Origin: Chrysomallon squamiferum | Lineage: Eukaryota; Animalia; Mollusca | Assembly: GCA_012295275.1 (NCBI GenBank) | Contig: CM022665.1 | Coordinates: 4,278,001-4,342,000 of the forward strand | Direction: 5' to 3' | DNA length: 64,000 nt | Part shown: positions 1 to 64,000 of the stretch, piece by piece | How positions within the stretch are numbered: the stretch's first letter is position 1 | How the letters are laid out: each line of letters begins with the position of its first letter | Position numbers and translations under genes: made by a program | Notes under the pieces: model-generated | The model's input: the letters and a program-made list of their open reading frames with translations, nothing else | Database searches by the model: none | What the model was told of the DNA's origin: nothing

Positions 1-30
1 TAATAAAAATAATAATAATAATAATAGTAA

Positions 31-74
<44 letters not shown>

Positions 75-140
75 ATAATAATTTATAAAAATAATAATGA
101 TAATGACAATGATAACAACAACAACAACAGCAATAATAAT
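1..140. repeat. (AAT)n/(AGT)n/(AAC)n compound microsatellite
   Basis: Direct reading. Confidence 0.9.
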
Positions 141-1537
141 ATGTAAAATTATAAACAGTTTCAGAGACTTTTTCTACATTAGTAATCATTTTAAGCATAA
201 CCTATGTAATAAAGCCCTTTTATGTATAAAAATAATAACACCCATTTTGATCAAGGATTAAAAGGAACCTAATGATCTTTGCCATTAATGATTTCATAAA
301 GCCTGGTTTCTTTCAAAGTTTTAATATATAAAAAAAACCAACATTTCAATTCATCATTGATTAAAAGAAAACTACAGTCTCAATCCATGACAGATGAACT
401 TCAATTTCCTAAAACCTCCAACAGTATTCTTAAACAAACAGTTCCTTTCCTTCCCCTCTTTATTTATTTATCATTATCACACACAGATAAACAACTTCTG
501 TGTTTCTTTTTAATTAATACCAGGAATTAAACTGATAAAAGAAAAACGACATCTCATCCCCCAAAAAAGAAATATAAATAAAAATAAAATAAAATAAAAC
601 AACCAAAAATAAAAACAAAACAACCTGGAATTAAACTGATGAAAGAAATTTATTTTTGTTTTCCCCCCTAATTACTGGATCACTGCATTAAAAGAGATCA
701 AATTTTAACTTGGAGACAGCAATGAACTGGTTGTCAGAGGTGTCAAATGACAACATTCCCCTCCATTTTAGTGCTCTGAAAAGTAATTACCCTGGCAAAG
801 CTGAGCAAGAATTGGCTGTTGTAGAAGCAGAAAGACAATTATTAACAACAGCTGAGCAATCATTTGTGAAATAATGAAAGCTTTCCGTCACAAATTACAC
901 ACATGTTCTTGGACAAAGTAGGAAAAAAGAAATGTTTAATCACCTGTGTAACTGAGATCTGTGTCATCAGAATTTGAGATACAAAATAAAATATAGAAAT
1001 AAGAAAACGAAAATGAAAAGATTTAGACAGGGTTATGTCATAATCTATACTCAGAACAGCTGCATTTGGCAACATCATTATATTTATTTTGCTAGATTAT
1101 GTTTGAGGTTTCTGTTTTTGGTCACAAACTCATTTTATCTTGAAAGTTTATCGAGAATTTTAGTATTTTCTGAAATCATGGTATTTGCCACCGTGTAGGT
1201 TATCTTTTTATGATGGAAGGTTGATTAGTTATGATCTGAAAAAAGAATCTGAAAGTGGTAATCAAAACACGAATAACTCCAAAAAGCAAAGCCAAAAAAA
1301 AAAAAAAAAATAAAAATAATAATTAAAAAAAAAAAAAAAAATTTTTTTTTTAGTGTAAAAAAAGAAACCCAGAAATTTTATAGTGATATTTTACTAAGGA
1401 AGGAGGAATTTTAAAAACTTTTTGAAAATTTTTGGAAAATTAAAATGAAAAAATAACCATATAGGTTCAGCTTATTTTCTTACTGCAAGGTATCCTTTTC
1501 AGGTTTAGTGATATTCCAGACGTTAGGGAAAAAAAAG

Positions 1538-1572
<35 letters not shown>

Positions 1573-1722
1573 AAAATAGAAAAAAGAAAATTAAACATAA
1601 AAAAAAAAAAAAAGAAAATTAATGAGAAAAAAAGAGATAATCAACACATTTTGATTCTCCTGTTATGTAAAATGTCAGTATAACATTTGAAAATTCTTTC
1701 TGTATTTGTTTCATTATTTCAC

Positions 1723-1726
<4 letters not shown>

Positions 1727-1799
<73 letters not shown>
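1727..1799. repeat. (GA)n microsatellite
   Basis: Direct reading. Confidence 0.95.
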
Positions 1800-1800
<1 letters not shown>

Positions 1801-3309
1801 AGTAAGGGAAAAAAGATGGGTACTGGCACAAGTTTTATTCTTTTTCAGAACAGAAACAGGTTACAGATTCTTTTAAATAGGTGCACTGAATATTGGTTGA
1901 CTACTGGAATAATCAATTTTCACCTAGTTGTTTCTAAATACTTTTTTTTTTTTTTTTTTTTGTGAAATTATTGATCCACACATTGTGAAAACATCATTAT
2001 AACAATGTCATTTTCAGCATTTTAACATGCAATTAAAAACATTTCTTTAATGACTTTGTGAAGTTCATTAAAAGCATAAATCACTTTTCACAGATGTAAA
2101 AAAAATATATATTAGCACAATTTGTATTTTGTTATGCAGCTATTAACCTTTTAATACCTAAATATTCTTGCTACACATAATTCCACAAAAAGTGCTAAAA
2201 TTAAAATAACTGTCCTTAAAAAAATCACAACTTTGTCAGTGGAAATTGTTTTTAACACTTTATAAAAACTGTAATGTGTGAATAATATATAAAAATTTCT
2301 GAAAATTCTTTATTATTTCAGTTTAAACATTTCACCAAGCAAAGTCATATCAAAGCCTTGTGACAGTTTTCAACATATCTGACTTTTGCAGATGCATATA
2401 AATGCAACTTGTCACTAAGCACAAAAACGATCAATTTTTATTACAACAGATAATTTACTGCCTGGTAAAATGTCTCATCTAATGTTCAGCTGTGGAATCA
2501 ACAGTCTATTGTACGTTACTGTATGTAAAGCAACAGCTTCATATTTTGATTCTAGTTGTGTATTGATTTTAAACACAAAAGGTAAAATACTAGAGTTAAA
2601 TTATCTGTATTAACACATTAGGGGCTGCAATTATTTGTTCTGTTATATTAATGTTTCTGTTGGTGAATTTAAAATATCATAATGCTGTTCAATATCAGAT
2701 AAATAAGAACCACAAATCCATGACCAGTCCATGTCAGGAAATATCATTAGACTACAGTTATATATCATAATAAGAAATATAATAAATGTACTATGAAACA
2801 AGTACTTCCAAGAAAACTACAAGAGATAACAAAATTATATGTATGCCTCCCCCTCCAAAAATCCTTTTAAATACTTGTACATAACTACATTATTTTCTTT
2901 TGTTCTCTGTCTTTGTCTCTCTCTTTCTCTCTATTCCTTCTGTAAGTTTCAAATTCATCCAAAAGGTTTTAAATACATTTATGATAAAAAGCAATACATA
3001 TAATCTAAATACAATTTATATACCATTTTATTTGCCACTGGCAACCAGTAACTACTAAAAATAAAGTAACACTATAACATTAATAATTAATGATGATTAA
3101 ATGGATGACTAAGGTATTTAAGAACACTTGGGATAAACAGTTATTTGGTATCAAACATGTTGAATAATAATGACATAAGACAGAAAAATGTTCTGCTGCC
3201 ACTGCATGTGTTACTTTTATCACAACCATTTTGCATTCATCTTCATTCAGACATGAAAGTACAGAGCACAATATTATTCTTTGAAAATCGAACTGTACAG
3301 CACTAGTTA

Positions 3310-3381
3310 GACACTGAACAGGACTGATCCTTAAACCTGCTATACTTCAGATAAGTGATCTAACCACTAAGCTACAGCTTG
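3310..3381 (-). mobile_element. SINE head fragment (tRNA-like part)
   Basis: ggactgatcc...ctaaccactaagctaca, the reverse complement of an A-box/B-box head. Confidence 0.4.
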
Positions 3382-4577
3382 TTTCTATATATTTAGATTC
3401 AAAACTAAATGCAACCTCAGACTGTAACCAACAGACAAAATATTCCTGATGGCAGTCTCCAAAGACTAATACTGCAGAAAATATATATTTACTCTAATCA
3501 AAATTGATCACCAATAACAAAACCAGTAAATCTGTTAGTGATAATCATGAACAGACATGTCTTTATACCAACCAAAAAGGATGGTATGTTATTTTGGTCA
3601 TGTCTGTGAATTCTCACAGATAAAAATGAAAAAAAAAAAAAAAAACAAACAAACAGCAACAACAATAACAAAATTATAATAATTAAGAAAGAAGATAAGA
3701 ACATTATTTTCCTTTGGCATGTTCCTCAGATCAAACAGATACAAAAGAAAAAATATATAAAAAAGAATATACAAAATAATGCATTTTTGTCAATATCACT
3801 TCTATTAAGATCATATCTATAACTTCTGATAAATAATATATAAATTAATTTTAAAAAGTAGCTACAAATCAAAGGACATTCATCAGTATGTTTGACAAAT
3901 GAAATACAAAAAGAATGTACAAGGTCTGACACTGTAATAGTAAGCTAGACATAGATAATGGAAGAAAGGTTTATACGATCAGACTATCATTTGATGTGTC
4001 CAAGCTATACTAATCTATGTGTAGCATTGCTCTGCAACAGCAGTTGGTTCTGAGGTCACCACACCATAAACCCATCAGACTCTGGCTTGATTAATGAGAA
4101 GATGCTCTGGGGCAGTGTTTAGACATCATGCAGATGAAAGAACAGTACAGTATGGCATCATATCTTTGTCAGACAGTCAAGTTACAGAGATCAAGTAAGA
4201 TCTCTGAAGTCTGGCTGTTTGAGCAATAACGACTGTATCAGTGAATAATAAGGTGATTAATAAAGAGAGATAAAGAAGAGAAAAAGAGATAAGATTTATT
4301 GGATTCAAACAAAAGTTGACAGCATTTTTTTTAACTGATTTTCAAAGACATTATTTAAATATTTTTACGTAGAATTATTCAACCTCATTTTGTTCCACTA
4401 ACTTTTGCCATCTTTGCAGAAGCTTTATGAATCCATCCTCCAGGAACTTGGAATGTTTCTGGGTATTGAACTGGTCTAAACACTACAAACTTTTGTTCCA
4501 ACCCATTGTATTTAAAATAATAATAATATGTAATACCATGTACAAATATATATCCAGTGCTTTATAATAAATAACAA

Positions 4578-4800
4578 AAGGAATTGTTTTATTTAATGAA
4601 GAACTGAAAAGATTTTTACTTGATTGTTACCTGATATATAACAATAAGAGAGGAAATTGTTTGCTGCCATGTCATGGACTAATCTTACTGATTAGTACCA
4701 AGTGATCTTTTATATGTACCTTCTCACAGATAGGAAAACACATGTCACAATCTCTAATCAACCATTAATTATGGAATGACTGCACAAATGAGAATTGATT
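4578..4800 (-). mobile_element. Degenerate SINE fragment (3' part)
   Basis: tgttttatttaatga...gagaggaaattg..gctgcca...gattagtaccaagtgatctttttatatgtaccttctcacagatagga matches the blocks in the 56316 copy. Confidence 0.55.
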
Positions 4801-7019
4801 ATATAGCCTAATAAACCATTGTCTGTATTTATGAAAAGAAGTAATTAAGGTATATATATTAAATAAATAGAAAATAAAGAAAAAACTTGTATGTGTAATT
4901 ACCAAACTATATTGATTATTATTTTGAGGACAGAGAAAACTGTATGTGTGTAAAACCTATATTCTCTGCAGTGCACATTTTGAATCAATGTGTTCCATAG
5001 CTGTATTGACCATATGATATGTAACAGTATCTAGTTGCAGGTTTACATGATACAAAATATTGATAATTACTTATGTTCTTAGAGATAATGTATTTCATGT
5101 GAATATAATTATCAATATTTTCTAATTATTAAAAAAACATGATCAATAAATTTGAAATTAACTGCAACTTAGCATAATAAAGAAAAAAAAAAGAAGAAAA
5201 AAATGTATCAAATATTTTAGTAACTGTCATGTAAACAAAATTATGTTTATTATAAGAACCAAATGAACTACATCTATTCAATTCATGACAATCTTATAAA
5301 AAATGATAATTTCAAACCACACCTATAGCTACTACTAAGAATTGTTGAAAGTTAAGTAAATCACACAGACTACAGTGTTCTAGCATACTGTATGCCTCCA
5401 TAAGAATACAATTTGCTGTATAGTAATTTTGGATTAACAGTTTCAAATTACAGTTGGTCAAAATAGAAGATGCCAAAGTCATGTAATATTAGTTTTCAAG
5501 CATGAATGATCAATACGGTGTGTTTACTGTAAAATAAATACTAGTAAATAGATTAATAAAAAGTGAAATCAGCACTGTCTTTACTTAAAACATTAATGTG
5601 CAAAAAAATAAAATAAAAAAAAAAAAAAATTAAAAAAAAATTAAAAAAAAAAATAAAGAAAATAGAAAATAAAGAAAAAACAGAGACAAAAAAAGCAACA
5701 ACCATATAAGCAGTATATATTTTGAATAAAAAGAAGAAGAAAAAAAAGAGTATGTGTGAGAAAGATAACCTGTGTTAACCACCTCTTGAGGTCTGTGATT
5801 GCAGTGAAAGAAATTGATCTTTGGATCACTTGCAATACATCATGCTCTTGAAAAATAGATGTTCTCCCTTGAAAAGAACTCTTTTCTCCAATCGATAATC
5901 ACAAACTTAAACTTTAAACATGTTTGACAGAACAAACCATTTGTAATATCGAGATGGTTTAAATGAAGTCTGGACAGGAAGAAAAGAAGACAAAAACAAC
6001 ATGACAAGAAGGAAAAAAAATTAAAAACAAAAATAACAAAAAAGGATTCCAACATTACTGTATTTATAGCCAAATCATTTGCCTTTCCAGAATCCCTAAA
6101 AAACTTGTAGCTATATTTTTGTTAGACTGAAGATAGATTTGGTTATCAGTCATTTAGTATGTATCATGAAGTTTAAAACTGTATTAATAACATTATTTTA
6201 GATATAGGAATAGAGTGGTTTGATAATTGGCTTCAAGGTGACAGAAGCCACCCAGAACTAATTTGTGAGTTGTCAGACTCATTTTTCTAACCAGTCACAT
6301 AACTCTAAAATATCAGTGATTTGAATGTAGAATGCTTCATAGTAACTTAACAAAATAACCATCTAAAAACATAAATAAACTCAACAAATGAGAATGCAAT
6401 TTTTTATTTTTTATTCAGAATTTCATTATCTAGGTGTGGTATCTTTAGAAATATATATTTTTTCTAATATTTTTATACAACTAAATCATTCATTTAATAG
6501 TTTTTTTTTATGCTGATTTCAATTTATTAAGCTTAAAGAAGCTTAAAATCCACAAAAATCAAAATGACTTACACTAGCCAGCAGCCATTATTCTCAAAAC
6601 ATTTAGTAACAATTACTTTCAGTAACTTTGTCCAGTGGGGAATTGTCTGTTTACCGAGAAATAGCTAGAAACATTTTTTTCCCATGAAATAATGAAGTTG
6701 ACATTTATGAAAACATCTACACAGGTTAATATACTTTAGCTGAATAAAATGGTTAAAATTAATCATGCCCAGTATAAGACTGTCTGAAAATTCCATAAAG
6801 TTTCGTTAACAGCCCCAAAATCTGACTCAGATCAGTGCTTGAGTCTGTGACCATTAACAGCCAGTTTGTATGCTACCAGCAAATACAAGATAAAAGTGAA
6901 AAGTCACATCAAGCCATTATAAAACTCTCAGCAATGAAGCAAAGTGGACAAGGATAATTTTAATTAGATTTAGACATTTGTGCTCAACTTCAAAGTTAAC
7001 CATACTCACTTAATTAATG

Positions 7020-7050
<31 letters not shown>

Positions 7051-7664
7051 CAAAAAGTATTTGGGGTCAAAGCTGATAAAGCATATATCACTAATATCCA
7101 TCTTGACTTCCATGAACAAATAACACTAAAAAAACTGGAGAGAAAAAAAGGAAAATGGAGTCAGAAGTGTGCCTGAGGCCAAGTGAAGCTCACAATAATC
7201 AGATTGGTTAAATGTACAGAAAATTGCCTGACTCTGGCCATGTTGCGTGGCTGCCTCAGTCATGCTGCTTGAATGCCCCTGATTGTTAATCACAAGAGAA
7301 AAGGCACAAGTGATGGGATGTTAGAAGATTGGATGCATGGATTCAGTTACTCCATGCTTTAGGGTCGGCTGGTGGTAAATTTAATAACACCAAGTTTGTG
7401 TTGATTTTCCTCCGTATCATGTCATTAAATGTATTTCAAGTGCATCTGAACCTTACACATGTATGAGCTGAATAAATAAATGAATACATAAATGAATAAA
7501 TAAATAAATAAATAAATAAATAAATATATGAACAAATATTTATTTAAAACTCTATATATTTAATAATTAATGTTTTTGTTTTGCATTATGATGATGTCTG
7601 AAAGGTAGTCTGATAGATTCACCTAAAAATACTTTTTATATGAGGTATTATTCTGATAATTCAC

Positions 7665-7842
7665 AAAAAAAAAAAAAATAAAAATAAAAATAAAAATAAA
7701 ATAAAATAAAATAAAACAAATAAACAAACAAATGAACAAACAAACAAACAAACAAACAAACAAACAAGTGAACAAATAAATGAATGAATAAACAAACAAA
7801 TGACTAAATATATAAATAAATAATAATAATAATAATAATAAA
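7665..7842. repeat. Compound (AAAAT)n/(AAAC)n/(AAT)n microsatellite
   Basis: Direct reading. Confidence 0.9.
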
Positions 7843-9139
7843 TTGTAACTCTCTGGGTCTCTTGTGTCCACTTTGGTAAACAGATCCATTTGTTCATCAC
7901 ATTTGTGAGAAATTCTCTAACCAACAAGCTACATGCTACTCCTTATATTTCAAGGTTTGAATTTTGAAACACAGCGTATAATCACTTGATGAATAATTCA
8001 AAAATTGTTTGGATAATGGGTATAGATTTATAAAACTTTAATTCTCTCAGTGTTGTTGTTATGCAAATCATGATACCAGAAGAAAAAGAAATCTGGAAGA
8101 GCTTTTTCAAAATAAATAATGATAGAAACTAATTTAAAGTAATTTGAACAGACAGTGAAATGTTGTGATTAAAAATATGACTTGATAATAACAAGAATAA
8201 CAAAAATTAAATAAAAAAGAATTCAGTTTAAGAAATATACATAATATTAATAATAATAATAAAGGTACAAAATTTGAACAAAAATTTAAAATATTTATAA
8301 ACTGTAATATATTCTTTTTTTTAATTCAAAGTAGTCATAAAATTTAAAATATTTTTTATTTTTCTATTTTTTTAAATTTATGTATTTTTTTAAAGTTCTA
8401 AAAATTTGTTTTCATAAGAAAGATAACCATTTCAAAGAAATGCAAATTCAGAAATTGCTACAAGAACAAATCAACAATATTGGTAAATCCCACAGCAGCA
8501 ACATCAAGTACAATGAACTAGGAAAATCATTACACAAGAAGTGTTCAGGGAGAAAATAAGACAGCTTGAAAGCCAGATAGAGGAACAGACAGACAGACAA
8601 ATAAATGAGCAAACAGCAGCTCTAATTCATAAATTATCATATTTTGTATCATTATCAAAAGGAAAAGATATTTAAATATACATCTGCTTCAAACTGACAA
8701 TTCTTCATAAAGGTTTTGTTCTCAACTGAACAGATCTGCATAACATTTAATGCTCTAATCTGGAAATTTACAATTAATCATATCCTATATTCTATTTTCT
8801 TGTAATTTATATTTAACTAGAAAATAACAGTTTATTGTAACAATGTTTTTACATATAAAAAAGAGATTTAATATTATGAAATTATATATTTTAGCCAATA
8901 TAAGAATAGAAAAAAAGAAACTTAACTTTATATTAGCTATTAATAATTATAACCCACATTATCAAGAGAGAAAAAAACAACAAAAAAACTGCCAAACAAT
9001 CAAAAAAACCCCACCCCAAACAACAATAAAAGACAAAACAAAAACATAAATAAAATAAAAATAAGCTCCAAAACACAAAACACTACCCCCCTCAGCTCAT
9101 CTTGAAATACCCGACAATAACAACAATAAGAAAATATAT

Positions 9140-9500
9140 ATATATCTAATGCTATGCAATATGATACATTATTTATTATAGTTTCTAATACTGTTTAATA
9201 CATTTTTTAATACATCTAGCCCTCTGTAATACAATACATTATTTAATATATTTAACCCTAGGTAATACAATATTTAATACCACATATAATTTTCTGTAAT
9301 AAGATACATTATTTAATACAATATCAAACAGCATGCAATACACAATATATCATTTAACATAATATCTAACCCAGCGCAATACATTACTTAATATAACATC
9401 TAGCCCTATATAATACAGTATGTTATTTAATATATTTAACAATATATAATAATATGCATTATCTAATAATACATCATATATTAAATATATCATTTTTAAT
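9140..9500. repeat. Degenerate AT-rich minisatellite (about 40-bp unit)
   Basis: Recurrent aatacattatttaata(y)a...tctaaccc/tctagccc. Confidence 0.6.
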
Positions 9501-9530
9501 ATATCTGTAGAGAAAAGTTATTATACCCAC

Positions 9531-9571
9531 CGGGGTAAGACACATCTACACATGTTAAAACATCCAGCCAT
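9531..9571 (-). CDS. Candidate alternative first exon with a Cys-rich N-terminus: MAGCFNMCRCVLP(R)
   Basis: ATG GCT GGA TGT TTT AAC ATG TGT AGA TGT GTC TTA CCC CG|GTGGGT: 13 codons + 2 nt, good phase-2 donor, three Cys in the first 10 residues. Confidence 0.55.
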
Positions 9572-9714
9572 AGAGATTGGTTTCTGCTGTCTACCAAGTC
9601 AGTGCAGCACAGATATATTGCATAATTAAACACAATTCTCAACAAATTATGAATCGCTGTCCCATTCCCAGCCAAATGGCTTACAAGCAGACAACATGAC
9701 AAGTAGTTATTTTG

Positions 9715-9747
<33 letters not shown>

Positions 9748-10123
9748 GTAAAATAGAAATCAATAAAAATCTTTTGAATATTCAATTAGTGCATCCCCAA
9801 TTCTCTAGGTAGTTTCTACATGTTTGGCTAATATTCTGTGCTTTAAAACAATGAAACATTTTTAGTGGAAATTTTTTAATACCTATAAGGTTGATGCTGA
9901 TTGAGAAGTCACGACATAAATGAAATCCGATTCTGCACAGAGTAATAATAAAATTGTTCAAAGGCTCCACAGAACCTTATGGACTGCATGGTGAAAGTAT
10001 GAAAGTTCCAGTTGAATGATTTACTCAAGTTACTGTTCTGTGAAAAAAAGGATTTAATGGTTTGATGAATGTTATGAAACTAATGTTTACTTAATATTGA
10101 TTTAGTATTCAAGATTTATAAGA

Positions 10124-10147
10124 TGTGTGTGTGTGTGTGTGTGTGTG

Positions 10148-10186
<39 letters not shown>
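10124..10186. repeat. (GT)n microsatellite
   Basis: Direct reading. Confidence 0.95.
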
Positions 10187-10187
<1 letters not shown>

Positions 10188-10827
10188 TTACATTTGTTTG
10201 TAGAGAGAAGAGAAAAATAGAAGGAACAGAAAAACAAGACAGAGAAAAATTACTGACAAAGACTGAAACAAAGAAGAAAGGCAGAGAGAGAAAGAGTATA
10301 TATATACATATATATCAGACAGCAGAATAATAAAACACCTGATAATAATAATAATAAAAAAAATTAATTGAAAGGATGACTGTATGTTTTAAACAACACA
10401 ACCTATACAAGTCCAAAATATCAGAAAGTAAAATTGTTTTTGATAAGAAAGCAAAATAACATCTACAATTTTAACAAGAATATTTTAAAAAGGTGAATAT
10501 TAAATTTTAGTGAAGACTACAATTTGGACATAATTTTAAAATATTTTAGTAAATTAGGAATAGATGTGATATGATGTTTTTGTAACAGGTGTGTTCGTGT
10601 CTATTGACATTGATTTTCTCTCTAGTAACTTCTTAATCTATACATAAACAACATATGTTACCAGTCACGTATCAGTTTTTAAGTAGTTAATACTTGTATT
10701 ACACAAAGTAGTGCTATGTTGGAACAGATATTTAAATTATCAAAATATATAACAGATATATATGTGTTCTCTGAAAAAACAGGATATATATAAAAGAAGG
10801 TATAAAGAAATGAATGCAATATGAATA

Positions 10828-10834
<7 letters not shown>

Positions 10835-10909
<75 letters not shown>
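10835..10909. repeat. (TA)n(GA)n compound microsatellite
   Basis: Direct reading. Confidence 0.95.
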
Positions 10910-10911
<2 letters not shown>

Positions 10912-11399
10912 AATAAAGAAACAATTTATTAATATATAAATTTAAAAAAAATAATCATGAAAATAAATGAATGATTAAATAAATTTAAAAAAAAACAATG
11001 AATAAAAACAATATAAATAATAATAATAATAAAAAATAATGAACAAATAAACAAATGAATAAAAAAAAATGTAATATATATCCATTTATGTTTTCTACAT
11101 TAAATTTTGATGATCAAAGTCTTACAAAAATAGCTTCTAAGATTCTATAGATACTAAAAATATTAATTCCACTTACTGATTTACATTAAGTATTAATTAA
11201 ATTGAGTTAACATAACCGCAAAACATTATGCATGCTTCATTTAATTTTAATTATAACATTTTTTTTATAAATAAGGAAAAAATAAAATAAAATAAAAACA
11301 AGCTGATATATATATCTGAAAGAAAGGTGTACTGTGAAAATACTGCTGATAAATTTATATTTAAATCAAATGAAAAGAGAACTTAAAACCAATTGTTAT

Positions 11400-11740
11400 T
11401 GTTCTATGCTTAATTAAACAAAATAAACATTCACGAAAGAAAAAAAATGTTCATGTTTGCTTATCACATGCAAACATTCTGTCTTGTCTGAGTAATCAGA
11501 AACCTGATAATCTCTTTATTATTAGTTAAAACTGAAAAGCAATCATTATACCGTACAGGGCTTAATTTAACAAAATAAACGTTTATATGAAAGAAATGCT
11601 CATGCATGCCTATCATGAGCTTAACTTTCTGAATGTTTCATTAATAACATACCTGACAGTCTATCTATTATTTGTTAAAAGTGAAAAGCAATCATTATAA
11701 AGGCTCTCTGTGCATGATTAAGTGAAATAAACATTTATGT
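11400..11740. repeat. Diverged tandem duplication (about 150-bp unit, just over 2 copies)
   Basis: gaaaagcaatcattata at about 11534 and 11683; gcttaatt.aacaaaataaac is also repeated. Confidence 0.65.
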
Positions 11741-13231
11741 TTCATACCAGACACAATAATACAGTGCAGGAAATGTTAAAAGATAATAGAGTACGCAGTA
11801 AAACAATTATGGTCACATGGTTTTGATCAATATTTTGTTTGTGGAACTTGTAAATGGTAATGGCTGCTACAATCACTAGAATATTGATACAAATTTTTTT
11901 TTTCTTAGATAAAATAATGATTATTTTTGTCAAAAACCCAATTCTGTACAAGACAGAATTATTAGTTAAAAGTTACTGTATGTTTGTCAAAGAGATTTAA
12001 GTGAAAGATGAAGGGTAAATATTGGTTGTTGTTGTTGTTGATACTGATAATAATAAGTGTTGGGAATAAATATTGAAGAAGATGATGATAAATAATAATA
12101 GTTAATAAATGATAATTGAAAATAACAGTAGTAGTAATAATAGTGTTAGTAGTAGTATTTTCAATAGTATTAATACTAATGTTAATACAATGGTAGCAGT
12201 AGTAGTAATAACAGTAACAGCATAAGTAGCAGTAGTAGTAGTAAAAACAGCAGAGCAGCAGTAGTAGTAAATAACATATAATTTAAAAAAAAAAAATTAT
12301 ACCAATTAACCTCATGATCATCTAACATTAGTTATTTAGGCAGATACAAAACAATCAATCTGAATTTATTTAATGATAAATTATGTTTGTTAAATTTTAA
12401 ACCACTGACATTTGTTTTCAAAACAGTATTATTTGTGATTTTCCCACACGAACTGCATACAATAACATTGCATGCACTGCCCATGCAAGCACTGACTTAA
12501 ACCTAACACATAATTATCATGCAAATAATAATGTATATGCCAGTCGATAACAGAAATAATATCCATCACATCATGACCTTTGTAAATCATTAAATCTATG
12601 CAATTTGCTTCAAGTGCCTTAATATGACAAGACCAAACCAACAATCCATTAGCAATCTTCAGTACAATGACCTTAATTAGTTACCCTGCATCTACAACAA
12701 TGTGAAAATAATGATGGAAAACATGTATTTGATCAAATGAACAATACCAATATTGTTTTACGGTTATGAATAAACAGACTTTGCTCTCTGTTACAGTTAA
12801 GATGATGTTTTATGTATGATGCACGACCCTGATGTGGATCTTATAACTGACTTTAATAATAATCACTGTATAGCTGCAGTAACAGTAATGATGAATGATT
12901 TATTTATTTATTTTTTTTGTTTTTTTTCGTTTGAGCTTTACTAATAATGGCAATAATAATAAATAATAATTATTATGTATTTGCAGTAACAGCAATAATG
13001 AATGTTGTTTGTTTATTTTTATTTAGTTTTTAGCTTTGTTTGTAACAACATCAATTATACATATATTGTGCCTCTGAATAACATAAATAATATATAGTTA
13101 ATAGTAGTGATAATAACAATAATTTTATTGTAGTCCAGGAACAATGGTTATTTTGTAGGTTCAGTACCAAAAACAAGAAATATTTTGTGATTTCATTTGT
13201 AACAGCAAATATTTTTAGGTTTGGGTAATAA

Positions 13232-13267
<36 letters not shown>

Positions 13268-13649
13268 AATTAAGAATAATTAATTTGTAATTTCAATAAT
13301 AATAATAATAACAATAACAATAACACTACTACTTCTAATAATAAAATTATAAGCTTATACAGGAAAACAGCTGTTTTGCAAGGTTACAATTTATTTATGT
13401 ATTTTATATATTTTAGGAAATACCATGTAATCCATTCAAAACATGAGAAAAATGTTCAGGTTTCAAAGAACAGGATTATCAAAACTGAATTAAATATTTA
13501 AAACTAAATCTAAATTTACTTGAATGACATTTAAAAATAATTCTCTCAGCATTTAATTCAGTCATAAAACATTAACTGTAAAATCGTTTGAATTACCTAA
13601 GTAAACTTCGAGCATAAAGACTAAAAGAAGTTGATGTGAATGTAACAAT

Positions 13650-14171
13650 TGACACCACATAAATAACCCCCACTGCATTAACTACTGATACCACATAAAT
13701 AACCAATACCAAATAAATAACCAATACCACATTAACAGCCAACACCACATAAATAACCAATACCACAGACAACCAGTACTACATAAACAACCCATTAAAG
13801 TCCCAACTACTGAACCAGAACAAAATAAAACATCCAACTCTTATATCAGTTCCTCCAGAATAAAATATAGATCAAACCTGAACTCCTAATACAATCATCA
13901 ATTTAATATAATACATTAAAAGCAAGACTAAATTAAAAAAAAAGAAAAAGCAATACAACCTGGTGACACCATAAACAACTCACTGAAGTCCTATCTACTG
14001 AACCAGAACAAAATAAAGCATACAACTCTGATATAATTACTCAGAGACAAAAATAGAAATCAAACCCTAACATGTAACAATGTAATTAATCTAGTATAAT
14101 ACATTGAAATAGAAGAAAAAAAAAGTGTCTTTTAAAAAAAAATAATATAGAAATACTAATACAACCTGGTG
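13650..14171. repeat. 18-bp minisatellite (accacataaataaccaat) followed by a tandem duplication of about 190 bp
   Basis: Minisatellite units at 13650-13790. Copies at 13783-13965 and 13971-14171 share ctactgaaccagaacaaaataaa and aatacaacctggtg. Confidence 0.7.
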
Positions 14172-14176
14172 GCCAT
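14166..14176 (-). CDS. Candidate alternative first exon MAT(R/S), or the end of a 12/15-nt microexon
   Basis: agcATG GCC ACC AG|GTTGTA, phase 2, at the downstream end of a local CpG-retaining patch (14180-14720). The donor is weak. Confidence 0.35.
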
Positions 14177-14720
14177 GCTGCTAACGCAAAGTAAATCTAT
14201 GATCTGAAGTGAACAATAGCATCTGACAAACACAACTGAAGTGTCAGCCTGCCGCTACTGGACCAAGTGGGAGAAGGAAAAATATAAAGCGTTAAGTCCA
14301 GGCACTTTGTGGGAAATCCGTGCTAAGGCAGCAATGGACAAGAAGTTAATGTTTCTTTACAAGCAACGAAATTGTTTTTATACCATTAAGCAGATCAATA
14401 GTATTGGCAGTACAGTTGTGTTGGTGAAAAAGGGTGTACGTATGTTTAAGGAGAAAAAGGTAAAAATAATAAAAGACACACACACATACATATATATATA
14501 AATATAGATTTGGTTGAAGGTCTTGCAGTGTTTGGTAAAAGTTCGTGTAAAAAGCTCATCGTGACATGGTTTTCATTGGAATCGATCCAGCCTGACAGAA
14601 TAGTGTGTTGTGTTGTGTTGTTGTGTGTTCATGTTGCCTGAATTATTGTTTCTCAAGCTGCTAGATAGTGATGTTTTCAGCCTCCTTTGTAACAAATCAA
14701 TGAGGAGTCGATGAATGATG
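14177..14720 (-). promoter_or_regulatory. Intragenic CpG-retaining patch, candidate internal promoter / 5' UTR
   Basis: About ten CpGs in about 550 nt within otherwise CpG-poor DNA, directly upstream of ATG GCC ACC AG|GT. Confidence 0.4.
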
Positions 14721-16769
14721 TGTAAAGACAGTATTAAAATGTAGATTGTTTTTGTTTTTGTTTTTAAAATCAACTGTCAATAGAATTTTTAATATGTATT
14801 TTTTAAAGAAATAACAACAGCAACAACAACAATACTAAGCACAATATGTAACATTATACATTCAATACATAAATAACAAAGTTGTCTTTTCTTCTGTATT
14901 GAGATTATTGATCAAAACTGATAAAACTGATCAAAGCTGACCTATAGATAAAAAAAAAAAAAAACAACACATTTATACAGACACTGGTTTTCTGTTGGAA
15001 ATTAATATCATGCTAAGTATACATAATTAAATCTATCTACTATACTAGTAATGGAAATCACAACTGTGTTGTAACTGGAAACCTTAAAATGGTCTTCTTT
15101 TCATTTTTATTTATTTTTAATACTGCAATGAAAAGTCAGCAGAGTCTTTCATCTCCTTTTATTATAAATATTGAAGTGAAAAGTCAAATGATAATACATA
15201 TTACTATACCTGGGTAGAACAAAGAATCCGTGCTGGATGAAATCCCAGTGGACAAAACCCTTGCTGTGAGATATCCATGGATAAAAACCCTTATTGGACT
15301 TAACCCCCATGAGACAAGATATAAATAGATAAAACCAAGTCAAGTTTCCCTGAACAGATTTTTTGCCACATATAACCCATGCATTTAAAGAACCAAGAAC
15401 AAAAAAATATATTATCTTTATTTTCATGCAATATATTTTGAAGGTATTTTTCAGATTCTTTTAAAAAACATTTCAGATATTTAACTGTTTCTTCATCCAG
15501 CACAATGACGATTATGTATTTTAATTATCTGTCACATCAAACAAACCCACAATAAATAATACTGTTCTCCCTTCCCTCCAAGAAAACCCCATACATACAT
15601 TTAAAAATTGCTTTTGCCTCTCTAAACATACAGAATATTAAACTATATTGCTACATTCTAATCTATAATTATGTTGTACAGAATATAAATAAATTCATAC
15701 ACCATCAATATTTACAAATGTATGTATAAGCAATTTTGCTTGACCCTGTATTAAAAATACTGCCAATCACTTTGTTTTTCAAAAGAAATATAATATTTTC
15801 ACAAATCCATATTGAGTGACAGATAAAAATGAAAAGTGTGTACATATTAATTACCTGCCTGTTGTACCTGGCCATTTTTACTTAACCATTAAAAATCTGT
15901 CATCTTTTGTTATCTGATATTGTCATAAAGCAGTTTTTTATGTTTTAATGCTGCAAAAGGTTAATCAAATTAAACAAACAAAAAATGAATCAAAGTAACA
16001 AATTTGTGTTATATAGTTTTCTAAAAAAAAAAAGAAATTAAAATGAAATCATTTATAAGATCTGCTGGGAAAGAGAAAAACAGTTTTTATAGTTTTGAAA
16101 GCTAAAATCTTCAAATGCAGAATACAAATTCTATCAAGTTCAGCTATTTTGATAACAGATACAGACTTTGTTATGAAAAAGTATATTTTATCATTGTTGT
16201 TATTATTATTATTATTGTTACTACTACTATTATTACTACCATGTTTACAATTATATTATTATTAATGTTATTGTAACTGTTAAAACAATGTTAAACACAT
16301 GAACAGAAGCCTGTTTTTTAAATCTTTTTTGTTTAAGGTTAAATTACTATCTGCTAAAATGGAAGGTCAAAAATAAACAAAACATTTAAAAAAAAAGAAC
16401 ACTCTGAAATAAAAGAAGCAAAAAGAAAAGAAAAAAGAAGTGTGAACGACAATAAAATAAAGGATTAAAAGTATGAAATATCAAATAGGGAGCCACGAAA
16501 TATGAACTGTCTGAACAATGACTGATTAATTATTTATATTTAATAGATTAAAATCTGAGTGGTAAAAGTCCATTGAAATACATCACTATATATGAATGAA
16601 TGAATTTGAATGTATTATACTCAATGAGGATGCAAACAACAAACATTTATGATATATGATGACTCTGAATTGATAAACTTTTGGTAATTTAATAAAAAAA
16701 AAAAAAATATACAGTAACTAACAATTTAATGCATAGAATAAACATATATTTTTATTTTTTTTTTTATTA

Positions 16770-17470
16770 TATTTGCAGGTAATTACAAAAATTTTATAGA
16801 ACAATAAATAATAACTATGGTTAGTGTGTTTGTAAATTTTTAAAAATAATTTAATATTAACTTTCAAATGATACAAGAATAAATAAGATTTTTACATTAT
16901 TAACATACCTTTGGCAATTTATTATTATTTACCAAAACAATAAGTATCAACACAATGAATATAATCTTTTTCCTTCTTTTTTTTTTGTTTTGGTAATTTA
17001 ATATTACAGCATAATAACAAACATTCTGAAACAATTTTTTTATGATAACGGTATTTATGATAATATACAATATCTATTAATATTAAATAACAAAATGAGA
17101 CATAACAACTTTGAATTAATGCAATCTATTTTTTAAATTTATTATTAATTCCAAAATGATGCATGGTTATTATGATCTCATATTTTTTGTAATTTAATAT
17201 TATCAGTTATAAAATGATGTATAGTAATTATGATAAATACATTTTTAGTAATTTGATATTCATTATTAAACAATATACAATATCAATGATATACAAAATC
17301 AGCATACATTTTGTAATTTAACATTAATTAGAAAACAATACAGGATAACCATGATGAACATAAGTTTTTGTAATGAAATTATAAAACAACTGCACAACAA
17401 TATACAATAATTATGATCAGTACAGTTTTGGAAATTTAATATTTTTATAAAACAATATAAAATGAAAAAC
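16770..17470. repeat. Degenerate AT-rich minisatellite (about 55-60-bp unit)
   Basis: Recurrent tttt(g)gtaatttaatatt...aaacaatatacaataattatgat. Confidence 0.55.
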
Positions 17471-17505
17471 AAAAAAATAAATTTATTTAAAATTAAACAT
17501 TTTAC

Positions 17506-17552
17506 CTGTAATCCCTAATAGATTCACCAACATCGTTAAATTTTTCTGCCAT
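17506..17552 (-). CDS. Candidate alternative first exon (no TM): MAEKFNDVGESIRDY(R/S)
   Basis: ccaaaATGGCA...GAT TAC AG|GTAAAA: strong Kozak context, 15 open codons + 2 nt, phase-2 donor matching the TM exon. It is preceded by about 250 nt of non-repetitive, GC-richer sequence (UTR-like). Confidence 0.5.
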
Positions 17553-18691
17553 TTTGGAAGGCCAGAAGAATGAATTAGACTCAAAAGATTTACACTTGCT
17601 GTGTTGTCAAATGGAGGAATGCTGATATGTACTATTTCATTACTTAACCTGTCAGGTGTTAGTGTTATTTGGATGGAGACTGTTAACAAGCAAAATACTG
17701 ATAATGGGATTCGAGGGTCATGTCCTGGAATATCCATATTAATTAAATGTGTTAAACCTTTCTGGTGTCATGTTACAAAAATAATCTGAAGGGATGGGTT
17801 GTCAGCTGCAAAACAGTGTAAAGGTTATAAAAAACAAACTTTCAAATAATGAAAATGGTTACATTAAGAGATAAGTTTAGGTAACTTTTTTTGCCAAGAT
17901 TAATGGTTTAAAAAAAAATTGATTTTTTTTTCTTCAGTTTTTTTCCAAAACTGAAATGATTAAGATCTTCATAAACAAAACCATTCAATACTTATACCAA
18001 ATCAGAAATCATTAAAATGTCATCTCTATATGAGTTATTATAATACACAAATGCTGTCATACGTTTGATTTTTTTTTAATTATTATTTTAAGTACGGATC
18101 ATGTTCCTCAACAGGTTACTCATGGCAGAGTGGCTTATATATAGCATACACTGGGTGATTTTATTAGTATCTTTCAATATCTTTCTGATTTATAAGCATG
18201 GAATTCGATGCTCAAAGGAACAACATGGCATCTCTCCTGTAATTTTATCTCTTTTATTATTCCATTAAAAATAAGTATAGATATTAATAATCAGAAGGTT
18301 ATATAACTATGTCTGGATCTAACCCAATAATTTAGGTTCATAAGTAGAATCCTAACTGCTCACATGGTTAAATTTATCATTCCGTCTTTAATTTTTCTAT
18401 ATCTTACTTTATTATTTTGATGTTTACATACAGGTCTTAATTCTAGACAGGCTGTGCACGACATGCATCCCATAATTTTGTCAGCTTCTCCCCTGAGGTC
18501 ATTTAGTTAATTATGGCATTTGACCGTTAAATTAGTCACCATTATACCTTAGGAGTTTGATTTCTACATACAGATCTTTACCTTAGAGAAAATGTTCTTG
18601 GAATCTTTTCACTAATTTTGTTAATTTCTTACCATGTCAGTTGGATGTTTTAAATGCAGAACATGATGTAATAATTGTTTTAGTTTCTCAC

Positions 18692-18983
18692 CTGATTATT
18701 TTGCGGGTCTTCACAGGAGATCCTGCTCTTCTAACTGAAGCAGGTGATGACCCAACTGATGATCGTGAATCATCAAATGATCTTTTCTGTAAATGCTGGA
18801 TGTTACCGCCAAGTTCTTCATCAACTGACCCAACCCTCTTGTAGCTTTTAGTGATGACTTCTTCATCTTCTTCTTTCTTCCTCTTGAAACACCAGCTACA
18901 CAAGACAGTGCCAAGGACCAGACCAATGATGGCTCCACATGATCCAACAATAACCAACACTACCTGACCTGTTTCTTCCATAC
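18692..18983 (-). CDS. SYT7: Exon 2 of a synaptotagmin-like type III membrane protein (Syt7-like): short luminal segment, TM helix, juxtamembrane Cys and basic cluster, Ser-rich linker
   Basis: Acceptor tttacAG|GT ATG (18985-18984) and donor ATC AG|GTGAGA (18691, phase 2); the ORF-track stop lies inside the intron. It encodes GMEETGQVVLVIVGSCGAIIGLVLGTVLCSWCFKRKKEEDEE...KTRKII(R/S). TM + LCxWC + basic residues is typical of synaptotagmins. From memory it resembles vertebrate Syt7 (LCHWCQRK; short phase-1 first exon) and fly Syt7 (EDEE..SY). The exon itself is well supported; the Syt7 assignment is moderate because no C2 domain is visible. Confidence 0.8.
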
Positions 18984-19026
18984 CTGTAAATATTAAAAGG
19001 AAATTTAATATAAATCTGTATCTATA

Positions 19027-19027
<1 letters not shown>

Positions 19028-19068
<41 letters not shown>

Positions 19069-19127
19069 ATATATATATATATATATTAAATGAAATTTAT
19101 ATCTATCTTTTTGAAGTCAATAATACA

Positions 19128-19158
<31 letters not shown>

Positions 19159-19266
19159 GTCTATGTTTCTCTTCCTAAGCCTGTTTTTCTATCTATCTGT
19201 CTGTCTGTCTGTCTGTCTATATCTGTTTCTATCTCCCACCATATATATATATATATATATATATAT
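19028..19266. repeat. (ATCT)n, (AT)n, (ACAT)n, (CTGT)n microsatellite cluster just upstream of the exon-2 acceptor
   Basis: Direct reading. Confidence 0.9.
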
Positions 19267-21479
19267 CCCAGTGGCAGGTATTTTGTTTTAAAATTATCCA
19301 TTTTAACCCCTATATTATTTGATGACAGTATGCCATCTAGCAAGTGTAATATTAAGGCTTAATTTAAGCTAGTGCATTATGTTGAGGTATCTTGCCAACA
19401 ATGGTCTCTTAGCATTTCATGATATCACACCAATGACTGCCAAAAGACCCAATGTCTGTATCTTAAGGTGAACCTTACTTTTGTAAAAATGTGAATGTCT
19501 AATTAATTACAACATCACTGTTGATAGTTAAACATACTGCATTTTGGATAATGTCATTAGGTGTACTTAGGGTCAGATATCTTGTGTCCATCTCTGAGCA
19601 ACGAAGGAAAACAATCTAATTGACAAATGTTAGATAACACAAATTTGTTAACTCAATTATGAGAAAATCTTTATCACCAAAGGGTAAGAATTAAGGAAAG
19701 CTGATGTAAGCCTATAAAGGTGAATAAACTGGAAACATGACTTTGCTAGTGATTTTGTTAATAAATACATTACAATTTTGGATTTTAAGATTGAACACTT
19801 TTAGAAAAATCATTGTTTCTGCCCATCAGTTTCATCAGTTTTCTGGAGAAAAAATGCTAAAAATGATCCAAAACAACCATATAGGCTTTTCAAATAAACT
19901 TAGAACTGTGACCAAAACATTTTGAGTCTTGTACTGAATTTTTGTTTGTATTGTGACATGAAAGGCATGCATGAACAATTTCTGATAATTACATGCTTGG
20001 AATAACTGATATTAATACCTACAATCAAACAGCTTACAATTTATGATGGACATAAAATAAATTTAAAAAAGGTAAAACTAAACATGTTTCATAAAATTTG
20101 ATAAAAGAAACATAAAAGACTAATGAAAGGCTAAAACTTGATGGTAAGTAAGTATTCAATAAAAATCCATATACTTTTTTCCTCTGTTACATAAAATTAT
20201 TCACTATTTTGGGGACTTGTTGCAAAAAATGAGTTGTAATTTAAAAAAATATATTTTTGCTATATGGACAATGCATTAACTAGAACACATATCAACAGAC
20301 AAATAAAACAGCAATAAAAGGTTTATTGTCTTTTTGGTTTCTTTGTTTCCATGTTTTATGTCTTTTGCTGATTCAAAAACACCACACATGTGTTAATAAA
20401 GAGGCTTTGTTTAAATCAGTTGTGAAAAAAAGAGAAAAAACATAAAGGAAAAAGAAACAAGAAATGAAAAGAAACAACTATAAACTGTTATATCATTAGT
20501 ACATGTAATATTTTAGTTGACTGATGTTTCTTAAAGATTAATCTAAACTTCTATATAAAATAAAATAAAAATTAACAGTAATTAATTGATACTGTCATCA
20601 TGATATTTTGATCACTTATGTCATAAACCATTTTATTACCTACCAGAAGCAAATTACATTAATGGAAATCAATCTTCAAGTTAGTGTGACATTTCACGTA
20701 AAGAATAGAAGTTATTTTGACATTTCAAGTGTAGTATTGATTTGAAAAAGTTTCATATCACCACATTTCTTTTAGTAATTGCATAAATAATTTATCCTTA
20801 ATGTCCTGGTATGTCTTCTTACCAGTCCTTAATTTTTTTTAATACTTCCTTTGAAGAAGTCACATCTGACATCTTGGCAAATTACCATACACATATTTAC
20901 GTTGGAAGAATGAATAAATAACATTTCCAAACTAAAAACAATAAGCAAAAAATGTTTTTTTTATTTGTTTAATTTCTTTTGATGAACTGAACTTTATATC
21001 TTGTCATATTACAATATATAGATTTTAAATTTTATTTTTACATATGTATGCAATCTAAAGAATGCATAAACAGCCATCTCAACAGCCATGAAAACTATTT
21101 ATTAAGCAATAAGAAACAAAATGTTTTAATTTTCAAAATACTTTAGAAGAAATGAAACTTATCATTCTGCGATGTTTCTTTATTTTAAAAACAACAAGTG
21201 AACAAAGAAACAAACAAAATTAGAATTAAAAGAATGCAAAAATGAAAACATAAAACAATGTATATCAAAATCTTGTCTTTCATTTCTTAAAGTATACTAA
21301 AAATCACTAAAAAGTCCTAGGTATGCTAGACAGTCAACACTGAGTTAACATCTGTATTAACTGAACATTCAGTAAGAGAACACTGATATTTCACCATCGC
21401 TGCTAGACAACAAAAAAAAAAAACAACAACAACAAAAAACCCAACTTTTTAATATGTAATTAAAGTAAATATATTTATA

Positions 21480-21600
21480 TGAGAAAAACCCATGGAAGGA
21501 TGTGTCTTGAATGGGAAATAACCAAATAAGCATACTGTGTAGGACTGATCCTGAACTCAGTCATCCCTAACCTCTGCAATATAACCACCCAACTGCAGCT
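21480..21600 (-). mobile_element. SINE fragment
   Basis: catggaag...gaatgggaaataaccaaat...aggactgatcc...taaccacc. Confidence 0.4.
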
Positions 21601-23194
21601 GGGGCAATTTTCCATGTACAAAAATCACAAGTATGATACATAATAACTTTTAATATAAAATATTTTGACCTGTAATTAAGATTCATTCATTAATTACCAC
21701 ATAAAAGAACTATAAGTATTTTAAAATTATTATCTTGGGATCAAATTTTGTGGCACAAAAGATCCTAGACATTCATTTCCACAGCAACAAAACCAATCTA
21801 TTTTTACAGGTAAGAGTTGTGAGTAAAGCATTACAGGTGTTTAATTAACAACAAACAATGCATTATTAAACAACAAAAAGAATTACTAGCTCTGTTTTTA
21901 ACTTGAACATAGTTACAAAGAGACAGAGAGGTGAAATCAATTATTCTACCAGTTATGAAGGTTCATCATCATTTCAGCATGAAAATAGTTGTCGTAATAG
22001 ATTCTGGAAAGTTTTCTGACAAAAAAACTGAAACAAAGTCTGATTAAGAAACCACACGTCTGAGAAATACAAGGGAAAAAAATTGAAAAAAGAAAATTCA
22101 AGACAAAACACAGTCTCAAAACCCTATCAATAAACCTGATTTGTGGGCCACTGTTGTGAATTTCATTTCATTTGAGGTAAATTCTCTTTTCTTTCTTAAA
22201 GTAAATTACAACCTAAAAGTAAAACTAAGACCAGAAAGAGAAAGAGAAAAAAATATATTAATAAGAAAATATGTTCCTGAAGTTAAATGCAGAATGTGAT
22301 AATTTGAAACAAAATAACTTTTTTTATTTACAAAATGGTCTCAGAACTTTTATTCTGACTGCTTTTAACAACATTAACATAATTTGTAGAATGTTTTTGC
22401 AAAATAAATTGTCAGATAAAAAAAAAAAAGAGATAAAAAAAGAAATTCATAAACCCAAAACACACAAATTTTAAAACATAAAAAAACCTAAAAAACCCCA
22501 AACCCAAACATAACTAATAAAAATAGTCCTGAGAAAAAAGAAAAAAACCCACAACAAAACAATAACAAAGAACCCCATCAAAACAAACAAACAAAAAATA
22601 ATACTGACACCTCCCCATCAAAAAACCCTAAATAAACAAAACTGCAACATTACAATGCAAATACTAAAACATAATTTCAAAATTTATCTTGTTTAAATTT
22701 TGATGGATGGGGTAGAAACTATTCTGTGACATATAAAACATTTCTCTCTGTTTTCTGTAATACAGTTTGATCAAAATAAATTCTTCACCACAAATACTCC
22801 TGAGTAATAAACAGAATACTAAATCAGCTACCTTTTGAAAACAAGTTTATGTCTCTCTTGAAACCATTTTCATCAGTCACCAGTGACATATAAAAATAAA
22901 TGTATTGTGTATTTAAATTTATACAAATAGGAAACTTATTTATTTATTTTCATGTCTATTTTTTATTTAAAATTTTTGATCATTAAAGTTGGTATTATTA
23001 TTATTATTATTATTATTATTTGATATTATTTTTTTTTAATTATTATTTTTTTTAATTAATTAATTTTTTTTTGTGAGGATGGAGAATACAATATATATTC
23101 TTATGGAAAATAGATATTCTTGACATTTGCTATTAGCCATTCTCTACTCTATCACTTCTACCATTTGACAACTCAAACATTTTTGAATTCAACT

Positions 23195-23197
<3 letters not shown>

Positions 23198-23241
<44 letters not shown>
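23198..23241. repeat. (CT)n microsatellite
   Basis: Direct reading. Confidence 0.95.
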
Positions 23242-23245
<4 letters not shown>

Positions 23246-24685
23246 AAAGAAGCCACTTTCAGTTTTAATTTTTGAATATTATTTTTCTTCTAAAAATGCT
23301 TTAAGGTTTCATTATTTCGAAAAAACAAATTTCAAGCAATGTATATATTCTAAATAATGCAACAATTTTGACTTCTGATAGTTAATAATTATACAAATAA
23401 ATGCTGTGCTGATAGAATATAGCCTACAGTGAGAGCATTCAAGAGGGTAGGTGGCTTGTTTTATTTTTTGTACAACATAAGAACAAAATAGCTGGAATCT
23501 ATGTGATGTGAATAACAAGGAATGGTCAGTCCCTGCAGCTGGTTATTTTTTGTTGATGATTTTGGCATTTTTAGACAGAATAATAATAATAATAATAATA
23601 AAGGTAACAACAACAACAACAAAAACAGTATAAGTAGTAGCTTAAGCAGCGAAAGTAGTTATTACTATTATTATTGGTAGTAGCTGCTATAGTTATTATA
23701 AGAGTAATATGCGTAATGGTCAAGGTTAGAATGGTGATGATGAGGATGAAGGTCATTATTGTGGTGGTAACAATAGTGTTATTATTATGACTAATCACTG
23801 TGATTTGTTTGACATTGAGGATGATAATGATAATGATGATGATTACAACACTAATAATATTAATTAAATAAATAAAAAAGAAATAATATGTTCAGTTGTA
23901 ACTGTTTTGACACAAAGTTGAATAAATCCCTAGTCTGAACTCAGAAAAGACTTATGACATTATGTACAACAAATAAATAAATAAATAATATAAAGAAACT
24001 TATAAATTATACAGGAATGAAATTATGGTGTCTCATAGTGTCGAAGTGTGACTTAATTAAACTTAGCATTAAGAGAATTCAGTGGCTGTTTCCAATTATG
24101 TCAATTAACAAGTGAGGCCTGAAACTCATTTCATGCACAAATTAGAAACCTGAATAATGGAAAGCAACATGGATGGCTTCACTGCAATGTTCAACAGTAC
24201 CATAACAATGAACAAAACTATAAATGAAACATGCAGCTTTTAGCAATTCAATACATTTCTTATTAAAACAAATTATCAAAGCTGTGGCTTTTCATATATA
24301 TACATATATATAAATATATGAAAGCCAAAACAAGATAATTGTAACATAAATCAATTGTATTTTGAAAAAGCTGTTAAACAAAGGAATGTGGGATATATAG
24401 AATATTGTATATCTCTGTATACATGTGCCGTTATTAACACAAGTTAAGCATGAATATTACTGGCTGTTGTTGTATTGATACTGTGAGAGCTTTCAATAAA
24501 AACAATTTATCTGCTTATTAAAATCATTTGCAATACATATATATATATTTTACAGGTGTCAGTTTTATGTATATCTGAAAACAACATATTACATTTATTT
24601 CATTAAATATATTTTATGAAATAAAACGTTATCAGTAGATGTATGTGTATTTTTGTGAATTTATTACATACATTAAACTATTAAG

Positions 24686-24972
24686 CTGAAACTCAGTGAT
24701 TAGATCACAGGACTGAGTTGTGATATACCATAGGATCTATCCTCTGTGGTGTTCCTTTTTGGCTAATTCCCATTCCAACCAGTGCCCTTTAAATGAATGA
24801 TCAATGATCATGGTATCTCTTATTCAACTGAAAAGAAAGTGTATAACAAAAAATGCCATCTTAACTGATAAGAAGAGCCTATGGGAAAGAACTGTGGGTT
24901 TCTTTCCTCATGTCACTGATTCTCAGAAACATTTATATGAAAATGTGTTGAAATGTTGTGAAACAAATTTAA
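24686..24972 (+). mobile_element. Degenerate tRNA-derived SINE, near full length
   Basis: A-box-like actcagtgattag, B-box-like ggatctatcc, body ttcccattccaaccagtgc...gggtttctttcctc, tail aaaatgtgttgaaatg. Homologous blocks recur across the window on both strands. Confidence 0.6.
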
Positions 24973-25321
24973 AATGTCCTGATGTCATTGTATTGGTGCC
25001 AGAAAAAAAAAAATAATAATGTTTGCTTGAAACATTCTTCGACAATGATAAAAATTACTGTTGTTCACCAGTAATTGATTTTAATTTGTATCTTAAAATA
25101 TTAAACAGTTAACAACTAGTTTCTGTATCTGAATGACGTCAGTATAGAGGATGAAAGCTTTTTCTTTTTTTGTTCTTTCAAAATTCATTTCTTCAGCTTT
25201 TAACATTGTCCATACTTCTTAAATCAGTCCAAAAAGCTATTTCCTACAGAATTTATTTATTTTACTAAGATCTGCTGAATAATTTTTTATTTTTATAAAA
25301 ATTTAGTTTTGTTTTGTGGTT

Positions 25322-25359
<38 letters not shown>

Positions 25360-26849
25360 AAACAACAACAAAAGATAAAAACATTATTAAAATTATTTTT
25401 TGGAAACCATGAGAAAATCTCCAGAATTCTTTTTTTTTTTCCTATATAGAATACCAATAAAATAAATATAGAAAGTAGAGAAAAAAATAACATCTCCATT
25501 CTCTTAATAACGCCATGTGAGATATGATTGATTTTCTTCAGTAAATAGACATATGCACGTGCACACACACACACACACACACACACATCCCCACAATATG
25601 GTAGGAAGACAGATATACATATTCAATAACAAATCAAATGTAAACAGCTAAAAAAAAGTATTATTTATTTTAATTTTTTTTTCCATTTTCTTTTCCATTT
25701 TCTTAAATAAATTTCAAGAAAATAATCTTGCTATATTAATGCTTCTGATAAAGCAATCAATTTGGAGTTTATTTCAACCAAAGTAATCATACAGAAAGCA
25801 ATTTTAGTGTGATGATGAATGGCCAGAATCTTTCAGCTTCTGATTCAACATTTGATAAAGGACATAATGATGATGTATGTGCATGTCAGAGTGAAATAAA
25901 GATTTTTAATACACAAATCAACACTGGTTTGCATCCTGACTAGCATGTCTCTCACAGTTTTTATCACACTTTATTTGTTAAGAACAAAGGATCAAATCCC
26001 TTTACAGGACACAATAGGTTTTTCCTGGCAGAAGGTCATCTGATATAGACAGAAGATTTTTGATGGAGAAAACAAACTTGTGAGGTTCAATCTTAATGAT
26101 GGTAAAAATGTTAATTATTGCTGTACCCTACCTATTCCATTACCTTCCTAGCATTTTCTTTCCTATTAACTATAATTTTTCATCCATTCTTGCCATCGCT
26201 ATCATTCAGTTTTACTTCAGCTAATATAACATGAGAAATTCTTACTGCCATCTTAAAGTCAAGGTTCCCAAAAGCTATAGTTGCTGAACTCTCAAGAAAA
26301 GAAATTATAACCCCTGCTTCATAAGCATATCAGTAGTTTGGTCATCATGACCTTCAGGTATCTTTAATCAGTACTGAGTAGTTAAATGGCTTAGTGTCTT
26401 TATTAATAAGATAAACAGACTATATTAACTATTCATAACAGGTAGAAATCATTTATAAACTGTCAGTGACTGATTTTCAGCACATCAAAACCTCAGTTAT
26501 ACTTTGCTGCAACAGAAAGCTGAATACTGCATATAAAACTTTAGAGGTTATTTCTAAGTAATTATTTAGTCTATATAACTTTATTATACTATATGCTGTA
26601 TTCTGTGTAAAATCTAACAAAATGTGTGTCCAAAACAATGAATTGTTTTAAGTGAATTTAATTTTTTTTTCAGTCTTTTATCTTTATACAAACGTAAAAC
26701 AAAGATCCAGATATTTCTTGAAGGATGGGGTGGGGTAATTATATTCTAATTAAAATCTATAAGAGTATGTGTTCATAACAGTTGAATCTCTTTCATTGCT
26801 TTTCTGTTTTTCTTTACTGTATTGTATCTTTACACAAAAATAACATGTC

Positions 26850-27050
26850 AGTTCAGATTTTTATGGGAACATTCATTTTTCACAATATTTTCTTGATTAG
26901 TAGCTACGGTTCTTTACATGGACTCTTCCATATGTGGTAGTCACCATAACCTTTTATTACTCATTTCTTATATGAGTCATGGAGCACTGTCTGGACTTGG
27001 AAACAGATCAAGTGATAATCTGTGAAGCATATGTCTTCACACTGTAAACA
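26850..27050 (-). mobile_element. SINE fragment
   Basis: gattagtagctacggttcttta...gtcatggagcactgtctggacttggaaa. Confidence 0.4.
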
Positions 27051-27630
27051 CTGGCTTAGAATGAAATGAGATAAGGTCAGCTGATGCATAATAACAGTAA
27101 CACTACTGGACATTTGCTATCATTAACTCACAAAAGCATTAATAAAATGAGACCACTGTAACTGGTGAGAATATCACTGTAACCTGGATCAAATAATTAA
27201 TTTCAGTCATTGAAAATAAAGCCAAATTTGTTAATTATTCAGTTATTGTCAGCTCTTGTGAGAAAGTGTAATTAATAGTCAATTTTGCCAACACATTTAA
27301 TGTTTAATTACTGGGAACTCTAAATGACCTTGGTTGTGGTGTGAGATTATACTCTGCATTGACATTTAATGACGCACGTTTACATCATCATTATTCAAGG
27401 TCTACAGATAAATATTTTCATTACCATGGGGTTCAGTGGTTATCCTAATTCAAATTATCTCAAGCTAATTTGGGAGAATTAATTATATGGCAATGAGCCA
27501 AGAGTTAGTTCTTTGAGTCTAGTAATGCTAGACTTTGTACCCATGGCAGGCATACTTAGACACAGGTAACTTGTTTGCTTTTAATATATCTAAAAAGCTT
27601 ACTGAGAAATCAGTAATAATAAGAACTATT

Positions 27631-27631
<1 letters not shown>

Positions 27632-27689
<58 letters not shown>
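27632..27689. repeat. (AAT)n microsatellite
   Basis: Direct reading. Confidence 0.95.
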
Positions 27690-28204
27690 CATAATTATCA
27701 AAAAATTATTTTAATAATAAATATCAAACAAACAGTACTTATATACTTTTGCACTGACTAACTAAAGCATGCAGTTAATGCTTAATTCAATGTGATGTCA
27801 TTATTAGATTTTCCTTGTCAAGTTAGTAATAGAAGTGTGATTTAACACACTGACCTTGGTAGCAATAGAATTAAGCCAACAGACTGCAAAAGCATCAAGC
27901 CAACACAACATATATAATTATGGTTGTCAGGTTGGTAAAAGAAATAGTGACATTACCAGAGTATCAAACTGGCCTTGGTGACTTAATGGCACAGGAGGTT
28001 TATCTTAATATCTGTTATCTAAGGTCAAATGGGAAGATGTAGCATCACTTTTTCATTTCTTCTCAAAGGCTTCTAAAACTGTATTCAATACTGACTGGTA
28101 CACTAGCCAAAATAGTGAAATAGAAAAGGTCATTTAAAACATTTTTCACTATCCAAAAATAAACTGATCATTAAAAGTTTTAGATTCCAGCCTCAGCATG
28201 GGAG

Positions 28205-28330
28205 ATGGAAGTAATGTTTTATTTAATAACGCACAACAGATACTTTAAAGCCTGGTACTTTAAATCTATGCTTATAAGACATCATAAATATGGTCAAGAA
28301 CCAAAAGATGAGAGAAAAGAGGAACAGGAA
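28205..28330 (-). mobile_element. SINE 3' fragment
   Basis: ggaagtaatgttttatttaataacgcac...atatggtcaagaacc...gagagaaaagaggaa. Confidence 0.4.
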
Positions 28331-29109
28331 AGAACTAACTTAGCCCATGATATATCAGGATTCTGAATGAAGCAGGATGGATCCTCAGGCCAGCACTTTG
28401 CAACACAGGAAAAGACTGCCCCATAGTTTCAAGAATGCAGTATATATACTCATTACCTCTCTGAAAGTAGTAACACAATTTTATTTCTAGTTGTTTTCAG
28501 CAAATGAAAACCAACGTCTAGGACTTCACTGTTATGAAGACTGACCCTAATTATCTATTAGAAGGACTCTGGTATGTATCATCTTTCAGAACTGATCACT
28601 TATTTGTATTGTCATCATACCTATAGCATAACACAACTTCAATTACAACATCCCAGCAGTAAACTTTACTCAATTCTGTCATGATGGAAAAATTCCTCTA
28701 TTCTATCTGAAATGTTTGCGTTGCATGATATGCCCCAAACTGTGCACAAAACACAGCTCTGAGGTAGCTTCTTCATAATTGATTTATAGACAAGAAATTG
28801 TATTTGTAGCATCATCGTGCTGGGAGTCAAATTGTTTATTGATAGCCAGCCACTGAGTTTGTACTGTTGTGGTTAAGAATTGACACATTTCTTTTCGTTT
28901 TCTTATTTCACTGGGTCACCAATATGTCTGACAGCAAGCACTGGAATATTTCTTCCATGTGGGAGGTTCCTCTAGTGTTTGGTGACTGCAGACAAATTGA
29001 TTTAGGTCTGGTCTCAAGTCTCTAATAATTTATTTTTTATTGGATTCTGTAGGTGAAAGTGAAAGTTTGGTGTGTTTAGATGTAAATTACTTTATTTCAA
29101 AACTATTAA

Positions 29110-29420
29110 TGTTATCGGTAATCAAAATATTATTATAATGACTTGTAAACACTAATACTATTGTTATGACTGGTAAACAAAATACTGCTGTTGTAATTAG
29201 TAATGTTATAAAACTGCTGTTACAAATTGGTAAACAAAAATACAGCTTTTAATATTTGTAAAGAGTAACAACACTTTTGTTATGATAGGTAAACAAAATA
29301 CTGCTATTAATAGTAATAAATTATAGTATTACTTTCATAATTAGTAAATTGTAAAACTTTTATTATGTCTGGTAAACAAAATATTGCTCTAAAGCTAGTC
29401 TACTATAAAACTGTTTACAT
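29110..29420. repeat. Degenerate minisatellite (about 30-bp unit)
   Basis: Recurrent ggtaaacaaaatactgct. Confidence 0.55.
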
Positions 29421-32400
29421 AAGATGCAAAATATAACACTGCAGTGTAAATCTTTGACTATGTGTATTAGTAAGAAAATAAAACAGTAATAAAAATCCAG
29501 TAATTAATAGTTTTAGTGATGTAAATATCTGAACAGTTTAATTGTTGCCGTCTGTTTATTTCACGGGCTTGAGTAGTATTTTGTGATATTTTATAAAACT
29601 GAAATCTCTCATTTTTATTATCAGCAACATCAAAATTAAATCAAACAAGCAATTTTTGTCAAACTGACATATTCTTGCTCCATTTTCCATTGATCAATAA
29701 CCAATCAAAGAGGTGACTGGAATGTTAACCCTGACTAAAAATCTGAATTTATAAAAAATAATAATAATGAAAATATTATCCAGACATCAATATTTCCAGT
29801 TATCAAGTAATGGTTGCTCATACAAAAGAAGTTCCTCAATGTTAATGTTAAAGATATTTAGTGGAGTCTAGGGACATGGCTCAAATCACCACAGCAGTAT
29901 ATCCTGTCTGTATCAGATAATCTAAGCAGTATTACTACATGACAATTACATGTAACAAATGAACTATTAATACTGAAGTAACCTATCTGATCTGAAACAA
30001 GATATCAGTTTCACAGGTCTGTCCCAAGGATCAGACGTTATTGTCACAATGTTCACTGAAATTATTTTTTTGTTTGATGTACATTTAAAAATAGTTTAGT
30101 GATGGCAGAATTTGTTCAATATTTTTTAAAGTAAAATAATATTCTCATTGTCATTGTTGTTATTATTGTTGCTGTTTTAAATTTAATTTTTATTGTTCTT
30201 CATTGTATTTTTTCAGTTTTGATATTGCATATGACATCTAAGTGTTAAAAGTTAGAGCAAATTTAAAGTTGTTTTTCTTTGTTTAATTAATTTGTGAAAT
30301 ATTGTCTGAATGTATAAATGCTCATGTGTTTATATAAAACAGACAACAATATGTCAGGCAAAATTCATGTGATCATTTCTTGCCCAACAATTTAGGACAA
30401 TACTTATTTATGGACTCACTCTTACTAGGTAGTTTGTTCCCACAACATTCAAATGTCATTTACATTGTTAATAATGTTATTATTCTGTACTTCACAAACT
30501 ACAATAAAAATATTTTTATTTTTTAATAGTTTAATTTACTTTCTTGTTACTACTACGTATAACTAAAAGTATTAATTTTAGGTATAAAATATTTAGACAA
30601 AACAATTCTTAAAGACATCAAACATACTTGTACAAAAAAGAAAAAGAACAAGAAGAACAAAAAAGAAGCTATATATAATAATAAGGTAATTTAGATAAAT
30701 GAATCAAAAATGTATTTTGTTTTCCTAAACAAATAAAATAAATGTTTGTAGGCTCAGTCTGTTAAATATATTTTACTAAAGAAAACAAAAAAGAAGACAA
30801 AATTTCATTTAATCTTTTTCATTTCCATCTTAAAATATCTGCTGGTTCCATTGATTACTAAAACAAATTATTAATGTTATTTGCCACGATTATCTTAATA
30901 TACAATCAATGGCAAAACTATTTAATAAGACTGATATAAAATTAAATACAAGTAGCAAAAGCAATAGTAAAAACAGCAGCAAAAAACAAAACAAAGAAAA
31001 ATTATGGAGTTACTTCCCTTTGAACCTGATGGTCTAATTCTGGTGATCACGAAGGACATGTAAAATATTTATCAGTTCCATTGATTGCAGTAATGAAATA
31101 GTCTGCTTTTTCACTACAACACTACTTAGAAGTACTCATTAGACTTAAATTATTGAAGCCAGAGTTAATTTTGGTTACAAGTAAACATAGATGTAATTAC
31201 AAAAACTTCCTCAAAACAAAACTCTAACAATACATTATTTATCCGTTCTTTTCAAATTTATTACCTTGTGAAAACTGACTGTTTTATCTCTGGATTTTGT
31301 TATTTTGTAATAAAATATTTCTTAGAAATCCATTAACAAGGATCAATAGACAATTTTTAAGAGATCTAGAAAATGCAGACGGTTCTGATTTTCTAAAAAT
31401 AACATTAACCTTTCTTCCACATAAACTTAAAAATTGTCGGCTGAATTTATAAAACCTCATTTGGACAAATACTGAATTTGTAAATTAAATTTTATGTCTT
31501 TAAACTTGCATTAAGTCAGTTAAATCAGTTAATTTAAAAATCATCATCAAAATAAACACAACTTTCACAATGGATTACTTACATGTTGATCTGTTAGTGC
31601 CAATGATAGCTGTAAAGATAATCTTTTTAGAACTGAAATATAATCATGTAACTTGGAAAGAATGAAAATCTTAAGACAGCAAACTGATTTTACATTATGA
31701 ATTTTAAAAATTTTGTTTTCACTAACTATAATGTCATGAACAACAACAATACTTAATATATAAACAAACAAACAAACAAACAAAGAAAAGAAAAAAAAGA
31801 AAGAAAGAAATGAACTAGTTAAAAAATATATACATATGTGTGTGTGTGTGTGTGTGTGTATGTGTGTTTAAAGTAAATAATTTGTTATTGATAAATACAG
31901 TATCCCCAGAGATACTGATGACCTTACACTAACCATGTATTTGTTAACAGGCAAAAATTTAACAGCAAGCTGTACGTTCAATATAAACATGTCATTTAAC
32001 ATAATAAAATGGCTCAAATGCTATATGACATCTGATGTCTTGTTTGCCATGTATGTTGCTTTTATAGTAATACTTGAGGTACATAGTTGTTCTTGAATGT
32101 TTCTAAGTGTTTGATGTAGTTTAGAATGGATCTACAGCAGTCTGTATTAATTCACCTTTATTATTATTAATTTATTTTATTTAGTTTTTTTTTTAAATGT
32201 GGCACTTTTTAATAATGATTATTGTTGTTGTTTTTGTTATTATTATTCCAAAACCAATATATTCTTTTATTTAAATCCAATGTACATCTGAAGATATTAA
32301 AAATACACAACACTCCAGAGCATGTTTAAGTATATTATGATACAGCTTTTGCCCCCAGCCTACCTATAGCAAGACACTGAGTTCATCAGCATTAAAATAA

Positions 32401-32684
32401 TCTTACCATGTTTAACATGTAAACAGAACACTTGAACAGGATTCTACAGACACAAGCAGACTGGCTATTCTGAGGCTCAGACTTTACCAAAGATAGAAGA
32501 CTTCAGACTCTTTATCATCAGGCATTATGACATTAACAGGGTTTTGATGCATGTATAAATGGCATTCAAGTCTGCTGGTTTAACACTATGTTACGAAATG
32601 GTATCAGAAGTGTTTGTTTCTGACTTATGCTTTCTAGGTTTATAATTATTTTTGTTATTGTTAATATGGAACATGTAGATATTA

Positions 32685-33500
32685 GTTATCTCAGGTCATC
32701 TAGTCATCACAGGTCATTTACACACTGTATTTTATTAACATAGGTCACCTAGACATTACAGCTATTGTTACTGGACATCTAAATGTAACAGTTATGATCA
32801 TAGATCATTTAGACATTAGATTTTAATATCACAGGTCTTATTTCATTACAAGTTTTATTTCAATACAAGGCTTCCAAAAAATTCTTGTTTTATACAAGTC
32901 TTATTTCATTGCAATTCATATTTCATATTTCATTACTAGTTTTGTTTCATTACAGATGTTATTTCAATATAAATTTCAGTACAATTTTGGTTCAGTACAA
33001 GTCTTATTTCAATACAATTTTTATATCATTACACATCTTATTTCTCTAGAAAACTTGTTTGTTTTGTTTCAGTTCAAGTCTTATTTCAGTACAAATCTTA
33101 CTTCACTAGAAATCTTATTTCAGTACATTACAATCATTATCATAGGTCATTTACACATTACATTTGTTATCACTGGCCATCAAAGCATCAGTCATTATCA
33201 TAGGTCATCTATATATTACAGTTATTATCATAGATCAGTTAGACATTATAATTATTATCACAGGTCATCTAGACCTTACATTTATTATCACAGATCATCT
33301 AGACATTACAGTTATTACCTTATGTCATCTAGTCGCTACAGCTATTATTAACGGTCATCTAGCTATTATACTTATCATTGTAGGCTATTGATATAATTAT
33401 TGTAATCTACATTATAACAGAAATCTATGTATTACTGTGTCATGGACCATCTAGGCATTATTATAATTATTATAAGCCATTTAGATATTATATACATTAC
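32685..33500. repeat. 30-bp minisatellite (ttattatcacaggtcatctagacattacag) interrupted at 32838-33127 by a block of a 17-bp minisatellite
   Basis: 30-mer units are visible on both sides of the inserted ttatttcagtacaagtc block. Confidence 0.8.
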
Positions 33501-34044
33501 AAATCAGTGAATGTGAAAAATAGAACTGCATTATTTAGATAAATACTTTTATTAACTCCCAAAGCCAAAAACATTTCAAAATTTTAATAATCAGAAATTC
33601 AGAATTTTTATATACTTTTAAATATTTTCTTCTTCTTTGCTTTAAATTTTCGATGGCATGCAGTTGTAAAACAGACTTTCAGAAAGTAGTTTAAAGTGTC
33701 TAGACTGCATTAGTGTTAAATTTGCTTTACATACACAGTCCTGAAGTCTTGTTGGTAAAAGTAGTGAGCTGGCAAATTAGATAAACTGGTCATGAATCTT
33801 CATAACGATAGATGGTTTCAGGTCTTGATCCCAGCATTTACCACTCTTTAGTGTGTCTGCTTGACCATTATGCTTCTGAATCCAGCCATTGTCTGCTTTC
33901 TGTTTCATGTGTTTATCCTTTTAAAATACACTTTCAATTTGTTATCAGTGTAAATAACAAAGCAAATAAAAATTTCAGTTCTCTAAGTAACATTCTGTTG
34001 ATTCTCAAGTTTTATAGTCAAACCAGCATTTGAAGTTTGTTTTC

Positions 34045-34448
34045 AATGAATGAGTAAATGAATGGTTATTTAATATCAAAACATTTCTTTATTGACAATT
34101 ATCTTATGTAAATCAAATGATTCTATAATGCTAATATAACAAAAGATGATTGCTGCCAATATTATGCTATGTGCTATTGCTACCAGTTATGAGAAACATA
34201 CCATCTTCAATATGCCTGTTCCCACAGAAAGGAAAACAAATACATATTTGATATGAGACTCCAGTGGCACTGACTAGAATCATTAACAGCTTAATAGGTG
34301 CTTTGAAAAGGATTGTTTCTAATTCTCATCATGTTTCAGGTATTTGATATAGTGCTGATGCAGATGATGTAAAATGATGTTGCCCAGAATATTTGATCCC
34401 ATTATCTATTGCTCCTCAACTGAAAGATCTACCTTTGAGCTACAGCCC
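34045..34448 (-). mobile_element. Degenerate SINE
   Basis: gctgcca, ttcccacagaaagga, ggcactgactagaa, tttgatccc, ctacctttgagctaca occur in family order. Confidence 0.5.
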
Positions 34449-34454
34449 TTTGCT

Positions 34455-34945
34455 GTTGTAATGAAAGAGTTTGTATTTAAACAATACTTCTAATGAAAGA
34501 AAATTTCTATTAAAATAAAATTTGTACTGAAATAAGATTTCTAGTGAATTAAAATGTGTACTGAAATAAAACTTGAACTGAAACAAAATGTGCACTGAAA
34601 CAAGTCTTCTAGTGAAATAAGATGTGTAATGAAATAAAAATTGCATTGAACCAAAACTGTACTGAAATTTATATTGAAATAACTTCTGTATTGAAACAAA
34701 ACTAGTAATGAATTATGAAATATGAATTTCACTGAAATAAGACTTGTATGAAATAAGACTTGTATTGAAATAAAAATTGTACTGAAATAAGACTTATAAT
34801 GAAATAAGAATTGTATTGAAATAAGAACTGTATTGAAATAACACTTGTATTGAAATAAGAATAGTATTGACATAACACTTGTAATGAAATAAAAAATGTA
34901 CTGAAATAAGACATTGAAAACAACTGTACTGAAACAAGATTATAC
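34455..34945. repeat. 17-bp minisatellite (gacttgtattgaaataa), inverted relative to 32838-33127
   Basis: Clear 17-bp periodicity; its reverse complement is collinear with the block at 32838-33127. Confidence 0.8.
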
Positions 34946-36339
34946 AGAACCCCTGATACACACTGATACACTGATATTCTTAACACAACATGGGACCCAA
35001 TTAATTAATAAAATACAGCAGTGTGAGACTAAAAATAACAGAATTAATGGTGTTAATTAATTTACCAAGCAGAGAAGACACGACATATTTTTACAAACCT
35101 TATTAACTCTAAACAAATAAGGACACAGATGGATGCTTGGGTGAACATATGCATTGCATGTTTAGAAATCTTGGTATTTACTTCACCCTGTTGTTTGTGT
35201 AATACTGATAAACAACATTCATTAAAAAAAGATATACACTGACATCTTTATCTCTACATTAACGTTTTCCTTGGTTTGGTAATTAACTCCAGAAATTTTT
35301 TAACATTTCGTAACTGTTTTAATTTTGTATTTTTCTTTTATCTATTTATCTTTGTAGTAATTATACATCTACTTATAAACCTGCCTACCAAATAAAATTT
35401 ATTTACAAAACCTGTCTGCTAGCTCTATACCTGTTTATATACCTGTTAATAAACCCAGTTACTAAATACCTATCTTTACATACCTACTCGATATAAATGT
35501 ATCAGGCTACTTATACACATGCCTAACATAACTGTTAGATATTTAATCCAGAGACTGTTACTCTTTCATAAACAAGTAAATAATTTATTTTGTTTTGTTG
35601 TTTCCATTCCTAATCCTAATCACAACTTTTTTAAACAAATATAAGTTAAAAACTTCCCTATCTATTGAAATTTATGTAATAATGGAAGATCAATAAACTA
35701 ACAGACTATAATAAATTAAATTAAAAAGCACTAAAATCAGTTTTAAAAACTGATAGTGTCTATAAAATCCTTACTTATTTTAAAGAATTTCCCTTGTCCT
35801 AAATATACTTCCAAATCATTCAGTTAACACACACATATACAACAAACCCAAATTAATTCCAAAGCATCCAAGAAACTTAAGTATGATGAAAACCTATGGT
35901 GTTATATTCTCATGCAATGCCAGAGTTGTCAAACTGAGAGAACTCAAGCTGTCTTCAACAATGTATTGATCTACATAACAAGCAGATAACTTGAATACAT
36001 GTTCAAAGTTAGGAAAATCTCCAGTTCTTTCCCACAAGACTTTTAAGTGACAGGAAAATCTATCACTTGATGACAAGACAGGACGGTTTTCTTTTTTAGA
36101 AGTTCAGTGATATTTATTTGCTACAAATCCCGCTCCAGTGTTGGTCCCGTCAGATTGCATTGTGAGGTAACCAGACCCATTTCAAGTATTAATGAAATCG
36201 TAAATAATGATGAGAGCCAAATTAAGTCTGACTTGTTTGTAACACAAACTGCCTGTAATGAAGACATGATAATCCCCATAATATTAATTGGACAACCGAT
36301 TTAAATGTGTTTGTTTTATATTAGAAAATCTTCAAGGGG

Positions 36340-36480
36340 CATACTCTGGTTCACTGGTGAGCCATAATGGGACTCAGGATATTCTTAGGTTATTTTCCCA
36401 TTCCAACCAGGACTCTATAAATGGTTTACCAATAGCCATAGTATGTGCTTTTCTGAATATAAGATGTATATATAACTTAT
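36340..36480 (+). mobile_element. SINE fragment
   Basis: ggttattttcccattccaaccagg...gccatagtatgtgct matches the body of the 24686 copy. Confidence 0.45.
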
Positions 36481-39314
36481 AATATTAACCTTTCCCCCAA
36501 AACACATACTATTGATAGCTAAAAACAAGCTGTATTAAATTCATCTTTAAGATATAAAAGAAAAAGAGAGAAAAAAATCTTAATTCAAAATTATGAATGT
36601 GTGTAAACTATAAATATTTAGCTGCTTTTCACAGTCATACATATTTTGTATCACAAAAATACAGTTACTTTTTTTTGGATCAGTTTCACAGATCTCTTGA
36701 TAATAACATATGACTTATGATAATAATGAGTCTAAATTTAGAATGTTTCATTAATATATAATATATAATTACATTACATTACTGATATGTTTGGTTTATT
36801 TTCATTTTATAAATAAAATATATTGATATATAAAAAAATATTTTTCACTATCTTCTAAACACAAGGGTTACTGTACATTTGTTTTTGTTTTTCTTCAGCA
36901 GGCTGGATACAGGGTCAGTCAAGTATATATGATAAGTTGACAAGTAATATAAGTAGCTGTGGTTTTTTTAATATGATATTACAAAGTTGAAACTGGGATA
37001 TCCCCCAACAAAACAAAACAAAAAAAAAAACCCAGAAAAATCACAAAGAATATTCATAATTTGGTTTTTAAACTATAACTAACTGTTGCACATCAATACT
37101 AAGGAATATTTTATTACTATTATATTTTATTTTTTTTTTTTTATGGAATTTTTTATAAAGAAGAAGGCACTTTTGTTGGTTTTTGATACTTGCTGAATGA
37201 ACAGTTAGAACAGGTGGAACAATCAAATGGTAACAAAATAAAATTTAATAAAATGGAACAAAAATATTAAATCTTTTCTTCTTCAAAAAATGCTCAACAA
37301 AAACAAACAAACAGAAATCACCAAAATGTCACACAAAAGCTTTATCTTATCATAGTTCATTAAGCAACTGTTTACATCAGTGAATACATTTCAGATCATT
37401 TTCCAGTTAAATGTAGAAAGTGATATTAGAAGCTCATCTGACTAAATTAAATAAACCTAGCAACAAAATGATCAAGAAATGTTACAATGAGATTCGTAAT
37501 TACATCACAGTGCCACTCTATAGGACCCATGAATAATTCAGAGAGTTTTAAATAATACTTTTCTTGCAGGAGTGAGTAAACATAATGAAGAAAACATTTA
37601 ATCACCAGATATTAATAGCAGATTAAACAGAACAGTTTATATAACAATCTGTGAGGTAATTTTTGTTGGTAATTGTGTGTAATGAAAAAGCAGAGTATCA
37701 CTGATTGTTCTTTTAGCATTTGTAAATGTTTATATAATTCTATTATTATTTTATTTATGTTATTATTATTGTTGTTTTGGTTACTCTTGTTATTATGATT
37801 ATTTATATTAGAAATATTATTATTATTATTAATTTTATTTTGAACCTGAAAGCTCTTGGTTAATATAGTTACCTTTTTGAGGTTGGTAAAACTTGTTTAT
37901 GAAGTTTTGACTGATTTGTTGTTAAAAAAGTGAGTTCCCTGTAATTTAATGTAAGTAACAATATGAGACAGAGTAGGCGAAGATTAGTGACAATTTGAAG
38001 TAGAGCAGGACTGAAAATTAATGAAAACGTAAGGCAGAGCAGGATTAAAGACAAGAGACAATCTGGAGCCAATGAGAACTAAAGACAAGTAACTATTTAT
38101 GACTTCTGCAAGCTTTCTCAGGCTATAGGTAATAACTATTTTAAATTATCATGATCAAGTTTGTTTTCATTTAGAAGATATTAATTGACTATTCTGAGCA
38201 CAAAATATTAAATGTTATGTTAGTGAGTTAACAGAGCAGTCAGTTTAGGAGTTTTATTAGTGTTTTTCTAATCTCTGTAAACTGAAATAAACTTTAGTGG
38301 GTATAAGCCTGAAAGATTTGCCTTTAAGAAGTCATTACCACTTTTCAACTTAATACAAGGTGCCTCCCACTTCAAATTAATGTACAGATAGATACATCCA
38401 AGCATTTTTTTCTAAATGCAAATTAACCTCAGAGTACTTTCAAGCAAGTGTATTAAACTCAGGTGGATGCTCGCATCATTAGTAAATCTAATTTTCTACT
38501 TGAACAATAAACTTATCATTGAAATCAGCATTAAAAATGTAGTAATGATTATTCTCCACAGCAGATCAATAACAAAGAAAGATTAAATGTGTGATTGCCC
38601 ACAATAAAACCAAAGATTCTAAAGCAAATGAAAATAAAATTTGCTTGGTTGAGCTGGTAAAACTTTTAACATGATTGTCAACATACAGAGTTGTGAAGCT
38701 TCTCCGACTTGTTACTGGGATAAACTTCCATAAGTGTTAGAAGATTGGTAAAGTGAAAGAAAAATTATGTAAGGATTTTAAAATTTCTTTAAATTTAGTA
38801 ATATCAACAGACAGCCTATATACCTTTTATGCACTTCCTGTTATTATTTAACTTCTGCTCAATGTTTGCTAATAATAAAGTATGACAATAAAATATTTCC
38901 TCTTTTACTCCAGTGTCATATTACACATGAAAATGTAAAACAAAAATCCCTGACAACAATTTAGTTAGTCTGCAAGGTTTCCTTTATATTTCTCTTTAGG
39001 AACTGACACATAAGCTTCAGCCTTTTTTAATGTAAACAAATGAAGCTCACTCCAAGATAATTTACTTATTTTGCATGGCAGAATTTCATGGCCATCACTG
39101 TTAATGGATTCAGAAGAATTTGTTCTTGATACATCATACTGACACTGCCCCCAAGTGTGGCATACACTCCACATTGGGAAACACTCATTTAACCATAATA
39201 GCATAATGAAAGAAAATGATAAGTATAAAATAACTTTAAGGTCATTGCTTAGGTGCTGATCATTCTGTTCAGATGGCCAACATATTAAAAGGAATTGTCA
39301 TAATGTAATGATAG

Positions 39315-39462
39315 TATGAGAGAAAATAAAAAATCAGTTACCATCATAGACACCATGGGCTATTCATATCGATTAAAAATGTTTATGTCCACTACTTCAC
39401 TGACAGGAAAACACACATCTTGGCTTATGAAATCAACTTGGAGCCATGGCTGGAATGGGATT
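39315..39462 (-). mobile_element. SINE fragment
   Basis: catgggctattc...gacaggaaaacacacatc...ggagccatggctggaatggga. Confidence 0.45.
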
Positions 39463-39756
39463 TGTTTAACTTAAGTATATATAAGAATAAACACCAATTA
39501 TTCTATTCAAAACATCTAAATTAAAACAAAACAATTTTGTTATTCAGCTGGAAAAAGTTATAAATTCAGAAAGTAATATTACAGTATCTGCAACAGACCA
39601 GAAAATTATTCCATTTTTTCTATGTAATATATATGTTTATGTGGTAATAAAGCGACATACAGTGTTACAATACAAATCAAAACAGGGAGTGAGTCATGAA
39701 TTATTAATACCAATCAAGCCAGATGACATTTTGAAAGAATGTTTACTATAAAATGT

Positions 39757-39758
<2 letters not shown>

Positions 39759-39813
<55 letters not shown>
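39759..39813. repeat. Poly-T run (55 nt)
   Basis: Direct reading. Confidence 0.95.
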
Positions 39814-39815
<2 letters not shown>

Positions 39816-42800
39816 CAACAAAGTATTTTGCAGGGGTAGAATTATCACCAACATTTAAATAGTTATTATGGTAATGTTACAGCATACGTAGATTCAAATG
39901 AATAATCAAACAGCATATATCAATATTTATGTTATAATTTCTTTATCCATTTCTGTTACATCTCTATCTCACTCTTTCTTTTTCTGTTTCCCTCACCCAC
40001 ATACACATAAATATAAATAAATAAATAAATAAATAATGCATCACTAAAGAAATATGTTGTCATGGTTACATACATAGAAAATCAGAACTAATGAAATGGT
40101 ATACAAACTGGCTGTGGTTAGTAACTGATATCAGTGCTGTAATGACAATGAAACAGATATATCAGCTAGTACAATAAAGTTTTGTGTGTGTGTGTGTGTG
40201 TATGTATATATATATATATATATTGATTTGGTTGTCACCTATAAAAACTATACATCAAAACAAAATAGTTGTTAAATAATAACAATTTATTTGTTATTAT
40301 TTAAAATGAAAACAATTTTCAAAATGGAAGTAATTTATGAAAGCAGATACAGTTCTATCCTAAAAAGCTTTTTCATTAGTCAGTGTCGAAAAGTATAGAA
40401 ATTTATCTAGTCATATTATGTTGTCAGTATGTACAGTGATTGCAGGATATATATATATATATCATGGTATATTTGATTGTGTATCTTATTCAAGAAAAAT
40501 ACCATAAACCAGCACAGAATAAACGAAACAAAAATGGCTGCCATGAAATTAGTAATTTTAAACATATTTGAAATGATGTACTGCTGAAAGAAAAACCATA
40601 ATAAATAAATAAACAGAAAACCTAAGAGACTTGCAAAGCCATGTCACTGTGATCTGATGTGCATTTAAAGTAAAATGTGGTAAGGAACAATAAGAATATA
40701 GTGTCTTGGTGATCACCAATAGTAACTATTGTTCAGCTGCTGCTTGTTATGCATGAGAATGTATAGCCAGAACAATACTGAAGAAAATCTTGTCAACATG
40801 ATATAATATAGACTTATTTACAAAACTAACAGGAAGACAGGAAAATAAAAACAAATGAAGACCAATAAGTTACTAAGGACAATCAGAATATATATATATA
40901 TATGGCTGTTGATTAAATGTGAAAAACCCCATAAAGAAATAAAAATAAACATAATAATAGCAAATGAATGAATGAATGAATCAATAAATAATAGAAAAAC
41001 TAAAAACATAATAATAATTAAAAAAATAAAAAAAAAATATTACAGAAACAAACAGATTAATAACAAGATTCATTTATTCATAAATTTTTAAAACTACAGA
41101 AGGCTGTTGAAAAAGAAGCAAACTGGAAATAAGCAACTGATACAGTAACAAATTTGGTTTTCAAAAATGAACATGAACACAGTACTGGCCTAAAGCAGCT
41201 GTACATACAAACAGTTCACTGCAGACTTATGTAGGATAAAGATGCAATTTATTCTTGATAAATGTTTCATTTACCATTCTTTATTCAACAGTTACTGTGA
41301 AAAACACATTCAGTTTTCATGAGATAATTTCATCAACATGCATAGATACACATATTCTGTATGAAAAAAATCATTTTAATTTTGCTTTTCACACCTTTCT
41401 GTCAATTCTGATTGTACCCATTATCACAAATATTTATCAAAAAAAAAAAAAAAAAATTAAACAAACTCTTTACAAAGCAGAACATTGGCCTTCTCTCTGT
41501 ATTATGTTACAATATGAAATAGCTGTGAGTATGAACAGACATGTTATTCAGAGCTACACAATTTCATGATCAAATTTTAATGACAAAATCTGCATGGCAA
41601 GATGTCCCCTGATAATACTCTCATAATACATTGCTTTACACTGGTTACTGAGTTTTTGAAATGGTTCTCAGTCATAAAGACAGCAACAGTTCATTTTGAA
41701 AGGTATGGAAATTAATGTCATGGAAAATGTTGGTTTGAAATAATACAAACTGATGAATTTTGTGAAAAAAATTATAGTCATTAGAGAATTATTTAAATAT
41801 AAAAACAAATAATGAATATTTTAGTGTTTTGTTTCTGATACCAACATAAATAACTCTACAAGTTATTACCACAACAGATTGCATCTTGGTAGTAGAATAT
41901 TTGTACCATGACTCTAAATACAAAGGTCTACAGGATCAAAGCTTCTTGATGGCCAAACTTAACCATTTCTTTCACCTAGAATGTATATCCCATTCAAATT
42001 ACAATTCTGTTTTATTCCGTCTAGCATTTTATAATATACAGCATAGTTTATTTTCTTTTGTTTATTCCATTCTGGCATGTGGTCTACTTTTCCTATACAT
42101 TATATATTATACACTTTGTAAATTTGTATCAAAAAGATAAAATATTTTTAGATTCTTTATTTTGTAATAAATTCATAAAGATAAAATCAAATCTGTTACT
42201 GGTTTCATACCTAAATGACTTTAAAAAAAAAATATGTTGTTATATACTGAATAATTGGTGAACATCTTCTGACTGATTAATTAAATATCCAATTAATTTG
42301 GTTTAGTACAGAGAATTCTGTAGTCGATTAATTACATTTAAAATATATCAGCTTCTTAAATAGGTTTTAAAAGGTAAAGAATATTTAAAGAAAGGTTCAC
42401 TTAAGAAGTTTAATAAATAAAAAAGTCTTAAAAGGTAATTAGTTATAAATAATCATTTTTCAAAAATTAATCAAAATATTTGTAAAAAAAATTAATAAGA
42501 AAATAAGACATTTTAGTCAAAAAGATATAAGCAATGCCAAGAAATTTAAAATACAAAAAGATTAAGTAATTTATTTTTGAAAAAAAAAAAAAATAATAAT
42601 AAAGTGAATATCTTAAGATGTATTAAATAATTAATCTAAGATTTAACTACTACAGCTTAAGGGCATTAAACAAAACAATTTCAGAGTTTAAAAGGTGAAA
42701 ACCAATTTAAAACGGGTTTAAAGACAACAAGTATTTAAACAAAAGTTTTAGAAAGAGCTGACTTTAAAAGATTCCAAGCTAGCCCATTTACATTGTGTGT

Positions 42801-42974
42801 AAATACCACAACTGGTTAACCCAAATTCTTCCTGTCAATGGGCATCTTTCATATTACCATTGTAATTAGAAAAAAAATTAATTGAAAAACTTATATTTCA
42901 TGTGTAGTAACTATTAAGCAATGTCCTGGTATAATTCAATATTTATCCATCCAAATAATTTTGTCTAGCTCGCT

Positions 42975-43100
42975 TGCTCACTCATTCACTCACTCACTCA
43001 CTCACTCACTCACTCAATCACTCAACCATTCATTCATTCACTCTCCCACTCATCAGTTCATTTGTTCATGAACTCATTCATGCATGCACTCATTCATTCA
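42975..43100. repeat. (CACT/CATT)n degenerate tetranucleotide repeat
   Basis: Direct reading. Confidence 0.85.
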
Positions 43101-45489
43101 TGAACACATGTTCATTCAATCTGTATCAAACCTGCTATCTCTGTCCCAAAGAGGCCAGCCCCCAAACAATATCCTTTTAGTAGTTTTACACCTACAATAT
43201 TTTTGTTTCCATAAACATCACCCAGTTTACTTAATATTTAATACAACTAATGACATTCCATGTGATAGTTCATTTGTTTTTAAATACTATTTAATAAATA
43301 TTTTACTTGTACTGACTGTGATCTTTTATAACATTATTCCTCTGGGAAAGCATTTATAAATAACAGAAAACTGGTTGGAATTAGACCTGTGTAATGAAAG
43401 GGCATATTTTATATATATTTAACAGTTTTATACTGAACTGAGGGTTTCTGAATAAAATATTTTACAATTTGAATTATTATTATTATTATTATTTTTTAAA
43501 GTGCTGATAAGCTGATAAATGTTTACTTAGAATTCTGTTATTAGTAGTATGGTAAGAGTCTTTGGAAACAGTGCCTCAAGGCAACTTTTTATTGCATTCA
43601 CGATGAACGTCAGGTCATATGGGAATAATTGTAACTAGTTGCAGTTTAAATATATTACTGCATTTTTCCTCAACAAACCAAACAATCTGGGTCAAAACAA
43701 ATACTAATATATACATAAAAAGAGTTCCAGCAAAAATAATAAGTTTAAACTTTTTTTAAATGAGCACAAAATGAGTACTATAGAAATGCTGTAAACTGTT
43801 TCTAATTTAAATATATCATTTTTGTTACTCTAGAAATAGAGCAATATAGATGAAAACAAATAGAAATATTTTCATAAAAGTAACTGAAACCTAGCAGAAA
43901 AATTGCAGTTTGAACTTATTAGTATCTTCTATCTGATAAACTGCACAATACTGGTGAAAACAAATAGGCATATTATCTATATAAAAATTATACAGGGTTC
44001 TCAGACATAATAAAAAGAAAATGAGAAAAGCAATATCATGTTAAAAGCTAATTGTAATCTGATCAACAAAAAATAGTTATTTGGGAAGATTTAAAATTAG
44101 TTGTTATCTGAACCTAGACATATTATACGAAAAATAAGTTGCAACTGTAGAGTTGTTTACAAATAATTCATGTGAAAGCTCAGTGACACGACAGTGAACT
44201 AATTTATTGGCCATTTGGGAGTTTTAAATATTGGTTGTAGTCTGAACACAACAGTCATGCAAAAGCTAAAGACTAACTGCATAAAAGATGTTTCTAAGGA
44301 AATTTTAGAAGCTTCAAAGAATGGTTTCTCTAAGTTATCAAATAATTATGTTTTTATATACCCTAAGTTCATTGTGTTCTTATACAAATAAAAATCCTCT
44401 ATTTGATTTCATTGTTTTAAAACTTAAGGGTGAGAATTCCCTGTCATACTCAGTCAGTGACCTTTCACCTCCTATATGCTCATCTAATCAGGGTGAGGCA
44501 AAAACAGAAAATGATCTCATGAGAAAATAATAAATTATTCAAATACTTTTTAATCTACTGAAATTAAATTTTTTCTTAAAGGTACCATGTAATTGTAAGT
44601 ATTATACTTGTCAGTTCAGTTCAAAAATGCCTTGCTTTATATACATGAAAGATTTACGGTGATTTTCAAGCCATCCAATTAAACGATTTTCTATTTGACT
44701 GATGTTCTGTGAATAAATTTTAAATCAATAAAGATTTCCTATTTCATGCTGCTCTCTACCAACACGTGTAACTGATATTTAAACACTGATTTTTATCAGT
44801 TAATTCAACAAGCTAAAAAACTCTAAGGCAATATGTATCTATGACAGCAGGCTTAACTAAATATTTTTTTTGTTCTTTTACAGGTGAATGTTAGATTATA
44901 CAATTAAAATTAATAGACATTGCATGTCAACAGATATTTGGTGGCCATAATATAATGTTACAATTTGTCACCTTAAACTCTTGTTACAATAACACATCTT
45001 TTGGACTGTCTTGAATTTTCATTGCCTTTTCAGAAGCAATTATCATTGGAATAACAGCCAACATAATACTTGGTATTAGTGTTAATTGTACATGTGTTTT
45101 GACTGATTAATAATTACTGAAGTAATTTTCATTAAGGTGTTATAATGTAATATGAAAAAATATCACTTTTGGTCTTAGGAATCCTTAAGAATTATTTCAT
45201 TTATGTTAAAGGTAGTTAAGTTTTTATTTTACAGATAAAATATAATATGTTGGTTGATGAGATTTTAATGAAAGTAAATCAGAGAAAGATAATACTGTAA
45301 ATATAGAAATAATAATATTTTCAGCTAATACTGAAATAAATTAAATCTAATGTAATAAAATTAATTAACTTCTGAAATATTATTTGGTTAATGATATTTC
45401 ATGACTTTTTAATTTTAATGTCAGGGTTATGTTGTTATTTTTATGTATTATGGTGACATGAAAAAGAGAAAAATGATCAAAATAATCTT

Positions 45490-45660
45490 TTATATACGTT
45501 TTCCCAGAGATACGAACGTATAAATGGTAGCCTCTGAGGAATAAGTGTTATAGGAATGACAAGAACTGAAAACACCTCAAAGGACACAAACAAAGGAGAT
45601 TTGATCCTCCTATCAACCACATCTCAGTCATTAACAACCAACTTCATAAATGTCTCCTAA
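45490..45660 (-). mobile_element. SINE fragment
   Basis: tttatatacgttttcccagaga...gagatttgatcctcc...acatctcag. Confidence 0.35.
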
Positions 45661-47038
45661 CACATATTTTGAACTTGTCTCAATATTTCGCTACCTTTAT
45701 CAAAGTAACAAAACCAGATGCAGAAGAAAAAGAACTAATTTTTCTCAAAATCATTGTGTGTTTTTGTCTTTCGTATTTTATGCATTTGTTTAAACACTTT
45801 AATCAATCATTTAACTAAAACTATTTAAATGTATTCCATTACAACAGCTGCTTATCCCTTCAATCAAATTAGAACTGAAATATTCTATTCAACAGAAAGA
45901 ATTTGTGACCACTTGCCTTCCAGCATTTCACTTGCAAATAGAAAAATACTGCCTCAAAACAATGTATACTAATTAAACTGTAGTAATAAAAATTAATATT
46001 ATTTGAAAAGAATGTGATGTATAAATAAAAAGTGATCATACAGTGAACATAGTAATAATATCTACCATGCTGTGAAATACATTAACTGCAGTTTCAGTTA
46101 TATCACAAAAACACACACACACAAAACATACATTCATACATTCATACACACACAACATACACAATCACACTCACAATACACACTCACAATACACACACAC
46201 ACACGTTGTCTTTATGTATATATAATTGTATTTTTATGTACATACCAATATGTAAATTGCACTGGTGTTAGAAGAGTTTAATGAAAAAGAAATTCATTGA
46301 AGGTTGTGGCATGTTTTACTATAAATGTACAACATGCTATTTTCCATTCCAACAAATTTCTTTTGACAGATTTATCAAATACTGAGGTAAATGCTTTCCT
46401 AATGATATAGAACAGGCTATTTATCCAAATGTGCAATGTCATATAGCTAGACTGCATATATATATATATGGATATTGTGTTGAGTAGTTATGTTGCAATA
46501 ATGAGGTTTGATAAACACAGAATTAATCCTCTTCTCCATGTCAAAATGACAATTTCCACATCTCAATAAACACTTCTTTGTAAGTATATTATTAAAATGA
46601 CTTATAAAATACACAGTATGTCTTTGTTAAATTTCAGAGATTAACAAGCTGTTTAGCAAGCTCAGCTTAAAGAATCTAATTCAAAGACAACATGACAGTT
46701 TGATCCTTTTTATTTTAGGGCATGTGTACTATTTGCAGTGGGTTATACAATTATAATTACTAGTACTACGATATAGCTGCTGATTAATTAGACAGCAGAA
46801 CACTGTTATATACTTTGCAGCTGTTACATTAAAAAAAACAGTACAGCACTAAATATCAGCAATATTAACTATGGAATCAATGATTTTGTCTCACTGATGC
46901 ACAGAAATAACAATTACAGAGATACACAAGCAGAATATTAATTTTAACATCAAAATAAGAACAAGGGCATTTTCTAGTTCAGAGCAGCAAATGTTTAGCA
47001 GCCTAGTCTTACTTTCTGAAAATCAGTGGTGAATAGAG

Positions 47039-47110
47039 ATTTATTAGGATAAATTATGTTTATTTTTAGATATTTATTAGGATAAATTATGTTTATTTTT
47101 AGATATTTAT
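47039..47110. repeat. Perfect 33-bp tandem duplication
   Basis: atttattaggataaattatgtttatttttagat occurs twice. Confidence 0.9.
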
Positions 47111-48440
47111 AAATAACAATTAAAGTAACAAATTAACTAACTAGCTTGCAATCAAACAACCATATAATGAGAAAGGTTACCACAACTGTTAGTCATCATA
47201 ACACAAAAATATTTCATACAAATTTGAATTTAAATGAACTAAAATTAGTATTGAATTACTGTATTTCAATCAGGGTTAAAGAACACCAATGTGTGTTTGA
47301 AAGATATCAACAAATACTCAGAATAAACCAGTTGTGAGCTTTTACAAAGCATATAAACAAACCAAATTTTGGACCTTCTTCAAAAGTCATTTCATAACAC
47401 AATATATAAATAATTTTTTTTGTTTTTTATATTTTTTATATTATTTATTTATTAACACTAATTTAATATACAAAAGCTGAACTAAAAAGATTCTTAAATG
47501 TCCAAGAATTTGATGTCATAACCCAGAAGTGTCTAACTGTCAAAACCTTCAGATAACTTTTTTTTTTTTTTTTTTTTTGTCAAAGAATTCAATTCAAGAT
47601 AATGTAAATTTGACAAGTAAAAAAAAAAAATAACATAAAAAGAAAAACCATAGGAAATTATATTATGAGTTTTTCTTAAATGGTTTCTGTGCTATGATGA
47701 GTGAAACAAAAAACCATCTTCAAGGATTCTTGGAACATGGTACTTGAAATTGCAGTGAAACTGAAATGTCAATTTTGATATGTCATTCATTTTAAAAGAA
47801 TGAAAAGCAACATAAGTAATAAATGAATGAAATGTTAATGGAAACAGTAATAACATATAGGTAAACTAATAAATTAAAAACAACCAAAAATGTTTAAATC
47901 AAAATAAACAAAATTACAAATTAAAAGTATAAACTATTTTCTATTTTAAATTATAAATGGGAAAGGTTTTCTTTTAATTATGTCTTTTATTGATCATTAT
48001 TATTCAGTTTTTAATTTATTTATTAAAAAAATAACAAATCAATTAGAAAATTAACTCACTAACAATGATTTCAACATTCATGTATCACTAATTATGAACA
48101 TTTTCCTTTGTTTAATTTAATAAAAACAACACATTCACAAATTTATGTTTGAAAGTAATAACAAATACTTCATATGCATTTTTTCAATCTCATACAGAAC
48201 CACCTAATAACTGATGGGCAATGATTTAACTTTATCATTCTTATCTTCATAATAGATATGCAGTGACATTTACAACACTTTCTTCTCAGTGTCACAAATC
48301 TCTTTGACCATTACTTGAATACACAGTATAATGTAATGTTTGTCTCATACAGAGCTTGGTTTCTGGATAAAAAATTAAAGTTTATGGGTTTTTAGTTTGG
48401 TGTAAAAAAAAGAAAAGAAAAAAAAAGAAGATATGAGTTG

Positions 48441-48443
<3 letters not shown>

Positions 48444-48485
<42 letters not shown>

Positions 48486-48544
48486 GGGAAGAGAGTGAAA
48501 GAATGAGAGATCAGATATTAAAATAATAATAATAGTAATAATAA

Positions 48545-48585
<41 letters not shown>
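48444..48585. repeat. (GA)n and (TA)n microsatellites
   Basis: Direct reading. Confidence 0.9.
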
Positions 48586-48591
<6 letters not shown>

Positions 48592-51500
48592 CACACCTAC
48601 ATATATAAGTTGTTTATGAGCTATTTTGTCTGGAAATTCAAGACAATTCATCAAATTATAATCACAACAGAGTTCAATGTACTGAAAGCAAAACTGGTTG
48701 AACAATACATCCATATTTGTCTTGAAGACAGATTTGCTTTTGGTTATTTCAGACTTATTTATCCCTAGAGAAAAGCAGTTATTTTCCATACTTCAACACC
48801 ATATCATGAATTCCAGTATCTCTTGAAATATATATATATTTTATATAATCTATTACTCGTGTATTTCAGCTACAAAATATTAGTACCAAAGATTTTAACA
48901 TGTATTCAGTATTACTTAATTACATATTAATTATGTTCAGAGTACTATTTCCAATATTACAATGTTGATTAGATATCCAGGAACAGAACCATAATGCATT
49001 TTATTACATTCTTGTTTCACTGTTGTTTTAATGCTTGCTTATTTTTTTCATGGATCTGTATTATATCCCAGGGTATGTAGGTGGCAATATATATCAAGAT
49101 GTTTTTGTTTATACTAGGTTACATATTATTTTGTTGATCATAATGTTTTAATTATAATGAAACATATTTCAGCTTCCAAGTCATATCCATACTTTAGAGG
49201 AAACTCACTCACATTTCTTGAAAGCCTTGATCAGCATATGAATGCTATCCATAATTTAATTGTTAAAAAAAAAAAAAAAAAAAACCTAAAACAAAAACCA
49301 TACATAATAAAAAAAAAAAAAAAAAAATTAAAAAAAAAAAATATGTGTGTGTGTGTGTGTGTGTGTGTTTGTGTAAAATACATAATAAAAAAAAAAAATA
49401 AAATTAATAAATTATATAGATCCACTGAAGATGATTTCAAATGATTTCAAATAAAATGACAGTAAACAATGACCGACATTCTGTAGAATGTTATTTTATT
49501 TAAAAAAATTATCCATGACAATGGACGAAACTGATAAACTTAAAACACAACCCAAAACCTAATGATTGGATTAGACTGGGTGACCAGTTGCCAATCTACA
49601 AGGAATTAACCAAGAAAAACAATAATTAATTAATTACATACAGTTGTTCCAAAAGCATAAATCTTTCAGTTGCTTCATTACACAGATGAATCCTCAAAGT
49701 ATCCATTCATTAAGTATTCAAATTATTGTTGACCAAATAGTTACATGCAAATCAATGCAGCCTATATGTAAAGTATTAATGTTATTTAATCCATTCTGAT
49801 AATGCTTATTTTCTTTTATAAACTCGAAGATTTAGAGAACTTTGTTCTGGTCACATTATGATTACAGACCCTAAGCAGTTTCTGCTCTAGGTCAACCTGT
49901 AGTCTGAAACATTTTGATATATTTAGAAACCTGAAGGTTGAAGCATTCTGATGTTTTAAAAAAAAAACATTTGAATTATTTGCCCTGGTAAAAAATCCCA
50001 AAGCATACTTTATTTATATAGGCATCTCTTACTCAAGTCAGGAACTAGTCTTTTTGACAGTTATTATAAGCAATTTCACATACAGAAACTATTTTTTTCT
50101 AGCCTCAAGATGGCTTTTATAATACAGACCTGACATAACAATGTTCACTGATACTTCAGTGTAGCAATATGATAAAATTCAGGAGCTAATTTTCAGCAAT
50201 GTATCACCAGAAATGACCCTGTGACATTTAAAAACAACTTGAACAAGCAAGCACCAAGCACCCATTGCTCTCAAAATACACACATTAAGACTGATGTGAA
50301 TGCAAACTGCTCCATAATTTCATTTACAGCTGTATCATAATCTTCATCTGCAGCGTGTTGTTGGCCATAATTTTAATGTCAACTGACATATACCCAATAA
50401 TTATCCTGTAACTGTTTGAAGATCATGGCATAACGTTATAAATCGAATAAATAACACTGGTAAACATCACATATGGCTGTTATGTTTTAAGAAGAATTTT
50501 TTTTTTATAGATTTAATTTGTAGAATAAACATATACTGATTTTATATTGGTAAACATCTCACAATTATGGCTATTATGTTATGTTTTGTAAGAAAGGAAT
50601 TGCTTGTTTATAGAGATAATCTTTAGAATGAATATATATAAACATAATTATAGTGTACATCATCTTTTGAAGCTGGATGGGATATGTGTTTGCAGTATAT
50701 TAATTATAAATGAACTTATGAAAATAATGTCCATTACATTTTGTTTTTCAATTTTATTACAACAAACCAAGGTAAATAAATATATACATAAATAGGAATA
50801 AAAAAACTACAGTCTTATACAAAATGTAAAACACAATATTTTTTTAAAGAGACTTTTAATTATTTATTGCATGCGTTAAATAATTAATAACATTAGTATT
50901 AGACTTATTATATCAAATGATGAAAGCAACAATTGAAAATAAAATGGAAATATAATTTTTTAATTAACTTTTTCAGAACTATTATAAAACTATTTTCTTT
51001 TACAAAAATTATTTTCTTTTTCTCTTTCATTCCAGATCCATTTTAATATATTTAGAAATTCAAAATTTTCAAACTAATAATAATAATAAAAAAATGTCAA
51101 CTAAAGTGAAAAAAAACTGACAACCTACCTTAGATTCTTTGACTCTCAAATTTGCTACAAAAATCTAATTCCATCTACTCTTGTTTCCTCTCAAACTGAT
51201 ACTGAAAAGGTTCAATATATCCATAGCTCTTAATTGTGAACACCATACTAAAATCAATGAACACAAAGTGAGTGACTGCCAATTTAAGTTTGCTGCCAAC
51301 AGAACAATGAGTTTGTTGAAGATTTCAAGTATGTCAGATTGGTAGCACAGTAACCTTATTCATACAACTATTGTACACCAGCCTTGTTACAAAATGTATT
51401 ACTAACATTAATGACAATTATTAATTAAGAGCACTTAAATTAATATTCAGAAATTGCTCCCTGGCAAAACAGGATGTAAACACAATGGCGTCACGAACTG

Positions 51501-54500
51501 CGATGTTTACATGCACCTTTGTTTAGATTGGGAAATTAGAAAATATTGTTAACGATTAATTAGAAACTGTGCACTCTATATATATTTATGGTGAGCAATT
51601 ATTGACTAGTTGTAAGATGTATTGTTCCTACATTTCTGGTTCAGTCACAGAAAAGAATCAACTGAATGAAGACGAATCAATAACTTAAGTCATACAGAAT
51701 CTACATCTAAGACTACAACAAAAACATTGTCAACCAACAACACTGCTATGACAGCATAAAACAATGACAAAAATAGAAACAATGATGACACGAAAACAAT
51801 GATATTGACAAAAATGATTAATTTGTTGGAAGAAGAGTTTTCTTTTCAAATTCAAAATTGAATTTCATTTTTTATATTGTATGTGTGTGAAGTTTGTGTT
51901 AATGTGTTTTTGTAAATGTGTGTATATGTGTATGAGTGTGTGAGAGAGAGACACGAGACAGATAATATAAAAGAGAAAATGATAGTCAGACATACAGAAT
52001 GAAAAAGAGAAAAGAAGAAATAAAATTACATTTAAGTATTAAATTTGTAAATTAAATCTCAGCATTAAGATTCCAAAAGTCTATCCCCATTTTTTTCTCT
52101 CCAATAATTTGATTTGATTCTTAAGACTAGAAATCTAATATGACTAAAGATAAACTGATTATACAGAAAAATGTACTGTTAACTCAGACAGTGGCATCTA
52201 AATGAAAGTAAAATGACTTACCATACATAACATGATTCATTATGTAAATCTAGAAGATTTTATTTTGGGGGAAATGTAGTAAAATTTAATTTTTTGGAGA
52301 TTGCAGTGAAATTATATATATATATATATATTTTTTTTTTTTTTAATGTGCACTTTTTCATTAAATGGATTAGTTCAATGCAGCTGTCTAATTTGAAACA
52401 GATAAATGGATAGATGGAAGTATAATAAAACATATATCTTCATACAGAACTTTCTGAAAACTTGAACTGTCAAACTGAATTAAATAAAACATAAATATAT
52501 GGATGGGATGGTTGGTTGGCTGAATTAATTCAATTTGACAAAAATGTGAAAAATATAAAATAAGAAGTTTTTGTGATAACAAATAAATGGGACACAAAGA
52601 TATTGTTACTATATTATATTCCTCTATTTCTTAGCTTCAATCATATCTGAATAATTTAAAGTATTATTCTAGAATGTCATTTCCAAATCAAAACATAACA
52701 AAGGACTAACCCTACTGAATCAACTGATTGACAATATCATGCAGAGGCCTTCACCAGTTTTAATGTCTTCCTCGACATTTTGTTTTGTTTTGTTTTGTTT
52801 TTTTCAATAAAAGTAATACAATATGTCAGTTTTCACCACTTGATTGAATCTTTTGTTGTGAAGTTTTTGAAATATGTTCACAGCAGACACAAAATAAGTT
52901 GCTGGAGTCAGGAAAAGAGAGAATACTTTCCATCCAGTGGTTTTTCTTTTAATATTCTGTTATTTTACAGTTATTGAAAACATAAATACTGGAACAGCAT
53001 TTAGTATGTAATAAGGTGTATTACTAAGGTTTATAATTAAGGTATACTTGTGAATAAAATTAAAAAGCTTTCCCATCAGAATTAATGACAGTAATTTTTC
53101 TTGTTTTGAGGTTTATCTCATCTTTTATTGTACAGCAATGAGAAACTGGAAAGATCTATCTTTGGTTTAGTTGTTATTATGAAAACAAGTTGAGTGAGAC
53201 ACTTATTTTTTTAATTTTCTATATGTAATGTAGTGTGTATTATTATTATATTTTTTCTTTCTTTCTTTTTCTTTTTTTTGTTTTTGTTTTATATATTTTT
53301 TTTAAAGAAACAAATACAGGAGCAAGGTGCATAATTTTCTACTGTTTGTGCTTTATTTTACACACATCAAATGAATTAACAACTCCTTTCCTGGGTAAGC
53401 TATGTCCAGCACATTGAAAGACAGTATCTATATTAGGAACATGATGTTTACATACAGTTTTCCTAAGGGACAAATTCAATGTCTGCCATTTTCTGCTGTT
53501 CTCTGCACGTGTGGACTCAGAGGTGTTAAGGGATTCAACCTGTACTTAATACAAGCTACATGGAAATATATTAATTATGGGCACTTTGGCATAGACCTTC
53601 ACTGAGGAAATATCCAGTAATGTAATAACATCAATCTTCAGTTCATTCCTTGTAATCTGTGGATTGACACGTTCTGGAATCCTGTCAGAGAAACAAAGTC
53701 ATGTAGTGGTAAAACCTGCTAATTTACTTGTCCAGTAATTTCACATCTAGTCATCATTTAACAAGATTATTGTGAAATCTATATTGTCTCTTAGTCCAGA
53801 TACTTAATTGCAGTAGTTCACTCTGCGTTTTAGATGAAAGCTATTAACCTAAAGCTGTTATGAAATCTCATGCCACATTTTTTATCTGTTTTGCATATCC
53901 TGTGTATGGTTTAACGATATTCATTATCTAACAAAAGATAGTATAGATTTTCAATTTTAAAAAAATAATAATATAAATTAATAAATTACATGATGGAAAA
54001 CAAAATAAGTATTTTTTTGTTTGTACTGATTATCAAGCTCTTAATGACAAAAAAGAAATTACATTTTTAATTATCAATTATACTTCAATGGATCTATTAA
54101 ATTTGCAAAATAATAAGAAAAAGAGATGTGAGGTTGAAAAGTAATAAATGAATTTGACTGAAATAATTACAATATAAATAAAAAAATAAGGATGAAACTT
54201 AAAACAATCAAAAGTCATCACAATACCCCAAATGAAAAAAAAAGAGTGAAAGAAGAATGACAAAAAAAAAAAAAAAGAAGAAAAGATTTTAAAGAAAGGA
54301 AAACAAAAACGAAAATGAAATAAAAATGAAATAAAATAAAACACATGAAAAACAGAAACACTACCAACAACAAAGAAATTATAATAATAAAAAAAAGAAA
54401 AAAATGAAATAAGATAACAACATAAAATAAAATAAAACAAAACAAATAAAATAAACAAATTTAAATAGATTAAAAAATAAATAAAAATATAATAATAACA

Positions 54501-56315
54501 ACAATAATGACAATAATGATAAAATCTCTCATTATAATGAAAATGTTTCTCCTTCAAGAAAGGCCTAAGTATAATAGACCTAAGTATAATAGACTGGTGC
54601 CAATTAGCCAAGTTGACAAATCTGCAAACCAGTCTTATTCTTTATGGGTTTGATTTCAAAGAATTAACTCTGACAACTGATGAATATTCATGACCATTAT
54701 GGACAGTTTCTCCATGGGAGCTGACACAGAATTAGTGATATATATGAGGCTTGGAAATCGTGCTTATTAAACTTTGGGTTTAATTATTTAGCAGATGCAG
54801 ATAGAACCTTTGTTTTTATGCACATCAACAGTTATTCTCAAAAACTGTTATTTCTAAAACTATGTACAATAATGAGCATATTTCATGTGGTTAAATAAAT
54901 AAAAAATCACAAAAAGTATTTTTTTTTAAATTTATTTTTTAGATAATCTATTTGATAGAAAAGGAAAAAAAAAAAATAATAATTTACCTATTTTTTTAAG
55001 TGAAAGAAATTTAAATATAAGATTTGTGTATCTGTATGTCACTTTATGTCAGTTTTTTGTTTGTTGTGTGTGTGTTTATGTGCTCAACAGACAGGCATTT
55101 ATAAAAATCGATTAAATATAGATAATTATATGTAGAGTATAATATAAACAATTTACAGACTGAAAACCATTCAGTGTAAGTGTATTGCATAGATTTTCCA
55201 AGAAAATCAATTAATATACACTCTGCATTTCTTCTGCTTTTTAACATAAATGTTTAAAAAATCAATTAAAACAGACAAATCCAATATATTTGACACAAAT
55301 GTTTCAGAAAATCATTCAATAAATATTCAGGTTATATACAGTAAATGTATATTACATAGACATTATAAGAAAATAATTTAATTATTGAAAACTTTAAACT
55401 GATAATTTATATTAATTATAACAACTGTAAAAATGGTTTGAGTATACCAATGCTTGAAAAATCAAGAAAAACAAAATGTAAAAAATATAACCACAGTTTT
55501 ACTAGTAAACAGTTTTATTTTTATTTTTTTTATTTTTTTAATATATTAATAAACTTACATGAATAGCTGCCTACCTGTCTATCATCAAAACATTTATCCA
55601 CCTGTACATCTCTATCTATCTGTTCATCTATCATACTATAAACATACCTGACCATCCATCCATCCATATCTATTTAATGTTATCTAATTAATCTATTTAT
55701 TTATGCTTGTCTGTCTATCTGTCTGTCTGTCTGTCTTTCATATTAATATTTAATGAGTCAATGTACTGGCTACTAATTTAGATTTGAATCAGTTTCCTGG
55801 ATTTAAACAAATAGACAAACAACATAGCAAAATATACCTCATTTTAACCTCACTTTGTGATTGTGAATTAAACTTATACTTGAGTTACACAAACTTAGTA
55901 TCAGATAATCATCTGCAAAGAAAAACATACTTTGAATACAGTACAAACACACACATCATCATAAGCCTCTTTGACTTAAGTGCACTTCAGTTTCTTTCTT
56001 TTTAAGACAAAGATGAACTGTTCATAACATTAATTAACAAGTACATATAAGATATTATGATAGACTCAGTGAACTTGTTTTTTTATCACAATTATTACGC
56101 TCAAGTTCATAATAACAAGAGAATGGAGGAAATATCTGAAGCCAAACATGATGCTGAAATAAATGAACTCTAATGAACTCCTGCTACAAATCAATCAATC
56201 AGTTATTTTATCAGTTAATCATCTGGAACATCAATATAATCAGTCAAGATTCAAGCTAACATATAGAATATTTGTGTAGAAGTCTCTGTTATCTTCTTGA
56301 GATGCATTAAGAGCT

Positions 56316-56672
56316 GGAAGGAAGAAAGAAATATTTAATTTAATTATGTATTCAATGTATTTTTAATCTGTAGTTAAATAGTGTCATACAAATAGGATCA
56401 TATATAGATAATGGTAATTAAGCATCATATTGATTATAAGAAATAGGAAACCTGAAGTCATGCTGGAAGTTACTATATTTTTTATCAGCAGCAAGTAAGC
56501 TTTTATATATTCTTTCAGACAGAAGAGGATATACAGTAATCTCATGGAGTCCTGTCTAGAATTGGAAATAGCCAAATGACACCCACAGGTGAATTGATCC
56601 TGCAACCCAGTTCAAATTTCAGAATGTACACTTCTTAAGGCTAATATTTAACCACTGTACCACTGAAGCCAG
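56316..56672 (-). mobile_element. Degenerate SINE, same family, near full length
   Basis: On +: ggaaggaagaaag tail, ggaaacctg, atcagcagcaag...ttttatata, atggagtcctgtctagaattggaaatagccaaatg, gaattgatcc, accactgaagc. These are the reverse complement of the blocks at 24686. Confidence 0.6.
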
Positions 56673-56799
56673 TAAAATAAATTAATCTTGTCAAATCTTG
56701 GTTACTGTATGAAAGGACTTATCAATCAACACCATACATGAGACAGTTATACCAATTAGTTAGCAAATACAGCAGACAAATGATAATCTATCATGATCA

Positions 56800-57270
56800 C
56801 TGTAACTGGAGTCATATGAAAGAAACCTGATATAGACATGAACCTTCTGTTATAGAATTAAAACAAAACAACAACATTAAAATAGTTGTATTTGAACAGC
56901 AAAAGTCATATAGAAAACTGATATATAAAAAATGGCTGTTACTTCAGTAATAAGTCATGTCATGTCATGCAAGGAAACCTTTGCTAGAATTAAGAACATA
57001 TATAAAATGAGTGTTTCTTTGGTACTCTATCATAATAATAGCAGGAGATACATTAGAAGTCATATAAAAAACTGAGACCCAGCTGTGAATCTGTATAGAA
57101 TTAAAGATGGATGTAAAATGAATGTTTTTTTGATAGTCTATAATCTAAGGAATAAAGAAGTCATATGAACAAAATAGATGTGGGCAAGAACCTTCTGTTA
57201 AAGATGAATGTAAAATAGCTGATTGTTAATTGGGGAATCTGATAAGTAAGTTATGGCTTGAACCTTCAGT
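56800..57270. repeat. Degenerate tandem array (about 100-150-bp spacing)
   Basis: Recurrent gaagtcatat...gaaccttctgtta/tagaattaa. Confidence 0.5.
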
Positions 57271-58103
57271 AATTGCAAACATGTCAGATTGTAGATTTAT
57301 TGAATATTTTACACTATATAGTATATTCTTGACAAATATTCTTGAATGATTCTTTGGTTATAAGTATACAAGATAGCTGACTGGCTGATTATACTTGGGT
57401 ATTCTCTTATTTACACAGAACTGTTGTTGATATTGTAATATTATCAATGTATTACTATTATATACACAGTATTTTTATTGACATGACAATGATATGGTTG
57501 TGGCTCTGTGTGCCAGTATAATAGATGTTGTGGCCAAAACATATCCTTAAACTATTAATTTGTCTTTTAAAATATCACTGATTATTCATATTGTTTTAGT
57601 AATAATAAATAAGAAGTGAAAAAGTTCATTTTGTAAAGAAAATATCTTCATCTATCTATTAGTATGAAGCCTAGATATTTATTGTATTAATTTACCATTT
57701 TCCAAAAGGGTAACTGAGCTGTATGCCTGTATACAACTGTGTTTGTGTGTGTGTGTGTGTGTGTGCGCACACGTGAGTGTGTTTCTGAGTGAATGAGTGT
57801 GTGTATTTGTGTGTATTAGTTTTGGTTATGTGAGTTTGTTTGTATGTTTATATATTTAAAATGCATTATCAGTTATCCAAAGCTATATGCATATAAATAT
57901 ATAAGAATGTGTGAGTATGTACATTTTTGCATATGCAGAAATTAGATGGCCTACTGTTATTTTATTAGCAGCAACAGGACTTTTCTAGGCACTTTCCCAT
58001 CAACTGGAATGCATATGTATTGCCTGTTTCTATGGGTTTCCAGTACAAACAATCCTGTTTCTGTGGGCATTCTGTAATCGCATGCATGCACACACACATG
58101 CAT

Positions 58104-58139
<36 letters not shown>

Positions 58140-58481
58140 AAAAACACAGAGCAATCCATTAGACAAACGGGTGTGTAATTGCTTTGCACAGCAATTTTTG
58201 GAAGAGCTCTTTGGCAATAAAACAGAATGAAAACAAACATCAGCACTAATACAGTTATCATTAATATTGTGTACAGGCCATTATGTTTTCTCATTTCCCA
58301 TACATCTGGTATTACCTTCACTACCACTGCTACTAATAGTTTTATTACTGTATGTTCAGGAAATAATGCATAAATCATTAGCCCCAATTCCTTGCCTGAA
58401 CATGTTTTTTTGTTTTTTTAGGATTTAATCAAAATGTATGAAAATGAGATAATTTATATCAGTTGTCTCATTTGGAAAAAC

Positions 58482-58528
<47 letters not shown>

Positions 58529-58770
58529 TATTGTTATAATTATTATTAGTAGTAGTAGTAAGTAAATAGTAATATTAGATGTAGTAACAGTGATAGTAAT
58601 ATTATTAGTAGTAGTAGGAATAGTTGAAGTAGAAATAATACAGTAATAGTAATAGTAGTAGTAGTAGTAGAATAAACATTATTATTACTGTTATTATCAC
58701 TATCACCATCATCATCATCAACATGTCCATCACCACTACCACCACCACTATCATCATCATCATTATCATC
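58482..58770. repeat. (AAT)n/(AGT)n/(ATC)n trinucleotide low-complexity block
   Basis: Direct reading. Confidence 0.85.
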
Positions 58771-59284
58771 GTAACCAAATATTTTTTATTATAAGAAAAC
58801 CTTACTGAACAAGCTCACTCATGCAGTGAGGAACATGTATATATCAGTCATCTGGAAAACAGTGACACCTTGAACAGTGACAGATATCTAGATATCAATG
58901 TGATTTCAATGCAAGCTGTCTCACTGGAGAATAACAAATCTAGAACTAATTGTTGCCATGCATGTTTACTGTGTAGTACAAGAGCTATTTACCAGTGTAG
59001 TCTGTAGTCTGTTTATTTATCAGTAAACTACCTGATAAACGTACAATTATTATTTTCTTTTTAAATAATAAATATTTTTAATATAATATTATTTAACAAT
59101 GTTAAAAACATATAAAAGGCTCTCAGTCCATACTAATATAGGCATAAGGATTACTGAAGAATGTTTGGGACTCATTTGAAACTGTTTATCTGTATATGCT
59201 AAAGAAAACCCTTTTTATTATCTTGTACATTTTATAAGTTACAGTAATAAACACATAATTAATGAAATTCAGGTTTTAAACAAC

Positions 59285-59288
59285 ACTA

Positions 59289-59344
<56 letters not shown>

Positions 59345-59360
59345 GTTGCTACTACTACTA
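59285..59360. repeat. (ACT)n microsatellite
   Basis: Direct reading. Confidence 0.95.
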
Positions 59361-59534
59361 AATTATAATAATAAAATTATCTTAGTATCTATATATCTCA
59401 TTTTACTTCAGCGTCATTATGGAAGTATAAATATCATTTTAAAAGAATTCCAATACCAGTAATATCTGTTATGCTTGATAAATGAATAAATAATATAAGA
59501 TAAAATCATAAATTAAAAGTTACGGGCTACTTAC

Positions 59535-59562
59535 CATGTTTGCTCTCGCCGTTAACTACCAT
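59535..59562 (-). CDS. SYT7: Coding part of exon 1 of a synaptotagmin-like (Syt7-like) gene: MVVNGESKH + first base of Gly
   Basis: Minus strand reads aaaATG GTA GTT AAC GGC GAG AGC AAA CAT G|GTAAGT. It has a good Kozak context, a perfect phase-1 donor, and sits at the edge of the CpG-rich region. G plus the first two bases (GT) of the exon at 18983 gives GGT, in frame. The gene symbol is inferred from exon 2. Confidence 0.7.
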
Positions 59563-60060
59563 TTTGTTTAGTTGAAACTTGTAGAAAGTCAATAGAAGAC
59601 AACGATGTTCAACATTTTTGTATTCCTGTAAAACGATGTCCTTTTCTGTTGTTTTTTTGGAAAATCGTGTATACTCCACGTGCAAAACTCTTTACAAGTT
59701 AACAAAATCCTCAGCGTAAAGCTTCCGATCAGCGATTGTCAAAACTGGCAGACGAACTCAAAGCGGTAAACGTTGGTGTAGGAAAATTAGCTCACTTCCT
59801 ATAAGCAGAAAATAAATGTATGATAAATAACAACCTGTCACATTAGGTTAATGCAAGCAGAATGAAATGTTGAATAAAAACGTAGCGGAATAAAGGTATT
59901 GACATGTAAGTAATTATTCAGAAAATCCTTTTGACCGCATCGCTGAAAGGCGAAAGCTCATACTGTTGCGCCTTTTTGCGCGAATCTGTAAGTTAATTTC
60001 TAGGGATCTCAAACTGAATGGGTAAAGTGTTTTTAAAATAACCCAAATTTTGACGCAAAC
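59563..60060 (-). promoter_or_regulatory. CpG-rich promoter / 5' UTR of the minus-strand gene (possibly bidirectional)
   Basis: CpG rises abruptly to about 2-5 per 60-nt line on most lines directly upstream of exon 1. E-box CACGTG at 59677-59682; ETS-like CACTTCCT at 59793-59800. The TSS cannot be located by eye. Confidence 0.6.
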
Positions 60061-61356
60061 TAAAGTCAAAATAAAATGCATTGTTCATTTAAATGATGAT
60101 GATGATGATGATGATGATGACATACGTATAATTATTAGAACCATCCTAACTGCACGACATACATATATATCATGCATATTTTATTAATAAACACTGATCA
60201 TAAAAACAAAAATATGACAATGATCGAAAATGCTGCACACACACAAACTATTCAACGGAACATTTCTGAAGTCAGAATCGCCTTCGAGTTAGGCATCAAT
60301 CGTATATTGGTTTTTACAAATTTAACAGCTTGCTTTTATTTGGTATCTTTAAACTAAGTTTTATCCACTTTTTTTTTCTTCTTTTTTCCCCTTTTCATTT
60401 AGAGACGTGAAAGAAACTAAGTTCCATAAATACAAGCTTTAGTCTATCCAATTTAATAAACATTTTTAATCTAATCCAGGTGTTTCGATAAATACGCTAA
60501 TAATATAAACAGACGTATCCACTTCACAGCGTGTTTTCACACTTCGGGTTTAAAAGCTACGTTTCATCCATTTTTGAATCCGTATTTGTTTCGATCGTGA
60601 CGTGTAATGCTAATAGTTTGTTGTTATTGCGACTACAACTTGAATGCATTTTTCTTTTAATTTAATTTAATTTTTTTTTTTTAAATCCTTTTTAGGAAGC
60701 AACAGTGGACGAAAATCTTCGCGATTTTATAGTTATTCAGTAATATTGGTTTTGAAATAATTGACAAGGAGTCATTAATAAGAACAAGATTCCTCTCTTG
60801 TTTTCCACGCGTCATAAACGTGCGCATCAATATAAATTGGTTCTGTTTGGTTTCTAAGGGCAGACCATTTTTCAAGTTGATGTAATTGGTCACTTGTTTT
60901 TGGTATTGGTTCTGGGCCTTGGAGATACGATGAGAAAGACAGGAAAAGTATTGGAACATCTCTTGTAAGATAATTGTGTTTTTTCAAGGTCATTGTGGAT
61001 TAAGACCCTCGATGTGCTTTATCTTTTGCTTAAAAGGTGTCTGAAATATCTATTAGCAGGCGGACATCTGCAAATAGCGATATTTTTTTTTTTTTTTTTT
61101 ATTTTTATATTTCCATTAAATACGTAAAAAAAAACCTTTATAGTGAATTTTAAAAATAATACTTTGACATGCCATTATTTAACAATTCTCTTTCCTCTAA
61201 ATTCAGTGATTAGCCAAATGACGAGCAATGTAAAACATATTATTAAAGAAGATTAACGGTACTGATAACCCCTTAAAAGTATCATCGAAAAGTGAATTTT
61301 ACAAATAGCCTACTTATAAACGTTACACTTTTATGTTCAGAGAAACTGTGCACCAC

Positions 61357-61431
<75 letters not shown>
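61357..61431. repeat. (GA)n microsatellite
   Basis: Direct reading. Confidence 0.95.
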
Positions 61432-61434
<3 letters not shown>

Positions 61435-62369
61435 CACAAAGAAAACAACTAACTTCTTTAAAAAAATTGAATAATTCAGAGAAGTGACCTAGATTATATA
61501 TTTTATATTTTTTAGTTGTTATTTCCTTCCAGGAAGCTTGTTAAAATTTTAAGCGGTCTGTCGCAATGTGAAGATATTTGACAGATAAAGAGGCTTCACA
61601 TCTTGCTTTTTTTTTTATTCTGTATCTGATGTAGTAGACTTATTATGAACTAAATGTTCTAGATGACATTCAGTTCTTTTTTATCCAGTTAGATTAGAAA
61701 TACTCATAATCCAGTTACCACTGAATCTACTGGTGAAGTACATCTTCTCTCAATCTATCATTTCATAATAAACAGGTTACGAATGGGAACAGGATCGTAA
61801 ATGCAGTGTTCAGTTGTAAATATCAAATCTTGTGTCGCATCCTCATCTGGCTTGTATTAAAAGTTTGTAAGTTGCTTCAGGTTTCACATACAGCAGAATC
61901 AATCCGTATCAGTGAATCGGTTGAGGTATATCCATCCCAGTCAACGTTTGTCAGTGGTTGATCGAAGTATATGTATGTGCTTATCGTATGTTTTGTTCAG
62001 ATTAACCATTAACAGTAAAATGTGTTAATTATATTAAACCATCCATTCGCTCGTTCGTTATTTAATGAATTAGATCATTCGTTCTAGTCAGATAGTTAAT
62101 TGCAGAGATATAAATCCATATACTGAGTATTTTCTGCACACAGCTTAAAACATTTTAATGTTAGCCCAACATTGACAAGAGCTCGCTGTGATAAATATAT
62201 TAAAACTTTCCTAGCACAGATCACTCACAAATGTTACAAGTATATCTAGCTATACTTACTTCATACTTCACATAAACCAGTGACATAACCTGTTGTTCAG
62301 CTATCTTCAAGCCTTACTAAACACTTTTCTGACTGTCGCATATTAAAACATATATATATATATATCTGT

Positions 62370-62560
62370 ATATACGTGAAGAGATACTCACAGACACAAG
62401 CACAAGTACACACCTAACGCTTCATTTCACATAACTCAGTAAGACAATATCCGTCAGTTTTGCATTTATAGAAAGTAGAGTTTCCTTGGAACGATCGATC
62501 CTAAGACCTCTCGCGTCTCAGCACCAGAAGAACTACAACAGGAGATGAACCCGCCTCTAC
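62370..62560 (-). mobile_element. SINE fragment retaining CpGs
   Basis: ctcacagac...gatcgatcctaagacctctcgcgtctcag...ctacaac. Confidence 0.4.
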
Positions 62561-64000
62561 AGAGTCTGAGTAGGAAACTTTAATTAAACATAAGAAAAAT
62601 GCGCATTGTAGATTTTAGAAAATTCAATTATTTCAAGCTTATTTGATGGATGGGACGAGCAATTACTGGTTGTAATTGGATTTTACAGCCGGTAAGTCGT
62701 TTAGAGTGAAATTCGCAAATGAAATGAATTGTGATGATAACGGTAATCGTTATAATACACAGTAGGTCCAAATTAGCCAGGGCGGTGACTTGGGGGTGAA
62801 CATTTACATTTTGTCTGGGTTGGATCTTTTGAAAGAAATGTTTGCTTGTTAGGAGGAGCAGTGAATCCATACGTGAAAATATAGCTAAATCTGTTATCAG
62901 AAGTAAAATGGTTCACTTGTTTTAGCAAGACAACAATGACCACAGGGCTGAAGATGTGTTAATGAAATCTTGACAAAATGAGAACCTCTCCCACCCCAGA
63001 CAACATTCATAAACTCCCTAGCTAATACCTTCTCGTATGAGGTGAATCTGCATTAAACAATAACAGCAAAGAACTGAGAGATATCGTAAAGAAATAAGAT
63101 AAATAAATGTATCAAAACCGATGTTTAAAAGGCTGCAGCGATCTCGATGCTAGAAGAGTTGTAACATCTTACTTTTGGCGTATGTAAGAACATATTTCAA
63201 AACTGTTGACTGACTCATCCAACGAAAGTATTATTTCTTAACTGTAAAGAAAGACAGAGAGAAAAAAAAAAAAAAAAAAAAAAAGAAGAAGGAGGAAATG
63301 AAATCTAAAATGTCCAGGAATTTCATAATTTCTACAACGTTATATGTTCTCAATTTTATTTAAAGTTTAAAAATTCATGTTTTTCTTAGTTTTATTGATA
63401 TATTTCTTAAAAAAAAAAGCTAGATCAATACTTTACTAAACCCTCAGAATTTATTTAATTTTCATTTTCAAAGGCGTCTCCTCTTTTATTCATTCCTTGA
63501 ATTCTTATACTAATTTATTAAATCTTTTCTTACTTTTTTTAAACCCCCAAGATTTAATAAGGTTCTCCTTATTGAATCTCAGTTCATTAAGCTATTGTAC
63601 TCAATACCTTTATCATTGTTAAAACCGGTTCAAGTATTTTTAATACTAGGGGGGAAAAAAAAACTTCTTTTGTTTGATACGGTTCATTAACAATGCAGTC
63701 TTCTTCGACGTTGATTTTACAATCAGTTCATACGGTTTAGTTTTCTTACAGTTATTATTACTGCTACTGTTTCGTTAGGGAAATGACAAAAAATTCAATA
63801 TGAAATAGCATTCAGGTTTTAAGTATTTGTACTTAAGGAAATATATTGCATTATATCGCACGGTAAATCTATTTTTTGAAAAGGAATTTTCTTTCCATGT
63901 TGCAATATAAATTAAGCAAATCTCTTATCATCTCTTTATGTTTGTTTTTTTTTTTTTTTTATGGTAATGTTTTATTTATCGGACACTTTTAAAATGTTTT

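Follow-up and report, generated by a model that had tools for sequence, protein, structure and literature searches.

A synaptotagmin-7 gene of Chrysomallon squamiferum with an RNA-supported alternative exon lacking the transmembrane segment and candidate further starts

Synaptotagmin variants without a transmembrane (TM) segment, made from alternative N-terminal exons, are known (PMC2823689). The portion of that survey used here describes single genes with and without the TM segment, and invertebrate Syt13 with alternative N-terminal coding exons. A sequence-only reading of the present locus had proposed that one gene makes differently anchored versions of a C2 protein, and this idea is to that extent less new than the reading implied. 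In the same portion, Drosophila Syt7 variant 2 differs in beginning at a Met just ahead of C2A, and for Lottia Syt7 the part of the supplement used lists only the TM form. An array of several starts or a Cys-rich replacement anchor for Syt7 is not described there, and a literature search that took in part of the supplements of PMC2823689 found no paper on a mollusc Syt7 start array. In mouse neurons, SYT7 is peripheral and palmitoylated, and since retargeting it shifts which release functions are rescued, its location appears to set its function (PMC8452306, portion used).

A synaptotagmin-7 gene with two spliced N-terminal exons

We analysed a window of Chrysomallon squamiferum DNA (the whole stretch, 64 kb). 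Judged by its sequence, the gene is a gastropod synaptotagmin-7, and the window holds its 5' part. The synaptotagmin identity suggested earlier is supported, as Syt7: the TM exon is 86% identical to Gigantopelta aegis Syt7-like over 96/96 aa. It encodes a single TM helix (maximum 19-residue hydropathy 2.48) followed by C-x-W-C, that is, the single N-terminal helix and juxtamembrane Cys of Syt7, and L21, C28, W30 and C31 are invariant in all seven aligned mollusc sequences. The orthologue P0001 (86% identical) found Syt7 as its best solved-structure match (E 1.6e-116 vs 1.3e-86 for Syt1) and has retained the acidic residues with which Syt7 binds Ca2+ (nine Asp, one Glu), as seen by eye in the alignment and in the orthologue alone. 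The window contains no linker exon letters, and no C2 exons were found in it; tblastn with 14 homologues as queries, like the motif scans, matched only the TM exon.

The RNA evidence consists of contigs, not reads, from runs X1, X2 and X3 of one study; contigs cannot show the start or the level of a transcript, and their depth is a poor measure of expression. Run X5 gave only pieces of 19-32 letters on the window and carries no information. The TM exon (18692..18983, minus strand) has its acceptor at 18983, its ATG at 18981 and a phase-2 donor at 18692 (CAG/GTGAGA, the slash marking the splice junction), and its coding part (18981-18692) has 290 nt (length mod 3 = 2). Contigs of X1 and X3 cover it and contain both of its splice joints; in X2 the 5' end was found among the contigs listed. 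Ahead of the TM exon the contigs extended by 170, 198 and 327 letters. In all three runs the loose end at 18984 matched 29781-29810 exactly, as did 0/100 shuffles. All three runs thus join the TM exon to an upstream exon, whose 3' end lies at 29780..29810 (minus strand) and whose extent beyond 29810 is unmapped. An in-frame stop immediately ahead of this joint, read by hand, means that the TM form starts at 18981. The TM exon thus comes second, after a non-coding exon whose end is at 29780. Unless the base at 29779 is wrong or variant, the intron between them would be of the AT-AG type. Downstream, the X3 contig ran on for 1845 letters into a frame matching the linker start of orthologues (frames compared by hand).

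A TM-less alternative exon lies at 17506..17690 (minus strand), with an ATG at 17552, 15 codons (MAEKFNDVGESIRDY) and a phase-2 donor at 17506. Its coding part (17552-17506) has 47 nt (length mod 3 = 2), begins with ATGG and ends at CAG/GTAAAA. The donor was spliced in two of the three runs, X1 and X2, both from the one study, each of which held two 57-letter junction contigs, 30 letters being from this exon and 27 loose. The consensus of the loose letters (agreement 0.63) was identical to that at the TM donor in X1; 15 of its 27 letters equal those of the linker exon, and the remaining 12 agree with the Gigantopelta X1 micro-exon (by hand). Donors 18692 and 17506 therefore use the same two acceptors, those of the linker exon and the micro-exon, both beyond the window, and at least two of the four proposed donors are spliced in frame to shared acceptors. 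No contig fell on the 17506 exon in X3, which says nothing about absence, and in X1 its body was not among the contigs listed. Use of the 17506 donor is almost certain.

These results modify the earlier proposal. It had predicted one shared phase-2 acceptor; phase and sharing held for 18692 and 17506, but there are two acceptors. It had an Arg completed at every joint, which one acceptor does, whereas the other begins with C and gives Ser (loose ends read by hand, in agreement with Gigantopelta X1 vs X2). It had presented all four patches as alternative first exons: a TM-less exon at 17506 does appear in RNA, but the TM exon has another exon ahead of it. Among its "soluble" versions, the 17506 exon is indeed TM-less, but its peptide is predicted to be amphipathic, with a hydrophobic moment of 0.60 (p=0.0006 vs shuffles). 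In tests of helical periodicity, p fell below 0.05 for 2/22 peptides: this one, at 0.0006, and a Ruditapes start, at 0.017.

Candidate starts at 14176 and 9571

All four ATG-to-GT patches of the sequence-only reading were confirmed in the sequence, and all are phase 2. The candidate TM-less exon at 14166..14254 (minus strand) has its ATG at 14176 (MAT) and a phase-2 donor at 14166, and could be a first exon or an internal one with its acceptor at 14257/14254. From the ATG (14176-14166) it spans 11 nt (length mod 3 = 2), begins with ATGG and ends at CAG/GTTGTA. At 14257/14254/14322 lie acceptor-like sites with 15-17 pyrimidines among 20 letters, and the frame is open for 29 codons from 14254, with 3 Cys. 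An analogous 3-codon start, MAF, occurs in Haliotis cracherodii models. The candidate Cys-rich TM-less first coding exon lies at 9531..9571 (minus strand), as suggested by its sequence and its step in GC content; its 41 nt (9571-9531, length mod 3 = 2) begin with ATGG, encode MAGCFNMCRCVLP, with 3 Cys in 13 residues, and end at a phase-2 donor, CCG/GTGGGT. Against six clam Cys-rich Syt7 starts, this peptide ranked 14 of 1511 ATG-to-GT peptides; a comparison with the Haliotis starts told us nothing (ranks 20 and 247 of 1511). Both donors, CG/GTGGGT and AG/GTTGTA, are weak.

The bare pattern (ATGG...[AC]G/GT, phase 2, up to 60 nt) is mildly enriched, about 2-fold over chance. Control sequence holds 15 matches in 109 kb (10 on the plus strand, 5 on the minus strand above 18692), which predicts about 2.6 (by hand) for the 18.7 kb that follow the TM exon, where six lie; phases 0 and 1 gave 2 matches each in that part. 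When ATGG-donor candidates from either strand and in any phase, 52 altogether, were ranked by GC drop across the donor, the three named patches came 2, 3 and 4, with steps of 0.233 (9531, rank 2), 0.233 (14166, rank 3) and 0.193 (17506), the TM donor having 0.153, a measure that is not independent of selection because the patches had been picked as "non-repetitive". Their range, 0.19-0.23, compares with 0.17, a drop reached by 1.7% of 351 [AC]G/GT sites.

Several other candidates were set aside. The match at 15875-15868 (minus strand, MA), a fourth one between the coordinates of the earlier reading and unlisted there, is without an exon-like GC step, and 4670-4631 (phase 1) was put aside because it lacks a GC step or is in the wrong phase. 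Another phase-2 candidate, MENCPSCSWVVILQ at 21615-21572, is similar to the oyster-type start of P0111/P0122 but was set aside as probably a chance match; it lacks a GC step and lies partly on a dispersed repeat, further copies of which were found near 3290-3390 (E 0.0017) and 24682-24777 (E 0.006) with a query picked by eye. A bacterial promoter scan gave chance levels, the method not being applicable to animal DNA.

Taking the exon-like GC step together with the homologues described below, we consider it likely that the patches at 14176 and 9571 are additional alternative starts. The 9531 donor is probably used, and for 14166 the balance tips slightly towards use. If 9531 is used, S-acylation of its Cys-rich peptide would be somewhat favoured.

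TM-less starts in other molluscs and competing explanations

Database models contain TM-less first-exon isoforms in 11/20 named mollusc species; the other 9/20 have none among the members listed. Of 96 collected proteins of at least 340 aa with the linker start, 25 are without a TM segment, and 24 of these have a distinct short start, whereas the remaining one begins at a Met inside the protein. The number of such starts is 5 in Ruditapes, 4 in Mya and 2 in Haliotis. The Haliotis models (e.g. XP_046363348.1, XP_071112324.1) represent the same gene with short TM-less N-termini, as in Chrysomallon; Mya arenaria (XP_052808855.1 to XP_052808858.1) and Ruditapes philippinarum (XP_060565038.1 to XP_060565044.1) have several short TM-less starts of the same gene, and Mercenaria, Saccostrea and Crassostrea models include synaptotagmin-7-like isoforms of this kind. 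These short N-termini meet the micro-exon or linker start at a phase-2 joint, where the residue switches R/S or K/N with the micro-exon, a change that phase 2 requires. Some carry Cys clusters, found in four clams (Mya, Ruditapes, Mercenaria and Dreissena), with C-G/A-C-F/L-D-W starts kept across the four, and in proteins P0111 and P0122. As annotated from sequence, several short TM-less starts, some Cys-clustered, are the arrangement in abalones, clams and oysters. The models differ from Chrysomallon in their peptides; they are automated protein models, and we found no functional description of them. Start peptides vary widely among mollusc groups: the collected homologues include no N-terminus clearly orthologous to any of our three peptides, and none of these peptides appeared among the 10 of 11 matches examined in a search of 50% representatives. 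Gigantopelta, the closest relative, has TM forms only (2/2).

The absence of a clear orthologous peptide fits the view that only the 17506 exon is real and that at 14176 and 9571 an ATG-to-GT match arose by chance where the intron is conserved or richer in GC. The control rate predicts about 1.3 matches in 9.2 kb (by hand), the match at 15875 has no exon signature, and the top GC-step candidate lies on the opposite strand (27543-27565). Yet both patches show a GC step at least equal to that of the RNA-supported donors (0.233 vs 0.193 and 0.153), both have the expected phase and lie in the expected intron, on the sense strand, and 2 to 5 such starts, 3-codon and Cys-rich ones included, occur in related molluscs; we regard this explanation as unlikely. 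It would be less probable still that TM-less transcripts are made but without function, as inconsequential RNAs from leaky internal promoters or as unstable proteins. The divergence of start peptides between mollusc groups would agree with this, as would the instability of non-palmitoylated mouse SYT7 (PMC8452306, portion used). However, the 17506 junction contigs are not faint in X1 (depths 91.5 and 207.4 vs 58.2 for the TM exon body), the clam C-G/A-C-F/L-D-W motif is kept, and the helical periodicity of the 17552 peptide is non-random. We regard this reading as very improbable.

The short exons might instead be internal and mutually exclusive, fed by one non-coding exon, the anchor being chosen by splicing and not by promoter. 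The protein outcome would be much alike, except that the 14176 patch could encode a longer Cys-containing start. An upstream non-coding exon does exist, and acceptor-like tracts are present at 14257/14254/14322, with the open frame from 14254, and at about 17805. On the other hand, the main X2 contig of the 17506 exon (17506-17690, depth 21.2) halts at 17690 with no loose end among the rows listed, bearing in mind that contigs cannot show starts, and a contig of depth 2.2 (17675-17860) crosses 17805 unspliced among those listed. We hold splicing choice to be rather improbable; the 17506 exon is probably a first exon, with a start near 17690.

Proposed mechanism and comparison with known systems

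We favour as likely a single Syt7 gene in which a TM-less exon is spliced to the two acceptors of the TM exon, and in which translation likely can also start at 14176 and 9571, a lipid anchor being predicted for the Cys-rich form. An upstream promoter would give the chain of non-coding exon, TM exon and linker that the contigs contain, and the short exons would start from internal promoters within the intron that follows the TM exon. ATG frames ending in phase 2 would let each short exon join the optional micro-exon or the linker in frame, as seen for 17506 and presumed for 14166 and 9531. All forms would share the linker and, judging from orthologues, a Ca2+-binding C2A/C2B pair, and the N-terminus would set attachment: the TM helix with its juxtamembrane Cys would give an integral membrane form, the 9571 exon a putative S-acylated peripheral form, the 17552 exon a predicted amphipathic acidic helix with weak membrane or protein contact, and the MAT start no anchor.

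Such a gene would place the same C2AB sensor on three or four natural anchors, a test series for the effect of the anchor on localisation and release kinetics, and molluscs offer large identified neurons for such work. Invertebrates are reported to lack Doc2 genes (PMC2823689, portion used), and the gene may show how they obtain a soluble high-affinity sensor. More speculatively, and with considerable doubt, molluscs may encode in exons what mammals achieve by proteolysis. Tissue-specific starts would then yield integral and palmitoyl-anchored sensors as well as Doc2-like ones, amphipathic or soluble, in animals that have no Doc2 genes, and in some tissues a TM-less form would predominate. These findings have a moderate effect, since synaptotagmins without a TM segment were known before and automated annotations already include the mollusc isoforms.

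Among tandem-C2 proteins without a TM segment, Syt17 (B/K) binds membranes through acylated N-terminal Cys (PMC6684635, portion used) and Doc2 is cytosolic and recruited by Ca2+ (PMC5987875); both differ from the mollusc array in being separate genes. Syt17 has seven Cys and no Ca2+ binding, whereas the 9571 peptide has three and orthologue P0001 keeps the acidic Ca2+ ligands. Mouse SYT7 after gamma-secretase cleavage is likewise a C2AB sensor held on the membrane by palmitoylated Cys without an intact TM segment; in the portion of PMC8452306 used here, however, that form is made by proteolysis of the TM form, whereas the Chrysomallon form would come from a separate exon, without a TM precursor.

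Two donors and two shared acceptors in a synaptotagmin-7 gene

The TM exon (18981-18692, minus strand; 96 residues) matched the synaptotagmin-7-like protein of Gigantopelta aegis at 86% and a protein of Haliotis asinina at 53% (two matches among 195 candidates), which suggests a gastropod close to Gigantopelta. Compared with solved structures, the Gigantopelta protein was closest to Syt7 (E 1.6e-116; Syt1, E 1.3e-86), which supports the synaptotagmin identity proposed earlier. Its linker start is identical to that of the Lottia Syt7 in the excerpted text of PMC2823689. The micro-exon, linker and C2 exons were looked for across the window and not found, and we therefore place them beyond its left end.

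The sequence-only reading had proposed that the TM exon and three short patches, 17552-17506, 14176-14166 (MAT) and 9571-9531 (three Cys), are alternative first exons spliced to one acceptor that completes Arg. All four patches were found on the minus strand, each with a frame that stops two bases into a codon and is followed by GT (phase 2). Five runs contained part of 17400-19100, and the contigs of four were compared over 17400-19010; RNA runs X1, X2 and X3 come from one study, and run X5 gave short chance pieces only. Two 57-letter contigs in X1 and two in X2 covered 17506-17535, each adding a loose end of 27 letters unlike the window. Two loose ends at the TM donor (18692) in X1 yielded an identical consensus. 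The agreement within this consensus was 0.63, indicating two different continuations. By hand, 15 of the 27 letters corresponded to the linker exon and the other 12 fitted the micro-exon that separates the Gigantopelta isoform models X1 and X2. The TM contig of run X3 ran on into a frame matching the linker start of the orthologues, whose first base, A, completes Arg; the first base of the micro-exon, C, completes Ser. Because the consensus is identical at both donors and fits linker plus micro-exon, we conclude that 17506 and 18692 are joined in frame to the same two acceptors, as seen for both donors in X1. A shared acceptor thus holds for these two donors, but a single one completing only Arg does not.

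The feature is real: the RNA contigs demonstrate it for one of the three short exons (17506), and it is likely for the other two. Contig depth was 91.5 and 207.4 (X1) and 22.4 and 6.7 (X2) at the 17506 junctions, and 58.2 (X1), 8.8 (X2) and 47.8 (X3) over the TM exon body. X3 contained a TM exon contig and listed none on the 17506 exon; a contig gap does not equal absence and contig depth cannot rank exons, so the difference does no more than hint that use varies between samples. Among the contigs listed for X2, the main one on the 17506 exon stopped at 17690 with no loose end, and a faint one reached 17860. The end at 17690 is consistent with a first exon, though contigs cannot show a start and X1 lists no exon body. 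Over 18050-18721, contigs of X1 and X3 at low depth (2.8-9.8) continued from the TM exon into the following intron without being spliced, representing pre-mRNA, intron retention or DNA.

The TM exon itself had to be removed from the set of alternative first exons. Its 5' end was spliced to a non-coding exon ending at 29780 in all three RNA runs, making it the first coding exon and not the first exon. The intron between them (29779-18984, minus strand), spliced in the same three runs, starts with AT (TGG|ATAATATT) and ends with AG in the window; it is either a non-canonical AT-AG intron or reflects a single wrong or variant base at 29779. The consensus of minor-class donors includes an ATCC core, which this donor lacks.

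Candidate exons at 14166 and 9531

The window has about 28% G+C and many simple repeats. Control sequence totalling 109 kb contained 15 matches to the phase-2 pattern ATGG...[AC]G|GT with a limit of 60 nt. The 18.7 kb that follow the TM exon contained six, against about 2.6 expected (calculated by hand), so the bare pattern is weak. The drop in G+C across the donor was sharp in all three short patches (ranks 2, 3 and 4 of 52 candidates) and resembled that at RNA-supported donors; this test is partly circular, since non-repetitive patches had been picked beforehand. Together with the homologous arrangements described below, the G+C step makes 14166 and 9531 likely to be genuine alternative starts, which remain candidates beside the RNA-supported 17506 exon. 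Confidence is lowest for the 14176 patch, which has acceptor-like tracts at 14322, 14257 and 14254 and a frame open from 14254, and so may instead be an internal exon.

Apart from low-complexity matches, self-comparison near the patches gave one degenerate local copy, near 13965, of the region around the 14166 donor. A degenerate tandem duplication (13782-14171; 72% over about 200 letters) carries a copy of this donor at 13960 in phase 1. At 15278-15210 (minus), a 23-codon ATG frame with two Cys ends at a phase-0 donor (CAG|GTATAG; G+C step rank 7 of 52), a potential partner for the phase-0 frame that runs into the acceptor-like site at 14254; the patch has an 11-letter word in common with 14315-14325 (two matches were reached in 5 of 100 shuffles). 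The largest G+C step of the 52 candidates belonged to an opposite-strand patch at 27543-27565 (plus; MAGILRH, CAG|GTAACT), either chance or the first exon of an antisense gene. A phase-2 patch at 21615-21572 (minus; MENCPSCSWVVILQ), which lies 5' of the TM exon, resembled the oyster-type Cys start of homologue P0111 in six of seven residues but overlapped a dispersed repeat and had no G+C step. The three degenerate copies of this short repeat (3290-3390; 21532-21602, minus; 24682-24777, plus) resemble, as judged by eye, the head of a tRNA-derived SINE. Long spurious ORFs arose from degenerate tandem and inverted repeats at 32680-33380 and 34450-34940 (up to 82% over 304 letters).

Predicted properties of the short starts

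When the 1511 ATG-to-GT peptides of the window were scored against six clam Cys starts, the 9571 peptide came 14th, and several with a higher rank were translated microsatellites; a kinship is suggested, though the peptide is too short to prove orthology. Myristoylation requires Gly at position 2 and is not expected here, as the 9571 start has none. By analogy with Syt17 (excerpts of PMC6684635) and the clam starts, it is predicted to be S-acylated. In the 17552 peptide, positions 1, 5, 8, 12 and 15 are hydrophobic and the net charge is -2. Its hydrophobic moment was 0.60 (p 0.0006 versus shuffles), the clearest signal among the 22 peptides compared, so it may form an amphipathic helix instead of a bare soluble start. 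This possible helix qualifies the proposal of a soluble form for the TM-less exon that occurs in RNA. The short exons would have internal starts within the intron after the TM exon, two more such exons would exist beside 17506, and the Ca2+-binding C2AB would be common to all forms.

Mollusc homologues and known synaptotagmin variants

Among 96 proteins of at least 340 aa with the linker start, 71 had a TM and 25 had none, one of the latter beginning at an internal Met and being left out; the comparison covered 15 of 21 Haliotis cluster members and 15 of the 153 members of the Magallana cluster. Short TM-less starts occurred in at least 11 of 20 named species among the matches listed: Haliotis (three species), Mya (four starts), Ruditapes (five), Mercenaria, Dreissena, two species of Saccostrea and two of Crassostrea. 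Among the same matches there were none for Gigantopelta, Haliotis asinina, two Patella, Littorina, Babylonia, Pomacea, Ostrea and Crassostrea angulata. The starts were MAECL and the three-residue MAF in Haliotis, a C-G/A-C-F/L-D-W motif in four clams, MAWSCINTGTS in oysters and another Cys-rich start in P0111 and P0122. The residue at the joint alternates between R and S or K and N according to the presence of the micro-exon, the outcome expected of a phase-2 joint. These isoform models are automated annotations, presumably backed by RNA evidence as is general RefSeq practice. Models from Haliotis, Patella and oysters also differ in the short luminal extension before the TM exon, which forms a second group of alternative starts (P0002, P0013, P0014, P0019, P0021, P0024, P0025, P0048, P0050, P0053); P0048, from Crassostrea virginica, places a C-G-C-R-D-W-I-C start ahead of the TM exon.

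Skipping of the TM exon in synaptotagmins is the subject of older work. In the literature searched, mostly outside subscription journals, we found no paper on a first-exon array in mollusc Syt7. The excerpted text of PMC2823689 describes TM-less variants for many synaptotagmins, including a Drosophila Syt7 variant, and invertebrate Syt13 with two alternative N-terminal exons; it gives Lottia Syt7 as the TM form only and invertebrates as having no Doc2 genes. According to excerpts of the respective papers, rat Syt7 has 12 or more splice variants, some without C2 domains, and Doc2 is a TM-less sensor (PMC5987875); mouse SYT7 is cut within its TM and thereafter depends on palmitoylation (PMC8452306); and Syt1 transgenes that lack the TM or are myristoylated fail to support fast release (PMC8164606). 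As judged by sequence comparison, the arrangement in Chrysomallon squamiferum matches one that automated annotations of abalones, clams and oysters already contain.
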